DNA of 64,000 nucleotides, taken from positions 238-64,237 of the forward strand of contig JAADII010000144.1 in assembly GCA_013151415.1 (NCBI GenBank), written 5' to 3'. The translations under genes and the position numbers were made by a program. Source of the stretch: Chloroflexota bacterium (GTDB taxonomy: Bacteria > Chloroflexota > Anaerolineae > J102). This document shows, one piece after another, positions 1 through 64,000 of the stretch (position 1 is its first letter; each line of letters starts with the position of its first letter). The notes below the pieces were generated by a model. It was not told where the DNA came from and searched no databases. It saw nothing but the letters and a program-made list of their open reading frames with translations.

Positions 1-1
1 G

Positions 2-1306
2 TTCAATGCATTCGCCCGTCGCGGCGACTCGACCGCTTTTGCGCTGCTGGCCCTCATCCTGGCCCTGGCCGGGTGGTGGCGGGTGCGCGAGGGCGAGAAA
101 AGCGGTTGGGTCTGGATGGCCGTCGGCCTGGGCGTCATGTTCATCGCCGGAGCGACCGGCCCTTCAGCCCTCATCGCCCTGCTTCTGGTCATGGCGCTCA
201 CCCGGAGCGACGGAGAGCGACCATCCATCGCTCTCAACCATTTCCTCATCTTCCTCACCGTGGTTTTGGTGGGTGGGACGGCCTTCTTCACCCGGTTGGA
301 CGCGTTGGGCCTGGCCGCCTTGAACTGGAGCGACTGGCTGGCCGCGTTCACCATCTCGCCTGCGGCCTGGTCGTGGGGCGCGATTCGACTTTTCACCGAC
401 GAAGCCCTGATCATGCCGGTGGGGCTGGTCGCCGCAATCTGGCTGTGGCGACGCCCTGGCCTTGAACGCGGTTTGGCCCTGGCCGGACTCATCCTTGCGT
501 TGGTCGCGGTTTTGCAGGGCCCATACGCCGCGGGAACGCGCGCGGTGGCTGCATTGCTTCTGGCGTTGCCAGCAGCCATGTTGATCTTGCATCTCGCTCG
601 CTCGGTCGACTTGTCTCTACCCGAGGCTCTGCTCTATGGCTTCACGCTTCAGGCCATTGTCATTATTGCGGGATTGGCCTTGGTGGGTTATGCGCGTCAT
701 GGCGATCAGGCCAATCTCATTTTGTTGGCCGCGACCCTATCCATGATGTTGTTGCTCAGCATCACCTTCGGATTCTTTATGGGCGCGCGGCTCATGTTTC
801 TGATGTCGGCTTGGGTGGTTACGATCACCCTGGCTCTCTACAGTCTGTCCATGGCCTGGGCTATGGGCTATGATTACATGCCGCCTCGTTTTCCAGCGCT
901 TTACGAAACCGATACGCGCATCGGCGTTTTCGATTTGGAGCAAGCCGCAGGCGATGTGAGCGAGCGGGTGAAAGGCGACCGATGGTCTTTGCCCATCACC
1001 CTGGTCGAGGGCAGTTCATCAGACGATGTATTGCATTGGCAACTGCGCCGAGCGCCCGAGGTGAGGCGGGTGATAAGCGTTGGGCCGGAATCGGCCGCTC
1101 CGCTTGTGGTCGCGCCGGCCGCATACGATCCCCCGCTCGAAGAGCAATACGCCGGCTCGACCTTTTATCTTTTCGACGCCTGGGACCCGGTCCAAGGCGA
1201 CCTTCGCCAAAAGATCGCCTGGTTGCTATTCCGCACCGCGCCCTGGGACATCCCCACCGAAAACGAGGTCCTTTGGGTCGATGTGACGACATTGGTTCCC
1301 GAATAG
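2..1306 (+). CDS. 5'-truncated polytopic membrane protein, GT-C/PMT-like (paralog-like to downstream TIGR03663 protein)
   Basis: Frame is open from position 2; many TM segments, then a soluble C-terminal domain ending in W..WLLFR, which resembles the corresponding region of the next gene. Confidence 0.6.
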   Translation, partial: FNAFARRGDSTAFALLALILALAGWWRVREGEKSGWVWMAVGLGVMFIAGATGPSALIALLLVMALTRSDGERPSIALNHFLIFLTVVLVGGTAFFTRLDALGLAALNWSDWLAAFTISPAAWSWGAIRLFTDEALIMPVGLVAAIWLWRRPGLERGLALAGLILALVAVLQGPYAAGTRAVAALLLALPAAMLILHLARSVDLSLPEALLYGFTLQAIVIIAGLALVGYARHGDQANLILLAATLSMMLLLSITFGFFMGARLMFLMSAWVVTITLALYSLSMAWAMGYDYMPPRFPALYETDTRIGVFDLEQAAGDVSERVKGDRWSLPITLVEGSSSDDVLHWQLRRAPEVRRVISVGPESAAPLVVAPAAYDPPLEEQYAGSTFYLFDAWDPVQGDLRQKIAWLLFRTAPWDIPTENEVLWVDVTTLVPE

Positions 1307-1374
1307 GGCGTATCGCGCATCTTCATTCGTTTCCAAATCCCGCGTCGTCTCCCCGTCAGGCGTTGACGTTTTTC

Positions 1375-1445
1375 GACACGAATTGACATGAATTTTACGA
1401 AGAAAAAGGCAAAGAAATTCGTGTTCATTCGCTCAATTCGTGTCT
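1375..1445. repeat. Short-period (about 9 nt) imperfect inverted repeat (CACGAATT / AATTCGTG type)
   Basis: gacacgaattgacatgaattttacgaa ... ttcgtgttcattcgctcaattcgtgtc. Confidence 0.7.
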
Positions 1446-1568
1446 GCTTTTTGTCCGCGCAAAAGGATCAACGCTCAAGAACTTCCCTATTTTCCCCTGC
1501 GCGCTCCGCCTCTCAGCATTTGAACCTTTCTCAAAGAATCCAATCCTTGCTCTTTGCTCAATCCCATT

Positions 1569-4500
1569 ATGACAACCACGCCAACTCCATCCGAACGTTC
1601 TTTCCTCGATAGTCCTGCGTTGTTGACCCTACGCTTGAATTGGGAAAAGATCGCCTGGATCGCTCTGCTGTTGGTGGCTTTTTTGCTGCGCGTTTATGAT
1701 GTGGGCGCGCGCACCATGAGCCATGATGAAAGTCTGCACACGACCTACAGCTACAATCTTTACAACGGCACGGGCTTCCAGCATGATCCTCTTATGCATG
1801 GCCCGCTTCTCTTCCATTTCACCGCGGCGAGCTATTTCATTTTTGGGCCTAGCGATTTTTCGGCTCGTTTTCCGGTTGTATTGCTTGGTGTGGGCGTGGT
1901 GGCGCTCATGTGGTTTGTGCGCCCCTGGCTCGGTAAGATAGGCGCTTTTTTGGCGGCGGCGTTGATGACTTTTTCGCCTACGCTTATCTTTCATAGTCGT
2001 TACATTCGTCATGACCTATACGCTATTTTCTTTGCCGTCGCGGTCATCATTCTGCTGTTTCGTTATTTGCAAGAGGGTCGAGAGAAGCTGTTGCTATGGA
2101 TGGCTGTGGCCTTGGGTTTTCTTTACACCACAAAAGAGGTCTCCTATATTTATGTGATCATCATTTCCGGCTTTTTTGTGGTGTGGGTGGCCATGCGGCT
2201 CTTGCGTGAACGCTGGGAAAACAACGGACTGCGGTGGCCTTTCTTTGGTTTGCTCGCCTTGGGCGCGATCCTGGCCGTTTATCCCATGAACGAGGCGCTG
2301 AAAGCCCCGGCCGGGCAGCTGGTGGTGAGTCAGCGCCTGGGCGGCATGGTCATGTGGCCCATGTTGCTTTTGGGGTTCGCCCTCGTTTTTGCAGCGCTTT
2401 TCTTGCTCTGGCGCGGATATGGGGGCGAAAGACTGCGCGCCATACGCGAAATGGATGTGCTCGTATGGCTGATTACGCTGTCCGCCCCCTTATTCGCCGC
2501 TTTTCCCATCAAGATTTTCGGCGGCACGCCCGACAACGTGAATATTACCGGCAATATTTTGCAACAGCCAACCGTGCTGTTGGCCGCGGCCGTCTTTTTC
2601 AGCATGTTGATCATCTTTACATGGTTGGGCTTTTTCTGGTCACGCGAACGTTACCTGGTGGCGCTCGGGCTTTACTACGCGGTGATGCTTCTCTTTTTCA
2701 CCACCTTCTTCACCAACGGCAACGGGGTGGCCACCGGCCTTATTGGCAGTATGGGCTATTGGTTGGCCCAACAGGAGGTCGCACGCGGGGGACAGCCCTG
2801 GTTCTACTACTTCATGCTCGTTCCCCTCTATGAATTCTTGCCCTTACTGCTTAGTCTCTTGGGCGCCATTGTCGTATTGTGGCGCGCGTTGCGCGGTCGG
2901 CCGGTCGATCCCACAGGCGATGACGAGGCCGCGGCCCCAGCCTTTCGCGCGGAATGGCTTCTGTTCCTGATATGGTGGACAGCCCTCACCTGGGCCGCGT
3001 ACACCTGGGCCGGAGAGAAAATGCCCTGGCTGGCCACCCATTTCGCGGTTCCCATGAGCATTTTGGGCGGCTGGTATCTGGCCGAGCGACTCAAACTTAT
3101 CGACTGGGCCAGGGCGCGCGCATTGGGCGGCTGGTGGTTCGTGTTGGGTTTGCCTCTTTGGCTCCTCACCCTCATCGCGTTTTTGCGCCTGCGACCGTTC
3201 GGCGGCAGCGATCTCAATTCCCTCAGCCAGACTATGGCCTGGATCGCCAGTCTGGCTCTCCTGGTGGGCTTGGGTTACGCATTGGTGCGCAAGGGCCTGC
3301 AGTTGGGTGGTGATCTCAGTCGCCGGTTGGCCTTCCTGAGCCTTATGCTCATTCTCACAATCATGTCGCTGCGCACAGCTTTGCTCTACAACTACGTCAA
3401 CTACGATTACGCCATCGAACCCATGGTCTACGCGCATGGCACGCCCGACATCAAGATCGTGGTCGATGAACTGCACGAAATCTCGCGACGCACTGTGGGC
3501 GAGGGGCAGCTGGCGTTCGCCTATGATAATGAGACCACCTGGCCGTTCGAGTGGTATTTCCGCGACTTTCCCAACAAGAAATTTTTTGGCGGTTCGCCTT
3601 CGCGCGAATATTTGAAAGATGCGCCCGTGGTGTTGGTTGGCACCGAGAACGAGGACAAAGTGCGGCCCTTCCTGGGCAAGGATTACTATCGCATCGTCTA
3701 CCGTCAGATATGGTGGCCCAAAGAGACCTACAAACAACTGATCGACGGCGCAGTTCAGCCTGACGGCTCGGTGCTCAAGGGCTTGCCCTTGCTGGTCAAA
3801 TGGCTGACCACGCCCGAAGACCGCCAGGCGCTCATTGATGTCATTTTGTATCGTCGCTATAAACAACCGTTGGCCGACTGGGATCCCTCGGATCGTTTTA
3901 TTATGTTTATCCGCAAGGATATTGCCGCACAAGTGTGGAACCTGGGCGCCGCGCCCGCGCCCATCGCCGAGACGCTCGTGGATCCCTTCGCTGGCAAGGA
4001 AATGCTTCAGCCCGCCACTCAGATCATCGGCGGCGTTGCAGGACCCGGAGCAGGACAGTTGCAGCAGCCGCGCAACATGGCGGTCGGGCCGGATGGCCGC
4101 ATCTATGTGGCCGATAGCGGCAACCATCGCATCCAGGTCTTCAACCCCGATGGCAGCTACGCGCTGGATTGGGGCGGTTTTGGCGCGGAGCCAGGTCAGT
4201 TCAACGAACCCTGGGGCATTGCCGTGAGCGAAGACGGCCGCGTCTATGTGGCCGACACCTGGAACCACCGCATTCAGGTCTTCGATTCCGAGGGCAATTT
4301 CATCACTCAATGGGGCGCGTTCGTGTCCACCGACGGCCAGCTTGGCGAGATGGGCGTGTTCTGGGGCCCGCGCGCGGTGGCCTTCGACAACGAGGGCAAC
4401 CTGTTGGTGACCGATACAGGCAACAAGCGCGTGCAGGTCTTCGATCCCGACGGCGTCCCCATCACCCAATTTGGCGGCGCTGGCGTGGATACAGGCTTCT

Positions 4501-4880
4501 TCGATGAACCGGTGGGTCTCGCGGTCGGGCCGGATGGTAGCATCTATGTGGCCGACACCTGGAACCAACGCGTTCAGAAGTTCAACGCCCAATACCAGTT
4601 CGTGAAAGAATGGCCCGTCCCCGGCTGGGAGAGCGAGGGCATCTTCGACAAGCCCTACATCGCGGTGGATGAGAACAACGTGGTCTACGCGTCCGATCCC
4701 ACCAGTTGGCGCATCCTGGTGTGGGATAGCGAGGGCGTCGCCAAGGCCGCGCTGGGCCAATACGGCGCGGGTCTCACCGATTTCGCGCTTCCCAACGGCG
4801 TCAGCATCGCGCCCGACGGCTCGCTTTGGGTCGCAGATGCAGACAACAACCGCATCATGCGCTTCGAGCCGATTCGATAG
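1569..4880 (+). CDS. TIGR03663/Agl23-like GT-C membrane protein fused to a C-terminal NHL-repeat beta-propeller
   Basis: SHDESLH, HDPLMHGP, SRYIRHD, GEKMPWL motifs; repeated F.EP.GIAV..DG..YVADTWNHRIQVF NHL units. Confidence 0.85.
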   Translation: MTTTPTPSERSFLDSPALLTLRLNWEKIAWIALLLVAFLLRVYDVGARTMSHDESLHTTYSYNLYNGTGFQHDPLMHGPLLFHFTAASYFIFGPSDFSARFPVVLLGVGVVALMWFVRPWLGKIGAFLAAALMTFSPTLIFHSRYIRHDLYAIFFAVAVIILLFRYLQEGREKLLLWMAVALGFLYTTKEVSYIYVIIISGFFVVWVAMRLLRERWENNGLRWPFFGLLALGAILAVYPMNEALKAPAGQLVVSQRLGGMVMWPMLLLGFALVFAALFLLWRGYGGERLRAIREMDVLVWLITLSAPLFAAFPIKIFGGTPDNVNITGNILQQPTVLLAAAVFFSMLIIFTWLGFFWSRERYLVALGLYYAVMLLFFTTFFTNGNGVATGLIGSMGYWLAQQEVARGGQPWFYYFMLVPLYEFLPLLLSLLGAIVVLWRALRGRPVDPTGDDEAAAPAFRAEWLLFLIWWTALTWAAYTWAGEKMPWLATHFAVPMSILGGWYLAERLKLIDWARARALGGWWFVLGLPLWLLTLIAFLRLRPFGGSDLNSLSQTMAWIASLALLVGLGYALVRKGLQLGGDLSRRLAFLSLMLILTIMSLRTALLYNYVNYDYAIEPMVYAHGTPDIKIVVDELHEISRRTVGEGQLAFAYDNETTWPFEWYFRDFPNKKFFGGSPSREYLKDAPVVLVGTENEDKVRPFLGKDYYRIVYRQIWWPKETYKQLIDGAVQPDGSVLKGLPLLVKWLTTPEDRQALIDVILYRRYKQPLADWDPSDRFIMFIRKDIAAQVWNLGAAPAPIAETLVDPFAGKEMLQPATQIIGGVAGPGAGQLQQPRNMAVGPDGRIYVADSGNHRIQVFNPDGSYALDWGGFGAEPGQFNEPWGIAVSEDGRVYVADTWNHRIQVFDSEGNFITQWGAFVSTDGQLGEMGVFWGPRAVAFDNEGNLLVTDTGNKRVQVFDPDGVPITQFGGAGVDTGFFDEPVGLAVGPDGSIYVADTWNQRVQKFNAQYQFVKEWPVPGWESEGIFDKPYIAVDENNVVYASDPTSWRILVWDSEGVAKAALGQYGAGLTDFALPNGVSIAPDGSLWVADADNNRIMRFEPIR

Positions 4881-4996
4881 CGTTGGTTCTACGACATGAA
4901 TATCGGATGATAGGACGATATAGGGTCTCCTCGCGCCCCATTGTTTTCCCCGACTCGGCTGTGTTACAATCGGACGCGTCATAAGAGGAATTCATC

Positions 4997-5872
4997 GTGG
5001 ACTACGACATCGCCATCAAAGAGATGCTGCGTCTATGCAGCCGTGAAATTTTGCGACGATGGCTGAACATTCCCGTCAGCGAAAGTGCGCTCATAGAAGA
5101 CTTGCCGCAGGAAACCACTTCTCTCCGTCGCAGCGATTTTCCTCTGCATGTGATCACCGAGGACGGTCGTGAGATGCTCGTCCTCATCGAGATTCAGACG
5201 CGGTGGGATCCCGACCTCCCGCCGCGAATGCTCGAATATCGCTATCGACACAAGCTCAGGTTTGGCAACCGGAACGCGCCCATCTTTTCAGCGGCTATCG
5301 TGCTGACGCCGTCGCCGGGAGTCACCGACTACTACCAAGATGAACAGGTGCGCTTCCATTATCATCTCATTCCGGTCTACGAGATGAACGCGGCCGAAGT
5401 GGTGCAGGATGGCATTACCTGTATGGCGCCATTCGTTCCCGTTATGCGCGATGGCGAGAAATGGTTCCGTCAAGCGGACGAACTGATCGAGAAAAGCGAT
5501 TTGTCCAACATGACCAAGGCCGATATGTACACGGCCATGGGCATCATTTCAGGATTGACATCGAGGCGCCTGTTACAACAGTTACTCCAGCGGAGGCATG
5601 AAATCATGATCGAGTCTGCGTTTTTCGAAGTGCTTCGAGAGGAGATCGAAAAGGAAGTCAAAGAAGAGGCGTGGCAACAAGGTTTGCAGCAGGGTTTGCG
5701 CTCAGGCTATCTTGATGCCATTGCATTGGGATTAGATCTGCGATTTGGCGCAGAGGGGTTGAAACTTTTACCGGAAATCGAGGCGATTGCGGACGTAAGC
5801 ACACTGCGCGCCATCCGAGAAGCGCTGCACAGTGTGGAATCACCCGAAGAACTGCGCACCATTTATCAATAG
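4997..5872 (+). CDS. Rpn-family recombination-promoting nuclease / putative transposase (PD-(D/E)XK)
   Basis: YDIAIK N-terminus, RSDF...LIEIQT...RMLEY core, QQGLQQG repeats and LDLRFG C-terminal domain; AAGAGG SD before the GTG start. Confidence 0.85.
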   Translation: MDYDIAIKEMLRLCSREILRRWLNIPVSESALIEDLPQETTSLRRSDFPLHVITEDGREMLVLIEIQTRWDPDLPPRMLEYRYRHKLRFGNRNAPIFSAAIVLTPSPGVTDYYQDEQVRFHYHLIPVYEMNAAEVVQDGITCMAPFVPVMRDGEKWFRQADELIEKSDLSNMTKADMYTAMGIISGLTSRRLLQQLLQRRHEIMIESAFFEVLREEIEKEVKEEAWQQGLQQGLRSGYLDAIALGLDLRFGAEGLKLLPEIEAIADVSTLRAIREALHSVESPEELRTIYQ

Positions 5873-5920
5873 AAGCATACGCCCTTCTTTCCTGAAACTC
5901 ATTCCGGTCATCACCTCACC

Positions 5921-6676
5921 ATGTTCCCCACCATTCAAATCGGCCCCATCGCTTTGCCAACCGGCCCCTTACTGCTCATCCTGGGATTCTGGGTGGGTTT
6001 GTGGGTGGCTGCGAAAGTGGGCGAACGCCGCGGCATCGATCCCGATCATCTTTACAACGCCGGCTTTTATGCGGCCGTCGCTGCCATCATCGCCGGTCGC
6101 TTGGGTCATGTCATTCGCTACTTCCCGGCCTATCGCGGGGATCCCCTCAGCGTGCTCAACCCCAACCTGAGCGCGTTTTTGCCACTGGCCGCGGTGTTGG
6201 CCGCGCTGGCGGTTCTGGCCTGGTATCAGCGCCGTTATCAAATTCCCATTCCCGCGTTGCTGGACGCGCTGGCCCTGGGCGCGCTCGCGCTTCTGGCCTC
6301 TCTGGCTCTGGCCGATTTTCTCAACGCCCGCAACTTCGGCAGTCCCACGCTCATGCCCTGGGCCGTGACGCAGTGGAGCGTGGCCCGGCATCCGGTGCAA
6401 CTTTATGAGCTTTTGGGCATTCTCATCGTGTTGGGCCTTCTCTGGGCGCGGCTCGAAGCATTTCGACCGGGACGGACCGCGCTGGTCGCATTGGGCGGCT
6501 ATGCCGCGGTGCGACTCATCGTGGACGCGTTCCGCGACCAACCTCAGACCATTGGCGATGGCTTTCGCCTGAGCCAGGTCATCGCCCTCATCGTCTTGCT
6601 CATCGTATTGCTGGCTTTCTATCAAATGCAAGTGCAAGCTGAGCGTTCGGAGGAGAATGCTTCCGCGTCATCATAA
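5921..6676 (+). CDS. lgt: Prolipoprotein diacylglyceryl transferase family protein
   Basis: MFPTIQIGPI start, GRLGHV, FG.PT.MPW, RHPVQLYE motifs. Confidence 0.8.
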   Translation: MFPTIQIGPIALPTGPLLLILGFWVGLWVAAKVGERRGIDPDHLYNAGFYAAVAAIIAGRLGHVIRYFPAYRGDPLSVLNPNLSAFLPLAAVLAALAVLAWYQRRYQIPIPALLDALALGALALLASLALADFLNARNFGSPTLMPWAVTQWSVARHPVQLYELLGILIVLGLLWARLEAFRPGRTALVALGGYAAVRLIVDAFRDQPQTIGDGFRLSQVIALIVLLIVLLAFYQMQVQAERSEENASASS

Positions 6677-6678
6677 TT

Positions 6679-6869
6679 GATTGCTTTGTAAATAGCGTCC
6701 AAAGTTCGAGGTTGGTCGGACAGGTCATGTCGTGATGAGCGGCCAGACCAACATAGACCAAAAGGTCCACCGTCTATCTTGGTCTACTTTGGTCTACGTT
6801 GGTCAGCGCAAGCGATTTTCATGCGTATCGGAGCGGGCAAGCCCGCGGTCGGACTGCTTTGCAAAATCC
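6679..6869. repeat. MITE/BIME-like mosaic repeat with internal 10-mer TAGACCAA/TTGGTCTA arrays and a REP-like hairpin
   Basis: Ends GATTGCTTTGTAAATAG and ATTTTCATGCGTATC; hairpin GCGGGCAAGCCCGC; 6782-6869 recurs inverted at 11752-11837. Confidence 0.75.
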
Positions 6870-6905
6870 AATCGCATAGTCTCAATATCGACTCGCGTGC
6901 CCGCG

Positions 6906-7643
6906 CTACACCCGGCGCAGCTTGTCCGCGACCAGCGAGCCGAGAAAGCGGCGCTCGCCCGCAGTGACAAAGTGAATGGTCAACTGCACATCACCATCGC
7001 TCGGGTCCACGGCTACGATCTGGCCGCGGCCAAAGCGCTCATGCTCGATCCATTGCCCCTCTTTGAACGTACGGAGGGGCTTTTTGCGCCCGCCGTTGGG
7101 TTCGGGGCGGGGTTTCTGTATCTCGGCCAGGATGCGCGCCTCGCGATCGCGCCACAGCTCCGCATACGCGGCCAGGTCTTCGGGCCGCTTCACCTTGCGG
7201 CGAATGTCGTTGAGTCGCGTCCGCGCCTGCGAAAGCCGCTCCATCAGCTCGCCCCTGTTGCGCATCGAACGACTACGAGCCACGCGACGCGATGCATCGT
7301 TTAGGGCGTAACCCAAAGCCTTGAACTGCTCCGATGGATACGCGTCGAGAGGTGAGATCAGCACCAGATTCACGTTGTTCAGCCGGCAAAGCTCTTTGCG
7401 CACCTCGTCGCGAGCCGCGTCCTCCAGCTCTTGCCAGTCGTCCTTGCGTCGCATCCCGCGCGCCTGCAAGCCGGCGAAGCGCACGGCCAGCCCGATCTCG
7501 GGGTAGAGAAAATCCAGCTTCAGACGCCGTTTCGTGGCCGGATTGATCAGCCATGTGGGCGAGGCGTCGCGCTGGGCCTCGAAGCCCTCGAACACGCGCT
7601 CCAGAATCTCGCGCCATCCCATCACATAGAGCGCCGCGCTCAT
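6906..7643 (-). CDS. Hypothetical protein: degenerate Vsr/DUF559-like nuclease fold plus C-terminal PcrA/UvrD-type Tudor domain
   Basis: PTWLINPATKRRLKLDFLYPEIGLAVRF...RDEVRKELCR; C-terminal FKEGQWIEHERFGRGQIV...IHF...GERRF; ATGA overlap with the upstream gene. Confidence 0.65.
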   Translation of the reverse strand: MSAALYVMGWREILERVFEGFEAQRDASPTWLINPATKRRLKLDFLYPEIGLAVRFAGLQARGMRRKDDWQELEDAARDEVRKELCRLNNVNLVLISPLDAYPSEQFKALGYALNDASRRVARSRSMRNRGELMERLSQARTRLNDIRRKVKRPEDLAAYAELWRDREARILAEIQKPRPEPNGGRKKPLRTFKEGQWIEHERFGRGQIVAVDPSDGDVQLTIHFVTAGERRFLGSLVADKLRRV

Positions 7644-9554
7644 GCCACCACCTCCCCCATCTCCGACACGTCATACCCGCCCAACGCGGATACGGCCTGA
7701 CGGAAATGCTCGCTGCGGATGATCTCCAACATGGGCGCGAGCAAGTCGCTTTCATAATAGGCTTTGGGAATGATCAATTGATACTTCTCCTCGAACAGGG
7801 GAACGAAATCCAGGTCCAGGGCCCGCGCCGCGGCCAGAATGCCCAATCCGCAATCGGCCGCGCCGCTGGCCACCGCGGCCGCCACGGCCAGATGTGTGAA
7901 CTCGGCCCGCTCGTAGCCCTGAATCTGGTCGGGATCGATGCCTTTTTGCTTGAGCTGATAATCGAGTAGCACGCGCGTGCCCGCGCCGCGCTGGCGATTG
8001 ATGAACACGACATCGGGCCGCGTCAGGTCTTCCAAACTGCGGATGTTCTTGGGATTGCCTTTGGGCGTGATCAATCCCTGCGTGCGGCCCACGAATCCCA
8101 ACACGACCACCGGCATGTTGGGTAGATAGCGTTGGATGTAACCGAGATTATACTCGCCCGTTTCCTCGTCCAACAGGTGCGAACCCGCGAAATGGGCCTC
8201 CCCGCGGCGCAAAGCCAGCAGACCGCTAAGCGAACCGACATTGCCCGAGCTGAGTGAACGGTCGGGACGCTCACGGCGCAATTGATCGGCCAGAAGGTCG
8301 AGGGTGAGATCGTGGCTTCCCAGGTGGACAATGGTCTGATCGATGACATGGGGCGGTCTCAACAACTCGACCGTCACCCTGTCACCCGCGTTCAACCCCT
8401 CGGAAAAGCGGGGGATGTGGGCGATGCCGTCGGCCCGCACCATCGACATGAGCACGCCCGCGCCGCGCGGCAAGGGCGTGGCCACGACGCGCTCGCCCAC
8501 CCGCCCAAGTCACGCGCATGAACTCATCCTGGCCCATGGGCGAGAGCACCTTGCGGGTGATGGTGGCCTCGACCGTGAGCCGCGGCTCGATGGTTTGGCC
8601 AACCCAGTGTTGCAAGAGCGGCTTCACCAGCAATTCAAAGGTGATCATGGCGCTGACCGGAAAGCCGGGGATGCCCACCAAAGGTTTGCCCTGCGCGTGG
8701 CCCAACACCACGGGATGTCCGGGCCGAATGGCGATGCCATGCACCACCACTTCGCCCAGGTCCTCGAAAATGCGGGCCGTGTAGTCCTCGGAACCGGCCG
8801 ACGACCCTGCGTTGACCACCACCAGATCATGATCTTCCAACGCGGCCGCCACCGCGCGCTTGATGGCCTCGTAATCGTCTGCGATCATGGGCAGACGATT
8901 CGCATCCGCGCCCCAGTCCTCGGCCATCGCGGCCAGGACGATGGAGTTGAACTCGATGATGTCGCCCGGTTTCAGCTCGGATCCGGGCCGCACCAGCTCG
9001 GTTCCTGTGGGCAGGATGGCGATGCGGGGCCGGCGGTAGACCTGCACGTGGGTGTGACCGCTTCCCGTGATCGCGCCCAAATCTTGCGGTCGCAGCCGAT
9101 GATTGGCCGGAACCACCAGTTCGGTGGCCACGATGTCCTCGCCCATGACGCGCACATTGTCCCAGGGCGGAACCGAGGCCAGGATTTCAATCTCGGGCGC
9201 GTCCTCAGGTCCCAGACGTTGCGCCTCTTCGACCGGGATCACCGCGTCGAATCCGTCGGGGATGGGATCGCCGGTGTCCACGTAGAGGGCTTGCTGACCG
9301 ATTTTCAGGCGTTTGGGGCGGGTGAGGGTGGCGCCGGCCGTGTCGGACGCGCGCACCGCGTAGCCATCCATGGCCGCGGAATGATAGTGCGGAACTGAAA
9401 TGCGCGCCCACACCGGCGCCGCGGTGACGCGGCCGTTCGCGTCGCCGACGAACACCGACTCCGCGGGCAATTTGCGCAACGCGCCGACTTGGTTCAGCGC
9501 CTCGCGCCAGGCCGATATGGCTTCATCGAGGGGGATGTCGTGGAGATAGGTCAT
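7640..9554 (-). pseudogene. moeA: MoeA-PBP (LysR-type substrate-binding) fusion molybdopterin biosynthesis protein, frameshifted near 8505
   Basis: AAMDGYAV, TGDPIP, GSSAGSEDY, IRPGHP, GIPGFPVSA in one frame; VVATPLPRGAG, GSHD, FINRQRGAGTR continue in another frame; may be a sequencing error. Confidence 0.8.
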
Positions 9555-9599
9555 TGCGGGAAGAGGGGGTTTGGGGTAGAATAAGGCGAGGAGGCTATT

Positions 9600-10013
9600 A
9601 TGAGTGTTCAAACGATGACCATACAATTGCCATCGGAGCTTTACGAATATCTCGAACGTAGAGCGAAAAATTCGCGACGTTCGGTGAATGAAGAAGTTGT
9701 GGAGGCAATCGCTATCGCTGCTCAGGAAAGGGCGCAACTGTCTCCAGAGATGGAGTCTGTTTTGGATCAGCTCAATTATATGGACGACGCCACACTTTGG
9801 CGCATGGCTCGAAGTCGCCTATCCGAGGAAGAGGCGCGCCGACTAGAGGAATTGAACTGGAAACAACAGCGGGAAGGGTTGACGATGGAAGAGGAAGAGG
9901 AGCGTGATATGCTGCTCTGGCAATATGATCGTCGTCTCCTGGTGCGTGCGAAAGCTATGGCTCTGCTCAAAGAACGCGGTCACGACATCAGCGAGTTGCT
10001 TGCACCTGTATGA
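9600..10013 (+). CDS. Ribbon-helix-helix (Arc-like) putative antitoxin
   Basis: MTIQLPSELYEYLERRAKNSRRSVNEEV; AGGAGG SD; ATGA overlap with the HNH gene. Confidence 0.7.
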   Translation: MSVQTMTIQLPSELYEYLERRAKNSRRSVNEEVVEAIAIAAQERAQLSPEMESVLDQLNYMDDATLWRMARSRLSEEEARRLEELNWKQQREGLTMEEEEERDMLLWQYDRRLLVRAKAMALLKERGHDISELLAPV

Positions 10014-10438
10014 GCCCCGGCTATATTTCGGCAAAGTTGCGAGCGCGAGTGCGGGCGCAGGCTCAGCACCGGTGCGGATATTGCTTGACCCCAGAGGTAT
10101 TGGTGGGGATGGAAATGGAGATCGATCACATTATTCCTCTGTCATTGGGTGGATCGGACGAAGAAAGTAATCTTTGGCTTGCTTGTCCTCAATGCAACAG
10201 GCATAAAGGCGACCAGGTTTCCGTTGTTGACCCGGTGACGCTTGAATTGGTTCATATATTCAATCCGCGCGAGCAAAAGTGGGACGAGCATTTTACATGG
10301 TCTCTGAGCGGTGAATATATCCTTGGTTTGACTCCGGTTGGTCGCGCTACTGTAAGCGCATTGCAACTCAATCGTGCGATACTGGTGGAGGCGCGCCGTT
10401 TTTGGGCTCAAGTAGGGCGTCATCCGGCAACTTTTTGA
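10010..10438 (+). CDS. HNH endonuclease
   Basis: CGYC...EIDHIIPLSLGGSDEESNLWLACPQCNRHKG; FNPR..W.EHF; GRATV..LQLN. Confidence 0.9.
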   Translation: MSPGYISAKLRARVRAQAQHRCGYCLTPEVLVGMEMEIDHIIPLSLGGSDEESNLWLACPQCNRHKGDQVSVVDPVTLELVHIFNPREQKWDEHFTWSLSGEYILGLTPVGRATVSALQLNRAILVEARRFWAQVGRHPATF

Positions 10439-10442
10439 GTCC

Positions 10443-11681
10443 TCATTGATGTAACGTCACCGTGACCCAGGCGCCCTGTTCGATGCCGAGGCTGTCGAGG
10501 GGCACGCGCACGACGCCGTCAGAGTGGACAAGCGTATAGATGAGATTGGACTTGCCGAACACGGGGGCGGCCCAAAGTTCGTGGTCGCGCGTCTCCAGGC
10601 GCACCTGGATGTGGTCTTCGCGGCCCGCGGCGCTGCTGATCTGACGGCTGAGGCGGGCCTGCACCTGCGGCTTGAACGCGGCGTGCGGGTCCGCGCCCAG
10701 GGCCAGACGGATGGCCGGGCTGACGAAAAGGTCGAAGAGCACCATCGCACTGACGGGATTGCCGGGCAGGCCGAAGATGGGTTTGCCGTCGGCCACGGCC
10801 ACAATGGTGGGCTTGCCGGGACGAATGGAGATGCCATGCGCGAGGATGCCCGGTTCGCCCATGCCGGCGATCACATCCACGCTCATGTCGCGATAGCTCA
10901 CCGACGAACCCGCGCTCAGGGTGACGATGTCGCATGTCTCTTTGGCGCGGCGCACGGCCTCTTCCAACGCCTCGCGGCGGTCGGGAATGATGCCGAATGG
11001 GACGGGATCGCCGCCCGCGCGCAGGGTCAGGGCCGAGAGCGTGTAGGAGTTGATGTCGCGAACCTGGCCGGGGCCGGCGGTTTGATCGGGTGGGATGACT
11101 TCGTCGCCGGTGGAGATAATGGCCACGCGCGGGGGTCGCGCGACCGCGATGTCGGTGAGCCCCAGCGCCAACAGGCCGCCGATGTCCTGCGGCCGCAGAC
11201 GATGACCCGCGGATAAAATCGGTTCGCCCTTGCGCACATCCTCGCCCACCTGGATCACATTCTCGCCCACCGCGACCGCGCCCAGCACTTCGATGCTGCG
11301 CTCGTCGGCCATCTGCGTGTTTTCGATCATCACCACCGCGTCCGCGCCCGGCGGGATCATGCCGCCGGTGTGCACGATGGCGGCCTGGCCCACGCGAATT
11401 TCGATCTCGGCCCGTTCGCCCATGGGCACTTCGCCCACGATGTCGAGAAACGCGGGCAGGCCGGGCGACGCGCCGTATGTGTCTTTCGCGCGCACCGCGT
11501 AGCCATCGACCGTGGAGCGGGGAAACTCGGGCAGGTCGTGCGGCGCGCGCGGCGCTTCGGCCAGGAAGCGATCCAGGGCCTGGGTGGTGGGAATGCGTTC
11601 GGGTTGCGGTTGCGGTTGGTAGTGCTCGACGAACTGTCGCCAGGCGTCGGCCGGGGTGAGGACGTTGAAGAATTCGGTCAT
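10443..11681 (-). CDS. moeA: Molybdopterin molybdotransferase MoeA (gephyrin-like)
   Basis: RSTVDGYAV, TGGMIPPGADAVVMIE, STGDE, RPGKPT, GLPGNPVSA; start taken at MTEFFNV. Confidence 0.92.
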   Translation of the reverse strand: MTEFFNVLTPADAWRQFVEHYQPQPQPERIPTTQALDRFLAEAPRAPHDLPEFPRSTVDGYAVRAKDTYGASPGLPAFLDIVGEVPMGERAEIEIRVGQAAIVHTGGMIPPGADAVVMIENTQMADERSIEVLGAVAVGENVIQVGEDVRKGEPILSAGHRLRPQDIGGLLALGLTDIAVARPPRVAIISTGDEVIPPDQTAGPGQVRDINSYTLSALTLRAGGDPVPFGIIPDRREALEEAVRRAKETCDIVTLSAGSSVSYRDMSVDVIAGMGEPGILAHGISIRPGKPTIVAVADGKPIFGLPGNPVSAMVLFDLFVSPAIRLALGADPHAAFKPQVQARLSRQISSAAGREDHIQVRLETRDHELWAAPVFGKSNLIYTLVHSDGVVRVPLDSLGIEQGAWVTVTLHQ

Positions 11682-11751
11682 GGGAGGTGATTGTTTAGGG
11701 GGTTGCGCGGAGCGTAGTTCGTCGCGCGTGTTGGATAAGTTGTTGCGAGAA

Positions 11752-12220
11752 GGACTTTTGCAAACAGGCGTCACGGGCGGTCGCCCGTTGATACTAATGA
11801 AAATCGCTTGCGCCGACCAACGTAGACCAAAGTAGACGATGGGACCATAGGACGAAGAGACCATGGCCGAACCTAACCCCATCGTCCTATCGTCTTATGT
11901 CTTATCGTCTATTTTCAAAGCAGGTGACGAAAACGTGATACGCAAGGATTTGGCTCGAAAACGTTTTCAAGCCGAAATAGGACGGTTTAGGGCGAAAAAT
12001 GGGCTTAAATCGGGGTGTTTTTTTGAGCTGATTTGGGATATTTTCCAGGGTTTGAAATCGTTTTCAGAGTAGGCTTCACGGGCGACCGCCCGCTGATACC
12101 GATGAAAGGGACGATGGGACCATGGGACGATGAGACCATGGCCAAGCCTCCCCCCATCGTCCTATCGTCCATCGTCTATCGTCTATTTTCAAAGCAATCC
12201 AACGGTGGGCTTGCCCGCGC
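11752..12220. repeat. Mosaic intergenic repeat cluster (tandem MITE-like units separated by REP-like hairpins)
   Basis: Near-duplicate units 11790-11924 and 12095-12199 (GACGATGGGACC...CCCATCGTCCTATCGTC...ATTTTCAAAGCA); hairpins CGGGCGGTCGCCCG, CGGGCGACCGCCCG, GGGCTTGCCC. Confidence 0.8.
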
Positions 12221-12315
12221 GGAGACGGATAAAAAGGGCCGAAGTCCGGGGACTGGCGACGGGAGCGGCTGAACCTGGTCTCCGGTCTTCCGTCTCGGGC
12301 ACCCTCTCTTCCTGC

Positions 12316-12753
12316 TCAGGAGGACTCCGCCGCGCGTAAATAGCGTTCGACGGCGTCGGCGAAGCGTTCGAAATCGTGCAGATGTCGCTTGAGGATGCCG
12401 TAGACCAGAGCGTCATCGATTCTGGCGTAATCGTGCACGACCAGATTACGAAATCCGGCCATTTTTTGCATTTTGCGGCTGAGATCCGGCGACAGCACGC
12501 CCTCCTCCTCGAGCACCTGAAAGCTCTCGCGATAGGTTTCTGCAAGCCGAAAACCGCGTTCACTGATGAGCCGCTGACCAATGTCGTGACAGATTTCAAT
12601 GGCGACTTGCAATGAGCGTTCAATGGCCCTCTTCAACCTAATGTTGTCGCGATATTCATCAAAACGGTTGATTCGATCGCGCTCGTTTTTGAGATATGCG
12701 ATCTCATCCATCAACATGCGCAAGCGTTCGTTGATAATGTCGTTTTCTTTCAC
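12316..12753 (-). CDS. hepT: HepT-like HEPN RNase toxin (DUF86)
   Basis: AIERSLQVAIE..DI, MAGFRNLVVHDY (RX4HXY); GGAGG SD before the GTG start. Confidence 0.9.
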   Translation of the reverse strand: MKENDIINERLRMLMDEIAYLKNERDRINRFDEYRDNIRLKRAIERSLQVAIEICHDIGQRLISERGFRLAETYRESFQVLEEEGVLSPDLSRKMQKMAGFRNLVVHDYARIDDALVYGILKRHLHDFERFADAVERYLRAAESS

Positions 12754-13219
12754 CGAATCGACCCTCCCGGATGTCTTTCCGAAGAACCTGAGTCACGCGA
12801 TCGTGAAGCATTTTCCAATCATAATAGTGTTTAACCGTGCGCACCTCGAAGTCGATCCGTTTCTTTTTATCGCCCTCGTATAGAAGATAGCCGTGACGCA
12901 AAACCTGAAATTGCAGCAGAATGGGCGCGCGATTGAGGATGATAAGATCGAGCGACTTGCCCTGTACGAAAGGCTCTATCGCCATTTCCAGTTCCATGCG
13001 CCGGTCGAATCGCGCCAGCGCGGCGTCCACATCATCGTCGGCCGCGGGAGCCTGATCCAGCAGCAAGGCGATGTCCATATCCGAACCAGGCCGCGGCCGA
13101 CCGGCCGCGTGCGAACCGAACAGATACGCGGCGATGACGTCGGGCTGGGTGCGAAGATGGTCGCGCAGACCCTCCACATCCAGGCCGGGGATGGTCGCGT
13201 CGGCGGGAAGAAAACGCAT
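12704..13219 (-). CDS. mntA: MntA-type minimal nucleotidyltransferase antitoxin
   Basis: AYLFGSHAAGRPRPGSDMDIA (GSX10DXD), DLIILNRAP; overlaps hepT; start uncertain (13219 or 13246). Confidence 0.88.
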   Translation of the reverse strand: MRFLPADATIPGLDVEGLRDHLRTQPDVIAAYLFGSHAAGRPRPGSDMDIALLLDQAPAADDDVDAALARFDRRMELEMAIEPFVQGKSLDLIILNRAPILLQFQVLRHGYLLYEGDKKKRIDFEVRTVKHYYDWKMLHDRVTQVLRKDIREGRFGERKRHYQRTLAHVDG

Positions 13220-13357
13220 GGGCGAGGAGAAGGGTGTAGGATGCAAGGAGCAATACAGAGCGATGGGAGAGATGGGGAGATGGGAATGAAATCGTCCATC
13301 GTCTCATCGTCCCGAATATTAGCACAAAAGAGCGGATCGGAGCAATGATGTGGCGCT

Positions 13358-14245
13358 TTAGCCGCTTCCCCGCTGCGCGAGCGCGACGCCGAGCAGGACG
13401 AGCAGCCCGCCCGCGGCCTGAACGGGCAACAAGGCTTCATCCAGCAGAAGCCAGGCGAACAACGCGGCGATGACCGGTTGCATGAGCAACATGACCGAGG
13501 TGAGGGAGGCCGGCAATTGGGCCAGCGAAAACGCGATCAAGCCCTGGCCGGTCGCGTGCACCAGCCAGGCCAGAGCGAAGAGGATCAGCCAGCCCAACCA
13601 GCCGCTCGGCCAAAATGGCTCGCCCGTGATGCGGGTGACGATGAACAACGCGGCCGCGGCCACCAACGCGCTGATCAGCATGATGAAACCGGTGTGATAA
13701 TGCCCGCGCAATTGCTTGATGCTGAGAATGTAGCCCGCATAGAAGACCGCGGTGAGCAGCCCCAACCCGTCGCCCAGCAACGATCCCCCCTCGCGCCCGG
13801 TCGTGGACCACACCATCAATCCCACCCCGGCCAGGGCCGCGGCCAGGCCGATCACGAACAAAACGCGGAAACGCTCGCCAAACAGTCGCCACGCCAACAG
13901 GCTGACCAATATGGGAGCCATGTTGGGGAAGAAGGTGGCGTTGGCGATGGTGGTCAGCCGAATGGACCAATGCCAAACTGTGAGATCGCCGGCAAAGAAG
14001 AGGCCGGGAAGCAGCAACCACAGCCAGGCTCGCTTATCCTTGCGCTCGGGCGCGTTTATCGGCCCGGACGCGCGCATCCACAGCCAAAGCGCGGGCGCGG
14101 CCAGCAACATGCGCCAGAAGGCCACGGCAATAGGGCCTACATCGCTGACGCGCACCAAAATAGGAGCAAAGGCAATGGCGCTCACCCCGGCCAGAACCGC
14201 GATGAGCGCCACATGCCGCGCATTGGATTTTCGAACAATGTTCAT
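13358..14245 (-). CDS. DMT/EamA family transporter
   Basis: About 10 TM in two EamA repeats; AFWRMLLA, GDGLGLLTAVFYAGY, QPVIAALFAW. Confidence 0.9.
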   Translation of the reverse strand: MNIVRKSNARHVALIAVLAGVSAIAFAPILVRVSDVGPIAVAFWRMLLAAPALWLWMRASGPINAPERKDKRAWLWLLLPGLFFAGDLTVWHWSIRLTTIANATFFPNMAPILVSLLAWRLFGERFRVLFVIGLAAALAGVGLMVWSTTGREGGSLLGDGLGLLTAVFYAGYILSIKQLRGHYHTGFIMLISALVAAAALFIVTRITGEPFWPSGWLGWLILFALAWLVHATGQGLIAFSLAQLPASLTSVMLLMQPVIAALFAWLLLDEALLPVQAAGGLLVLLGVALAQRGSG

Positions 14246-14403
14246 AAGTGAATTGTACCTGGTTTTCCACCAGTCGCCAATCTGTCAAGACGGATTTTCT
14301 CGCGGGTCGAGGTGCGATTTGAAGGTTTTCAGGGGCATTGGGGATTGCTTCGGCCTACGGTCTTGCAATGACCCTTATGAACGCGCCCGTTCATTATTCA
14401 GAC

Positions 14404-14432
14404 TTGCAACTCCTGGTTGAATGCACTAAGCT
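14404..14432 (+). promoter_or_regulatory. Candidate sigma70 promoter for the P-type ATPase homolog
   Basis: TTGCAA-17nt-TAAGCT about 50 nt upstream of the ATG. Confidence 0.35.
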
Positions 14433-14480
14433 TGACATGATCAATCGGCGCGAGCCCGCATGCCCCATCGATGATGAACC

Positions 14481-17400
14481 ATGCTCAATCCTCTATCTCG
14501 CTTTATGGATCGTGAAAGATTGAAGATTTTGTGGCGGCTGTTGACCCTCATTGGGTTGGCGGGGCTGGTCGCTTTGATCGCAGCCTGGATATGGCGTTGG
14601 CGGCGACGTTGGGCGGTGGGCGTGAAGGAATCGCCCGCGGCGCCGATTTCGTTGGTTGAGCGCGTCGAAGGTTTGAGCGAGGCCGAAGCCGCTGCGCGAC
14701 GACAACCCGATGTTGACAACGCGCTTTTATTCAAGCCGCCTCGCTCTCGCAAGCAGATCATTCGCGAGAATGCGTTCACGATTTTCAACCTTGGTTTGGT
14801 GGGCATTATCTTTGTGCAATTGTTGTTGGGCAAGCCGTTGGACGCCTTGATGAGCGTGGGCGTGCTCATCTTTACCGTTGCAGTGAATGTGGGGCAGGAA
14901 GAGTTTGCCCGGTTGCGATTGCGCAGGCTGTTGCAAGAGTCGCGACCCAAAGCCACCGTGATTCGCGAACGCAAGGTGCGTAGCATCGATGCGGCCGAGA
15001 TCGTGGTGGGCGACATGGTGGCCGTGGGACCGGGCGATTTGATCTTGGTGGATGGTCGCGTGGTGGGCGAAGGCCAGCTTTTTGTGGATGAATCGGCTCT
15101 TTTTGGCGGAAGCGGAAGAGTGGCGAAGGCCGCTGGCGATGAGGTGTACGCTGGCGGCATTTGCCTACATGGTCGCGCCGTCATCCAAACCGAGCGCGTC
15201 GGCTCTCAGCGTCGTGCGATGGCGCGATTGCAAGAGCTGGAAAAGGCCCCGCAAGAACTGACGCCCATCGAGCGCACGGTGCAAACTGTGCTGCGCGGGT
15301 TGCTGGTGGTGGTGGTCCTGCTCGTCGCATTCTTGCTGATCTCCTATTTTCGCTTCGATCTTCCGATCGAGAACGATAAAATCATCGACGCGATCGGCGT
15401 CATTTTCAGCATTGCGCCAGCCGGTCTCTTTTTCATGATCGTGCTAACATACGCGGGTTCGACCGTCGATTTGGCGCAACTGGGCGTGTTGGTGCACCGC
15501 GCGCGATCGGTGGAGTCGTTGGCCCAACTCGATGTGATTTGTTTTGGCAAGGAGGGCTTTCTTACGGGCGCTCAGGTCGAGCTCAAATCGCCTCCTGGTC
15601 GCGCCCAGCCTTCACCGCTAAGCGAGGCGAAAATCCGCCAGATCGTGGGCGATTTCGCGCGCAGCATTTCTTTGGATAACACACTAACCCAGGCCCTGCA
15701 GGCTTCGTTCGAGGGTGAAAAGCGCGATATCGTGGAGGAATCGCCTTTTCTCGCGGTTCATGGTTGGAGCGCCGTCGTGTTCGATAATGACGATTTACGC
15801 GGAACATACGTGCTCGGTGAGCAAACTGTTTTGCAGCCTTATTTGCTCGAAGAGATGACAGAGGACCGCGAGCCAGAGGAGCGCCAGAGGCCGGCCATTT
15901 TCAAACGAGCCGCGTCCTGGAGCGGCGGTTTGACGCGTTTGCTCCGGCGCAAAGATAAAACAGCCCAGCCGAGCGCTGGCGTTGCGGGCAAGGGTGAGAG
16001 ATCGCAAAAGGGCGATCCGTTGGCCGCGGATTTGCGTCGCGAAGAAAAAACGTCGCTTTTGGCGAGCGGAGGGCGGCGCTCGGAAAATGAGCTCGCGGCC
16101 GGTGAAGCGGGCGCAAAAGAGGCAGAACCCGAAGATGTTGGGACGCGCGGCCGGCTGCTCGCGCGCATTCGTCGCGAGGCGTTGCGAATATTGCCTCGCG
16201 GCAGGACCGATCAACGCAATGCGTTGGAGGCTGAGGAGATGGCGGTGATGGATGAGCGGCGATTGCTCTTCGCCTACCTTCCTCTTGTAGAACGCTTGCA
16301 AGTCGGCGAAGAGTTGCATTTGCCTCAAGGCCTTATCCCTTTGGCCATGCTCGAATATCAAGAGAAAATCCGTCCCGAGGCCGTGGAGGCTGTGCGCATA
16401 TTTGCCGAGCGCGGCGTGGAGATCAAGGCTTTCATCAGCGATTCCACTGAAAGATCGCAAACCATTCTCCGCCGCGTGTTGAGACCCCTCTCTCTGGCGG
16501 CTGAAGAGAGCGATGTGATTTCTGCATCGGCTTTATCTTCCCTTGCGGATAATGCATTTCAAGAGGCGGTGCAAAGCAATGTCATTTTTGCTGGCGTCAC
16601 GCCGACTTTGGCCGCTCGCGTGGTGCAAAGTTTGCGAGAGAGAGGCATGAAAGTGGGAGTGATTGGTGATGGCGTGAGCGACATCCCGGCCATGATGCAA
16701 GCGGATCTGGCTATCACCACCAAGGACGGAAGCACGGCCGCGTTAAGCATGGCCGATATTGTGCTTCTCGACCGCTCTCCTCTGGTGGCTTCTAAAATGA
16801 TCGATAAGGGGCAGCGCATTGTCAATGGCCTTTTGAATGTGCTCAAGCTCTATCTCACCCAGATTCTCTACCTGTTGCTTCTTGTGTTGATTTTGCTGTT
16901 TACGGTGCGAGGATTTCCATACACGGGCGCTCAGGGGGGCGTGATCGCCGCGTTCACCATTTCTGTTCCTGGCGTGGCCATCTCGTTGTTGGCGCGACCG
17001 GGGCGTCCTCCCATGCTGCGCTTGGGGCGACTGTTGGCCGCATTTGTGTTGCCGGCGGGGCTCACCATCGCCATGGCGGGCGCCGCGGTTTACATTATCT
17101 TTGTCCAACGCAACGACCACGCGTACGCGCAGGTGGCGTTGACTCACGCCCTCATGGTTATGGGCGCCTTGTTGGTGACGTTTATTCATCCGCCGTGGCG
17201 ATGGCCGCTGTGGCGTCGCCCTCGCGCGGTCGATTTTGCGCCTGCGCTGATAGCGTTTCTTTCTTTGGGGCTTTTCGTCTTGATCACATACATTCCGTTG
17301 GCCCAAAAATTGCTCAAAATCCATCCGCTGGCATTTCCCCTGGAATACCTTTTCATTGTCGCGGTCGCGATGGTTTGGGCGCTCCTCTTTGTTTTTCTAT

Positions 17401-17489
17401 GGCTCTTGATTTGGCTGTTGTCGATGGCGGTGACTCATGGCAGAAGAGCCGTCCCCCGCTCTCTCGCTCCTTCGTCCTTTTTCCGCTGA
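14481..17489 (+). CDS. P-type ATPase homolog (CtpE-like) with degenerate catalytic motifs
   Basis: P-type architecture (IVVGD..GD...VDG, VDESAL, ESLAQLDVICF, EKIRPEA, GDGVSD.PAM..AD) but DKTGT reads GKEGF, TGES reads FGGS and PEGL reads PAGL. Confidence 0.85.
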   Translation: MLNPLSRFMDRERLKILWRLLTLIGLAGLVALIAAWIWRWRRRWAVGVKESPAAPISLVERVEGLSEAEAAARRQPDVDNALLFKPPRSRKQIIRENAFTIFNLGLVGIIFVQLLLGKPLDALMSVGVLIFTVAVNVGQEEFARLRLRRLLQESRPKATVIRERKVRSIDAAEIVVGDMVAVGPGDLILVDGRVVGEGQLFVDESALFGGSGRVAKAAGDEVYAGGICLHGRAVIQTERVGSQRRAMARLQELEKAPQELTPIERTVQTVLRGLLVVVVLLVAFLLISYFRFDLPIENDKIIDAIGVIFSIAPAGLFFMIVLTYAGSTVDLAQLGVLVHRARSVESLAQLDVICFGKEGFLTGAQVELKSPPGRAQPSPLSEAKIRQIVGDFARSISLDNTLTQALQASFEGEKRDIVEESPFLAVHGWSAVVFDNDDLRGTYVLGEQTVLQPYLLEEMTEDREPEERQRPAIFKRAASWSGGLTRLLRRKDKTAQPSAGVAGKGERSQKGDPLAADLRREEKTSLLASGGRRSENELAAGEAGAKEAEPEDVGTRGRLLARIRREALRILPRGRTDQRNALEAEEMAVMDERRLLFAYLPLVERLQVGEELHLPQGLIPLAMLEYQEKIRPEAVEAVRIFAERGVEIKAFISDSTERSQTILRRVLRPLSLAAEESDVISASALSSLADNAFQEAVQSNVIFAGVTPTLAARVVQSLRERGMKVGVIGDGVSDIPAMMQADLAITTKDGSTAALSMADIVLLDRSPLVASKMIDKGQRIVNGLLNVLKLYLTQILYLLLLVLILLFTVRGFPYTGAQGGVIAAFTISVPGVAISLLARPGRPPMLRLGRLLAAFVLPAGLTIAMAGAAVYIIFVQRNDHAYAQVALTHALMVMGALLVTFIHPPWRWPLWRRPRAVDFAPALIAFLSLGLFVLITYIPLAQKLLKIHPLAFPLEYLFIVAVAMVWALLFVFLWLLIWLLSMAVTHGRRAVPRSLAPSSFFR

Positions 17490-17629
17490 CAAGGCTTAGC
17501 TCCATCGCGGCGTTTGTCGCCATTTGTCCGCCGAGATCATCTTTCCCGGTCTCTGAGTTTTCTCAAATCCTCTCGCATCCGCGTATTCTCGTCTCTCTCG
17601 TTGGCTATTATCGTCCTGCTCCACCCGTC

Positions 17630-18745
17630 ATGTCTCTTCCCACCACCTATGTTCGCATCGATTTGAACGCAATTGGCCAGAATGTGCAAGCGTTGAAACG
17701 TTGCGTAGGGCCGCGAGTGGTCTTGATGGCGGTGGTCAAGGCCAATGCATATGGGCACGGCATTGTCGAAACCGCGCGAGCGGCGTTGGCCAATGGCGCC
17801 GAGCGGTTGGCCGTGGCCCGGGTTTCCGAAGGCGTTCAGTTGCGGCGGGCCGGCGTGCGCGCGCCTATCCTGGTGTTGGGCTATCACACCTCAGCCGAAG
17901 CCGAGGCCGTAGTCCAATATGACCTGATCGCGACCGTCAATTCTCTGGAAATGGCTCATTCTCTGGCCGAACAGGCTCGCCGTCGCGATAAACGCGTCAT
18001 GGTGCACATTAAAGTGGACACTGGCATGGGGCGTTTTGGCCTGCTACCCCGCGAAGCGCTTCCCTTCTGGCGAGCGATGGCCGCCATGCCCCGTTTTGAT
18101 GTGGAGGGGTTGTGGACGCATTTCGCTACGGCCGATGAACGCGATAAGGGGTATGCGCGACGCCAGCTGCGCATTTTTCTCGATGTGGCGCGGGCTATCG
18201 AGCAGGCTGGATTCACCATCGCCATACGACACGCGGCGAACAGTGCGGCTCTTCTGGATTTGCCCGAAAGTCATCTCGACATGGTGCGACCGGGCATCGC
18301 GATTTATGGCCTTCGTCCGTCGAACGAAGTGGAGCCGAGCGTTCCTCTGCGCCCCGCGCTTTCGCTTATCAGCCATGTGGGTCGGGTGCGCATGCTGCCG
18401 GCCGGGTCTAGCGTGAGCTATGGCCGCACATTTATCACCGAGCGCGCCATGCGCGTGGCTTTGGTTCCGGTGGGTTATGGCGATGGTTATCCTCGCATAC
18501 TCTCCAATCGCGGAGAAGCGCTGGTCCGCGGGAGACGCGCTCGCATTTTGGGCCGCGTGTGCATGGACAACCTGGTCTTGGACGTGGATCATATTCCTGA
18601 TGTGCGCGAAGGCGATGAAGTCGTGCTCATTGGGCGTCAGGGTGGAGCCAAGATCACGGCAGAGGAAGTGGCCGGATGGGCCGAAACCATTAACTATGAG
18701 GTGACCACCGCTTTGTTGCCCCGTTCGCCACGCATTTATGTTTAA
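17630..18745 (+). CDS. alr: Alanine racemase
   Basis: AVVKANAYGHG (PLP lysine), HIKVDTGMGRFG, VSYG, GYGDG, GRVCMD. Confidence 0.95.
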   Translation: MSLPTTYVRIDLNAIGQNVQALKRCVGPRVVLMAVVKANAYGHGIVETARAALANGAERLAVARVSEGVQLRRAGVRAPILVLGYHTSAEAEAVVQYDLIATVNSLEMAHSLAEQARRRDKRVMVHIKVDTGMGRFGLLPREALPFWRAMAAMPRFDVEGLWTHFATADERDKGYARRQLRIFLDVARAIEQAGFTIAIRHAANSAALLDLPESHLDMVRPGIAIYGLRPSNEVEPSVPLRPALSLISHVGRVRMLPAGSSVSYGRTFITERAMRVALVPVGYGDGYPRILSNRGEALVRGRRARILGRVCMDNLVLDVDHIPDVREGDEVVLIGRQGGAKITAEEVAGWAETINYEVTTALLPRSPRIYV

Positions 18746-18760
18746 CACCCACACACCATC

Positions 18761-20212
18761 ATGTTTCTTCTCTCTGTCATGGCTCATATTCTTCCGGCCT
18801 GGGGTTCTCGTCTCTTCATTTCGCTTCTTTTGCTTCTCCTAACGCCTGTCTGGAACGCGGCTCTTTCGCAACCTGCTTCGCAAACCCAAACCCTGTTCTT
18901 GCCCATGCAGTGGCGCGGGAATCCATCGGTGTTGGGACCGATGATCGAGCTGAGGGGCTTGTGGGTGAATCGATTCGATTGGACAACCCTGGGACGGGCG
19001 GCGGATCCGGCCAAAATCGATGAAATCGTGACCAATGCAGCGGACGCGGGCTTCAATGTGATTTTCTTTCAGGTGCGCGGGGTCGCCGACGCCTATTACG
19101 CGCCCGGTTTGGAGCCGTGGGCGCAACGGGTGAGCGGGCAGACATTGGGAAAGGCGCCCGAGCCGTATTGGGACCCCTTGGCCTATCTCATTGCCAAAGC
19201 GCATGAACGGGGTTTGCAAGTCCACGCCTATTTCAATGTCTATCCTGTGGCTCAAGGCGGTGATTTCTGTGCGGAAGAGCCAGACCCACTGGCTCAGCCC
19301 CAGCCGCTTTATCACCAACTGGCTCAACAACATGGCGTCACCGAAGGAAAAGTCAATGGTCTGCAATGGCGTCAAGGCGGTCAGGTGTTATGCGGGCAAT
19401 ATCGCGAAATGAGCCCGGCCTCGCGATTTGGTCAAAACCACATCATCCGCGTGGCTCTGGATATTGTGTGGAGATACGATGTCGATGGCGTCCATCTCGA
19501 TCGCGTGCGTTATGCGGCGGCCAACGCCTCGTGCGATCCGGTGAGTCTTTGTCGTTATCACGGATTGAGTGAAAACTGCGATCCGGTTCCAGCCTGCGCG
19601 TTGGATGAGACGTATCGAGATTGGCAACGACAACAAGTGAGTGAGTTTGTGCATCGGCTTTCTATGAAGTTGAAGGCCGTAAAGCCCGATCTATGGATCT
19701 CGGCGGCGGTCCTGCCCGTTTATCGCGATGAGCCCGCTTTACAGTTGCCCGGTCATCCCCAAGAGGCCTATAACGACGCTTATCAAGATTCGAAGGGTTG
19801 GTTGAGCCAAGGATATGTGGACGCGATCATGCCTTTGATCTACCCGGCCGTGTTCCGTTGTCCTGATGACAGCTATTGGACCTTGGACATTTGGCGCAGG
19901 CTGACCGCCGATTATCTAGCCGACGCCGGCGAAGGCGCGGTGATCCCTGGCATTGGCGCGGGGTATTGCACATTCGATGAGATCGAAGCTCGCATCGCGG
20001 CCGCACGCGAATTGGGCGCCATCGGGCACGCCATTTTTTCTTACCGCGGTCTATTGAACAATGGCTATTTCGACGATCTTCGATGGGGTCCATATCGCGT
20101 TCCGGCCGCGCCTCCGCAACCGCCTTCGGTTGAAAATAGCGAACCGATGATTTCTCCTTGGTTCGATGCGCATGATGGCGCGCGCGTGGATGCGCAAAAA
20201 GCGACGAGATGA
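18761..20212 (+). CDS. Secreted glycoside hydrolase-like family 10 (GHL10/DUF187, YddW-like)
   Basis: Signal peptide; ELRGLWV, FFQVRG..DAYY, WDPLAYLI..AHERGLQVHAY, YDVDGVHLD. Confidence 0.85.
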   Translation: MFLLSVMAHILPAWGSRLFISLLLLLLTPVWNAALSQPASQTQTLFLPMQWRGNPSVLGPMIELRGLWVNRFDWTTLGRAADPAKIDEIVTNAADAGFNVIFFQVRGVADAYYAPGLEPWAQRVSGQTLGKAPEPYWDPLAYLIAKAHERGLQVHAYFNVYPVAQGGDFCAEEPDPLAQPQPLYHQLAQQHGVTEGKVNGLQWRQGGQVLCGQYREMSPASRFGQNHIIRVALDIVWRYDVDGVHLDRVRYAAANASCDPVSLCRYHGLSENCDPVPACALDETYRDWQRQQVSEFVHRLSMKLKAVKPDLWISAAVLPVYRDEPALQLPGHPQEAYNDAYQDSKGWLSQGYVDAIMPLIYPAVFRCPDDSYWTLDIWRRLTADYLADAGEGAVIPGIGAGYCTFDEIEARIAAARELGAIGHAIFSYRGLLNNGYFDDLRWGPYRVPAAPPQPPSVENSEPMISPWFDAHDGARVDAQKATR

Positions 20213-20233
20213 TAAAGGAGGGCGACTGACTTC

Positions 20234-21274
20234 ATGAACCAAGCGCGGCAAGAAACCATTCCCCCCAACCCTGCTGTTCTCGCAGACCGGTTCAACACGC
20301 TTCGATATGATCCGGAAGCGGACGCGGTCGTGTTGCTCAATCGCGCCAAATATCCGCACGAACGAGAATATGTGTTTTGCCGCTCCGTAGAGGAAGTGGC
20401 GCGAGCTATCGAAACCATGATAGTGCAAGGAGGGCCGCCTCTGGCCTACGCGGCCGGCTTGGGTCTGGCGTTGAGCGATGTGAACGAATCGGCCTATCGC
20501 GCCGCAGCCGCTCGTCTGTTGGCCACGCGACCCACAGCCGATGATTTGCATCACATTATTCCCGCCGCGCTCCAACGCGCGCTTCAGGCTTTGGCCGCGG
20601 GCGAAGATGCAAAGGCCGCCATCCTCCATTTTGTCAATGGCGAGATCGAGCGGGGCAATCGCGTGAGCCGTCAGTGCGGCGCTCACGCGGCCGAATTGCT
20701 CGATGATGGAGATCAGGTGCTCACTCACTGCATCGCGGGCGCAGCCCTGTGTTGGATGCTCTGGATCGCCAAACACCAGGGAAAAACCATCCATCTTATA
20801 GCCACCGAGACACGCCCCTATTTGCAAGGCGCGCGGCTCACCGCGCAATGCGCGGTGGAGTTGGGCGTTGAGTGCACCTTGATCACCGATGGCATGCCCG
20901 CGCATCTTATGAGCCAGGGCATGGTGGATAAATTTATCTGCGCCGCGGATCGCATCACCCTGGATGGCCACATCACCAACAAAGTGGGCACATTTCAGAT
21001 GGCCATCGCCGCGCATTATCATGGCGTCCCCTTCTATGTTTTGGGGTATGACGGCCCTGACCCCGACACCGAAAGCGCAGAGGGGATCGAGATCGAATGG
21101 CGAGATGGGCGAGAGGTCTTGTATTGTGCTGGGCGTCGTAGTGCGGTCGAGGGGGTGAAAGCGCTCTATCCGGCCTTCGACATCACCCCGCCTCATCTTA
21201 TCTCGGCCATTGTCACTGATCGAGGCGTTTTTCCGCCACATTTGATAAGGATGTATGCAACCGCTTCGGAGTGA
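20234..21274 (+). CDS. mtnA: Methylthioribose-1-phosphate isomerase-like (eIF-2B family)
   Basis: TRPTA, VLTHC, ETRPYLQGARLT, ADRI...NKVGT, PAFDITP; AAGGAGG SD. Confidence 0.75.
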   Translation: MNQARQETIPPNPAVLADRFNTLRYDPEADAVVLLNRAKYPHEREYVFCRSVEEVARAIETMIVQGGPPLAYAAGLGLALSDVNESAYRAAAARLLATRPTADDLHHIIPAALQRALQALAAGEDAKAAILHFVNGEIERGNRVSRQCGAHAAELLDDGDQVLTHCIAGAALCWMLWIAKHQGKTIHLIATETRPYLQGARLTAQCAVELGVECTLITDGMPAHLMSQGMVDKFICAADRITLDGHITNKVGTFQMAIAAHYHGVPFYVLGYDGPDPDTESAEGIEIEWRDGREVLYCAGRRSAVEGVKALYPAFDITPPHLISAIVTDRGVFPPHLIRMYATASE

Positions 21275-21346
21275 ACACATGAGGGGCGAAGGGATGCTCT
21301 CGCCGCATAAATGAGCTCGAATAGGCTCAGGCTCGCGTGCGCGCAC

Positions 21347-21368
21347 AAAAAGAAACCCCCGGGGTTCT
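21347..21368. terminator. Possible weak terminator hairpin
   Basis: AAAAAGAAACCCCCGGGGTTCT between mtnA and fadR. Confidence 0.3.
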
Positions 21369-21464
21369 GACCTTGATGACCTTGCCCTCGTCGATCGAAC
21401 TTGGTCGGACGAACCACTCGCGCGCGGCTCATCGTTTTCCACGCGCGCATCATCGTCATTCCCC

Positions 21465-21520
21465 TTGACGCCGAGCTCGAAATTCCATATACTTAAACTG
21501 GTCAGACCTCTTACCAGTAT
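21465..21520 (+). promoter_or_regulatory. sigma70 promoter with overlapping FadR-type operator
   Basis: TTGACG(21465)-17nt-TATACT(21488), followed by AACTGGTCAGACCTCTT, matching the FadR TGGTCNGACCA box. Confidence 0.75.
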
Positions 21521-21553
21521 CCAGGAGCAATCGATCATCAGGAACAAAAGCTT

Positions 21554-22249
21554 ATGACATGGGACTCTCCCCAAAAACCGGCCGAGATCGCCGAATCTCG
21601 CCTGCTTCAGGCCATCCTCGACGGCGAATTCCCCATCAACAGCAATTTGCCGGGTGAGCGCGCGCTTGCAGCCCAGATCGGCGTCACCCGGCCCACCCTG
21701 CGCGAGGCTTTGCAACGCCTGGCCCGCGACGGCTGGCTCGAGATACGCCACGGCAAGCCCACGCGCGTGCGCGATTACTGGCGCGAGGGAAGCCTGGCCG
21801 TGTTGGCGGGGCTGGCGCGATCGCCCAATCATGGAACGCCCGATTTCATTGCCCACCTTCTGGAGATTCGTCTGCTCCTCGCGCCCACCTACACCCGCCA
21901 GGCCATGGCGCGAGCGCGAGACGCGATCATCGCTCAATTGAAGCGCGCGGATGAGCTGGATGATGATCCGGCGAGCTTCGCCCGCTTCGACTGGGACCTG
22001 CACCACTTGCTGACGCAACAAGCCCACAATCCCGTGTTCCGCCTTCTGCTCAACAGCTTCGAGAGCCTCTACCTTCTTGTAGGCGAACGTTACTTTTCAT
22101 ATGAGGAATGTCGTCGGCATTCGCAGAACTTCTACGCTGGCTTGCTATCATGCGCGGAAAACAATGATCTGGATGGGGCCGAGCGGGTGGCGCGAGAGAC
22201 CATGCAAGAGAGCCTGGCCCTATGGCGTCGGCTGGAGGAGCTATCATGA
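21554..22249 (+). CDS. fadR: GntR-family fatty acid metabolism regulator FadR
   Basis: LPGERALA..IGVTRPTLREALQRLARDGWLEIRHGKPTRV, very close to the E. coli FadR N-terminus; FadR_C-like NPVFRLLLN...VGERYFS. Confidence 0.85.
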   Translation: MTWDSPQKPAEIAESRLLQAILDGEFPINSNLPGERALAAQIGVTRPTLREALQRLARDGWLEIRHGKPTRVRDYWREGSLAVLAGLARSPNHGTPDFIAHLLEIRLLLAPTYTRQAMARARDAIIAQLKRADELDDDPASFARFDWDLHHLLTQQAHNPVFRLLLNSFESLYLLVGERYFSYEECRRHSQNFYAGLLSCAENNDLDGAERVARETMQESLALWRRLEELS

Positions 22250-23835
22250 AACGCTGGAACGGCTGGGGGGATGTGCATATCCATTACCCCCTGCCCGATG
22301 TTGGCATCGATTATCTCAGGGCGCAGTTGGGGCCGCTGGAAGCGCGGGCCGATGTTAGCATGGACGCCATTCTCGCGACCATGCCCGATTCGCGGCTGCC
22401 GGACCATCCCCTCATCGATATTGCACCCGAGACGCGCTTGCGCCACGCTCGCGGCCAGAGCCTGCCCGATTGGGTGGCCCTGAATTACGGACGCATCGAA
22501 GCCTTTCCCGATGGCGTCGCTTTTCCAAATGGCGCGGACGATGTGCGCGAACTGCTGGGCTTGGCCAGGACGCGAGGGATTCGCGTCATTCCTTATGGCG
22601 GGGGCACCAGCGTGGTGGGGCACATCAACCCCTTGCCCGGCGCCAGACCCACGCTCACCCTCTCCATGGAAAAGCTCAACCGGCTGCTCGAACTGGACGA
22701 GGTTAGTCGTCTGGCCACGTTCGAGGCCGGGGTGACCGGACCGTCATTGGAAGCGCAGCTCAAAGCGCACGGATACACGCTGGGCCATTTCCCCCAATCC
22801 TTCGAATATTCGACCCTGGGCGGCTGGATAGCGACCCGCTCCAGCGGACAGCAATCGTATTACTATGGCCGCATCGAGCAGTTGTTCGCGGGCGGTCGCG
22901 TCGAGACCCCGCGCGGCCCTCTCGAACTGCCGCCCTTCCCTGCGTCCGCGACCGGGCCGGATGTGCGGGAGATGATCTTAGGCTCGGAAGGACGCATGGG
23001 GCTCATCACCCGCGCTCAGGTGCGGGTGAGACCCATTCCCAAGGCTGAGGGATTTTATGGGATTTTCTTTCCCACCTGGGAGCAAGGCGTGGCCGCGGTG
23101 CGCGGCATCGCCCAAAACGGAATTCCGGTTTCCATGCTGCGCCTGAGCAATCCCCAAGAAACCGAGACCTCCTTGCTCATTTCGGGCAAGTCATGGCTCA
23201 AGCTGGCCGACCGGGGTCTGCGGCTCATGGGGCAGGGCGACCAGCGCTGCCTGCTGATTTTCGGGGTCACCGGCTCGGCCGCACATGTCCGACGCACTCG
23301 CGGCGCGGTGAAATCATTTTGTCGCTCCTTTCGCGGCTTTTATGTGGGCGCGATGGTGGGGCGCACCTGGGAAAAGAACCGTTTTCGCTCGGCCTACCTG
23401 CGCAACACGCTTTGGCGGCATGGCGTGGCCGTAGACACATTGGAGACCGCGTTGCCCTGGTCTCAGGTGGAGGCCGCGGCCCAGGCCATCCCCCGCTCTA
23501 TTGTGGATGCGGCCGCAGCATTTGGCGAGCGCGTCCTGGTGATGACGCATCTTTCGCACATCTATCGCGACGGGGCCAGCATTTACGTCACCTATCTTTT
23601 TCGGCGATGCGCAGACCCCGATGAATTGTTGGCGCGCTGGCGAGCCATGAAGGGCGCGGCCAGTCACGCGATCCAGGCGCATGGCGGCGCGATCAGCCAT
23701 CAACATGGCGTGGGGACTGATCACGCGGCCTATTTGTTGGCCGAGAAGGGCGAGTTGGGCATGGCGGCCATCCGCTCCCTGTGCCAGACTTTTGATCCCG
23801 ACGGCATCATGAATCCGGGCAAGCTCATTCTGTAG
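22246..23835 (+). CDS. FAD-binding oxidoreductase, alkyl-dihydroxyacetonephosphate synthase (AGPS)-like
   Basis: RWNGWG, PYGGGTSVVG, GHFPQSFEYSTLGGWIATRSSGQ, GSEG, SHQHGVG, MNPGKL. Confidence 0.85.
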   Translation: MKRWNGWGDVHIHYPLPDVGIDYLRAQLGPLEARADVSMDAILATMPDSRLPDHPLIDIAPETRLRHARGQSLPDWVALNYGRIEAFPDGVAFPNGADDVRELLGLARTRGIRVIPYGGGTSVVGHINPLPGARPTLTLSMEKLNRLLELDEVSRLATFEAGVTGPSLEAQLKAHGYTLGHFPQSFEYSTLGGWIATRSSGQQSYYYGRIEQLFAGGRVETPRGPLELPPFPASATGPDVREMILGSEGRMGLITRAQVRVRPIPKAEGFYGIFFPTWEQGVAAVRGIAQNGIPVSMLRLSNPQETETSLLISGKSWLKLADRGLRLMGQGDQRCLLIFGVTGSAAHVRRTRGAVKSFCRSFRGFYVGAMVGRTWEKNRFRSAYLRNTLWRHGVAVDTLETALPWSQVEAAAQAIPRSIVDAAAAFGERVLVMTHLSHIYRDGASIYVTYLFRRCADPDELLARWRAMKGAASHAIQAHGGAISHQHGVGTDHAAYLLAEKGELGMAAIRSLCQTFDPDGIMNPGKLIL

Positions 23836-23853
23836 AACAGGGAAAACACGGCC

Positions 23854-25443
23854 ATGTGGACTCAAGGGTGGCGAGATCGCGTTTGGGGTGAATTGGACCG
23901 CCTCTGGGATGTGATCATCATCGGCGGGGGCGTCACTGGCGCGGGCGTGCTGCGTCAGGCCGCGGAAAATGGCTTGCGCGCATTGTTGGTGGAGGCCGAT
24001 GACTTTGCTTCGGGCGCGTCCAGCCGGTCGTCGAAGCTGGTGCATGGCGGGTTGCGCTATCTCAAAACAGCGCAGATCAAACTAACTTTCGAATCGGTGC
24101 GCGAACGCGAATATCTGCTTCAGCATGGACGCGGGTTGGTGCATCCCCTGGCATTTCTCTATGTGCATCGGCGGAACGACCCCTTGCCCGGCTGGGTTTT
24201 CGGGCTGGCGCTGTGCGTCTACGATATCATGGCTCGGCGCTGGAGGCATGGCTCGCTCAGCGCCCACGCGGTGCGTGAACGTTGCCCCCTGTTGACAGCG
24301 CCTGATCTGAAGGGCGGTTATTGCTATTTCGACGCCAAAACCGACGATGCGAGGCTGGTGTTGCGCCTGCTGCGCGAAGCGGTGGCTGATGGCGCGCTGG
24401 CACTCAATCACGCGCGAGTGGTTGGATTGTTGCGAACCCAAAAAGGCCGCGTGCGAGGCGTGGCGTTGCGAGACGTTTCGGGCGACGCCGAGCGCACCGC
24501 GGAGGTGAGGGCGAAGGTGGTGATCAATGCCACAGGCGCGTGGGTGGATGAATTACGCGGCCGAATCGAACGCCCTCCCCGCATGAGACCGCTGCGCGGC
24601 AGTCATCTCATTTTCCCTTATGAACGGTTGCCCATCCCTTGCGCTGTCGGCTTTCTCCATCCTAAAGATGGTCGTCCGGTTTTCGCGCTGCCGTGGGAGG
24701 GCGCGACCCTTTTCGGCACCACAGACGTGGATCACCGCACAGAACTGAACACCGACCCGGCCATCAGCGAGGCTGAATACGAATATTTGCTCACGGCCTT
24801 GCAGCAGATTTTTCCCGGTCAGGCGCTGAGCGCCGACGATGTGCTGGCCACTTTCGCGGGCCTGCGGCCGGTGGTGAATACGGGCAAGGCCGATCCCTCG
24901 AAAGAGTCTCGCGAGCATGTGGTCTGGGATGAAGATGATATGATCACGGTGTCGGGCGGCAAGCTGACCACCTTTCGTCTCATGGCCTGGGACGCGCTCA
25001 AAAAGGCCGCCAAACACCTGGGCGCGGTGCATTTCGACCATCGCACGCCGGTGCTCGAGCCTCTTCCCGAGCAGGCGCTCTCACTTTTGGAAGAGGAGGC
25101 GCTCACTCCGCAGCAACGGTTGCGACTGCTCGCGCACTACGGGCCGCGAGTGGTGCCGGCCTTGCTAAGCGCCGGCCCCGCCGAGCTGGAGACCATTCCC
25201 GGAACGCCCTATGTGTGGGGCGAGTTGCGGCTGGCCGCGCGTTACGAAGGCGTGGTTCATCTGGACGATCTGCTTTTGCGTCGCCTGCGCCTGGGGCTGC
25301 TGCTCCCAAATGGCGGGATCGACCGGCTCGATCGCGTTCGCGACATCGTGCAATGGGAGTTGGGATGGGATGACGCCCGGTGGGAGCAAGAAATCGCGGA
25401 TTACGCGCGGTTGTGGCGGTCGGCGTATCGCGCTCGTCTCTAG
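23854..25443 (+). CDS. glpD: FAD-dependent glycerol-3-phosphate dehydrogenase/oxidase family
   Basis: IIGGGVTGAG, SSRSSKLVHGGLRYL, DDARL, GTTD, AGLRP, GGKLTTFR. Confidence 0.88.
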   Translation: MWTQGWRDRVWGELDRLWDVIIIGGGVTGAGVLRQAAENGLRALLVEADDFASGASSRSSKLVHGGLRYLKTAQIKLTFESVREREYLLQHGRGLVHPLAFLYVHRRNDPLPGWVFGLALCVYDIMARRWRHGSLSAHAVRERCPLLTAPDLKGGYCYFDAKTDDARLVLRLLREAVADGALALNHARVVGLLRTQKGRVRGVALRDVSGDAERTAEVRAKVVINATGAWVDELRGRIERPPRMRPLRGSHLIFPYERLPIPCAVGFLHPKDGRPVFALPWEGATLFGTTDVDHRTELNTDPAISEAEYEYLLTALQQIFPGQALSADDVLATFAGLRPVVNTGKADPSKESREHVVWDEDDMITVSGGKLTTFRLMAWDALKKAAKHLGAVHFDHRTPVLEPLPEQALSLLEEEALTPQQRLRLLAHYGPRVVPALLSAGPAELETIPGTPYVWGELRLAARYEGVVHLDDLLLRRLRLGLLLPNGGIDRLDRVRDIVQWELGWDDARWEQEIADYARLWRSAYRARL

Positions 25444-25486
25444 CCGCCTGAATGTAGCGCGTTCGCCCGCAGATAAGCCATATCTT

Positions 25487-26776
25487 CTACATGTGATGTC
25501 GGTTTTCTGCAAAGCGTCGGGTGAGAAGCCTGACCGCGCGCTCAACGCCGTTTTCGGCGCGAATGAGCCGCCCCAATGATTCGGCTCGCTCTCGCATCGC
25601 TTTATCGCGAACCGCGACCTCGATGGCTTTGGCAAGCGATTTCGCGGTCAGTTTCTTGCGGGGAATAGGCGAGGGACCCACGCCCAATTGCTTCACCCGC
25701 CATCCCCAAAACGGCTGATCGCCGAAGAAAGGAATGATGATGGACGGCGCGCCGGCCCGCAAACCGGCCGCCGTCGTTCCGGCCCCGCCATGGTGAACCA
25801 CAGCCCTCATTTGCGGAAAGAGCCAATCGTGGGGAGCCGATTCTATTTTGATTACGTGGTCTGGCAAATCACTCTGACGAAGCCCGCCCCATCCTGTAAG
25901 AAGCACGCCGCGTTGTTTTGTCGCATCCAACGCATTCAAGACGATTTCGGCCATCTCTTCCGGCGCGTGGTGAACCATGCTGCCAAAGCCCACATAAATG
26001 GGCGGCGGACCCGATTGCAAAAAATCCACCAAAGCCGGCGGAGGACGCCAGTCCTCGCTTCTGTTCAGAAACCAATATCCCGTAATGTGGACATTGTCGC
26101 CCCAATCCGATGGTTTTGGGAGAACATGGCGACTAAATCCGTAGAAAAAAGGATGGCCGCGCGCGCTCCATTCTGGAAAAGGGTTGGTTTTGTAAGGGGG
26201 TAGCTCCAGAGCCTGCTCTCGCCAACGATTGATGATCGGTCGGATCAGACGCCAGAAAACCCGATCTTCCAGATGATATGTCGAACGGTTGTAAAGCCCC
26301 TCTAGAACGGGGATGGACACAGGGAGCGGCGCTGCAGCGGCGCTGGGATAGGCGCGCGTGGCATGCACATGCTGGAGATACATCGGATATGCCGGGATGT
26401 CCAGCTTTTCGGCGATAGAGGCCGCAGGCAAAGCCGTAAGAAGGTGAAACAAGATGATCTCTGCATCCTGGCAAGCTTGCCAGTAATCATTGAAAACCTG
26501 AGCCAGGATGGGCTCCGCCACGGCCAGGGTGTGCCGGAGCATGGCCATTGGGTTTGCGCGGCTTTTCAATAGTTTTTGTCCGGCGTCGCCGGCAAGGATC
26601 TCGCGGGGGTTGCCCTCCACCGGGGAAAATCCCAGTCCATACTCATCAAGCAGCGGCTTGAAATCGCGATGCGTCGCGATGCGAACCGCATGTCCCATGG
26701 AGCGAAGACCAATCCCCAAGGCGATGTAAGGCTGAACATCGCCGCGAGAGCCCGCGGTTAATATGGTGATTTTCAT
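25487..26776 (-). CDS. GT1 sterol 3-beta-glucosyltransferase-like glycosyltransferase
   Basis: GSRGDVQPYIAL, PIYVGFGSM, PHDWLFP...HHGGAGTTAAGLRAG.P.IIIPFFGDQPFWG. Confidence 0.85.
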   Translation of the reverse strand: MKITILTAGSRGDVQPYIALGIGLRSMGHAVRIATHRDFKPLLDEYGLGFSPVEGNPREILAGDAGQKLLKSRANPMAMLRHTLAVAEPILAQVFNDYWQACQDAEIILFHLLTALPAASIAEKLDIPAYPMYLQHVHATRAYPSAAAAPLPVSIPVLEGLYNRSTYHLEDRVFWRLIRPIINRWREQALELPPYKTNPFPEWSARGHPFFYGFSRHVLPKPSDWGDNVHITGYWFLNRSEDWRPPPALVDFLQSGPPPIYVGFGSMVHHAPEEMAEIVLNALDATKQRGVLLTGWGGLRQSDLPDHVIKIESAPHDWLFPQMRAVVHHGGAGTTAAGLRAGAPSIIIPFFGDQPFWGWRVKQLGVGPSPIPRKKLTAKSLAKAIEVAVRDKAMRERAESLGRLIRAENGVERAVRLLTRRFAENRHHM

Positions 26777-26801
26777 GGGTTTGCTCCAATTAGGGTTTCA
26801 C

Positions 26802-28472
26802 TTAACTTCCGGCTGCATGCCGCGCAGCCAGATAACCAAAGGTCATGGCCGGGCCGATGGTCGCGCCCGCGCCTGGATAGCTGGCGCCCATAACCGAAGC
26901 CATGCTGTTGCCGGTGGCGTAGAGTCCGGGAATGGGCGTCCCATCCTTGCGCAATACGCGCGCCCACTCGTCGGTGACCAATCCGCCCTTGGTCCCCAGG
27001 TCGCCCGGCCACATGCGCACAGCATAATATGGGGGTCTGGTCAGGGGCGCCAGGTTGGGGTTGGGCTTGACGGTGGGATCGCCGTAATAGCGGTCGTAGG
27101 CGCTCTCCCCGCGCCGAAAGTCTTGATCCACGCCCGCGCGAGCGAATTCGTTGAAGCGGCTCACCGTCTCCACCAGGTTGGCTGCATCCACGCCCATGAG
27201 CCGGGCCAATGCTTTCAGGTTGTCGGCCTTGACAATATACCCATTTTCCAGGTGGCGCTTGGGTATGGGTTGCATGGGAAAGAACAGCCCGAAGATATAT
27301 TTGTTGCGATACCGCTGGTCGAAAATGAACCAGGCCGGAATGTGGGGCGTTTCCGGGCTATGATTGGCGTACATGGCGTGGACGACATCGATGTAAGGCG
27401 CAGATTCATTGACAAAACGACGGCCAAGGCCGTTGACCATGAGCGCGCCCGGATACGCTCGCTCGGCCACGTGGAAGAAAGGCGCTTCGTCCGGCGGTTT
27501 GGAGCTTGGCCCCCACCAGGCCTCCTCCATAAGGTCTACGGCCGCGCCGGCTTTCATGCCCGCGCGAATGGCGTCGCCTGTGTTCCCAGGGCTCGCGACG
27601 CTCCAGTCGGTGGATGTGGGCTTGGGCAAATATTGTTGGCGCATGGCCAGATTATGCGGAAAGCCGCCCGCAGCCAGCAACACGCCTCGGCCAGCCCGAA
27701 TGCGAAGCGGGCGCGCCTCTCGCTCGACCCGCGCGCCCACGACGCGATCTTCTTCGATGATCAGCTCCTGCAATGCCGCATCCAGCCACAGGGGGATGTC
27801 CGCTTGCATCATGGCGTAGCGCAATCTTGCACTGAGCGCCTGCCCCATGGTGAGCTCGCGCACGCCGGATAGGCGATGTTTCAACCAGCGCAGCCCGACC
27901 CGCAAAGCCCTCTTTTTCCCTTCCCAAGTGGACATGAACATGCCGATCTGGCGATAATCTGCGGCCGTGAACGCCAGACCCGCGGGCGCTTCGGCCATGG
28001 GTTTGCGCAAACGCGCCAGTTCCGGCCCTAGTTTGCGGCCATCGAAAGGAACCGGCTCCAGTGTGCGTCCCGCGACCAGCCCGCCGGGCCGCTCGGGATA
28101 ATAATCGGCATAGCCGGGCACGCGCTGGAAGCGAACGCAGGTGTGATCCCGCAGCCATGCCACCATCTGGGGCGCGTGGACCAAATACGCGTCTTGGAGC
28201 GATTGGGGCGAGCGGTCGCCCACGGTGTGTCGCATGTATAGCCGCGCTTGTTCCAGAGAATCCTCGATCCCGTCCTGGGCCAGCAGATAGTTGTTGGGAA
28301 CCCAGATCGCGCCGCCCGAACGGGCTGTGGACCCGCCGAAAAAGCTCGTCTTTTCAATGACCAGCACATCCATGCCCGCCTCTTTGGCCATCAGGGCCGC
28401 GGTCATCCCCCCACCGCCCGATCCGACCACCAGGAAGTCCACGGTTTTGTTCCAAACACTCGCCGCGTTCAT
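26802..28472 (-). CDS. kstD: 3-ketosteroid delta-1-dehydrogenase-like flavoprotein
   Basis: GGSTARSGG, YADYYPE, EEAWWGP, NESAPY, YDRYYGDP, GDLGTKGGL, YPGAGATIGPAMTFG. Confidence 0.85.
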   Translation of the reverse strand: MNAASVWNKTVDFLVVGSGGGGMTAALMAKEAGMDVLVIEKTSFFGGSTARSGGAIWVPNNYLLAQDGIEDSLEQARLYMRHTVGDRSPQSLQDAYLVHAPQMVAWLRDHTCVRFQRVPGYADYYPERPGGLVAGRTLEPVPFDGRKLGPELARLRKPMAEAPAGLAFTAADYRQIGMFMSTWEGKKRALRVGLRWLKHRLSGVRELTMGQALSARLRYAMMQADIPLWLDAALQELIIEEDRVVGARVEREARPLRIRAGRGVLLAAGGFPHNLAMRQQYLPKPTSTDWSVASPGNTGDAIRAGMKAGAAVDLMEEAWWGPSSKPPDEAPFFHVAERAYPGALMVNGLGRRFVNESAPYIDVVHAMYANHSPETPHIPAWFIFDQRYRNKYIFGLFFPMQPIPKRHLENGYIVKADNLKALARLMGVDAANLVETVSRFNEFARAGVDQDFRRGESAYDRYYGDPTVKPNPNLAPLTRPPYYAVRMWPGDLGTKGGLVTDEWARVLRKDGTPIPGLYATGNSMASVMGASYPGAGATIGPAMTFGYLAARHAAGS

Positions 28473-28939
28473 GAGTCCAGCGGCTCCAACACCACGACTT
28501 TGAAGGTGCGAACGCTGCGCTCCTCCATCATTTGCCAGGCGGGAAACATGTCGATCAAATGGGGCCAGAGTTCGGCTTTTTCCTCGTCTGTTGCGACATG
28601 GGCCTGCATATTGCGCCGTTCACCCTGCACCTCGATGGTCACCTGAGGATTGGCCTTGAGGTTCAGTAGCCAGGCCGGATCGCTGGATGTGCCGGCATTG
28701 GACGCCACCAGAATGTATTTCCCCTCCCGCTCGAGATAGAAAAGCGGTTTGGTGCGGGGCTTGCCCGATTTGCGACCGATGGTGGTGAGCAGGAGAACGG
28801 GCGCGCCCAGAAAGGTGTTGCCCCAACGACCCCTGCTGAGCTTTAGCGCCCAAATATTGCCAAGGGTGATCAGTTTGCGCAGGAATTTCAACAGCGCTTC
28901 ATGCCAAATGGTGAATTGATTCGTCGCACTTTGAGACAT
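28469..28939 (-). CDS. Deazaflavin (F420H2)-dependent oxidoreductase, Ddn/nitroreductase family
   Basis: LLLTTIGRKSGKPRTKPL, VASNAG...PAWLLNLKANP; ATGA overlap with kstD. Confidence 0.88.
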   Translation of the reverse strand: MSQSATNQFTIWHEALLKFLRKLITLGNIWALKLSRGRWGNTFLGAPVLLLTTIGRKSGKPRTKPLFYLEREGKYILVASNAGTSSDPAWLLNLKANPQVTIEVQGERRNMQAHVATDEEKAELWPHLIDMFPAWQMMEERSVRTFKVVVLEPLDS

Positions 28940-29025
28940 GGGTGTCGCTTCTCCTATGGCATGATTCGTGACAACAAGGAGGTTCTTCCAGGTCTCGTTA
29001 GTATAGCACCCCTGTCAAGAACGAA

Positions 29026-29057
29026 AAAGAACCCCCGAAACGTTTCGGGGGTTCTTT
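29026..29057 (-). terminator. Rho-independent terminator (perfect palindrome) after the FNR fusion gene
   Basis: AAAGAACCCCCGAAACGTTTCGGGGGTTCTTT with a U-tract on the minus strand. Confidence 0.85.
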
Positions 29058-29079
29058 ACAAAGCAAAAAAGGGGGCCGC

Positions 29080-31476
29080 TTACAGCCGCATTTGCGAGCT
29101 GTGCGGAGGCGTGATCTTCTCCTCGGGGTTCAGATCATGACAGGCGTGATTCACGGCCAAGGCGGCCTGGCCCAACCCGGTGGCGATGAGCTTGAGGTTG
29201 GCGCTGCCCTCCTGCAAGGCCACATCGCCGATGGCGTACACGCCCTCGCGGCTGGCGCGCATGAAACCATCCACCTTGATGTAGTTCTTTTCCATGTCCA
29301 GGCCCAGGTCGCGCACGAAACGTTTGTCGGCTCGGAAGCCCAGGGCCAGCAGCACCGCGTCCACGTCCAGCTCGGTTTCCTCGCCCGTGCGATTGTCGAA
29401 GATCACGGCCGATTCCACCTGACGTTTGCCTTTCACCTCCTTTAGTTCGTGGAACAGGCGCACATCCACATCGCTGGCCTGCAACTCGGCCACATTGGCC
29501 GGCGCGGCGCGGAATTCGTCGCGTCGGTGGATGAGCGTGACCTGATCGGCCCAATCCTTGAGATTGAGCGCCCACAACACCGCGGTGTCGCCGCCGCCCA
29601 CCACCAGGACCTTCTTTCCGCGCAGTTTGGCCCGCTCGCGCAAGGCGTAATACACGCCTTTGCCCTCCAGCCGTCGCACCGAGGGGTTGTCCAGTTTCTT
29701 GGGCGTGATCGCGCCAATGCCTGCGGCGATGATCAACCGGCGGCCGCGGTGCGTCTCGCCTTTGTTGTCCTTGACTTCGAACACGCCGTCGCTAACATGC
29801 ACGGATTCTGCGCGGCGGTTGGTTACGATCTCCACATCCGGTTTGAAGCGTTCGGCCTGCGAGCGCAAGGCGTTGGCGAATTCGGCCGCGCCCACCTTCA
29901 AAAAGCCGGGCGCGTCGTAGATGGTCAGCTCGGGATAGAGCGTGGACAGTTGGCCGCCCACCACAGGCAGCGCCTCGATCACGCGGGTTTTCATCTTGCG
30001 CAAACCCGCATAGAACGCAGCATACAAACCGGCCGGCCCGCCGCCAATGATGAGAATGTCCTTGGTTAGCGCTTCGATGGCCTTGTGCAAAGCCTCGAAC
30101 ATGGCTTTCACTGATGTGAACTTGACGCGCGGCCGCCCTAGCGCCTTGCCCGCCTTCACCTCGGCCGCGTCGATCAGCTTCCAATCTTGCCATGAGACGT
30201 ATTTGATCCCGCGTGCGTCAAGCAGCTCGACAATGGCCTCGGGATCGGCCTTTTCATCGTCCGCGGGCGTGATGGCGGGAACGTCTTCCAACATAAGGCG
30301 AACTGTGGCCACTGCATCGGGCTTGTTGGTGCCGATGACGCCCGTTGGACCGCGCTTGGCCCAGCCCACCACATATTCGCGGGGAACCACCTCGCCCGTC
30401 TCATACACGGTCACGCGGCCATCCTCGTTGGAAATGATGCCCCAACGTTCGTGGAATGGCACGCCTGGCAAAGGCTGACCGCGATAACCGATGGAGCGCA
30501 TGATCATGCCCACATCGAGATATTCGTATTCGCCAGTGCCGTGCGAGGCCAGATAGCCGGTCTCGGTCGCTCGCAGTTCATTTCGCTCCAGGCGCACCCG
30601 CACGACTTTGCCCTCCTCATCGCCGTAAATCTCGACGGGAGAGCGCAAAAACAGGAAGTGAATGCGCTTGGGACGACCCGACGGCCCCAGCTCGGCATAG
30701 TGCCGCATGATTTCCAGGTTGGTCTGGGCCTCGCGGTTGTCTGCAATCGCGGCTGCGCTGAGCGGGTCTAGCTCCAACTCTTTGGGGTCGATGATCACAT
30801 CGGTGACCTCCAGCTCGGCCAGCTCGCGCAGTTCGGGATTGGTGAATTTCACCTGCGCGGGGCCGCGGCGGGCGATGATGTAAATATCCTTGATGTTGCT
30901 GTTGCGCAGCGCCTTCAGCGCGTAGTCCGCGATGTCGGTCTTCTCTAGCTCGGCCGGCGAAAGCGCCATGATGCGCGCCACATCCATGGCCACATTGCCC
31001 ACGCCGATGACGGCCACGCTCTCGATGGAAAGATCGAATGTGAGGTCCGCGTAATCGGGATGACCATTGTACCAGGCCACGAAATGCGTGGCGGGATGGC
31101 TGCGCTCCAGGTCTTCACCGGGAATATTGAGGCGACGATCGGTCTGCGCGCCCACTGCATAGATCACCTGGTCGTAATATGCTAGCACGTCGTCGTGGGT
31201 GATGTCTTCGCCAAAAGTGACGTTGCCGAAAAAGCGAAAACGAGGGTCCTCGGCGATGCGGTCATAGAGTTTGGTGACCGACTTGATTTTTTGATGATCG
31301 GGCGCGACGCCATATCGGACCAGGCCATAAGGCGCGGGGAGATGGTCGAATATATCGACCGAAACCTGATAATCGCTTTGGCTGAGCAACGCCTGGGCTG
31401 CATAAAAGCCCGACGGGCCCGCGCCGATAATGGCGACGCGCAACGGGCGTTCTTCGGTGCCTATTTTGCTCGTCAT
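29080..31476 (-). CDS. Fusion of FprA/adrenodoxin-reductase-type and YumC/TrxB-type ferredoxin-NADP+ reductases
   Basis: N-half GAGPSG, GLVRYGVAPDH, GVGNVAMD, GWAKRGPTGVIGTN; C-half GGGPAGLYAAFYAG, GGQLSTLYPE, GGGDTA, GD, HSS; GGAGG SD. Confidence 0.85.
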   Translation of the reverse strand: MTSKIGTEERPLRVAIIGAGPSGFYAAQALLSQSDYQVSVDIFDHLPAPYGLVRYGVAPDHQKIKSVTKLYDRIAEDPRFRFFGNVTFGEDITHDDVLAYYDQVIYAVGAQTDRRLNIPGEDLERSHPATHFVAWYNGHPDYADLTFDLSIESVAVIGVGNVAMDVARIMALSPAELEKTDIADYALKALRNSNIKDIYIIARRGPAQVKFTNPELRELAELEVTDVIIDPKELELDPLSAAAIADNREAQTNLEIMRHYAELGPSGRPKRIHFLFLRSPVEIYGDEEGKVVRVRLERNELRATETGYLASHGTGEYEYLDVGMIMRSIGYRGQPLPGVPFHERWGIISNEDGRVTVYETGEVVPREYVVGWAKRGPTGVIGTNKPDAVATVRLMLEDVPAITPADDEKADPEAIVELLDARGIKYVSWQDWKLIDAAEVKAGKALGRPRVKFTSVKAMFEALHKAIEALTKDILIIGGGPAGLYAAFYAGLRKMKTRVIEALPVVGGQLSTLYPELTIYDAPGFLKVGAAEFANALRSQAERFKPDVEIVTNRRAESVHVSDGVFEVKDNKGETHRGRRLIIAAGIGAITPKKLDNPSVRRLEGKGVYYALRERAKLRGKKVLVVGGGDTAVLWALNLKDWADQVTLIHRRDEFRAAPANVAELQASDVDVRLFHELKEVKGKRQVESAVIFDNRTGEETELDVDAVLLALGFRADKRFVRDLGLDMEKNYIKVDGFMRASREGVYAIGDVALQEGSANLKLIATGLGQAALAVNHACHDLNPEEKITPPHSSQMRL

Positions 31477-31507
31477 CGTTGGTTGCCTCCTGGGGGGACA
31501 GTAAGGT

Positions 31508-31692
31508 AATGGGGTATTGGGGGTATTGGATATTGGGGTATTGGGGTATTAGGTATTGGGGTGTTGAGGTGTTGATATTAGGTATTGGAGGTGTTGGATA
31601 TCAGGATGCCAAAAGCGCAATTCGACACAAAACGATGCCCAATATCCAAATATCCAGTATCCAATATCTAATATCCAATATCCAGTATCCAA
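31508..31692. repeat. Short-period (7-8 nt) tandem arrays arranged as an inverted repeat
   Basis: (GGGTATTG/GGATATT)n followed by (AATATCC/AGTATCC)n. Confidence 0.85.
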
Positions 31693-31805
31693 AAGAAAAC
31701 CCGACGGTGGCGGCGGGAAATGTATTCTCGCGGTTCCGTCGGGTGGCGTTTCATTAGGCATCATTGCCATTGGCTATCAAGGTGGGATGCGAATGAGGGG
31801 CGACG

Positions 31806-32030
31806 CTACCTGGTTTTTGGGCTCATGATGTCGGCAAAGCTGCGCAATAGCGCGACTGCGGCCACCCCAAATCGTATCCATTCGGTGGCGCTGGGCGTAG
31901 ACAAGGTGGCGCCCGACTCTTCCAGCCTGGCGCGAGCCTCTTTGTTTTCGGTGGCGACCAGCGCGGCCACCAGGCCAATGGCCGCGCCAACTGCGGCGCC
32001 CACCAATAAGATGCGGGTGCGTTCGCTCAT
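31806..32030 (-). CDS. Small membrane-anchored hypothetical protein (YtxH-like)
   Basis: LLVGAAVGAAIGLVAALV N-terminal TM; AAGGAG SD at the end of the upstream gene. Confidence 0.6.
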   Translation of the reverse strand: MSERTRILLVGAAVGAAIGLVAALVATENKEARARLEESGATLSTPSATEWIRFGVAAVALLRSFADIMSPKTR

Positions 32031-32031
32031 A

Positions 32032-32334
32032 TCAACTCCTTTGGCGACGTTGCAAAGCCTTGGAGAAAGCAGAGATTGCGCCTGTCACCTGGCTGATCTT
32101 TGTCTCCGTCTGGATGATGGGATCGGTGACTTTTTGGCTATATTCGCGGCTCATTTTCGAGGCGAGGCTGGTGTATCGCTGCGCTTGAGGCAAGCCGATC
32201 CGTCGCAGCCAGCGCGCGGCCTCGCGCGTATACTTATACGAAAAATAGAGCGCGACGCCCAAGACCAGGACGATGACAATGCTCTCGATGGCCAGGAAAA
32301 TGAGGGCTAGATCTCTGCCGGTGGCTAGATTCAT
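32032..32334 (-). CDS. Small membrane hypothetical protein
   Basis: Single N-terminal TM plus an amphipathic helical tail; operonic with the downstream small gene. Confidence 0.6.
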   Translation of the reverse strand: MNLATGRDLALIFLAIESIVIVLVLGVALYFSYKYTREAARWLRRIGLPQAQRYTSLASKMSREYSQKVTDPIIQTETKISQVTGAISAFSKALQRRQRS

Positions 32335-32490
32335 ACGTTGCTCGTAATTTGTTCAGACCATTTCAAGTTGCGCAGTTCGGTCATCCGCTTCTCTGAAATG
32401 GCCTTCAGGCTGACGACGTTTTCGCAATACAAACCCGATTGTAGCAGAGAGCCGCGTGGCTGAGCAAAAGCCGTAGGAGTTGGTGACGGC

Positions 32491-33375
32491 TTACGCCATG
32501 CCCACGGTGCGTTTGGCGCTTTCCAAGGTGTTTTGCAGCAGCATGGCGATGGTCATGGGCCCAACGCCGCCGGGCACCGGCGTGATGGCCGAGGCCACTT
32601 CTTTCACCTCGTCGAAATGCACATCGCCAACGAGACGATAGCCCTTTTTCTTGGTGGGATCATCCACCGCGTTCACGCCTACGTCGATGACCACCGCGCC
32701 GGGCTTCACCCAATCCCCGCGCACCATCTGGGGCCGACCCACGGCCGCGACCAGGATGTCGGCCTCGCGCACCACATCGGGCAGATTGCGCGTGCGCGAA
32801 TGGCAAATGGTGATGGTGGCGTTGCGGTGCAAGAGCAGCATGGACACGGGCAGCCCCACAATGTTGCTGCGTCCAAGAATCACCGCGCGCTTGCCCTCGA
32901 TTTCAACGCCCGTGCGGTCGAGCAGTTCGATGCAGCCGCGCGGGGTGCAGGGCACGAACAACGGATCGCGCCGTTTCATGGACAGTCGTCCAATATTCAG
33001 AGGATGGAAGCCGTCCACATCCTTTTCCAGGCTGATGGTGCTGAGGATGGCCTCTTCGTCGATATGGGCGGGCAGAGGCAATTGCACCAGGATGCCGTGA
33101 ACTTCCGGTCGCGCGTTGATCTCGGCCACGATCTTCTGCAACTCTTCCTGGCTGATGTCGCCGGGCAAATCATAGCCAAACGACTGAATGCCCACCTCGG
33201 CGCACGCCTTTTTCTTCATGCGCACATAGGTTTGCGAATCTTTTCGATCTCCCACCAGCACCGTGGCCAACCCAGGAACCACGCCATATTGAGCCTGCAT
33301 TTTTTCCACTTCAGCTTTGATTTCACCTCGAATGGTGGCGGCAATGGCCTTGCCGTCGATGATTTTTGCGGTCAC
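32491..33375 (-). CDS. folD: Bifunctional methylenetetrahydrofolate dehydrogenase/cyclohydrolase
   Basis: YVRMK, GILVQLPLP, KDVDG, PCTP, GRSNIVGLP, TPVPGGVGPMT; AGGAGG SD. Confidence 0.97.
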   Translation of the reverse strand: MTAKIIDGKAIAATIRGEIKAEVEKMQAQYGVVPGLATVLVGDRKDSQTYVRMKKKACAEVGIQSFGYDLPGDISQEELQKIVAEINARPEVHGILVQLPLPAHIDEEAILSTISLEKDVDGFHPLNIGRLSMKRRDPLFVPCTPRGCIELLDRTGVEIEGKRAVILGRSNIVGLPVSMLLLHRNATITICHSRTRNLPDVVREADILVAAVGRPQMVRGDWVKPGAVVIDVGVNAVDDPTKKKGYRLVGDVHFDEVKEVASAITPVPGGVGPMTIAMLLQNTLESAKRTVGMA

Positions 33376-33598
33376 GAGAACCTCCTAGCTCGCGTCGATG
33401 ATGGTCCACCGTCCGATGTCCAGAATGGGCAAGCTGAACGATGGAGCGATGGGACAATAAGACGATGGTCGGCTCAGGCCAATTTCACAAAATCCGCTTG
33501 CATGGCGGTCGCTTTGTGAAATGGTCGTTTGTGTTTGATGAAATATAGCACAAAATGGCTCTTTTCGCCAAACTTTGTAGTCTTTTTTACACTTCGCT

Positions 33599-35377
33599 TC
33601 AGGTCCGACCGAACTGCCGCTCTAACTGGCGTGCGCTAAAGTGGAGGATGGTGGGCCGGCCATGCGGACAGGTGAGCGGATTTTCACATGCTTCTAGCTG
33701 GCGCAAAAGCTCTCGTTGTTCGGCCAATGAAAGCGTTTGCCCGGCCTTGATGGCCAGCCGCTTGCAGATGATGCGCACCAACGCGTCTTCCCGATCGCGA
33801 CCCACCAGATCGGCTCGTTCGCTCAGTCCATCGGCCACTTCCTCCAACAGGCGACGCGGGTCTTGTCCACTCATAAACGCGGGCACCCCGCGCAACAGAA
33901 AGCTGCCGCCGCCAAAAAGTTCGATATCGAAACCGCTTTGCTGCAATGTGGGCAGATGTTGCGCCACCGCGCCGGCCAATTGCGTGCCCAGCTCAATGAC
34001 CATGGGCTCCAGCAGTTGCTGTGTGGGGATGGGGTTTTCGCCCGCGGCCACGATCTTTTCATAAAGAATGCGTTCGTGCGCGGCGTGCTGGTCGATAAGA
34101 TAGAGCCCGTCTGGCCCTTCGGCCACCAAAAACATGGCCGACACCTGCCCCACAGGGCGCAACGGCGGCAATTTTGCGCCGCCCCGGGTGGCCGCAATCT
34201 CGCTCGCGGAGCCCACCTCAGCCCGGCTCTGTTTCGAGTCTGGCTCGGTGGACAGTCCCGCTTGCATCAAATCCATACGTAGCTGGTCCGGCTCCTCCGG
34301 CCTTTGCTCTGGCTCTCGCCGCGCGGCCCACATCGCGCGCGACCCCTCCTCCGGCTCCAGGCCCAAGCCCACTACGGACGAATGCTCCACCAACGCGCGA
34401 TGCACGGCCCGTTGCACCGCGCGAAACACCAGCGACGCCTGCCTAAAGCGCACTTCGGCCTTGGTTGGATGCACATTCACATCCACTTCGGTTGGAGCCA
34501 TCTCAATGAAAAGCGCGGCGATGGGAAAGCGCTTTTCCGGCAACATGGTGTGATAGGCTCGAACCACGGCGAATGTTAGGTTTTTGTCCTGAATGTAGCG
34601 TCGATTGACGAATAACTCGATATAACGTCGATTGGCCCGATGCAGGCTGGGCTTGCTCACGAAACCGCTCACCCGAATCCCTGGCGCGATCACGTCTTCA
34701 CCCTCTTCCACGGGTAACATTTCCCGCGCGATCTCATGGCCATAGACCTTCATCAGCGTTTCCATGCGGTCGCCCGAGCCTGTGGATTGAAAGGCCAGTC
34801 TGCCTTCGGTCACGTAAGCGAAACGCACTTCAGGATAAGCCAATGCATAGCGCGTGATGATCTGCGAAATGCGCCCGGCCTCGGTCGCGTCTGTGCGCAG
34901 AAACTTGAGCCGCGCCGGCGTGTTCCAGAAAAGATGCTCCACCGTGATGCTGGTTCCCACAGGGCCGCCCACCGAACGCCGAGCGACCAATTCACTGCTT
35001 TCCAGCTTTAGTTCGATCCCAACCGGTTCGTCCGCGCTGCGCGTGATCAGAGTGGTCTTGCTCACCGCGGCGATTGCAGCCAACGCCTCGCCGCGAAAGC
35101 CCAAAGTTTCGATATGCTCCAAATCGGCCGCGTCGCGCAGTTTCGATGTCGCGTGGCGCTGAAACGCGAGCGTCGCGTCCTGGGCCGACATGCCGCAGCC
35201 GTTGTCGATGACGCGAATCAACCGTTTGCCGCCGCCGCGAATCTCCACGCGGATGTCGGTCGCGCCTGCGTCCAGACTGTTTTCGATCAGTTCCTTCACC
35301 ACGGACGCGGGGCGTTCGACCACTTCGCCCGCGGCGATTTTATCGGCGACATCGGGAGGAAGGATGTGAATGGGCAT
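33599..35377 (-). CDS. mutL: DNA mismatch repair endonuclease MutL
   Basis: IAAGEVVERPASVVKELIENSLDAGA, GFRGEAL, DQHAAHERILYE, CPHGRP. Confidence 0.97.
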   Translation of the reverse strand: MPIHILPPDVADKIAAGEVVERPASVVKELIENSLDAGATDIRVEIRGGGKRLIRVIDNGCGMSAQDATLAFQRHATSKLRDAADLEHIETLGFRGEALAAIAAVSKTTLITRSADEPVGIELKLESSELVARRSVGGPVGTSITVEHLFWNTPARLKFLRTDATEAGRISQIITRYALAYPEVRFAYVTEGRLAFQSTGSGDRMETLMKVYGHEIAREMLPVEEGEDVIAPGIRVSGFVSKPSLHRANRRYIELFVNRRYIQDKNLTFAVVRAYHTMLPEKRFPIAALFIEMAPTEVDVNVHPTKAEVRFRQASLVFRAVQRAVHRALVEHSSVVGLGLEPEEGSRAMWAARREPEQRPEEPDQLRMDLMQAGLSTEPDSKQSRAEVGSASEIAATRGGAKLPPLRPVGQVSAMFLVAEGPDGLYLIDQHAAHERILYEKIVAAGENPIPTQQLLEPMVIELGTQLAGAVAQHLPTLQQSGFDIELFGGGSFLLRGVPAFMSGQDPRRLLEEVADGLSERADLVGRDREDALVRIICKRLAIKAGQTLSLAEQRELLRQLEACENPLTCPHGRPTILHFSARQLERQFGRT

Positions 35378-35383
35378 GTGCGC

Positions 35384-35392
35384 ATTATACCA
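35384..35392 (-). promoter_or_regulatory. Extended -10 promoter of mutL (leaderless transcript)
   Basis: Minus strand TGGTATAAT-GCGCAC-ATG, no SD. Confidence 0.6.
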
Positions 35393-35534
35393 CACAGGCG
35401 GGTGAGGCGAGGGCAAGAGAGCGCAGCTCGAGGGGGCCTTTTCATGGGCGCTTCGCTTCAGCCCTTTTCCTCTCCACCGCCCTTCCTCTTTTCCGAATTT
35501 GTGCGCGCGGTCACGGCTCGGCGATAATAGTTGC

Positions 35535-36185
35535 ATGACTCAAAACCATCGTTTGGCTCATGTCGAGCTGCTTCTTTTCGATTTGGATAACACCCTTTAT
35601 CCTCGCGATCTGGGTCTGTGGCGGGAAATCGACCGTCGCATTCTCGACTATGTTTGTCGCACGCTTGGTTTGCCGCCCGAAGAAGCGCGGCGCGTGCAAA
35701 AATACTATTGGCGCACATATGGAACCACCATCTCCGGCCTTATCGCCGAACATCAGGTCGATCCGGTTCCTTATCTTGAGTATGTTCACGATTTCGACGC
35801 CACCGTTTATTTGCAACCCAACCGCAAACTGGCCCGCATTCTCGCGGCGCTGCCTCAGCGTAAAGCCATTTTCACCAATGCCACTGCGGAGCACGCGCGC
35901 AACATTCTCACCGCGTTGGATGTGATCGAACACTTCGATCCTCTCATCGGCATGGATGATGTGGGATACATTTCCAAACCCGATCCGCGTGCATATGAGC
36001 GTTGCTTCGCCATGCTCGGGGTTGCGCCCGAACACTGCCTTTTTCTGGAGGACAGCCCCAAAAACGTTGTTCCGGCAAGGGAGATGGGCGCGCTGACCGC
36101 GCTGGTGGGCGCGGAGCGCGGCGAGGCCGATTATCACCTCGATCGCATTGAAGACCTGGCCCAACTCTTCGCTCTTGACGTTTGA
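35535..36185 (+). CDS. HAD-superfamily pyrimidine 5'-nucleotidase
   Basis: FDLDNTLY, YGTT, FTNA, KPDP, FLEDS..N. Confidence 0.88.
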   Translation: MTQNHRLAHVELLLFDLDNTLYPRDLGLWREIDRRILDYVCRTLGLPPEEARRVQKYYWRTYGTTISGLIAEHQVDPVPYLEYVHDFDATVYLQPNRKLARILAALPQRKAIFTNATAEHARNILTALDVIEHFDPLIGMDDVGYISKPDPRAYERCFAMLGVAPEHCLFLEDSPKNVVPAREMGALTALVGAERGEADYHLDRIEDLAQLFALDV

Positions 36186-37768
36186 AAGAGGAAGGCGCTA
36201 TAGTTGAGACGACGGTGCAACCAAATTTGCTGGAGAACTCGATGCGCGTTCGCACGATTGTCACCAACACCGGTTTTAATCTCATCGCCATGGTTGTGAA
36301 CTCGTTGATCGCCATGGTGATCACCCCTTATCTCATCGTTCAGTTGGGCGAAGCATTGTTCGGCGTATGGGCTTTGGCCGCGATCATCATTGTCGTGGCG
36401 CAAATGTCTGATTTTGGCCTAGGACGGGCGTTGGTGCGCAATGTGGCTCAGCATCGCTCTTTGGGGCGTTGGTCGGCCATTAGTCTAGATTTCAATAGCG
36501 ATCTGTGGCCATTGGCCCTGGTCATTCTTTTTGTGAGCGCGTTGGCGTGGGCGCTCGCGCCCCTTTTGGCTGCGGCTTTGGGCGTGCCAGAATCTTTGAT
36601 GACCGAGGCTGTTCCTGTCTTGCGGCTTTTGTGTCTGACATTTCTGCCGGTGGCCGCAGGGCTGTTGCTCGCCGCGACCCTTGAGGGCGCGCAACAAATG
36701 GGCTACACCAGCGCCGCGCTCATCTTGAATCGTCTGATTTTCGTCGGCGGCGTGGTGTGGGCTATGAGGATGGGGTGGGGCTTGCAAGGGGTTGCGGCCG
36801 CACAGTTGGCGGCCGTGGTGGCGCAAACCCTCTTTCTGGCTTTGGCCGCATTTCGGATAACGCCTACGCTGCGCGTCTCGCCGGGCCTGATTGCGCCCCA
36901 ACGTCTGCGGCATGATTTGCGCTTTGGTCGCTACATTTTTCTCACCGGTTTGGTGAGCCTTATCTTCACCGCCTCAAACAAGATCATTCTGGCCCATTGG
37001 GTGGGTTTGGAAAGCGTCGCCTTCTACGAGTTGGCCTCGGTGGTCGCGCTGCAACTATTCGCCATTGCTTTGGCCGCGGCCCAGGCCTTGTATCCAGCCT
37101 ATGCAACGGCCCATGTTCAGGGCGGTTGGCCGGCCGTGCAACGATTGTATCGCGGCGCGCTGCGCGTGTTCACTCTGACCATTGCGCCTTTGGGCGCGGT
37201 CATTATTGCTTTGGCCGCGCCGTTGGTCATGGCGTGGTTTGGGCGGTTCGAGGCCGAGCCCGTGCAGGCTATGCGCTGGCTTGTGGCCGGTTGGTTGGTG
37301 GTGAGCATGGCCGCGTCGGCATCGGTGGGGTTGCAAGCCATTGGCCGACCGGGATTGGCCGCGCTATTTTCCATTTACAACGCCGCTCTAAATCTGGCGC
37401 TTGCACTGCTGCTCGTTCCTCGTTGGGGCTTTCAAGGCGTGCTTGCCGCCAATGTTTTGGCCATCACCAGCAGCGCCCTGTTCACGCTTTGGGCGTTTCG
37501 TCGTCTGAGCGGGCTTTCTGTTCGTGAATGGTGGCGCGGCCTTTCACCAGATGTGTTGTTCTGGGTGGGTGGACTGGCTTTGGGCTTGGGATGGTTGGCT
37601 ACGCGTTTGACCGATCCCTCTTTGTTGCAGATAGTCGCCCTGGTTGCGCTTTACGCCTGCGGCTATGTGGCTGGCCTGGTGGCGTTGCGTCTTTTGCGTC
37701 CTGAAGAAAGCGCCTGGCTGCGAGAGTTTTGGGATCGAAAAGCGTTGCGTTTGGGGCTTTCTTCATGA
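36182..37768 (+). CDS. wzx: Wzx-type oligosaccharide flippase (MOP family)
   Basis: About 14 TM; ITPYLIVQLG...FGVWAL...DFGLG; start codon uncertain. Confidence 0.8.
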   Translation: MKEEGAIVETTVQPNLLENSMRVRTIVTNTGFNLIAMVVNSLIAMVITPYLIVQLGEALFGVWALAAIIIVVAQMSDFGLGRALVRNVAQHRSLGRWSAISLDFNSDLWPLALVILFVSALAWALAPLLAAALGVPESLMTEAVPVLRLLCLTFLPVAAGLLLAATLEGAQQMGYTSAALILNRLIFVGGVVWAMRMGWGLQGVAAAQLAAVVAQTLFLALAAFRITPTLRVSPGLIAPQRLRHDLRFGRYIFLTGLVSLIFTASNKIILAHWVGLESVAFYELASVVALQLFAIALAAAQALYPAYATAHVQGGWPAVQRLYRGALRVFTLTIAPLGAVIIALAAPLVMAWFGRFEAEPVQAMRWLVAGWLVVSMAASASVGLQAIGRPGLAALFSIYNAALNLALALLLVPRWGFQGVLAANVLAITSSALFTLWAFRRLSGLSVREWWRGLSPDVLFWVGGLALGLGWLATRLTDPSLLQIVALVALYACGYVAGLVALRLLRPEESAWLREFWDRKALRLGLSS

Positions 37769-38730
37769 GCAGGCCAGATTTGAGCATCGTCATCGTTAGT
37801 TGGAATGTGCGCGAGGCGTTGTTGGCCTGCCTGGCGGCCCTGCCCGACGCGGTCACCCCAGCTTACGCGTACGAAGTCATTGTTGTAGACAATGCCTCGT
37901 CTGATGGCAGCGTCGCCGCTGTTCGCAAGGCCTTTCCTTCTGTGCACATAATTGCCAATTCGGCCAATCGTTTGTATACTGCCGCAGCAAACCAAGGATT
38001 GACCATCGCGGTTGGCCGTCATCTTCTTCTGATTAATCCAGATGCGATTCCTCAACCTCATAGCCTGGCCCGGCTCATTGCTTACGCCGATCAACATCCT
38101 CGCGCCGGTCTGTTAGGGCCGCGCATCTTCCGTTCTGATGGTCGCGACGACTTGCGCACGGGACGAGAGTATCCTACGCCTTGGTCCGAGACTTTGGACT
38201 GGTTTGGGTTCACCCGGCGTTTTCCGCATCATCCTTTTTGGGCGGCCAATTTGCGACCAGACTTTCCTCGAGATCGCACCGCATCTGTTCCCCTTCTTTC
38301 CGGCGCTTGTCTTCTGCTGAGCCAGCGCCTGCCATCTTCCCTTCGTCGACTTGATGAATATTTCCCCATGTACGGGGAAGATGTGGACCTTTGTCGTCGC
38401 GTTCAGCAGGCCGGATATGAAACCGTGCTGGTGGCCGACGCCGAGGTGTTCCACGCCGGGGGGCAAAGTAGTCGTCAGATCGGCCTTCGCACGGCATTGT
38501 TGGCCGTGGAAGGCGTTCAGCGTTATTTCCGACGTTGGCGCGGCAGCGGCGCCGCCAGACGGCATCGCATGGGCATGGCATTGGTCGCGGTGGTCAAGTG
38601 GACCGCGTTCACTCTGCTCGGTTTGATTGGCCTTGAATCCGATCCAGCTTATCAGCGTCGCTTTCACAGAGCGCTCTTGGCTTGGGCGCTTGGCCGAGGC
38701 GATATTCAACGATTGATGATTGAAGGTTGA
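37765..38730 (+). CDS. Glycosyltransferase family 2 (WbbL-like)
   Basis: SIVIVSWN, VVDNASSDGS, LINPD, SGACLL, MYGEDVDLC. Confidence 0.9.
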   Translation: MSRPDLSIVIVSWNVREALLACLAALPDAVTPAYAYEVIVVDNASSDGSVAAVRKAFPSVHIIANSANRLYTAAANQGLTIAVGRHLLLINPDAIPQPHSLARLIAYADQHPRAGLLGPRIFRSDGRDDLRTGREYPTPWSETLDWFGFTRRFPHHPFWAANLRPDFPRDRTASVPLLSGACLLLSQRLPSSLRRLDEYFPMYGEDVDLCRRVQQAGYETVLVADAEVFHAGGQSSRQIGLRTALLAVEGVQRYFRRWRGSGAARRHRMGMALVAVVKWTAFTLLGLIGLESDPAYQRRFHRALLAWALGRGDIQRLMIEG

Positions 38731-38790
38731 AAGCCATCATGCGTTCGTTCTCATGTCTTCAATCATAACCCTCGTTTTTCAATCCTTTAT

Positions 38791-39984
38791 GTGCCTATGA
38801 CGCAGCCTCTTCGAGTTCTTCATTGCCGTCAGGGCGACCGCGTTTGGGGGCCAGAACGTCAAATTTTGCAGTTGGCCGAACGCTTGCCTGATTACGGCAT
38901 CGAGATGGAGATCGTCTTGCTACGACGATGGGGATTGGATCCGAAACCTCATCCATTGGCCGCGCGAGCGCGTCGTCTGGGATGCGAAGTGCTCGAGGTG
39001 CCGGCAAGACCCCAAGACTGGCGGCAGGTGGTGCGGTTGTTGCGTAGTCGCTTACGCGACTGCGGAATTCTCCACACACATGAATTCAAAAGCGATTTGC
39101 TCGGCTATTGGGCCGCGCGGCAAAGCAATCGCCCCTGGATCGCCACCGATCACCATCTCGCCATCGAAGACGATTGGTTGCTTCGCCTTTTCGGTTATGC
39201 TGATCGGGTGGTTTTGAAGCGGGCGCAGGCTGTTGTGGTGCCCTCGTACAGTCAGGCCGAACGGTTGTCCAGGCATGTGCCGCTCGAACGAATCCATGTG
39301 ATCTATCATGGCATCGATGCGCAAGCGTTTGCTCGTTCGGCGGGAAACGAGCGCGCGGCCTTGCGTCGTCGTTATGGCGTGGCCGATGATGAGCATGTTA
39401 TCGCCATCTTTGGTCGTCTGGAGCCGGTGAAAGGTCATCGCGATTTCTTGCGAGCCGCGCGCCGCATGTTGGAAAGACGCGATGACTTGCGTTTTTGGGT
39501 GGTGGGCGAAGGAAGTCTCGAGCCGGTGTTGCGCCGTCAGGTGCAAGAGCTTGGCATTGCGCACCGGGTGGATTTTCTTGGCTACCAGAACGATGTGGCG
39601 CCCCTCATGGCGGCCAGCGATTTGGTGCTCATGCCTTCGCGCCATGAGTCTTTCGGCATCGTGCTCATCGAGGCCATGTCATTGGGCAAGCCCGTGATCG
39701 CCAGCGCCGCGGGCGGCATACCTGAGGTGGTGCTGGACGGAGCCAGCGGCTATTTGGTCCCGCCGGGTGACCCCGATCAGTTAAGCCGCCGCGTGTTGGA
39801 GATGTTGTCCAATCCGGGTCATGCTCAACAGATTGGCTTGGCCGGACGCGAGCGAGTCCATCGCGAATTCACCGTCGAACAAATGGTGGAGCAAATGGCG
39901 GCTTTGTATCATCAGGTGGATGCAGTGAAGCGCGGCGCGTTTGTCTCCCCTCGGCCGCAACGAGCGCCTCTTTCCGCCGTTTGA
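38791..39984 (+). CDS. Glycosyltransferase family 4
   Basis: GRLEPVKGH, PSRHESFGIVLIEAM..GKPVIAS..GGIPEVV. Confidence 0.92.
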   Translation: MPMTQPLRVLHCRQGDRVWGPERQILQLAERLPDYGIEMEIVLLRRWGLDPKPHPLAARARRLGCEVLEVPARPQDWRQVVRLLRSRLRDCGILHTHEFKSDLLGYWAARQSNRPWIATDHHLAIEDDWLLRLFGYADRVVLKRAQAVVVPSYSQAERLSRHVPLERIHVIYHGIDAQAFARSAGNERAALRRRYGVADDEHVIAIFGRLEPVKGHRDFLRAARRMLERRDDLRFWVVGEGSLEPVLRRQVQELGIAHRVDFLGYQNDVAPLMAASDLVLMPSRHESFGIVLIEAMSLGKPVIASAAGGIPEVVLDGASGYLVPPGDPDQLSRRVLEMLSNPGHAQQIGLAGRERVHREFTVEQMVEQMAALYHQVDAVKRGAFVSPRPQRAPLSAV

Positions 39985-40209
39985 CAGCGTCTGCGTTTGG
40001 TCTCTCTTTTGACGCGAGTTTGGCGCGGGTTCTGCAAAGCAAAGGCATGAAAAGTGCATGCTCATGCGCTAGATTCGCATCTTTATCTTCCTCCACACTT
40101 GATGACCCCCGTTCAGGAGGGGGGTGATGGCGAATAGCGTTCGCCCAAGAGGCGCTCTCTATTCCTGTTCTTTTGGCTTTCTCAAAGACAAAAAATACGG
40201 AAAAAATCG

Positions 40210-41253
40210 ATGCGAAAAGACAATGTTCCCTTAAACTTACGCGCGAGCGTGATTATTGCTGCGTATAATGCCAGCAAAGACCTGCCTCGATGCCTTGCGG
40301 CTTTAGACCAACAAACGACGCCGCGAGATGAATATGAAGTTATCGTGGTGGATGACGGCAGCGAGGATGATACGGCCGCCATTGCCGAGGCCGCGGGCGC
40401 GCGGGTGTTGCGTTTGCCGCATAGCGGCCCAGCCACGGCCCGCAACGCTGGCGTAGAAATCGCGCGCGCGCCCATTGTCATCTTCACGGATGCCGATTGT
40501 GAACCTGTGATCGATTTTGTAGAGCGCATGTTGGAGCCGTTCGCGGCGCCGGTGGTGAGCGGCGTGCGCGGGGTCTATCGCAGCCAGCAATCGTCGTTGG
40601 TGGCGCGTTTTGTGCAATTGGAGTATGAAGAGCGTTATCGGCGGATCGCTCATGTGCAGGAGGAAGGGGGCGCGGTCAATGCGCTGGATACGTCGTACGC
40701 GGCCTATCGCCGCGAGGTGTTCCTCGATGCTGGGGGGTTCGACACCCGGTTTCGGGGCGCGGCCGGCGAGGATCACGAACTATCCTACCGGTTGGCCCAA
40801 CAAGGTCATATCTTTCGCCATAGCCCCCATGCCGCGGTTTATCATCGCCATGTCGATTCATTGTGGAAATATGCCAAGCGCAAGTTTCGCATCGGTTATT
40901 GGAAAGCGTTTTTAGCCCGTCAGCATCCCAGTTACGCGTTGGCCGATGCGCACACAACGCAGAGTTTGAAGCTTCAAATTGGGTTGGTCGCGCTGCTGGG
41001 CGCGACGCTGCTGGTTTGGCCGTTTTGGCCTTTTGCCGGGTGGCTGGCGGCTTTGTGGACGCTTCTATTTGCATTGAGCGCGTTGCCCTTCTTATTCCTG
41101 GTGGCTCGTCGCGATCCGGCGGTGCTGTTGGTGGCTCCGGTGTTGCTCTTTGTCCGCGCGATTTCCGCTGGCCTGGGGTTCTTTTGGGGCCTTTTGCGCA
41201 TTCACCCCGATCTGGCTGCAGGCGAGGTGACGTTGGAGGCGAAAAAAGGGTAA
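40210..41253 (+). CDS. Glycosyltransferase family 2 with C-terminal TM helices
   Basis: VIVVDDGSED, GPATARN, FTDADC, GGFD...GEDHEL. Confidence 0.9.
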   Translation: MRKDNVPLNLRASVIIAAYNASKDLPRCLAALDQQTTPRDEYEVIVVDDGSEDDTAAIAEAAGARVLRLPHSGPATARNAGVEIARAPIVIFTDADCEPVIDFVERMLEPFAAPVVSGVRGVYRSQQSSLVARFVQLEYEERYRRIAHVQEEGGAVNALDTSYAAYRREVFLDAGGFDTRFRGAAGEDHELSYRLAQQGHIFRHSPHAAVYHRHVDSLWKYAKRKFRIGYWKAFLARQHPSYALADAHTTQSLKLQIGLVALLGATLLVWPFWPFAGWLAALWTLLFALSALPFLFLVARRDPAVLLVAPVLLFVRAISAGLGFFWGLLRIHPDLAAGEVTLEAKKG

Positions 41254-41519
41254 GTTGTAGCCACATCGCACTGATGAGTTTGCTTTGTGCATATTTTTGT
41301 GGCAGGATTGTTTTTGTCCGACGTTCTCCCACCTGGAGCAATTCGGCTATTGAACGTCGCTGTCCTGCGCTGCACAAGCTTTTGGGGATGCTATGCCGAG
41401 ACTGCTCCTTTACTCACCTCAAACCGTATGGTTCGAAGCGCTTTTCAGCAACGGAGTGGCGTCTTGTCTGTGGTGGGACGTCCTCTGTGCGCTGTTTGCA
41501 CGCGCCGCTCAAGCGTTGC

Positions 41520-41579
41520 ATGATTTCATGAAATCATAATCTGAAGCGTTGTAGCCTTAGCTCCGCTTCATGATATACT
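41520..41579 (+). promoter_or_regulatory. Perfect 18-bp palindrome (operator-like) upstream of an extended -10 for the fcl operon
   Basis: ATGATTTCATGAAATCAT at 41520-41537; TGATATACT at 41571-41579. Confidence 0.5.
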
Positions 41580-41661
41580 TTCTTAGCCTGCAACGCCTGC
41601 GCCATTCTTTGGTGCAGGCGCGGCGGAGCTTGCGCTCATTTTTTCCACTCACCGACCGATT

Positions 41662-42684
41662 ATGAACAGACCAATTCAATCCGAAACACCCGACAGGCAT
41701 TTCGCATCATGGCTGGACAAGCTCGTCATTGTAACGGGCGGCGCCGGCTTTCTCGGCTCCTTTCTGGTGGATGCGCTGCATGAGCGCGGCGCTCGTCATG
41801 TCGTCGTTCCGCGCAAGCGCGAATATGATCTAACCGAAATGGAGGCGATTCAGCGTTTGTTTCGAGATGTTTATCGTCAATACGACATCGCGCCCGAAAA
41901 CACCATAGTGATGCATTTGGCGGCCCAGGTGGGCGGCATTGGCGCCAATCGCCTGCATCCGGCCGAGTTCTTTTATAGCAACCTGATGATGGGGGTGCAG
42001 CTTTTGCACGAGTCGTGGCGCGTCGGCGTGGGCAAGTTTGTGGCTGTTGGCACGGTGTGCGCTTATCCCAAATTCACTCCGGTTCCATTCAAGGAGGAGG
42101 ATATCTGGAACGGTTACCCAGAGGAAACCAATGCGCCTTATGGCCTGGCCAAGAAGATGCTGCTGGTTCAATCCGAGGCCTATCGCCAGCAATACGGCTT
42201 CAACTCCATCTTTTTGTTGCCCACCAATCTTTATGGTCCGCGCGATAATTTCGATCTCGAAACTTCGCATGTGATCCCGGCTCTGATTCGCAAGTGCCTG
42301 GAGGCGCAAGAACGTGGCGATAAGGAGATTGTGGTGTGGGGCGATGGTTCGCCCACGCGCGAATTTCTCTATGTGGAGGATGCAGCCGAGGGCATCATGC
42401 TGGCCGCAGAGCGATACAATCAAAGCCTGCCGGTGAATCTCGGCTCGGGCATGGAGATCAGCATTCGCGATTTGGTTCATCTTATTGCAGAGTTGACCGG
42501 CTTCGAGGGAGATATTGTGTGGGATGTCAGTAAGCCCAATGGCCAGCCGCGACGCGCGCTGGATACGACCCGCGCCGAGAAACTCTTTGGCTTTCGCGCG
42601 GCCACTGATTTTCGCACCGGATTGCAACGCACCATCGATTGGTATCGCGAGCATAGGGTGAAGAAGGGGGTGGAATGCAAATGA
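41662..42684 (+). CDS. fcl: GDP-L-fucose synthase
   Basis: [35 protein letters not shown]...[28 protein letters not shown]. Confidence 0.92.
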
Positions 42685-43523
42685 CCGCCAGAAAAGACAT
42701 GCTCGTTATCGAACCGCCCAAGGGGTGGCAGCCCATCAATTTCAAGGAGCTGCGAGAATATCGCGATCTTTTCTATTACTTGGTGCGTCGCGATGTGCAG
42801 GTGCTCTATAAGCAGACCGTGCTGGGTTTTGCTTGGGCCATCTTGCGTCCCTTTCTTAGCATGATTTTGTTCACGTTTGTTTTTGGCAATGTGGCCCAGG
42901 TGAGCAGCGATGGCGTGCCCTATCCTGTTTTTAGTTATGTGGCTTTGGTCCCCTGGACTTATTTTTCCACCGCGCTGACCACCTCGAGCATGAGCCTGGT
43001 GACAAACAGCAACATGCTCACCAAGGTTTATTTCCCGCGTTTGGTTTTCCCCTTGACGCCGGTGTTGGCCAAACTGGTGGATTTCGTCATCGCTTTCGCC
43101 TTCATTCCTTTGTTGCTCTTGTGGTTTCGCATCATGCCCACGCGTGATGTTGTCTTTATTCCTTTATTGATCATCATTTTGATGATGACCGCCGCGGGCG
43201 CAGGCATGTGGCTTGCCGCTTTGGGCATTCAATATCGCGATATCAAATACGCGACCCAATTTATGACGCAATTGCTCATGTACGCTGCTCCGGTTGTGTG
43301 GTCGGTGACGGCCCTCACCGCTCGGTTGGGTGAAACGGGTCGTCTGATCTATGGGTTGTATCCGCTGGCTGGCGTGATCGAGGGCTTTCGTTCGGCTTTG
43401 TTGGGATCGGTTCCCATGCCGTGGGATCTTATTGCCGTTGGTGGGGCGTCGGCGTTTGTCCTCTTTGTTAGCGGAGCATTCTATTTCCGCCGCATGGAAG
43501 TGGCTTTCGCCGATGTCGCCTAG
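42675..43523 (+). CDS. wzm: Polysaccharide ABC transporter permease
   Basis: [34 protein letters not shown]. Confidence 0.92.
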
Positions 43524-43641
43524 CTTTTTCGCCTCAGCTAGATGCATGCTTGAACGACTGAGATAGCCCTTCTTAATAATTATGAATGCAGACGACGGGA
43601 TTCATGAGGGCCAGCCCCCGGTCTCATAGCGACTTTGATCT

Positions 43642-44925
43642 ATGACTGATATCGCCATCCAGGTGGAGAATCTGGGCAAACGTTACCGCATTGGCGTGCA
43701 GGAAGAAAAGTACGACACTTTGGGCGCGCAAATGCTGGCCTGGCTGCGTTCGCCCATCACCAATTATCGTCGTTTACGCGGGTTGAGCGCATTTAGTGAA
43801 AATGGTCAGGCCGAAGATGTGATATGGGCGTTGAAGGATGTCTCATTCACAGTGAAGGAGGGCGAGGCTTTGGGCGTGATTGGTCGCAATGGCGCGGGCA
43901 AAAGCACCTTGCTCAAAGTGCTCTCGCGCATCACCCCGCCCACCACCGGCCGCGTGTTGCTCAGCGGCCGCGTGGCCAGCCTGCTCGAGGTGGGGACCGG
44001 GTTTCACCCCGAATTGACGGGACGGGAAAACATTTATCTCAACGGCAGCATCTTGGGCATGACCAAGGCCGAGATCGATCGCAAGTTCGATGAGATCGTG
44101 GCCTTTTCGGGCGTGGAGAAATTTATCGACACGCCGGTGAAGCGTTATTCCAGCGGCATGCGCGTGCGCCTGGCCTTTTCGGTGGCCGCGCACCTCGAGC
44201 CGGAGATTTTGCTCATCGACGAGGTGTTGGCCGTGGGCGACGCCGAGTTTCAGCGCAAATGCCTGGGTAAGATGCAGGATGTGGCGGGCGCAGGACGCAC
44301 GGTGTTGTTCGTTTCGCATAACATGCCCGCGGTCACGCGCCTTTGCCAGCGAGCTATTTTGTTGGAAAAAGGTCGCTTGATCATGGATGGCCCCTCAGAG
44401 GAAGTGGTGGCCAGTTATCTGGCCGACGCCACGCGTACAGGCGCGGCCCGCAGTTGGGCTTTGGACGAGGCCCCCGGAACCGACGAGTTGCGATTGACCT
44501 CCGTCAGCCTGGTGAACAGCCAACATCGCATCGTCTCGGTGGTCAGCGTCGAAGAGGAGTTGCAGCTTCGTATTGGTTATCGCGTCAATACGCCGGGGCT
44601 CACCTTTCGTTGCGCAGCCAAGTTTTACACGCAAGGCGTTTGCGCGTTCGCCACGGTCGAACCGACCGAAACCACCCGCGACCGCGAAGGGCACTATTGG
44701 TCGGTGGTGCGCATCCCGGCTCATTTGCTCAGTGAGGGTGAATATCTGGTGGGCGTTTCCATTTTTTCATCGAAGGGTCGTAAAATTCACTATGTGCTCG
44801 AAGATGAAGTGATTGTGTTCCAGGTCACTGATCCTATTTCCGGTCAATCGGCTCGCGGCGATTACACCGAGCCTTTTGCTGGCGTCATGCGCCCCAAATT
44901 GGAGTGGAGCATGGAGCATGCATAA
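43642..44925 (+). CDS. wzt: Polysaccharide ABC transporter ATPase with C-terminal Wzt_C domain
   Basis: [29 protein letters not shown], plus a roughly 170 aa C-terminal extension. Confidence 0.93.
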
Positions 44926-45505
44926 GACGTATGTTTTCTTGGCTCGCACATACCGTCGTCTGCGTTCATTTCTTTTGCATCCCGGTCGTTATATCGACCA
45001 AGCCGTCACCGATTACCTTAATCGACTCGGTTTCCTCACCATTCATCGTTACATTGTGCATGGCCCGCCGGATCGCCTTCATCTTGGTCATCCTCGGCCA
45101 AAGAACAACACATTTTTCAACACCCGTTCTGGGCGCATTTATGTGGGGAATGGCGTGGTTTGGGGATATCATTGCCAGGTGCTTACAGGCGTGCACCTGT
45201 TTGAGAACGGCAAGCTTAAGCAACCTAAGTCAGAACAGGTGCCCACCGAGGGCTATGACATTCGCATTGGCGACGGCTGTTGGATCGCATCGGGCGCGAT
45301 CATCACCGGTGGCGTGACCATTGGCGAGAATTCCATCGTGGCTGCGGGCGCGGTGGTGACAAAAGATGTGCCCGCGGGCAGCATTGTCGGCGGCGTGCCC
45401 GCGCGCATTATCGGCCGCACCGATGAATTGGGGCCGAATGGTAGGCGCATGAGCGTGGTGCGCGTAGACTCCGATAACCAACCCTCGACTTCGTCAACCC
45501 ATTGA
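44918..45505 (+). CDS. Hexapeptide-repeat acyltransferase
   Basis: [36 protein letters not shown]...GGVPARII. Confidence 0.88.
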
Positions 45506-45515
45506 TCTTACACTA

Positions 45516-46538
45516 ATGACCCAATCTGCACAGCCTCCGTACAATGTATGCCTCATTGGTTTGGGGCGTCATGGCCTTAAACAATTGCACCGGCTTGCAG
45601 AGAATCCCGCCCAGTGGCGTCTTGCCGCGGTAGTGGACCGCTCTGTGGCCGCGTATGCGCGGTTTCAATACCATTTTCATTCATTGCGAGTCCCGTTTTA
45701 TCGAGACGCGGTCGAGGCCATTCGTTCCGAACCTATTGATGTCATCATCATTTCCACTACGGCCCCTTCACATGTTCCTATTGCCGAGAGCTTGATACGC
45801 GGCGGGTATGAGGGCGGGCTGCTCATTGAAAAGCCCATTTCCGATAGCATCGCCCGAGCCGAAGATTTACAGCATCTCATTGAAGAAGCCGCGTGGCCGG
45901 GTCGCGTGGCGGTGGATTTCAACCGGCGTTGTTCCGAACTTTATCGCCGCGTAAAGAGCGTGCACAAGAGCGGCGAGTGCGGCGCCATCATCCGGCTCGA
46001 ATTCAATCGGCCCTGTAAGCTAAGCATGGTGGGCATGCACTTTATCGATCTGGCGAACTGGATCATCGGCAGTCGTCCTATCGAGGTGTCGGGCCGGCTG
46101 GATATGACCTCGATTGTGGACCATCGCGGCGCGGTCTTCTACGATCCGCCGGGCTGGTTGCAGGTGCGTTATGCAAGTGGCGCCATTTTCGAGATGAACA
46201 CCATGCCCGACGCGCCGCCGGAGTCGTTGGGCATGACGGTCTGGTTCGAGCAAGGCAAGGCCCGCATCAACAACGATGAATCGCTGGCCGTCATCGAAAC
46301 GCCGGCGGGCGAGGACAGGGTGGAAGTCACCGATGAAAACCGCCGTTATCGCTGGATCGAATCGGCCCTGGCCTCGGTGGTCGAGGCGTCGGCCGGATGT
46401 GAAATTTGCCCCCTACCCGAGGCCATCTTAGCGCTGGAGGTGGTCGCGGCCGTGCATCATTCCAACAGCATGGACGGGGCGATCGCAACCTTGCCCTTGC
46501 CGCAAGAGGTGCGGAATCGACGTTTACGGATCGCCTGA
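45516..46538 (+). CDS. Gfo/Idh/MocA family oxidoreductase
   Basis: IGLGRHG, STTAPSH, IEKPI, NRR, HFIDL. Confidence 0.85.
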   Translation: MTQSAQPPYNVCLIGLGRHGLKQLHRLAENPAQWRLAAVVDRSVAAYARFQYHFHSLRVPFYRDAVEAIRSEPIDVIIISTTAPSHVPIAESLIRGGYEGGLLIEKPISDSIARAEDLQHLIEEAAWPGRVAVDFNRRCSELYRRVKSVHKSGECGAIIRLEFNRPCKLSMVGMHFIDLANWIIGSRPIEVSGRLDMTSIVDHRGAVFYDPPGWLQVRYASGAIFEMNTMPDAPPESLGMTVWFEQGKARINNDESLAVIETPAGEDRVEVTDENRRYRWIESALASVVEASAGCEICPLPEAILALEVVAAVHHSNSMDGAIATLPLPQEVRNRRLRIA

Positions 46539-46568
46539 CGGATTCATTCACCGGACATCGTTTACACC

Positions 46569-47705
46569 ATGATCAAGCCCCTATTGAGAACAGGCATTCG
46601 GGTTCTGCCGGGACCGATCCGCAGACCGGTGCAGGACTATATCAGATACGTGAGCAAGCGTCGTTCATTGGAGCGGATGCAAAACGCCTTGCCCTATTGG
46701 GAGCGAAGGGAGCAGCCCGGAGAAAAGCCGCTGGTGAGGGTGGGGTTTATTGGCGCTGGCAATTACGCTCGGCATCATCTCAAGGTGTTGAACGCCTTGA
46801 ACAACGTCTCCATCGCGGCCATTCTCACCACCGGCAGCCCTCGCGGCCGCGCGGTGGCCGAAGAATATGGCGTCTCCAATCTTTATACCGATCGCGACGC
46901 CTTTTTAAGCGAAGTTGATGTCGATTGTTATGTGGTGGTGGTCTCGGCCTGGGCCATCAAGCCTGTGGCTATGGATTGTCTGGCCACGGGCAAGCCTGTG
47001 CTTTTGGAAAAGCCGGCCGGGGTTTCGCCCGAGGATACGGCCGAGCTGGTGGAGCAGGCCGAAAAATACAACACCTATGGCATGGTGTGCATGAACCGCC
47101 GCTTTTATTCGGTCATCGAACACGGGCTGGCCACGCTCGCGACTTATGGACCCATTCGCGGAGCCATTTTGGAAATGCCCGAGCGCATCACCGATGAACG
47201 CCAATCGCGGCGACTAACCGAATGGGACTATGATCACTTCGCTTTTCGCAACTCGGTGCATGGCATCGATTTGTTGCGCTATATCTTGGGCGATGTGAAG
47301 GAAGTGCACAGCATCGCCCGGCCCAATGTCGCCTTTGATAATGCCGCGGCCTCGTTCGGCGGCGTCATCGAGCACGAAGGCGGCGCCATGAGCGCCGTGC
47401 TGGCCTTATGGGACACACAGCTTCCCTGGCGACTCACGCTCATCGCCGAAAATGGGCGTTTGCGTTATGGGCCGTTCGAGCGCGGTTGGTTCATCAATGA
47501 AAAAGGCGTGGAGATTCCCATTCGCGCCGATGAAATCGATACTGCCTTTCGGGCCGGCGTCTATGCGCAAGATCTTCATTTCATCGAAAGCGTGCGACAC
47601 CATAAACAGCCCACCCTTCCGGCCTGTTTGCTGCCAGACGCGCTGAAAACGAATATATTGATCGAGCGTTTGTATGGAGGCGGTTCAATGGAGCGTTGGC
47701 GGTGA
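46569..47705 (+). CDS. Gfo/Idh/MocA family oxidoreductase
   Basis: GFIGAGNYA, LLEKPAG, NRRFY, HGIDLLRY. Confidence 0.85.
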   Translation: MIKPLLRTGIRVLPGPIRRPVQDYIRYVSKRRSLERMQNALPYWERREQPGEKPLVRVGFIGAGNYARHHLKVLNALNNVSIAAILTTGSPRGRAVAEEYGVSNLYTDRDAFLSEVDVDCYVVVVSAWAIKPVAMDCLATGKPVLLEKPAGVSPEDTAELVEQAEKYNTYGMVCMNRRFYSVIEHGLATLATYGPIRGAILEMPERITDERQSRRLTEWDYDHFAFRNSVHGIDLLRYILGDVKEVHSIARPNVAFDNAAASFGGVIEHEGGAMSAVLALWDTQLPWRLTLIAENGRLRYGPFERGWFINEKGVEIPIRADEIDTAFRAGVYAQDLHFIESVRHHKQPTLPACLLPDALKTNILIERLYGGGSMERWR

Positions 47706-49072
47706 TGTCGAGATTGGGTGATACGCTTAATATTTTGCAAATTAGCACCTATGACCACGCCGGAGGCGCGGAGGGGGTGGCTTATAGTTTGTTCGAGGCC
47801 TATCGTCAGCGAGGTCATCGTTCTTATCTCGCCGTGGGCTGGAAGCGCGGACAAGATCCCGACGTCTTCCAAATGAAGCCGCGTGCAAATGGCCGATGGC
47901 GAGATTGGTGGCTGAGACCCGAATGGCGAACGGAGGGATCAGGCGCTCGCGCGCGCGCTCGTTTGGCCGCCTTGGGCGACCCTCGGCGTTGGTTAGAACG
48001 TCAACTGGGCGTCGAAGACTTTCATTTTCCGGCCACAGCAACAGCGCCCCTTCTGCCTCCCCATTCTCCTCACATTCTCCACGCCCACAACCTACATGGC
48101 GGATATTTTGACCTGAGGATGCTGCCGCGACTGTCGGCGCAGCGACCTTTATTTCTTAGCCTTCACGATGCATGGCTTCTTGCAGGGCATTGCGCGCATT
48201 CATTGGATTGTGATCGCTGGTTGCATGGTTGCGGTCGTTGCCCCGATATTGCACGCCCTATCGCTATCAAGCGAGACGCCTCGGCCTATAACTGGCGACG
48301 CAAACGAGACATCTATGCGCGCAGCAAGCTCTATGTGGCCACGCCTTGCCGTTGGCTCATGGATAAAGTGGAGCGTTCGATGTTGATGCCTGGCATTGTC
48401 GAGGCGCGGATCATTCCCTACGGCATCGATCTCACCCTGTTCCATCCCGGAGACAAGCAAAAGGCCCGAGCGACGCTTGGTCTGCCGCAAGATGCGCATA
48501 TTGTTCTGTTTGTTGGCCGCGCCACCCGCAGCAGCCCCTGGAAGGATTATGATTTAATGGAAAAAGTGGTCGAGCGGCTTGCAGTGAACGCTTCGAACGC
48601 GAAGACCGTATTTGTCTTCCTGGGTGAGGAACACGCGCCGCAAAAGCTTGGCTCGGTTTTGATGTTGTTCAAGGGCTTTGAAAAACAGGCCGCGGACGTG
48701 GCTCGATTTTTCCAGGCTGCGGACGTTTATTTGCATGCGGCTAAAGCCGACACCTTTCCCAATGTCGTTTTAGAGGCTATGGCTTGCGGTTTGCCGGTGG
48801 TGGCGACCGCTGTAGGCGGCATTCCCGAACAGGTGGAGGATGGGAAGACGGGACTTCTCGCGCCGACTGGCGATGTCGAAGCCATGACTGCATGCGTGCA
48901 TCGGCTTCTCACAGACCCGGCGTTGCGACGTCGGCTGGGCATGAATGCGGCTTGTTCGGCGCGTGAGCGTTTCGACCGAGAGCGCATGGTGAATGATTAT
49001 CTTGATTGGTATTATCAGACGTTGGCAAATCAACGTCGGCGTCCGGGTCGCTCTTTTGTGGCGGCTCATTGA
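47696..49072 (+). CDS. Glycosyltransferase family 4 (WcaC-like)
   Basis: GGAE, HNLHGGYF, LHDAWLLAGHC, DTFPNVVLEAMACGLPVV. Confidence 0.9.
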   Translation: MAVMSRLGDTLNILQISTYDHAGGAEGVAYSLFEAYRQRGHRSYLAVGWKRGQDPDVFQMKPRANGRWRDWWLRPEWRTEGSGARARARLAALGDPRRWLERQLGVEDFHFPATATAPLLPPHSPHILHAHNLHGGYFDLRMLPRLSAQRPLFLSLHDAWLLAGHCAHSLDCDRWLHGCGRCPDIARPIAIKRDASAYNWRRKRDIYARSKLYVATPCRWLMDKVERSMLMPGIVEARIIPYGIDLTLFHPGDKQKARATLGLPQDAHIVLFVGRATRSSPWKDYDLMEKVVERLAVNASNAKTVFVFLGEEHAPQKLGSVLMLFKGFEKQAADVARFFQAADVYLHAAKADTFPNVVLEAMACGLPVVATAVGGIPEQVEDGKTGLLAPTGDVEAMTACVHRLLTDPALRRRLGMNAACSARERFDRERMVNDYLDWYYQTLANQRRRPGRSFVAAH

Positions 49073-49098
49073 CAAATCACGAACGCATTTTATAGACT
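49069..49098 (+). promoter_or_regulatory. Candidate internal sigma70 promoter
   Basis: TTGACA-18nt-TAGACT upstream of the methyltransferase. Confidence 0.45.
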
Positions 49099-49166
49099 AA
49101 TTTCGTTATTGTTTCACGGTGTTGCATCTCCTCTCATGTTGTTAAACTTCTCAAGAGATTTTGTCT

Positions 49167-49991
49167 ATGAAAGTTGTTCGTTCATTACACGTTCGCATTG
49201 CTCAAAAAGGATTTAAGGGCGCGATCCTGGATTTGCTCAATCCACGCACCTGGATACGCGCGCTCAGGCGTCGCTTGTTGCAATATAAACAACGGCGTTT
49301 TGCAAGTGGAGAGAACCTTGTAGTGGTCGATCTGCCCACCCTCACAGTGGATAAGAATCGGCAGATCTGGAACGATTATGATTGGTCATTGAGCGGTGAG
49401 GAGTGGACCGATCATGTGCGTGAATATCGCGGGCTTGAGCCGAAGCAGTGGAAGCAGGCGTTAATCGACGGCATGATGCGAAAATACATTCAGCCGGGCT
49501 CTGTGGTGCTTGAAATTGGCCCGGGCGCGGGGCGTTGGACTGCTGAACTCGCGCCTTTGGCCGGTCGGTTGCTGGTGGCGGATATCACGGAACGTTGCCT
49601 GGATATTTGTCGAGACCGATTCCGGGAATATGCACACATTGAGTATTATCTCATCGAGCGGGGTCTGGATTTTATCGAGGATAACTCTCTGGATTATATA
49701 TGGTCTTATGATGTGTTTGTACATATTAATCCAAGCGATGTTTCTGCATATATCCGCGATTTTTTCCGGGTGCTCAAGCCCGGCGGCATAGCCATTATTC
49801 ATCATGCTGGTCAATATCCCACGGAGAAAGAGCGTCGACAAGGCTTGCGAACCTACATGAGTCGGGATTTGTTCGCTCATTTCGTGGCAAAGCATGGTTT
49901 GAACATGGTTGAACAAAATGAGAAACTGGCCCACAAGCCTGGCGATATTATCTCGGTGTTTGCCAAACCCTCATCTTCATTGGCTGGATGA
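49167..49991 (+). CDS. Class I SAM-dependent methyltransferase
   Basis: VLEIGPGAGRW, DYIWSYDVFVH, RVLKPGG. Confidence 0.88.
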   Translation: MKVVRSLHVRIAQKGFKGAILDLLNPRTWIRALRRRLLQYKQRRFASGENLVVVDLPTLTVDKNRQIWNDYDWSLSGEEWTDHVREYRGLEPKQWKQALIDGMMRKYIQPGSVVLEIGPGAGRWTAELAPLAGRLLVADITERCLDICRDRFREYAHIEYYLIERGLDFIEDNSLDYIWSYDVFVHINPSDVSAYIRDFFRVLKPGGIAIIHHAGQYPTEKERRQGLRTYMSRDLFAHFVAKHGLNMVEQNEKLAHKPGDIISVFAKPSSSLAG

Positions 49992-50043
49992 TGCTGTCAG
50001 GGGTTTGGGCGATGCATCTGAAGCCGATGAGTGAGTAAATTTT

Positions 50044-51375
50044 ATGAAATCTGTTGACATTGTCTATCTTTACGAACATGTGGTGCGCGAACTGGATGTT
50101 GCTTGCGCAGTGAAGCATTATCTAGAACGCGATGCGGGCCTTTCCGTCGAGCTGGTGCAATATCCTTATGGCGTTCATCGGGCTATTGCGCAAGTGCGGC
50201 CGCGAATGGTGTTGTTGCCATTTTGCTATTACGACTGTTTTGCTTTGCCTAAGCACAGTTTTGGCGCTTGCTTGGTTGAATGGCCTCAAGCAATATATGT
50301 TAACCTGGCTTGGGAGCAGCTTCTTTATAAGGGCAATCAGGCCTCGAAAACCCCGACTGGCGAATTTGCACTGAAGCACGTCTTTCATCATGCCTGGAGC
50401 GAATCTTTTCGCGATCTTTTGCTGGCTCAGGGCATTCCGTCCAAGCGCATTTTTCTCAACGGCCACCCCGCCTATTCCCTATACGATTTTCCATATAAAG
50501 ATTGCTTTGTTTCGCGCGCCCAGTTGGCCGCGACATATGGGCTAGACGTGAATAAACGCTGGGTGTTTTTCCCCGAAAATTACAACTGGATGTTTTACAC
50601 CATGAGCGATTTGAAACGTCATGGGCAATACGATCGCCAGCGAGAACGCGTCGATGAGCTCGTTCGGTTTTGTCAGTCGTCGTTCGCTCGAGTGATGCGC
50701 TGGTTTGTCAATCTGGCGCGCGAGCGCGATTTTGAGATCATCGTGCGGCCGCGTCCCGCCACGCCCTTAGAGCAGTTCGAAGCCAAGGTGCGAGAGACGG
50801 TCCCTGATCGACCTCCGCAAGTGCGGGTGCTCAAAGAAGGCACAGTGCGCGAGTGGATATTGGCCAGCGATATCGTGGTCACCTCACATAGCACGAGCTT
50901 GATCGAAGCTGCGGTTGCGGGGAAGCCGGCCTACATGCTCGAACCCCATCCTATTCCCGAAAACCTGCACGCGCCCTGGCATGATCTGGCTTTGCACTTG
51001 CAAACCGAAGAAGCGTTTCGGCAGGCCATGATGACGCCGAACGACATGCGTGAGAATCGTTTAGGTCAATGGGCGCGCACAACGCTTATGGCCAACGGCG
51101 ATTCCATTTGGAACCTGGCCCAATTTGTGGCCGATCTTTATGCAGGGCGCATCGAGCCGCCCCCGCCGGCCACCTATCGCAGCCTTATGCCGCCCGAGTT
51201 TCGTTTTCCTCGTCTGGCGTTCGAATATCGCAAATTTCGGGGGCGCAAACAGCGTCATGCTGCGCCAAGAGCCATCAACCCCAAATATGAGAAAGACCTC
51301 CTGAATCAAGAACAGTTGGAGCAACGCATGGCGCATTGGCGCGCCTGCCTAAACGGCTATCGACCGAATGCTTAA
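50044..51375 (+). CDS. Surface carbohydrate biosynthesis protein (TIGR04396-like, GT-B)
   Basis: EHVVRELD N-terminus, GHP, IVRPRP, STSLIEAAVAGKP. Confidence 0.6.
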   Translation: MKSVDIVYLYEHVVRELDVACAVKHYLERDAGLSVELVQYPYGVHRAIAQVRPRMVLLPFCYYDCFALPKHSFGACLVEWPQAIYVNLAWEQLLYKGNQASKTPTGEFALKHVFHHAWSESFRDLLLAQGIPSKRIFLNGHPAYSLYDFPYKDCFVSRAQLAATYGLDVNKRWVFFPENYNWMFYTMSDLKRHGQYDRQRERVDELVRFCQSSFARVMRWFVNLARERDFEIIVRPRPATPLEQFEAKVRETVPDRPPQVRVLKEGTVREWILASDIVVTSHSTSLIEAAVAGKPAYMLEPHPIPENLHAPWHDLALHLQTEEAFRQAMMTPNDMRENRLGQWARTTLMANGDSIWNLAQFVADLYAGRIEPPPPATYRSLMPPEFRFPRLAFEYRKFRGRKQRHAAPRAINPKYEKDLLNQEQLEQRMAHWRACLNGYRPNA

Positions 51376-52758
51376 GTGAACATTCCTCTCAGGCGCGATG
51401 CGGTAAGTCAAAGCGATTTGAACATTTTGCAAATCAGCACCTACGACCACGCTGGTGGAGCTGAAGCGATTGCTTATGGTCTCTTTCGCGCCTACCGTAG
51501 GCGGGGTTTTGGCTCTTATATGGCGGTGGGCGTGAAGCGTGGAAACGACGCACATGTTTTTGAAATCCCTCGTTCGCGCAAGGCTGAACGTTGGCGGCGG
51601 TTTTGGTTGGGCGTCCGACGACGCGCGCATGCCCATGACGTCCTGGTCCGCGCATGCTTGCGCATGGCCGCGTTGGGAGAGCCGCAACGCTGGCTGGAGC
51701 GGCAGTTTGGTGTTGAGGATTTTAATTTCCCAGGAACATCTCGATTGCTCGATCTAGCGCCTCATCCCCCCGATATTTTCCACGCCCACAATTTGCACGG
51801 AGGATATTTTGATCTAAGGGCGTTGCCGCGTTTTTCTGCTTGGCGTCCTTTTTTTCTCACCCTCCATGACGCCTGGCTGCTCAGCGGACATTGCGTCCAC
51901 TCTTTAGATTGCGACCGTTGGCGGATAGGCTGTGGGCGGTGTCCTGATCTGGCCCGGCCCATTGCCATTAAACGAGACGCGTCGGCCTACAATTGGCGAC
52001 GAAAGCAGAGAATATTCGAACGTAGCCGCCTGTATGTAGCCACGCCCAGCCAATGGTTGATGGACAAAGTGGCGCGCTCCATGCTTCAATCGGCCGTGGT
52101 CGAGGCCCGAGTGATTCATAACGGCGTCGATCTCACCCTCTTTCATCCCGGAGATAAACTCGAAGCCCGACAGGCGCTCGGCTTGCCGCGGCATTCTTTG
52201 TTGGTTCTGTTCGTTGGTCGCGTAGCGCGGCGAAGCCCGTGGAAAGACTATGTCACGATGGAGCAAGTGGTGAAGCGCCTGGCGTCACAATGGGAAGCCG
52301 ACCCAATTACATTTCTTTTTTTGGGCGAATCTGGTGAAGCCCAACGCATGGGCTCAGCCACCGTTTTGTTAAAGGGTTTTCAGTCAGATCCGCATCAGGT
52401 GGCTGCATATTATCGCGCGGCCGATGTTTACATCCATGCTGCTCGCGCGGACACGTTTCCCAATGCGGTCATCGAAGCCATGGCCTGTGGATTGCCGGTG
52501 GTGGCCACCGCGGTGGGCGGGATCCCCGAGCAGGTTCAGGACGGCCGCACCGGTTTTTTGGTTCCGGCTGGCGATGCCGAAGCCATGGCCGTTCGTTTGT
52601 TTCAGCTCTTGAAAGACGAACCTTTGCGCCAACGCATGGGTGCGGAGGCCGCGCTTGTAGCTCGCGAGCGTTTCGATCGCGAGCGCATGGTGGATGACTA
52701 TCTGCATTGGTATCATGAGGTTCTGGCCCACCGGTTGGATGACGATGCAGGCGGCTAG
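51376..52758 (+). CDS. Glycosyltransferase family 4, paralog of 47696-49072
   Basis: Shares LNILQISTYDHAGGAE, HNLHGGYFDLR, ARPIAIKRDASAYNWRRK, SPWKDY with the upstream GT4. Confidence 0.9.
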   Translation: MNIPLRRDAVSQSDLNILQISTYDHAGGAEAIAYGLFRAYRRRGFGSYMAVGVKRGNDAHVFEIPRSRKAERWRRFWLGVRRRAHAHDVLVRACLRMAALGEPQRWLERQFGVEDFNFPGTSRLLDLAPHPPDIFHAHNLHGGYFDLRALPRFSAWRPFFLTLHDAWLLSGHCVHSLDCDRWRIGCGRCPDLARPIAIKRDASAYNWRRKQRIFERSRLYVATPSQWLMDKVARSMLQSAVVEARVIHNGVDLTLFHPGDKLEARQALGLPRHSLLVLFVGRVARRSPWKDYVTMEQVVKRLASQWEADPITFLFLGESGEAQRMGSATVLLKGFQSDPHQVAAYYRAADVYIHAARADTFPNAVIEAMACGLPVVATAVGGIPEQVQDGRTGFLVPAGDAEAMAVRLFQLLKDEPLRQRMGAEAALVARERFDRERMVDDYLHWYHEVLAHRLDDDAGG

Positions 52759-52926
52759 GAACGCGGTGTGGAGATGGGGCGTTTTGGCATGAGTTCATGC
52801 CTTGCATAGGTCATTGGGAGAAAAGCTCTCAATCATGAACAAAACTGACATAACACGCGCCGCTCTGGTCGAAGAGCTTTGTTCTCAAGCGAATCTCACC
52901 CTTTAGTTTGCATTTTCTACAGCAAC

Positions 52927-54954
52927 ATGGTTATCGAAGCTATCGGTTCATTCCTTATCGTTATCGTTCTCTTTCTCATTGGCATTGGGCCGGCCTTGTG
53001 GTTGGTTGCGCCTGGCGAAAAACGCATCGCCTACGCGGCCGCTATTGCGCCTATTCTCGGCCTTTCCTTCATCGGTCTGGTGGGGTTCACGCTCTTACGC
53101 TTTGTGGGTCCGGCGCGAATATGGGTCTGGCCTCTCACGCTGATCTTGTTTGTTTCGAGCGTGATTGGCGTGGCGTTCGATTGGCGCCGACGCCGGGAGG
53201 ATTATCGTTCATTCGAGGGTTGGCGCTCTTTGTTTGCTTCGGCCGTTTTGGTCTTGTTGTGCGCCGGGGTTCTGGCAGGACCGCTTTTCAGCAAGGGGAT
53301 CAACTACGCAGTCTTTCGCGGCAACCCCAGCGACGCTTTCACCTATATGTCGGTGGCCGAGACATTCCGGGTGGTGGATTGGCCCACGCTCGAGGCCGGC
53401 GCGGACATGAGCAATCTAGAGGGGGTGGCGAAACTGGCCGAGATATCGCCCACCGCGCTTTACTCGGCCCGCATGATTCTCAAACCCATTCGTTTGACCA
53501 CTCAGGTTGGGTTTGCCTGGGCCGCACAATGGCTGGGCTTGGCCATCGAACGGTTTTTCTACGCATATAACCTTATATCCTTTATCATCGCCATTCCTTT
53601 GGTGTTGGCTTTGGCCGCGCAGATGCGGTTGCCGAAAAAAATGGCGTGGCTGGCCGCGTTGGCCGTTGTCTTTGGTTTTTGGGCGCGGTTTCTGTTGGAG
53701 ATCGATGCGGCCGCGCGCATGAATCTCTTACCGCTGTTTCTGTTCTTCGCCTTCGCCTGGATTCAGCTTGAGAAAGCCCCGTTGCGCGCGTTTTCTCGCG
53801 AGCGCGTTTTGTTGGCCCTGGCCTCGGCCGCGTTGGTCGCCTTTTATGTGCAATCCGTTCCCATCGCCGCGTTGGCTATGGCCTTCTATTATGGTTTGGG
53901 GATGATACAACGCGCTGTTCCTTTCAAGGCGCTTCTTTTCCATCTTATCACCTTAGCGCTCGCTCTGCTTTTCATCTTGTTGGGTTCGCAAGTTGATTTC
54001 GCATTGAAGACGTTGTTTTGGCAAACGCCGGTGGTGGTGGGAAACACCTCGCCTCTCACCGATCTAGACGCCCTGCTATATCTTTATCGCGATGGCCCCG
54101 CGGCCCTTTGGGGAACCCCGTTTTCCCTGTTGGCGGAAGCGTTTGCGCTTGGCCCGAGTTCGCTTTGGCGCTTGGCTGGTTTCATCTTGGGCGCTGCGCT
54201 CACACTGGTCTTCCTGGTTCTCGCCTGGCAGGGGCTACGCAATGTGCGACGCATCGACCAGCGCATTCTCCTCGCTTTGGTGGGCGCAGGCGCGTTCGTC
54301 GCAGCCGTTATGTTTGCGACCGGCACTTACTGGGCTTCGGGCCGCGCCTTCACCTATGTTTATCCTTTTCTTGTTCTCAGCATTATGGTGTTGTGGAGTG
54401 AGAATGACGCACAGGCTGCGTGGTTGTCTGTGGCCCGAAAGCTGGTGGCGGCCTGGTTTGTGTTGCAGGTTTTGTTTGGGCTTTCGTTGCCTTATGTTCA
54501 TCTCACGCAACTCAAGCCTTTCCGCACCGCCAACGCCAATAAGCCAGAGGATTACGACGTTTCGGCTCTGACGAGCGCGCTGAATGAAGCTGATCCGCAA
54601 TGGTTGGCGGTGAGCGCCCCAAGAGAGGAGGGGCTTTGGATGTTTCCCTATTATCTGATGTTTGTGTTTGACGATTATCCCGTCTATTTTCTCAGCGGCA
54701 TTGGTTTCGACAACAACACAGATTTTCAAAATCTCTGGTTTGGCGAGCTAAACGCCGCGCCCGACTATGTTGTGGTGCGGACGAATTCCGATTTCGTTGC
54801 CGGTGAAGGATGGGGCGAGCTGATCGCGAGCACAAAAGACTTAAGGTTGTATCGGGTGAACGCGCCCAATATCGAAGTCTTTCGCCAACATGAAGCATTT
54901 TTACAAGCTCAAGAGGCCAATAAGCTACTTTTTCCCGGTCTGCACACTCCCTAA
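52927..54954 (+). CDS. Polytopic membrane protein, probable GT-C fold glycan transferase/ligase
   Basis: More than 12 TM; first external loop GNPSDAFTY; soluble C-terminal domain. Confidence 0.55.
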   Translation: MVIEAIGSFLIVIVLFLIGIGPALWLVAPGEKRIAYAAAIAPILGLSFIGLVGFTLLRFVGPARIWVWPLTLILFVSSVIGVAFDWRRRREDYRSFEGWRSLFASAVLVLLCAGVLAGPLFSKGINYAVFRGNPSDAFTYMSVAETFRVVDWPTLEAGADMSNLEGVAKLAEISPTALYSARMILKPIRLTTQVGFAWAAQWLGLAIERFFYAYNLISFIIAIPLVLALAAQMRLPKKMAWLAALAVVFGFWARFLLEIDAAARMNLLPLFLFFAFAWIQLEKAPLRAFSRERVLLALASAALVAFYVQSVPIAALAMAFYYGLGMIQRAVPFKALLFHLITLALALLFILLGSQVDFALKTLFWQTPVVVGNTSPLTDLDALLYLYRDGPAALWGTPFSLLAEAFALGPSSLWRLAGFILGAALTLVFLVLAWQGLRNVRRIDQRILLALVGAGAFVAAVMFATGTYWASGRAFTYVYPFLVLSIMVLWSENDAQAAWLSVARKLVAAWFVLQVLFGLSLPYVHLTQLKPFRTANANKPEDYDVSALTSALNEADPQWLAVSAPREEGLWMFPYYLMFVFDDYPVYFLSGIGFDNNTDFQNLWFGELNAAPDYVVVRTNSDFVAGEGWGELIASTKDLRLYRVNAPNIEVFRQHEAFLQAQEANKLLFPGLHTP

Positions 54955-55193
54955 TTCATTGTCATAGACAACTTCGGGAAGACATCCGCCGCCCATAGAT
55001 TGAGCCTACGGCATCGCGTTGGAGGCCTGCGACCTGGCCCAACGTCCCATTAGTCGCTTGGCGAACGTCATAATGACAAAAGGTGGATTCCGGTTCGAAA
55101 CCGATGTGGTTGGAACGCAATGCACCCAACGTCATGACGCCACCATGTTGAGGAGAATGTGCATGACATTTGCGTCGTGCACACTTGTTTTAT

Positions 55194-57305
55194 ATGTTAA
55201 TGTCCAGGCAGCGCTCTTTCTTTTTATTTGCTCTGGCGGGGCTATTGCTCGCGCTTTCACCATCGTTTTGGCGACAAAGCGAGATAGCTCTCGCCGGAGA
55301 TTATGGCGCGCGCTCGAGCGACAGCGCGGTCAAGGCTCTTACGCTCGCTCCCGGCCCTTATCTTTTTGTCGATGATTATCTGATCGAGAGCGCAGAGGCC
55401 GTGACGCGGCGGGTGAACCAACCTCAACGCCATCTTTCTGGGCCCGTGGTCAACAGCGGCCCCGACTATCAGGCCGGACAACCCTTCCTCTCCGTCGTCA
55501 GAGACCCAGAATCAGGTCGCTTTCGCATGTGGTACAACGCCTGGCGACGACCCGAGGAGGAGGCCGAGACTTACTACGGTCCGGGTTTGGCATATCTGGA
55601 ATCGGATGACGGCGTCAACTGGGAAGCGCCCTATCGACGCCTTGATCTTCCTCTAACAGTGTCCGCCGGCGTGTTGGACTCTGGGCCGAATTTCACCCCT
55701 TTGGCGGAGCGTTTCAAACTGGCTTATGCTTATGTGCAGACTCCGGGATATCGCGATCCTGAGGATTGGTTTAAAACGCGCATTGCTTTTTCGGCCGATG
55801 GTATTACCTGGCGACAATATGAGGCCATCGACACTTTATTTCCGGGATATGGAAACAATGTTCATTATGAGAATTGGGGGGACATCATACACAGTTTCTA
55901 TGATCCCATTCGCGGTCGTTATGGATTGACATTCCGCTATGTTAGCCCGTATGCCTGGACGAATCTGGAAGGGGAAAGCAAATATGAGATCATTCGTCGC
56001 GTGGGATTCACCACCAGTTTGGATTACAAACATTGGGCTGAACCGCGCGTACTTTTTGCGCCAGATGAGAATGATCCCGGCGTCACACAATTTTATGGCG
56101 GGCCGGCCGGGGTTCAACGCCGCGGCGATCTGCTCATCGGCATGTTGAAGGTGTTGCGAGACGATGTAACCGTGAGCGGCGCGCCCGAAGAGGCTTTTGG
56201 CATGGGCTACACCGTGCTAACCTGGAGCCGCGATGGCGAAAACTGGGTGCGCGATCGTCACACCGATCCCTTTTTCGAGCCCGATCCCGCCATTGGCGCT
56301 TGGGATCACGCCTTTGCCTGGATTGATAGCGTGGTCGATGTGGGGGATGAGCTGTATCTCTATTACGGCGGTTATCGTTGGGGACACAAATACAAACCAC
56401 GAGAGGATCGTCAAATTGGTCTTGTGAAATTGCCCAAAGATCGGTTTGTGGCGCGCGAAGCGGGTTCTGAACCGGGCCGCATAATGACGCCGCTGCTCTT
56501 TCTCGACGGCGACGCGCTTCGTTTGAACGTAGACGCCTCTCAAGGTTGGGTGGAGGTGCGCATACTGGATGAAAACAACATTTTGGCGGCCGCCTGTGAG
56601 CGAATTAGCGGCGTAGACGCACTGGCGCAATCGTTGAACTGTGAACCAGCCGTATCCACCCTTTCTGGCCTGCCTGTTCGACTTGAATTTCGGTTGCAAA
56701 ATGCGTCTCTCTTTGCGTTCTATTTGGAATCGGATGCGGTGGCGCCCACCCCCACCCCTCCTCCCACCTGGGATCCAAACTGCGCAGGCTTGAGACAGGA
56801 GGGCGAAGCGGGCGCGCTGTATGGCGCTTTTCAAGCGCGGCCCGACGCCGCCGCCAGCGGCGGCGCCTATGTTGTCGTTCCCAAAGGCAACGGCAATCGG
56901 CCTGATGAACCGGATGAAACACAAAAAGTCACCTTTTGCATATTGGTTTCTGAGCAGGGGCGCTACCGCGTGCGCGGTTGGACTCTCGCTTCTGATGGCG
57001 GTTCCAACTCATTCTATATTCAGGTGAATGATTCCAAACCTCGCATCTGGGGCGTGCCCATAAGTGAGGGGTATGTGCGCGTGGATGCGCCCGGCGAATA
57101 TGTGTTGGACTTGGGCGTTCACACCGTATCGGTGTATTTGCGAGAAGCGGGCGCTCGTCTCGATGCGCTGGAATTGGTGAAAGTGGGCGAGTCGCCAACG
57201 CCCACTCCCACGGTTCGACCCACGCGCACCCCTTCGCCAACGCCGAACGCGCTGTTAGGATTTTTGCCATTGATATGGTTTGGGGACGTTGGCCGCCATC
57301 GATGA
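55194..57305 (+). CDS. Secreted beta-propeller glycoside-hydrolase-like protein with CBM-like domain and Pro/Thr linkers
   Basis: Signal peptide; LFVDDYLI, FRMWY, Asp-box-like ESDDGVNW / SADGITW / SRDGENW, LYLYYGG; PTPTP linkers; C-terminal FLPLI. Confidence 0.65.
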   Translation: MLMSRQRSFFLFALAGLLLALSPSFWRQSEIALAGDYGARSSDSAVKALTLAPGPYLFVDDYLIESAEAVTRRVNQPQRHLSGPVVNSGPDYQAGQPFLSVVRDPESGRFRMWYNAWRRPEEEAETYYGPGLAYLESDDGVNWEAPYRRLDLPLTVSAGVLDSGPNFTPLAERFKLAYAYVQTPGYRDPEDWFKTRIAFSADGITWRQYEAIDTLFPGYGNNVHYENWGDIIHSFYDPIRGRYGLTFRYVSPYAWTNLEGESKYEIIRRVGFTTSLDYKHWAEPRVLFAPDENDPGVTQFYGGPAGVQRRGDLLIGMLKVLRDDVTVSGAPEEAFGMGYTVLTWSRDGENWVRDRHTDPFFEPDPAIGAWDHAFAWIDSVVDVGDELYLYYGGYRWGHKYKPREDRQIGLVKLPKDRFVAREAGSEPGRIMTPLLFLDGDALRLNVDASQGWVEVRILDENNILAAACERISGVDALAQSLNCEPAVSTLSGLPVRLEFRLQNASLFAFYLESDAVAPTPTPPPTWDPNCAGLRQEGEAGALYGAFQARPDAAASGGAYVVVPKGNGNRPDEPDETQKVTFCILVSEQGRYRVRGWTLASDGGSNSFYIQVNDSKPRIWGVPISEGYVRVDAPGEYVLDLGVHTVSVYLREAGARLDALELVKVGESPTPTPTVRPTRTPSPTPNALLGFLPLIWFGDVGRHR

Positions 57306-57333
57306 ATGACCATCTTGTCCGGTTTGGCAGGTT

Positions 57334-57362
57334 TTGCAATTCGCTGGGTCTCCGTGTATATT
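57334..57362 (+). promoter_or_regulatory. sigma70 promoter of the neuB operon
   Basis: TTGCAA-17nt-TATATT, implying a leader of about 190 nt. Confidence 0.55.
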
Positions 57363-57556
57363 GTTTTTGTTGATTCAGTTCATCAGGCGCGTTCCCGACC
57401 GGCGCACCGGTTAATGAGCGTCCGACGTTTTTTGTGCGTCGTTGGCGGAGCCAGTCACTTCTCGCGGGAACTCGTCAGGCGTTGATGTCATGTTTCTTTT
57501 TTGGGTGAGCTTTTGCTCACGATGACCACAATCCTCAGAAAGGAGAGGAGCTACAT

Positions 57557-58621
57557 ATGACGCGCACGTTTGTCATCGACTCTCGCGAAGTCAGCGATGA
57601 AACCGATTGTTATATCATTGCCGAAATTGGGCACAATCATCAGGGGGAGGTGGAAAAGGCCAAAGAACTTTTTCGGGTCGCCAAAGAGTGCGGCGCAGAT
57701 GCTGTCAAGCTTCAGAAGCGAGATAATCGCACCTTGTTTACGCGCGATCTCTACAATAAACCCTATGAACATCGCAATAGTTTCGGGCGCACCTATGGCG
57801 AACATCGAGAGTTCTTGGAGTTTGGATGGGATGAATATGTGGAGCTCAAACGTTATGCAGAGGAGGAGCTTGGCATCACATTTTTCGCCACGGCTTTCGA
57901 CATTCCTAGCGCCGATTTCTTGGCCGAACTGGATGTGCCCGCGTTCAAGATAGCATCTGGTGATCTGCGCAACATTCCTTTGCTTAAACACGTGGCTCAA
58001 TTTCAGAAGCCTATGATCATTAGCACAGGCATGGCCACGTTGGAAGACGTGCGTCGCGCCTACGAGGCCATCATGCCCATCAACCCGCGTCTGGCCATAC
58101 TCCAATGCACGGCCAATTATCCCACGCCCGCTGAAGAAATGAACCTGCGAGTGATTCAGACGTTGCGTGAAGAGTTCCCCGACGTGGTCATCGGTCTTTC
58201 CGATCATTACAACGGCATTGCCATGGCCGTGGCCGCCTATGTATTGGGCGCGCGGATTATCGAAAAACATTTTACGCTCAATCACACCTGGCGCGGTTCA
58301 GATCACGCCATGTCGCTAGAGCCTATTGGCATGAGGAAAATGATTCGCGACTTGCGTCGCGCTCGCGTGGCTTTGGGCGACGGCGTCAAACGCATTTATC
58401 CTTCGGAAGAGACGGCTCTGCAAAAGATGGGCAAAGGGTTGGTGGCCGCGCGCGATTTGCCGGCCGGCCATGTGCTCACCTACGACGATGTGGCTATCAA
58501 GTCGCCCAATTTGGGTCTCCCTCCTTACGAATTGGACCGCATCATCGGACGCAAACTGGCCCGACCTCTCGGCCTCGACGAAGGCATCCACTGGGAAGAC
58601 CTGCTGGATGGAGCGGGTTGA
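57557..58621 (+). CDS. neuB: N-acetylneuraminate (nonulosonate) synthase family with SAF domain
   Basis: IIAEIGHNHQG, DAVKLQKR, FKIASGD, STGM, GLSDH, IEKHFTL..GSDH..SLEP; strong SD. Confidence 0.92.
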   Translation: MTRTFVIDSREVSDETDCYIIAEIGHNHQGEVEKAKELFRVAKECGADAVKLQKRDNRTLFTRDLYNKPYEHRNSFGRTYGEHREFLEFGWDEYVELKRYAEEELGITFFATAFDIPSADFLAELDVPAFKIASGDLRNIPLLKHVAQFQKPMIISTGMATLEDVRRAYEAIMPINPRLAILQCTANYPTPAEEMNLRVIQTLREEFPDVVIGLSDHYNGIAMAVAAYVLGARIIEKHFTLNHTWRGSDHAMSLEPIGMRKMIRDLRRARVALGDGVKRIYPSEETALQKMGKGLVAARDLPAGHVLTYDDVAIKSPNLGLPPYELDRIIGRKLARPLGLDEGIHWEDLLDGAG

Positions 58622-58754
58622 AAAAAAGTTCACCGCCGAGCACGCGGAGGACGCAGAGAGGGAAATGAGGTGAATTGAGCCATGTTTTTCTCTTGAAACC
58701 CCCCACTTTTTCTCTGCGCTCTCAGCGAACTCAGCGGTGGAATAGCTTTTTTCA
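58619..58754. repeat. Inverted repeat built of 9-nt periodic units (CACCGC.GAG..CGCAGAG / CTCTGCG..CTCAGCGGTG)
   Basis: Arms 58619-58660 and 58711-58754, with TGAAAAAA / TTTTTTCA ends. Confidence 0.8.
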
Positions 58755-58792
58755 GGAAATCCAACTGTGAACGGGGAACCGGCGAACAGATA

Positions 58793-59332
58793 TTGAACTT
58801 CGGACTTTGGACATTGGACGCTATTTTCGAAGCAGGCATCCCCGATGATTTGATCGACGCCATCCGAGCGGTGCGTTTCATCGCCTTCGATTTCGATGGC
58901 GTGTTCACCGACAACATGGTTTATGTGTTCGAAGACGGCCGCGAGGCTGTGCGGTGCACGCGCGCGGATGGCATTGGCCTACGCAAGTTGGAACGTTTAG
59001 GCGTGGAGCCATACATCATTTCCAGCGAACCCAACGATGTGGTGGCGCATCGCAGTCGCAAACTCAAGATCGGTTTCATCCATGGTTGCAAGGACAAACG
59101 AGCGGCCCTGAAAGAGCTTTTGCAAACACGCGGTCTGACCCCCGATCAGGCGGCGTTTGTGGGCAACGACATCAACGACTTATCTGCATTGCAATTTGTG
59201 GGCTTGCCCATTGTGGTGCAAGACGCCCATTCCGAGGTGATTTCTGTCGCCAAATATCGCACCAACCGGCCTGGCGGCCATGGCGCAGTGCGGGAGATTT
59301 GTGATTTGTTCGAGGCTGTTTATGGAACCTGA
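58793..59332 (+). CDS. KdsC/YrbI-family HAD phosphatase (KDO8P / nonulosonate-9-P phosphatase)
   Basis: FDFDGVFTDN, RADGIG, GNDIND, GGHGAVREICD; start codon uncertain. Confidence 0.88.
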   Translation: MNFGLWTLDAIFEAGIPDDLIDAIRAVRFIAFDFDGVFTDNMVYVFEDGREAVRCTRADGIGLRKLERLGVEPYIISSEPNDVVAHRSRKLKIGFIHGCKDKRAALKELLQTRGLTPDQAAFVGNDINDLSALQFVGLPIVVQDAHSEVISVAKYRTNRPGGHGAVREICDLFEAVYGT

Positions 59333-59378
59333 ATAGTCGCGCCTGTTTGCAGCACACACTTTGGAGGAGCGTCACTTG

Positions 59379-60215
59379 ATGAAGACAGATTCCTCACCCT
59401 TGCTTGCCTTCTTGCACATCCCCAAAGCGGGTGGAACGACGATACATCGCATCATTGAACGCAACTATAGTAAGGACGCCATATTCACCATCAGAGGGAT
59501 GCGGGTGCAGGAATCCATTGAGGAATTTCTCGCTCTTTCGCCCCAACAGCTCGCCAGATTGGAAATCGTCAAGGGACATTTCTGTTTTGGACTACACGAA
59601 TTTGTTCAGCGCCCGATGTGTTATTTCACCTTTCTTCGCCATCCGGTCGCCCGCGTAATTTCCAGTTACTATTTCATTCTGCGCACGCCTCATCACACTT
59701 ATCACGATCTTTTGGTTTCTCGAAACATGACTCTGGCCCAGTTTGTTCGACAAGGCGTCTCGAAAGTGGCCACCGACAACGGCCAGACGCGTATACTTGC
59801 GGGGTGGGAATGTCTTGACGCCGTGGATTTTGGGAAGTGTGATCGAGACATGTTAGAACAGGCCAAGATCAACCTGGTCACGCATTTTGACTGCATCGGC
59901 CTTGTCGAGCAATTCAACAGGAGCCTGATTTTGGCTCGACGCGCGTTTCATTGGAACCGACTGTTGTATCTGAAGCAGAACACAATGCCGCGCTCGGTCA
60001 GGCCAAGCGTATCCGATTCCACTCGGCAACTTATTCGCGAGGCAAACCGACTTGACATGGAATTATACGATTTTGCGGCGGGCCTATTTCAAGAGGCCTT
60101 TGCCAGGCTTGGCGCCAAGGCGGAGCTGGAGGTTAAGCTATTCGAGTTGTTGAATTCGCTTTACGCCATAGTTGCACCGAGATACGCATCGGTGCGCTCC
60201 TCTATGCGTCAATAG
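59379..60215 (+). CDS. Sulfotransferase family 2 protein
   Basis: FLHIPKAGGTT (5'-PSB) and FLRHPVARVISSY (3'-PB). Confidence 0.88.
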   Translation: MKTDSSPLLAFLHIPKAGGTTIHRIIERNYSKDAIFTIRGMRVQESIEEFLALSPQQLARLEIVKGHFCFGLHEFVQRPMCYFTFLRHPVARVISSYYFILRTPHHTYHDLLVSRNMTLAQFVRQGVSKVATDNGQTRILAGWECLDAVDFGKCDRDMLEQAKINLVTHFDCIGLVEQFNRSLILARRAFHWNRLLYLKQNTMPRSVRPSVSDSTRQLIREANRLDMELYDFAAGLFQEAFARLGAKAELEVKLFELLNSLYAIVAPRYASVRSSMRQ

Positions 60216-60280
60216 CAGGAGCAACATCGACGTTTGCGTGTGAGAAAACCCTCAGTTTGACGGCGTATTGCGGATGGCGC

Positions 60281-61441
60281 ATGACAATGCTGACAGGCAT
60301 GCGACGGCAGCTACGAAGGGTGCGGCGATTTTTCCTTTCCGATATCCATCCCCCCGCATATTGCGAAAACGTGGAGGCGTGGTGTAAAGGATATCCCGCC
60401 GCTTCTTGTCAGCGCATCTCCGAGGGATATTCTGTGGTTCGTTCATTGCCTCTAGCCCCCGCCGAGACCGAGGTGCATTGGCTCTTTCATAAACATCAGC
60501 GTCATACTTTTCCCGCTCAATACTTGGCCAAAATACCTGACGCCAAACTCGTTGGCGTCAACGGTCTCATCATTTTGCCCGATGGAACATTCACGGTGGA
60601 GCCGGTATACACGTCGGATTTTTTGAAGAGCGATCCAGCGTATCGTCACTATTTCCCTTGGGAGATCAAGCCTCGTCGCGGGCGCTATTACTCGCTTTTG
60701 CTTCGCTCCTGTTGGAGCGGGAATTATTATCATTGGCTTGTTAATGTGTTGCAGAGGTTGTATCGCGTTCTTGAGCGTCTACCAGACGATGTAACTTTCA
60801 TCACCCCTTCGCCTTTGAGACCTTATCAGTTAGAAACCTTGAGGATATTGGGCATTGAGCGCCGTTTGGCGCCTTTCCGTCCCACCGAGGTGTGGAAGTT
60901 CGATGTTTTGTTTTTCTCTCCTCCTGTCGCCTTGTCCGCGCATCATCTGCCCGAAGCCTTGCATTGGTTGCGTTCTCGATTGATGCATGCATATTGCATC
61001 AGCAACGAGCGCGACAAGCCAGGTCGGCGCTTGTTCATCAGTCGTGAAAAAGCCCAAAATCGTCGCATCGTCAATATGGATGAGCTCAGGCCTGTGTTGG
61101 AGAGGCATGGGTTCGACATCGTTTTGGCCGAAGAACTGAGCTTGAGGGAGCAAATCGAGCTTTTCGCCAAAGCAAATGCGATCATCGCGCCCCACGGCGC
61201 GGGGCTGACCAATATGCTTTTTGCTCGTTCCGACACCGTTATCATAGAGATATTTGGCGATCAGGCGGTGCATTATGCTTATTGGACTATGAGCGAAGCG
61301 TTGGGATATTCGTATTACTACTTGATTGGTAAGAATATTCCCAACGACGCGTATGCAAAGGCGCCCCGAAAAGAATTTTATTGGGACATCTACGTTCCAC
61401 CAGAAAAATTGGAGCAAGTCATCAACGAGGCGCTTCGATAA
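60281..61441 (+). CDS. Glycosyltransferase family 61 (DUF563)
   Basis: NYYHWL, LFISR...RRIVN, EQIELF...IIAPHGAGLTNMLF. Confidence 0.88.
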   Translation: MTMLTGMRRQLRRVRRFFLSDIHPPAYCENVEAWCKGYPAASCQRISEGYSVVRSLPLAPAETEVHWLFHKHQRHTFPAQYLAKIPDAKLVGVNGLIILPDGTFTVEPVYTSDFLKSDPAYRHYFPWEIKPRRGRYYSLLLRSCWSGNYYHWLVNVLQRLYRVLERLPDDVTFITPSPLRPYQLETLRILGIERRLAPFRPTEVWKFDVLFFSPPVALSAHHLPEALHWLRSRLMHAYCISNERDKPGRRLFISREKAQNRRIVNMDELRPVLERHGFDIVLAEELSLREQIELFAKANAIIAPHGAGLTNMLFARSDTVIIEIFGDQAVHYAYWTMSEALGYSYYYLIGKNIPNDAYAKAPRKEFYWDIYVPPEKLEQVINEALR

Positions 61442-62256
61442 TGGACACTTTGTTTTCAGTGCAAGATCAAATCGTCATCATCACTGGCGGCATGGGTCAG
61501 TTGGGGCGACAGTTCACCCTGGCCTTGCTCGATCGCGGCGCTCGCGTGGCCGTGTTCGATATGCGCGTGGACGAGGACTATGTGCGCCAGCGTTTTGGTT
61601 CGCGGACCGACGATCCAAATCTTATGTTCCAACAGGTCGATGTCACCGATCGAACATCCATTGAGCTGGGCCTGGCCGCGGTGGTGGAGCAATGGGATGT
61701 TCCTCATGGCCTTATCAACAACGCGGGTCTCGATTCGCCGCCCGACGCGCCAGCCGAGGAAAACGGCCCTTTCGAGACTTATCCCGAAGCTTCATTGGAT
61801 AAGGTGCTGGATGTGAATTTGAAGGGCGTGGTGCTTTGCTGCCAGGTCATCGGCGGGGCCATGGCGCGGGCCGGTCGCGGCTCCATCATCAACATTAGCT
61901 CTATCTATGGTTTGGTCTCACCCGATCAGCGGTTGTATACTTATCGCGCCGCACAGGGCGCGCCTTTTTTCAAGCCCGTGGCTTATTCCATCTCTAAATC
62001 GGGCTTGCTCAATCTCACCCGCTATCTGGCCACCTACTGGGCCGAAAAAGGGGTGCGGGTGAACACCCTCACCTTTGGCGGCGTGTTCAATCATCAGGAC
62101 GAACAATTTTTGGCCAATTACGCTTCTCGCGTCCCCTTGGGGCGCATGGCTCGCGAAGATGAATACAACGGCGCGGTTATTTTTTTGCTTTCCGACGCCT
62201 CTTCCTATATGACCGGCTCCAATATGATCATTGACGGAGGTTGGACCGCATGGTGA
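61441..62256 (+). CDS. SDR family oxidoreductase (nonulosonate-pathway associated)
   Basis: TGGMGQLG, NNAG, SSIYG, YSISK, DGGWTAW. Confidence 0.88.
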   Translation: MDTLFSVQDQIVIITGGMGQLGRQFTLALLDRGARVAVFDMRVDEDYVRQRFGSRTDDPNLMFQQVDVTDRTSIELGLAAVVEQWDVPHGLINNAGLDSPPDAPAEENGPFETYPEASLDKVLDVNLKGVVLCCQVIGGAMARAGRGSIINISSIYGLVSPDQRLYTYRAAQGAPFFKPVAYSISKSGLLNLTRYLATYWAEKGVRVNTLTFGGVFNHQDEQFLANYASRVPLGRMAREDEYNGAVIFLLSDASSYMTGSNMIIDGGWTAW

Positions 62257-63020
62257 AAACACCCAGCATTGTCGGTCTCATCCCCGCTCGCGCCGGCTCT
62301 AAGCGCGTTCGCAACAAGAACGTGCGCCTCCTGGCCGGTCACCCTCTCATGGCCTACACCATTGCTGCGGCGTTGCAAAGCAACGTGTTCGATGCGGTCA
62401 TCGTCTCCACCGATTCGGCCCAATATGCCGATATCGCTCGTCATTACGGCGCCGAGGTCCCCTTTTTACGACCGGCCGAGTTCGCTGGCGATCTATCGCC
62501 CGATATCGAATGGGTGGAGTACACATTGAAACGTCTGGTCGACGAAGGCCGGTCGTTCGATTGCTTTAGTATTTTGCGTCCCACCAGCCCCTTTCGTCAA
62601 CCAGAAACCATTCAGCGCGCCTGGCGCGAGTTCCTGGCTGAAAAGGGCGTCGATTCCCTGCGCGCGGTCGAGAAATGTCGCCAACATCCGGGCAAGATGT
62701 GGGTGGTGCGCGGCCGGCGCATGACGCCGCTCTTACCCCTCTCGCCGCCCGAACAGCCCTGGCACAGCAGCCAATATCAGTCCTTGCCCGTGGTCTATGT
62801 GCAAAATGCCAGCCTGGAAATCGCCTGGACTCGGGTCGTATTCGAGGAGCGCACCATTGCCGGCAATGTGCTCATGCCCTTTTTTACGCAGGGCATGGAG
62901 GGGTTCGATATCAACGCGGAGAAGGACTGGTGGTATGCTGAACATCTCCTAACGCGCGGCGAGGCCCATCTGCCTCGCGTTTCTCAATCTCCTTATGTTT
63001 TCCCTTCCCGTTTGGTCTAA
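62250..63020 (+). CDS. neuA: Acylneuraminate cytidylyltransferase
   Basis: IPARAGSKRVRNKN, VSTDS, PFLRPAE, LRPTSPFR, DIN...D. Confidence 0.9.
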   Translation: MVKTPSIVGLIPARAGSKRVRNKNVRLLAGHPLMAYTIAAALQSNVFDAVIVSTDSAQYADIARHYGAEVPFLRPAEFAGDLSPDIEWVEYTLKRLVDEGRSFDCFSILRPTSPFRQPETIQRAWREFLAEKGVDSLRAVEKCRQHPGKMWVVRGRRMTPLLPLSPPEQPWHSSQYQSLPVVYVQNASLEIAWTRVVFEERTIAGNVLMPFFTQGMEGFDINAEKDWWYAEHLLTRGEAHLPRVSQSPYVFPSRLV

Positions 63021-63051
63021 CTGGGCTTGATGCAATGCGTTTCAGGTGCGT

Positions 63052-64000
63052 ATGATGAAATCTCACAGTCGGTTCTTTTCCCGCAGTCTTTATTTGGTTG
63101 TATTGTTTGCGCCTTTGGTTTTGTCGCTGCTATTTCAGGCCGAGGCGAAGTCGGCCCAATCGGACGTCGCTCGCTCTGCTGCACAGACTTACACCTGCCC
63201 GGTTAAAGTTATGGCCGTAGGGGACTCGGTGACATACGGTCGGTTGAGTTCGTGGGGGGCGGGTTTTCGCCATAATTTGAATTATTGGGGCGTCGCCGAG
63301 GGGCTGGATATCCAATGGGTCGGTCAGCTCACTTCGCCCGCGCCCAACCATGAAGGCCATCGCGGGGCCACTATCGAAGATATCCGTTTGAATGTGATCG
63401 ACACCGCGATGAATAGGTATAAACCCCACGTTATGATTTTGATGATCGGCACCAACAATGTCGAGGTGGATGCAGATATTGATGCCATGCGCACGGCCAT
63501 CAATACTTTAGTGAATCGCATCTTGCAAAATGATCCGAATATCCGACTCATTTTGGCTTCCATTCCACCGGTTGGGCATCGTGAAAACGAAGATCCGGCC
63601 GTTTGGGACGCCAAGAACGTCGTGGCTGGTCTTTACAGCCAAGAGGTGGAGAGGGTGGCCAGGAATAAGATAGATAACGGCTATAATGTGGTCTTCGTCG
63701 ATATCTACAACAACCTGGATCGATTCGCGGACCTGGCCGATGGACTGCACCCTAACGACAGCGGACATATTAAGATTGCTCAGCAAATGTATCCGCCTCT
63801 CAAAAGTTGGGTGAAAGATTTGTGCCCCCTTGTTCCTACGAAAACGCCCACCCCCACCAGCGAGGCCACCGCCACACCCACAAACACGCCCACTCCAACA
63901 CTCACGCCCACCCCCACCATCACCCCCACCCCAACGCCGGTGTGGCGTTTTCGCGGGTATACTTATGAACAAGGGGCGGGCGGCGCTCCTTCGCCCTTGA
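63052..64000 (+). CDS. Secreted SGNH/GDSL hydrolase with Pro/Thr linker (3'-truncated; absent from the ORF track)
   Basis: Manual translation: signal peptide, VMAVGDSVTYG, HEGHRG, MIGTNN, DGLHPNDSG, then TPTPT repeats; no stop before the window end. Confidence 0.85.
   Translation, partial: MMKSHSRFFSRSLYLVVLFAPLVLSLLFQAEAKSAQSDVARSAAQTYTCPVKVMAVGDSVTYGRLSSWGAGFRHNLNYWGVAEGLDIQWVGQLTSPAPNHEGHRGATIEDIRLNVIDTAMNRYKPHVMILMIGTNNVEVDADIDAMRTAINTLVNRILQNDPNIRLILASIPPVGHRENEDPAVWDAKNVVAGLYSQEVERVARNKIDNGYNVVFVDIYNNLDRFADLADGLHPNDSGHIKIAQQMYPPLKSWVKDLCPLVPTKTPTPTSEATATPTNTPTPTLTPTPTITPTPTPVWRFRGYTYEQGAGGAPSPL

Follow-up and report, generated by a model that had tools for sequence, protein, structure and literature searches.

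Probable catalytically dead but functional descendants of CtpE-like P-type ATPases form an aspartate-less clade in Chloroflexota

The defining feature of P-type ATPases is an aspartyl-phosphate, and phosphotransfer of the HAD type needs the aspartate. Of 9,634 family members surveyed in one study, only 22 lacked an intact DKTGT motif; these sequences, listed solely in the supplement, were viewed as possible errors or oddities (PMC3896382). According to a second study, CtpE belongs to family 23 of the "functionally uncharacterized" bacterial P-type ATPases, is a Ca2+ uptake pump in M. smegmatis and carries VPEGL in TM4 together with the full set of catalytic motifs (PMC5615198). In alveolate guanylate cyclases (P4GC), some of the flippase (P4-ATPase) modules are without DKTGT (Cryptosporidium, P4GC-beta; PMC13466520). 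A literature search covering the main text of mostly open-access articles retrieved no description of Asp-less P-type ATPases that form a bacterial clade.

The window, i.e., the whole stretch of 64,000 nucleotides that was analyzed, contains the open reading frame P0001 at 14481..17489 on the plus strand, on which all features described below are also located. It encodes a P2/P3-like homologue of P-type ATPases in which the catalytic residues are missing. Translation yielded 1002 residues and a single terminal stop, in agreement with the initial annotation, which had described a frame free of stops and frameshifts. From run X1, a Logan contig (depth 12.4) that may stem from the window's own sample spans 14481-15695, leaves codon 15546-15548 unchanged and shows zero indels, which speaks against an assembly error at this codon. 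Pfam searches matched E1-E2_ATPase (1.7e-31) and Hydrolase (4.3e-06), and the protein scored 109.6 bits with PF00122 (cut-off 28.1), 27.7 bits with PF00702 (cut-off 26.4) and 115 with TIGR01494 (cut-off 62.3). These above-threshold scores, together with the A, P and N domains and an M domain of ten helices, place it in the P-type ATPase superfamily by homology and fold. The MgtA equivalog TIGR01524 gave 107.1 bits, below its cut-off of 610.75. MgtA is the JGI name of many homologues from the dead clade defined below. All matches in the ESM Atlas were P-type ATPase clusters, the top one being a Chloroflexota "hypothetical protein" cluster. A consensus promoter scan found none on the plus strand near the gene, and terminator-like sites near it occurred at chance level.

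The phosphorylation motif DKTGTLT, the A-domain loop, the P-domain hinge and GDGVND had all been reported as substituted, and phmmer alignments to PDB chains showed that all four changes are real. The segment "dvicfgkegfltg" of the window protein pairs with "dvlcsdktgtlt" of AHA2 and LMCA1, placing CFGKEGFLT (aa 354-362; 15540..15566) at C(x)DKTGTLT and Gly356 (codon 15546-15548) at the Asp. Likewise, "esalfggsgrv" pairs with "qsaltgeslpv", "fisd" with "itgd" and "gdgvsd" with "gdgvnd".

This loss is shared by a large group of relatives. The Asp was present in 0 of the 120 best database homologues, the six commonest residues at its site being A (68), S (25), T (11), G (8), V (3) and N (2); the prospect that the closest homologues all retain DKTGT did not hold. 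An alignment of 138 rows (the window protein and 137 other representatives) comprised 81 non-Asp sequences, 49 with canonical DKTGT, 3 whose Asp sits in a corrupted motif, and 5 fragments. In a FastTree phylogeny of 177 rows, 101 rows including the window protein formed one clade (support 99), hereafter the dead clade, beside 66 active rows, and both together received a support of 100. IQ-TREE with 76 rows placed 47 dead rows on one side of a branch with an SH-aLRT of 100. Clustered at 50% identity, the dead clade numbers at least 81 representatives, and species genomes contribute 48 loci. It is almost confined to Chloroflexota, mainly Anaerolineae, and its long form is rare: of 201 genomes sampled from the class, 3 clearly carried it.

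The adjoining active group consists of pumps of about 820 aa (800-860 aa) with all motifs and the JGI name "cation-transporting ATPase E". The dead clade lies next to, or nested in, these pumps, and the earlier description of the relatives as CtpE-like agrees with their names. The link to CtpE rests on these source names, because the trees hold no authenticated CtpE sequence. Both the dead clade and the JGI "ATPase E" pumps have a P2-like architecture of 10 helices, and their membrane-domain consensus agrees in large part. The window protein differs from these pumps in having no Asp, TGES, TGD or P-domain Lys and in possessing an extra N-terminal helix and a 130-aa insert; it departs from CtpE and family 23 by APAGL in TM4 and by its lost catalytic motifs.

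Catalytic residues other than the Asp were also depleted throughout the dead clade. The A-domain dephosphorylation loop TGES reads FGGS in the window protein (aa 208-211; 15102..15113), and its Glu persists in only 16% of dead rows, compared with 97% of active rows. At the hinge (T/S)GD, which reads ISD (aa 652-654; 16434..16442), the Gly is kept in 3% versus 100%. Ala711 (16611..16613) occupies the invariant P-domain Lys site of the active relatives, where K occurs in 41% of dead rows versus 100% of active rows. GDGVND reads GDGVSD (aa 729-734; 16665..16682); its Asn is kept in 18% of dead rows and its final Asp in 85%. The N-domain Lys (aa 428) is found in 0% of dead rows, and Gly in 97 of 101. 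The window protein thus lacks what marks a functional P-type ATPase, namely the Asp of DKTGT[LIVM][TI], TGES, and (T/S)GD with Lys and GDGxND. At 22 key catalytic positions, dead rows retain 2-13 residues, active rows 18-21 and the window protein 11, among them K357, G359, T362, R631, D654, D730, G731 and D734. With these 11 positions kept, it may bind nucleotide or phosphate without turnover.

In TM4, PAGL (aa 313-316; 15417..15428) lies within the clade-conserved sequence IAPAGLF. The initial annotation had counted PAGL for PEGL as a further loss. The reading of the residues is correct, but the change is not specific to the window protein, because most of its nearest active relatives have no Glu there either (present in just 2 of 66 active rows). 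The residue after the Pro is A, S or T in dead rows and N, S or Q in active rows, and A312 and P313 are found in 120 and 116, respectively, of the best 120 homologues.

An AlphaFold2 model of the window protein (pLDDT 82, pTM 0.80) confidently predicted a P-type fold with an additional N-terminal helix (11-44) and ten more membrane helices. Foldseek searches with the model returned E values of 2e-34 to 1e-30 at a TM-score of about 0.5, with LMCA1 (2e-34) as the top match. LMCA1 (6zhh, 9evc), AHA2 (5ksd), MgtA (8uy7), SPCA1, SERCA and Na,K-ATPase have the same overall fold (phmmer E 1e-28 to 1e-16) and 14-19% identity to the window protein; all of them retain the catalytic motifs. The preserved membrane helices and the extra N-terminal transmembrane segment of the first description were thus reproduced in the model. 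This segment, TM0 (aa 11-44; 14511..14612), is followed by WRWRRRW, and a hydrophobic N-terminal helix occurs in 76 of 101 dead rows versus 2 of 66 active rows.

The long charged insertion noted in the N domain (aa 459-588; 15855..16244) was likewise recovered. Within it the model is disordered at 459-558 and 566-579 (pLDDT <50), and 28 K/R and 26 D/E were counted over a measured stretch of 137 aa. An insert of at least 80 aa is present in 83 of 101 dead rows versus 0 of 66 active rows, and its dN/dS was 0.16-0.67 in five of six pairs, the sixth giving no value. Alignment A1 (109 rows) revealed a conserved basic/hydrophobic column pattern in two segments, aa 472-490 (AIFKRAAS..LTRLLRR; 15894..15950) and aa 556-573 (RGRLLARIRREALRILPR; 16146..16199), the latter with a low-confidence helix at 559-569 in the model. 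Judged by this pattern, both are conserved basic amphipathic segments of a disordered, charged insert.

The dead clade keeps its whole fold under purifying selection. dN/dS was 0.06-0.31 in 10 dead pairs, in 5 of which dS was saturated (>1), and 0.08-0.21 in 7 active pairs. The initial annotation had proposed to look for a clade that consistently lacks the Asp with dN/dS well below 1, and such a monophyletic clade was found. dN/dS was mostly below 0.5 in every structured domain, and short N-terminal segments gave noisy values as high as 1.18. Column entropy of dead versus active rows was 1.87/2.24 versus 1.09/1.39 for the P domain, 2.26 versus 1.72 for the A domain, 1.93 versus 1.86 for TM3-4, 1.89 versus 1.85 for TM5-6, 2.24 versus 2.35 for TM7-10 and 2.17 versus 2.10 for the N domain, a comparison confounded by the unequal depth to which both groups were sampled. 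By these values, conservation of the membrane domain and of the N-domain fold appears to reach the level of active pumps, with the P and A domains relaxed. With catalytic loss throughout the clade and purifying selection, the protein is a pseudoenzyme by the operational definition.

Taken from sequence analysis and structure prediction, the best reading, to which we assign a probability of about 0.8, is that the protein has lost catalysis but remains functional, descends from CtpE-like (P2/P3-type) pumps and belongs to an old, monophyletic and selected clade. The proposal of a repurposed pseudoenzyme instead of random decay was borne out by a loss common to this clade under purifying selection. 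Without the Asp, and with most of the residues that serve phosphoryl transfer and dephosphorylation gone, the dead clade is incapable of an E1P/E2P pump cycle. We consider a membrane function independent of ATP to be the likeliest, in which the conserved membrane domain would act without ATP hydrolysis. Tentatively, the protein may be a passive carrier, a channel-like or a ligand-binding membrane module, for which the A/P/N headpiece and the insert might serve as a non-enzymatic gate or docking platform. Slightly more doubtful is a free-standing pseudoenzyme family in which an active pump became an ATP-independent carrier, channel or transceptor with a ligand- or membrane-controlled gate; the A/P/N headpiece, the N-terminal helix and the disordered insert with its two putative basic amphipathic helices could form this gate. 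A role as scaffold or regulator of other proteins is less likely than either, with further kinds of role accounting for the remainder; the sensor, channel and scramblase roles named initially would be speculative. The P4GC modules resemble the window protein in retaining the P-type scaffold after loss of the phospho-Asp or the A-domain Glu, presumably in a non-pumping role. They are eukaryotic, P4-type and fused to a cyclase output, whereas the window protein is bacterial, P2/P3-like and free-standing, with ATPase domains only. Among proteins of 1755-5000 aa no fused longer relative was found at E <= 1e-20, which is weak evidence.

It is rather improbable that the protein is a regulatory or scaffolding subunit, itself non-catalytic, in a heterodimer with an active P-type pump. 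Some MAGs do hold a dead and an adjoining-group active copy (L034 with L057/L060; L031 with L071), P-type pumps can dimerize according to PDB titles (MgtA dimer, 8uy7), and the cytoplasmic domains remain under selection. However, the window's genome (97.66% complete) encodes 8 other P-type ATPases that all fall outside the adjoining active group, another genome (G108, 97% complete) has the dead copy alone at E <= 1e-100, and a P-type ATPase gene was in no case a conserved neighbour. The initial suggestion that the protein regulates an active CtpE-like pump accordingly lacks support.

The co-orientation of the gene with alr (17630-18745) and GHL10 (18761-20212) had been taken as a hint at an envelope role. 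The co-orientation was confirmed and the three genes are closely spaced, as would be expected for an operon with alanine racemase and GHL10 hydrolase. Nevertheless, tblastn with 13 window neighbours, alr and GHL10 included, gave no match in any of 77 related loci, among them L011 and L014, the nearest tree relatives of the window. All-against-all clustering of flanking ORFs reached a best recurrence of 11 of 59 loci. At 48 dead-clade loci the only recurrent neighbours were subclade-specific small membrane proteins (Bax1-I, DUF1269, TauE, VTT, DUF308 and, at 4 loci, a 213-aa protein); the last had no match in the window's genome with the query used. A conserved gene partner that would hint at a role was thus not seen. 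Because the genome contains no pump of the active group and the neighbourhood is not conserved, the CtpE-like-partner and envelope readings are without support, and the envelope operon in particular is very improbable.

Still less credible is an ATP-driven pump with a non-canonical catalytic mechanism. The fold is fully preserved and some P-domain residues are left in the window copy, but the residue at the nucleophile site is free to vary (S 32, A 23, G 15, T 11 and I 7 of 101 dead rows), the Gly of TGD and the N-domain Lys are practically gone and TGES is degenerate, while the Asp is required for HAD-type phosphotransfer. No substitute nucleophile is evident, because the residue at the Asp site varies across the dead clade. 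The clade-wide data refute both pseudogene decay and an artefact of assembly or sequencing: interruptions are found in 4 of 35 complete related loci uncut by a contig end (L036, L048, L050, L061), but the other 31 have open frames of 915-1126 aa, the 1002 codons of the window copy are open, dN/dS is low in this deep clade and the Logan contig is identical at the critical codon.

A deep clade that selection maintains although the Asp and most of the catalytic machinery are gone amounts to a natural test of the pump scaffold without its engine. It also provides a stepwise record of the transition from a primary transporter to a pseudoenzyme. Automatic annotation assigns dead-clade proteins the names "magnesium-transporting ATPase" or "HAD-IC family P-type ATPase", and such labels over-predict the pumping capacity of Chloroflexota genomes.

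The open reading frame at 14481-17489 (+) consists of 1002 open codons. Its product matched the Pfam families E1-E2_ATPase (PF00122; 1.7e-31) and Hydrolase (PF00702; 4.3e-06). It scored 115 bits against TIGR01494, the generic model for HAD-IC P-type ATPases (cut-off 62.3), and fell below the cut-off of all substrate-specific equivalog models, for example MgtA (TIGR01524; 107 bits versus a cut-off of 610.75). The motifs were placed by HMMER alignments with the solved pumps AHA2 (5ksd) and LMCA1 (9euq), which confirmed every substitution listed in the initial annotation. The phosphorylation motif C(S/T)DKTGTLT reads CFGKEGFLT with Gly356 (codon 15546-15548, +) in place of the Asp, the A-domain loop TGES reads FGGS, the P-domain hinge TGD reads ISD and GDGVND reads GDGVSD. 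The invariant Lys of the P domain is replaced by Ala. Judged from these residues, the protein cannot form an aspartyl-phosphate.

An AlphaFold2 model based on a 109-row alignment was confident (pLDDT 82, pTM 0.80) and contained the A, P and N domains. The proposed extra N-terminal transmembrane segment was recovered as helix 11-44, in addition to ten more membrane helices, and disordered stretches were observed at residues 459-558 and 566-579. A Foldseek search with the model retrieved P2/P3 pumps first (LMCA1, E 2e-34, followed by SPCA1, Na,K-ATPase, MgtA, SERCA and Pma1). A Logan contig (run X1) covering 14481-15695 showed the Gly codon unchanged and zero indels. As this contig may come from the window's own sample, the family-wide evidence weighs more heavily against an artefact.

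A word-indexed search with the protein yielded 497 matches. The best 120 of these shared 36-48% identity, were mostly 930-1010 aa long and came under Anaerolineae or Chloroflexota names as "HAD-IC family P-type ATPase" or "magnesium-transporting ATPase". All 120 lacked Asp at the corresponding alignment position, where Ala (68), Ser (25), Thr (11), Gly (8), Val (3) and Asn (2) were the six most frequent residues, and their TM4 motif IAPAGLF was near-invariant. When 1.84 billion representatives were searched with a profile, the 150 top matches listed all exceeded 500 bits. The Asp site was tabulated for 138 rows, namely the window's protein and 137 further representatives: 81 were non-Asp, 49 had canonical DKTGT(L/I/V)T, three had Asp in an otherwise corrupted motif (P0142, P0185, P0225) and five were fragments missing the region. 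The canonical rows were proteins of about 800-860 aa with TGES, (I/L)SGD and GDGVND. JGI names relatives of one of them, P0200, "cation-transporting ATPase E", a link which makes CtpE-named pumps the closest active relatives of the proteins without catalytic motifs.

A FastTree phylogeny was calculated from 177 rows: the window's protein, the eight further P-type ATPases encoded in its genome and, with a minimum length of 780 aa, 56 ORFs from related loci as well as the representatives; shorter rows and contig-end fragments were left out here and in IQ-TREE. The 101 rows with degenerate motifs formed one clade (support 99), called the dead clade below. In 95 of them the Asp is missing; the other six carry it in a corrupted motif (CFDKADTLTG in five, CFDEQCLYGQ in one). 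The clade is adjoined by 66 active-looking rows (support 93), both groups being joined with support 100. The next branch outward held a P2-like pair including L004 from the window's own genome, followed by P1B pumps. In IQ-TREE (LG+G4, quick search, 76-row subset) a branch with SH-aLRT 100 separated the 47 dead rows from the remainder. The active rows were not resolved as a clade in this tree, and the dead clade may therefore be nested among them. The CFDKADTLTG motif, with Asp and Lys present and the rest corrupted, marks a tight subclade (L038, L039, L040, L046, P0142) which lacks GDGxND and retains 9 of the 22 key positions; its Asp was either retained or regained.

These 22 key positions comprise the motifs TGES, DKTGTxT, (S/T)GD and GDGxND, the Phe and Lys of the N domain, the Arg of DPPR and the Lys of the P domain. 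Active rows kept 18-21 and dead rows 2-13, with 11 in the window's protein and 5-9 in the six Asp-bearing rows. Loss was near clade-wide at Asp356 (kept in 6% of dead rows) and at the Gly of TGD (3%). The N-domain Lys (aa 428) was found in 0% of the dead rows and was Gly in 97/101. Other positions were lost patchily (kept: K711 41%, D654 43%, D730 53%, D734 85%). Since (G/S)KTGTLT is still present in early-branching or the most residue-rich dead members (P0126, P0130, P0139, L033), the pattern fits a scenario in which the nucleophile would have been lost first, with independent decay afterwards. The residue at the former Asp position varies across the clade, so nothing points to a substitute nucleophile.

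Dead members also gained features. A hydrophobic N-terminal helix was found in 76/101 dead versus 2/66 active rows, and an insert of 80 aa or more in the N domain in 83/101 versus 0/66. Both are missing from the earliest-branching dead pair (P0156, P0160), and in a nested short subclade (P0161 to P0209) the insert was lost secondarily. The insert is disordered and rich in Glu and Arg; two segments (aa 472-490 and 556-573 in the window's protein) show a basic-hydrophobic pattern conserved over 109 sequences. In the membrane domain, a TM5 Arg (92% of active relatives) is Gln in 72% of the dead clade, and Leu113 of TM1 (98%) is Gln in 69%. The reported change of PEGL to PAGL in TM4 is real, but it does not stand as a specific loss, as only 2/66 of the nearest active pumps have the Glu. 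In this active group (L056-L080, P0179-P0257; n=66) the residue after the TM4 Pro is Asn in 18, Ser in 15, Gln in 12, Ala in 7 and Glu in 2 rows. According to passages of PMC5615198, CtpE of M. smegmatis is a "family 23" Ca2+ uptake pump with VPEGL in TM4. The scarcity of this Glu, the conserved TM5 Arg (92%) and the lack of an Asp three positions ahead of the TM6 Pro suggest that the substrate of the active group may differ from the Ca2+ reported for CtpE.

The dN/dS ratio (Nei-Gojobori) was 0.06-0.31 in ten dead-clade pairs (dS above 1 in five) and 0.08-0.21 in seven active pairs. Per domain, with six pairs in each group, dead values were 0.07-0.28 for TM1-10, 0.11-0.33 for P, 0.05-0.31 for N and 0.11-0.46 for A; active values were 0.05-0.16 for P and 0.04-0.23 for TM. 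The N-domain insert gave 0.16-0.67 in five pairs and no value in the sixth, and the short N-terminal segments were noisy, with a single value of 1.18. Column entropy, dead versus active, was 1.87/2.24 versus 1.09/1.39 for P and 2.26 versus 1.72 for A, the groups being sampled unequally. With this unequal sampling, entropy agrees with dN/dS that the P and A domains are relaxed in the dead clade, and the membrane helices and N-domain fold are conserved as in active pumps. By these substitution patterns all folded domains are still constrained, the membrane domain as strongly as in active pumps. Thus, the concerted loss in a preserved scaffold postulated initially, rather than random decay, is borne out by a single dead clade with dN/dS well below 1. 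Contig ends cut 13 of 48 dead-clade loci; among the 35 uncut loci, 31 had an open frame of 915-1126 aa and four were interrupted.

Of these 48 loci, 44 are Chloroflexota by record title (26 Anaerolineae, 8 unclassified, 5 Chloroflexia, 3 Caldilineae, 2 Ardenticatenia). One each came from MAGs labelled Acidimicrobiia, Zixiibacteriota and Methanosarcinales, and one was unlabelled. The three foreign-labelled contigs (L032, L037, L052; coverage tag 0.30 for Methanosarcinales) could stem from misbinning or from horizontal transfer. Of 201 genomes sampled evenly across the window's class, 14 gave a match at E <= 1e-100, and only three of those (G000, G108, G200), all of the window's family, had the long single-stretch form, which is thus clear in few of the genomes searched. 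Two dead copies apparently lie on separate contigs of one MAG (L015 and L042; L031 and L050 in another), so dead paralogues can coexist. At two Caldilinea MAG loci (L063:10001-15108, L070:8468-13518) the tblastn match extends over 4-5 kb, pointing to two P-type ATPase genes side by side.

The gene is flanked by an EamA transporter gene (13358-14245, -), alr (17630-18745, +) and a GHL10 hydrolase gene (18761-20212, +). Further neighbours are an IF-2B/MtnA-like gene, a FadR-type regulator, a HepT/nucleotidyltransferase pair, an HNH gene and two moeA genes. An envelope role had been proposed from the co-orientation with alr and GHL10; none of 13 window neighbours was found in 77 related loci, and neighbour clustering gave no universal partner gene. 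The proposed partnership with an active CtpE-like pump also found no support: the window's genome (97.66% complete) encodes eight other P-type ATPases, all with intact motifs and none from the neighbouring active group. Dead and active forms occur together in some other MAGs. At four loci of the window's nearest subclade (L011:40-690, L014:9214-9855, L041, L047) a 213-216-aa multi-helix membrane protein is encoded directly upstream of the ATPase gene on the same strand (gap or overlap -16 to +21 nt). It had no Pfam match and was not found by a query search of the window's genome. Elsewhere in the window, a HepT-like RNase gene (12316-12753, -; PF01934, 6e-32) overlaps a Pol-beta-type nucleotidyltransferase gene (12704-13246, -; PF18765, 2e-18), the arrangement of a HEPN/MNT toxin-antitoxin module. 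The start of an HNH endonuclease ORF (10010-10438, +; PF01844, 2e-15) overlaps the end of a 137-aa ORF (9600-10013, +) without Pfam match, this pair lying between divergent moeA paralogues (8382-9737 and 10443-11882, both -).

Our search of the literature on P-type ATPases without Asp, pseudoenzymes and Chloroflexi/Anaerolineae found no description of the dead clade. Passages of a survey of 9,634 P-type ATPases report intact DKTGT missing in only 22 (PMC3896382). Conceptually, the nearest precedent is offered by the flippase module of guanylate cyclases in alveolates, for which PMC13466520 describes loss of DKTGT and the A-domain Glu in some lineages.

Judged from the aligned residues, the dephosphorylation loop has been lost in the dead clade, as have key ligands of nucleotide and phosphate. 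Together with the loss of the Asp this excludes ATP-driven E1P/E2P pumping for the clade. The function would instead reside in the membrane domain and proceed without ATP turnover. We tentatively favour a passive carrier, channel or ligand-binding role (probability about 0.35); a role as scaffold or regulator seems distinctly less probable. The headpiece, the extra helix and the amphipathic basic segments of the insert may then serve as a gate, as a sensor of membrane or ligand, or as a surface for docking.
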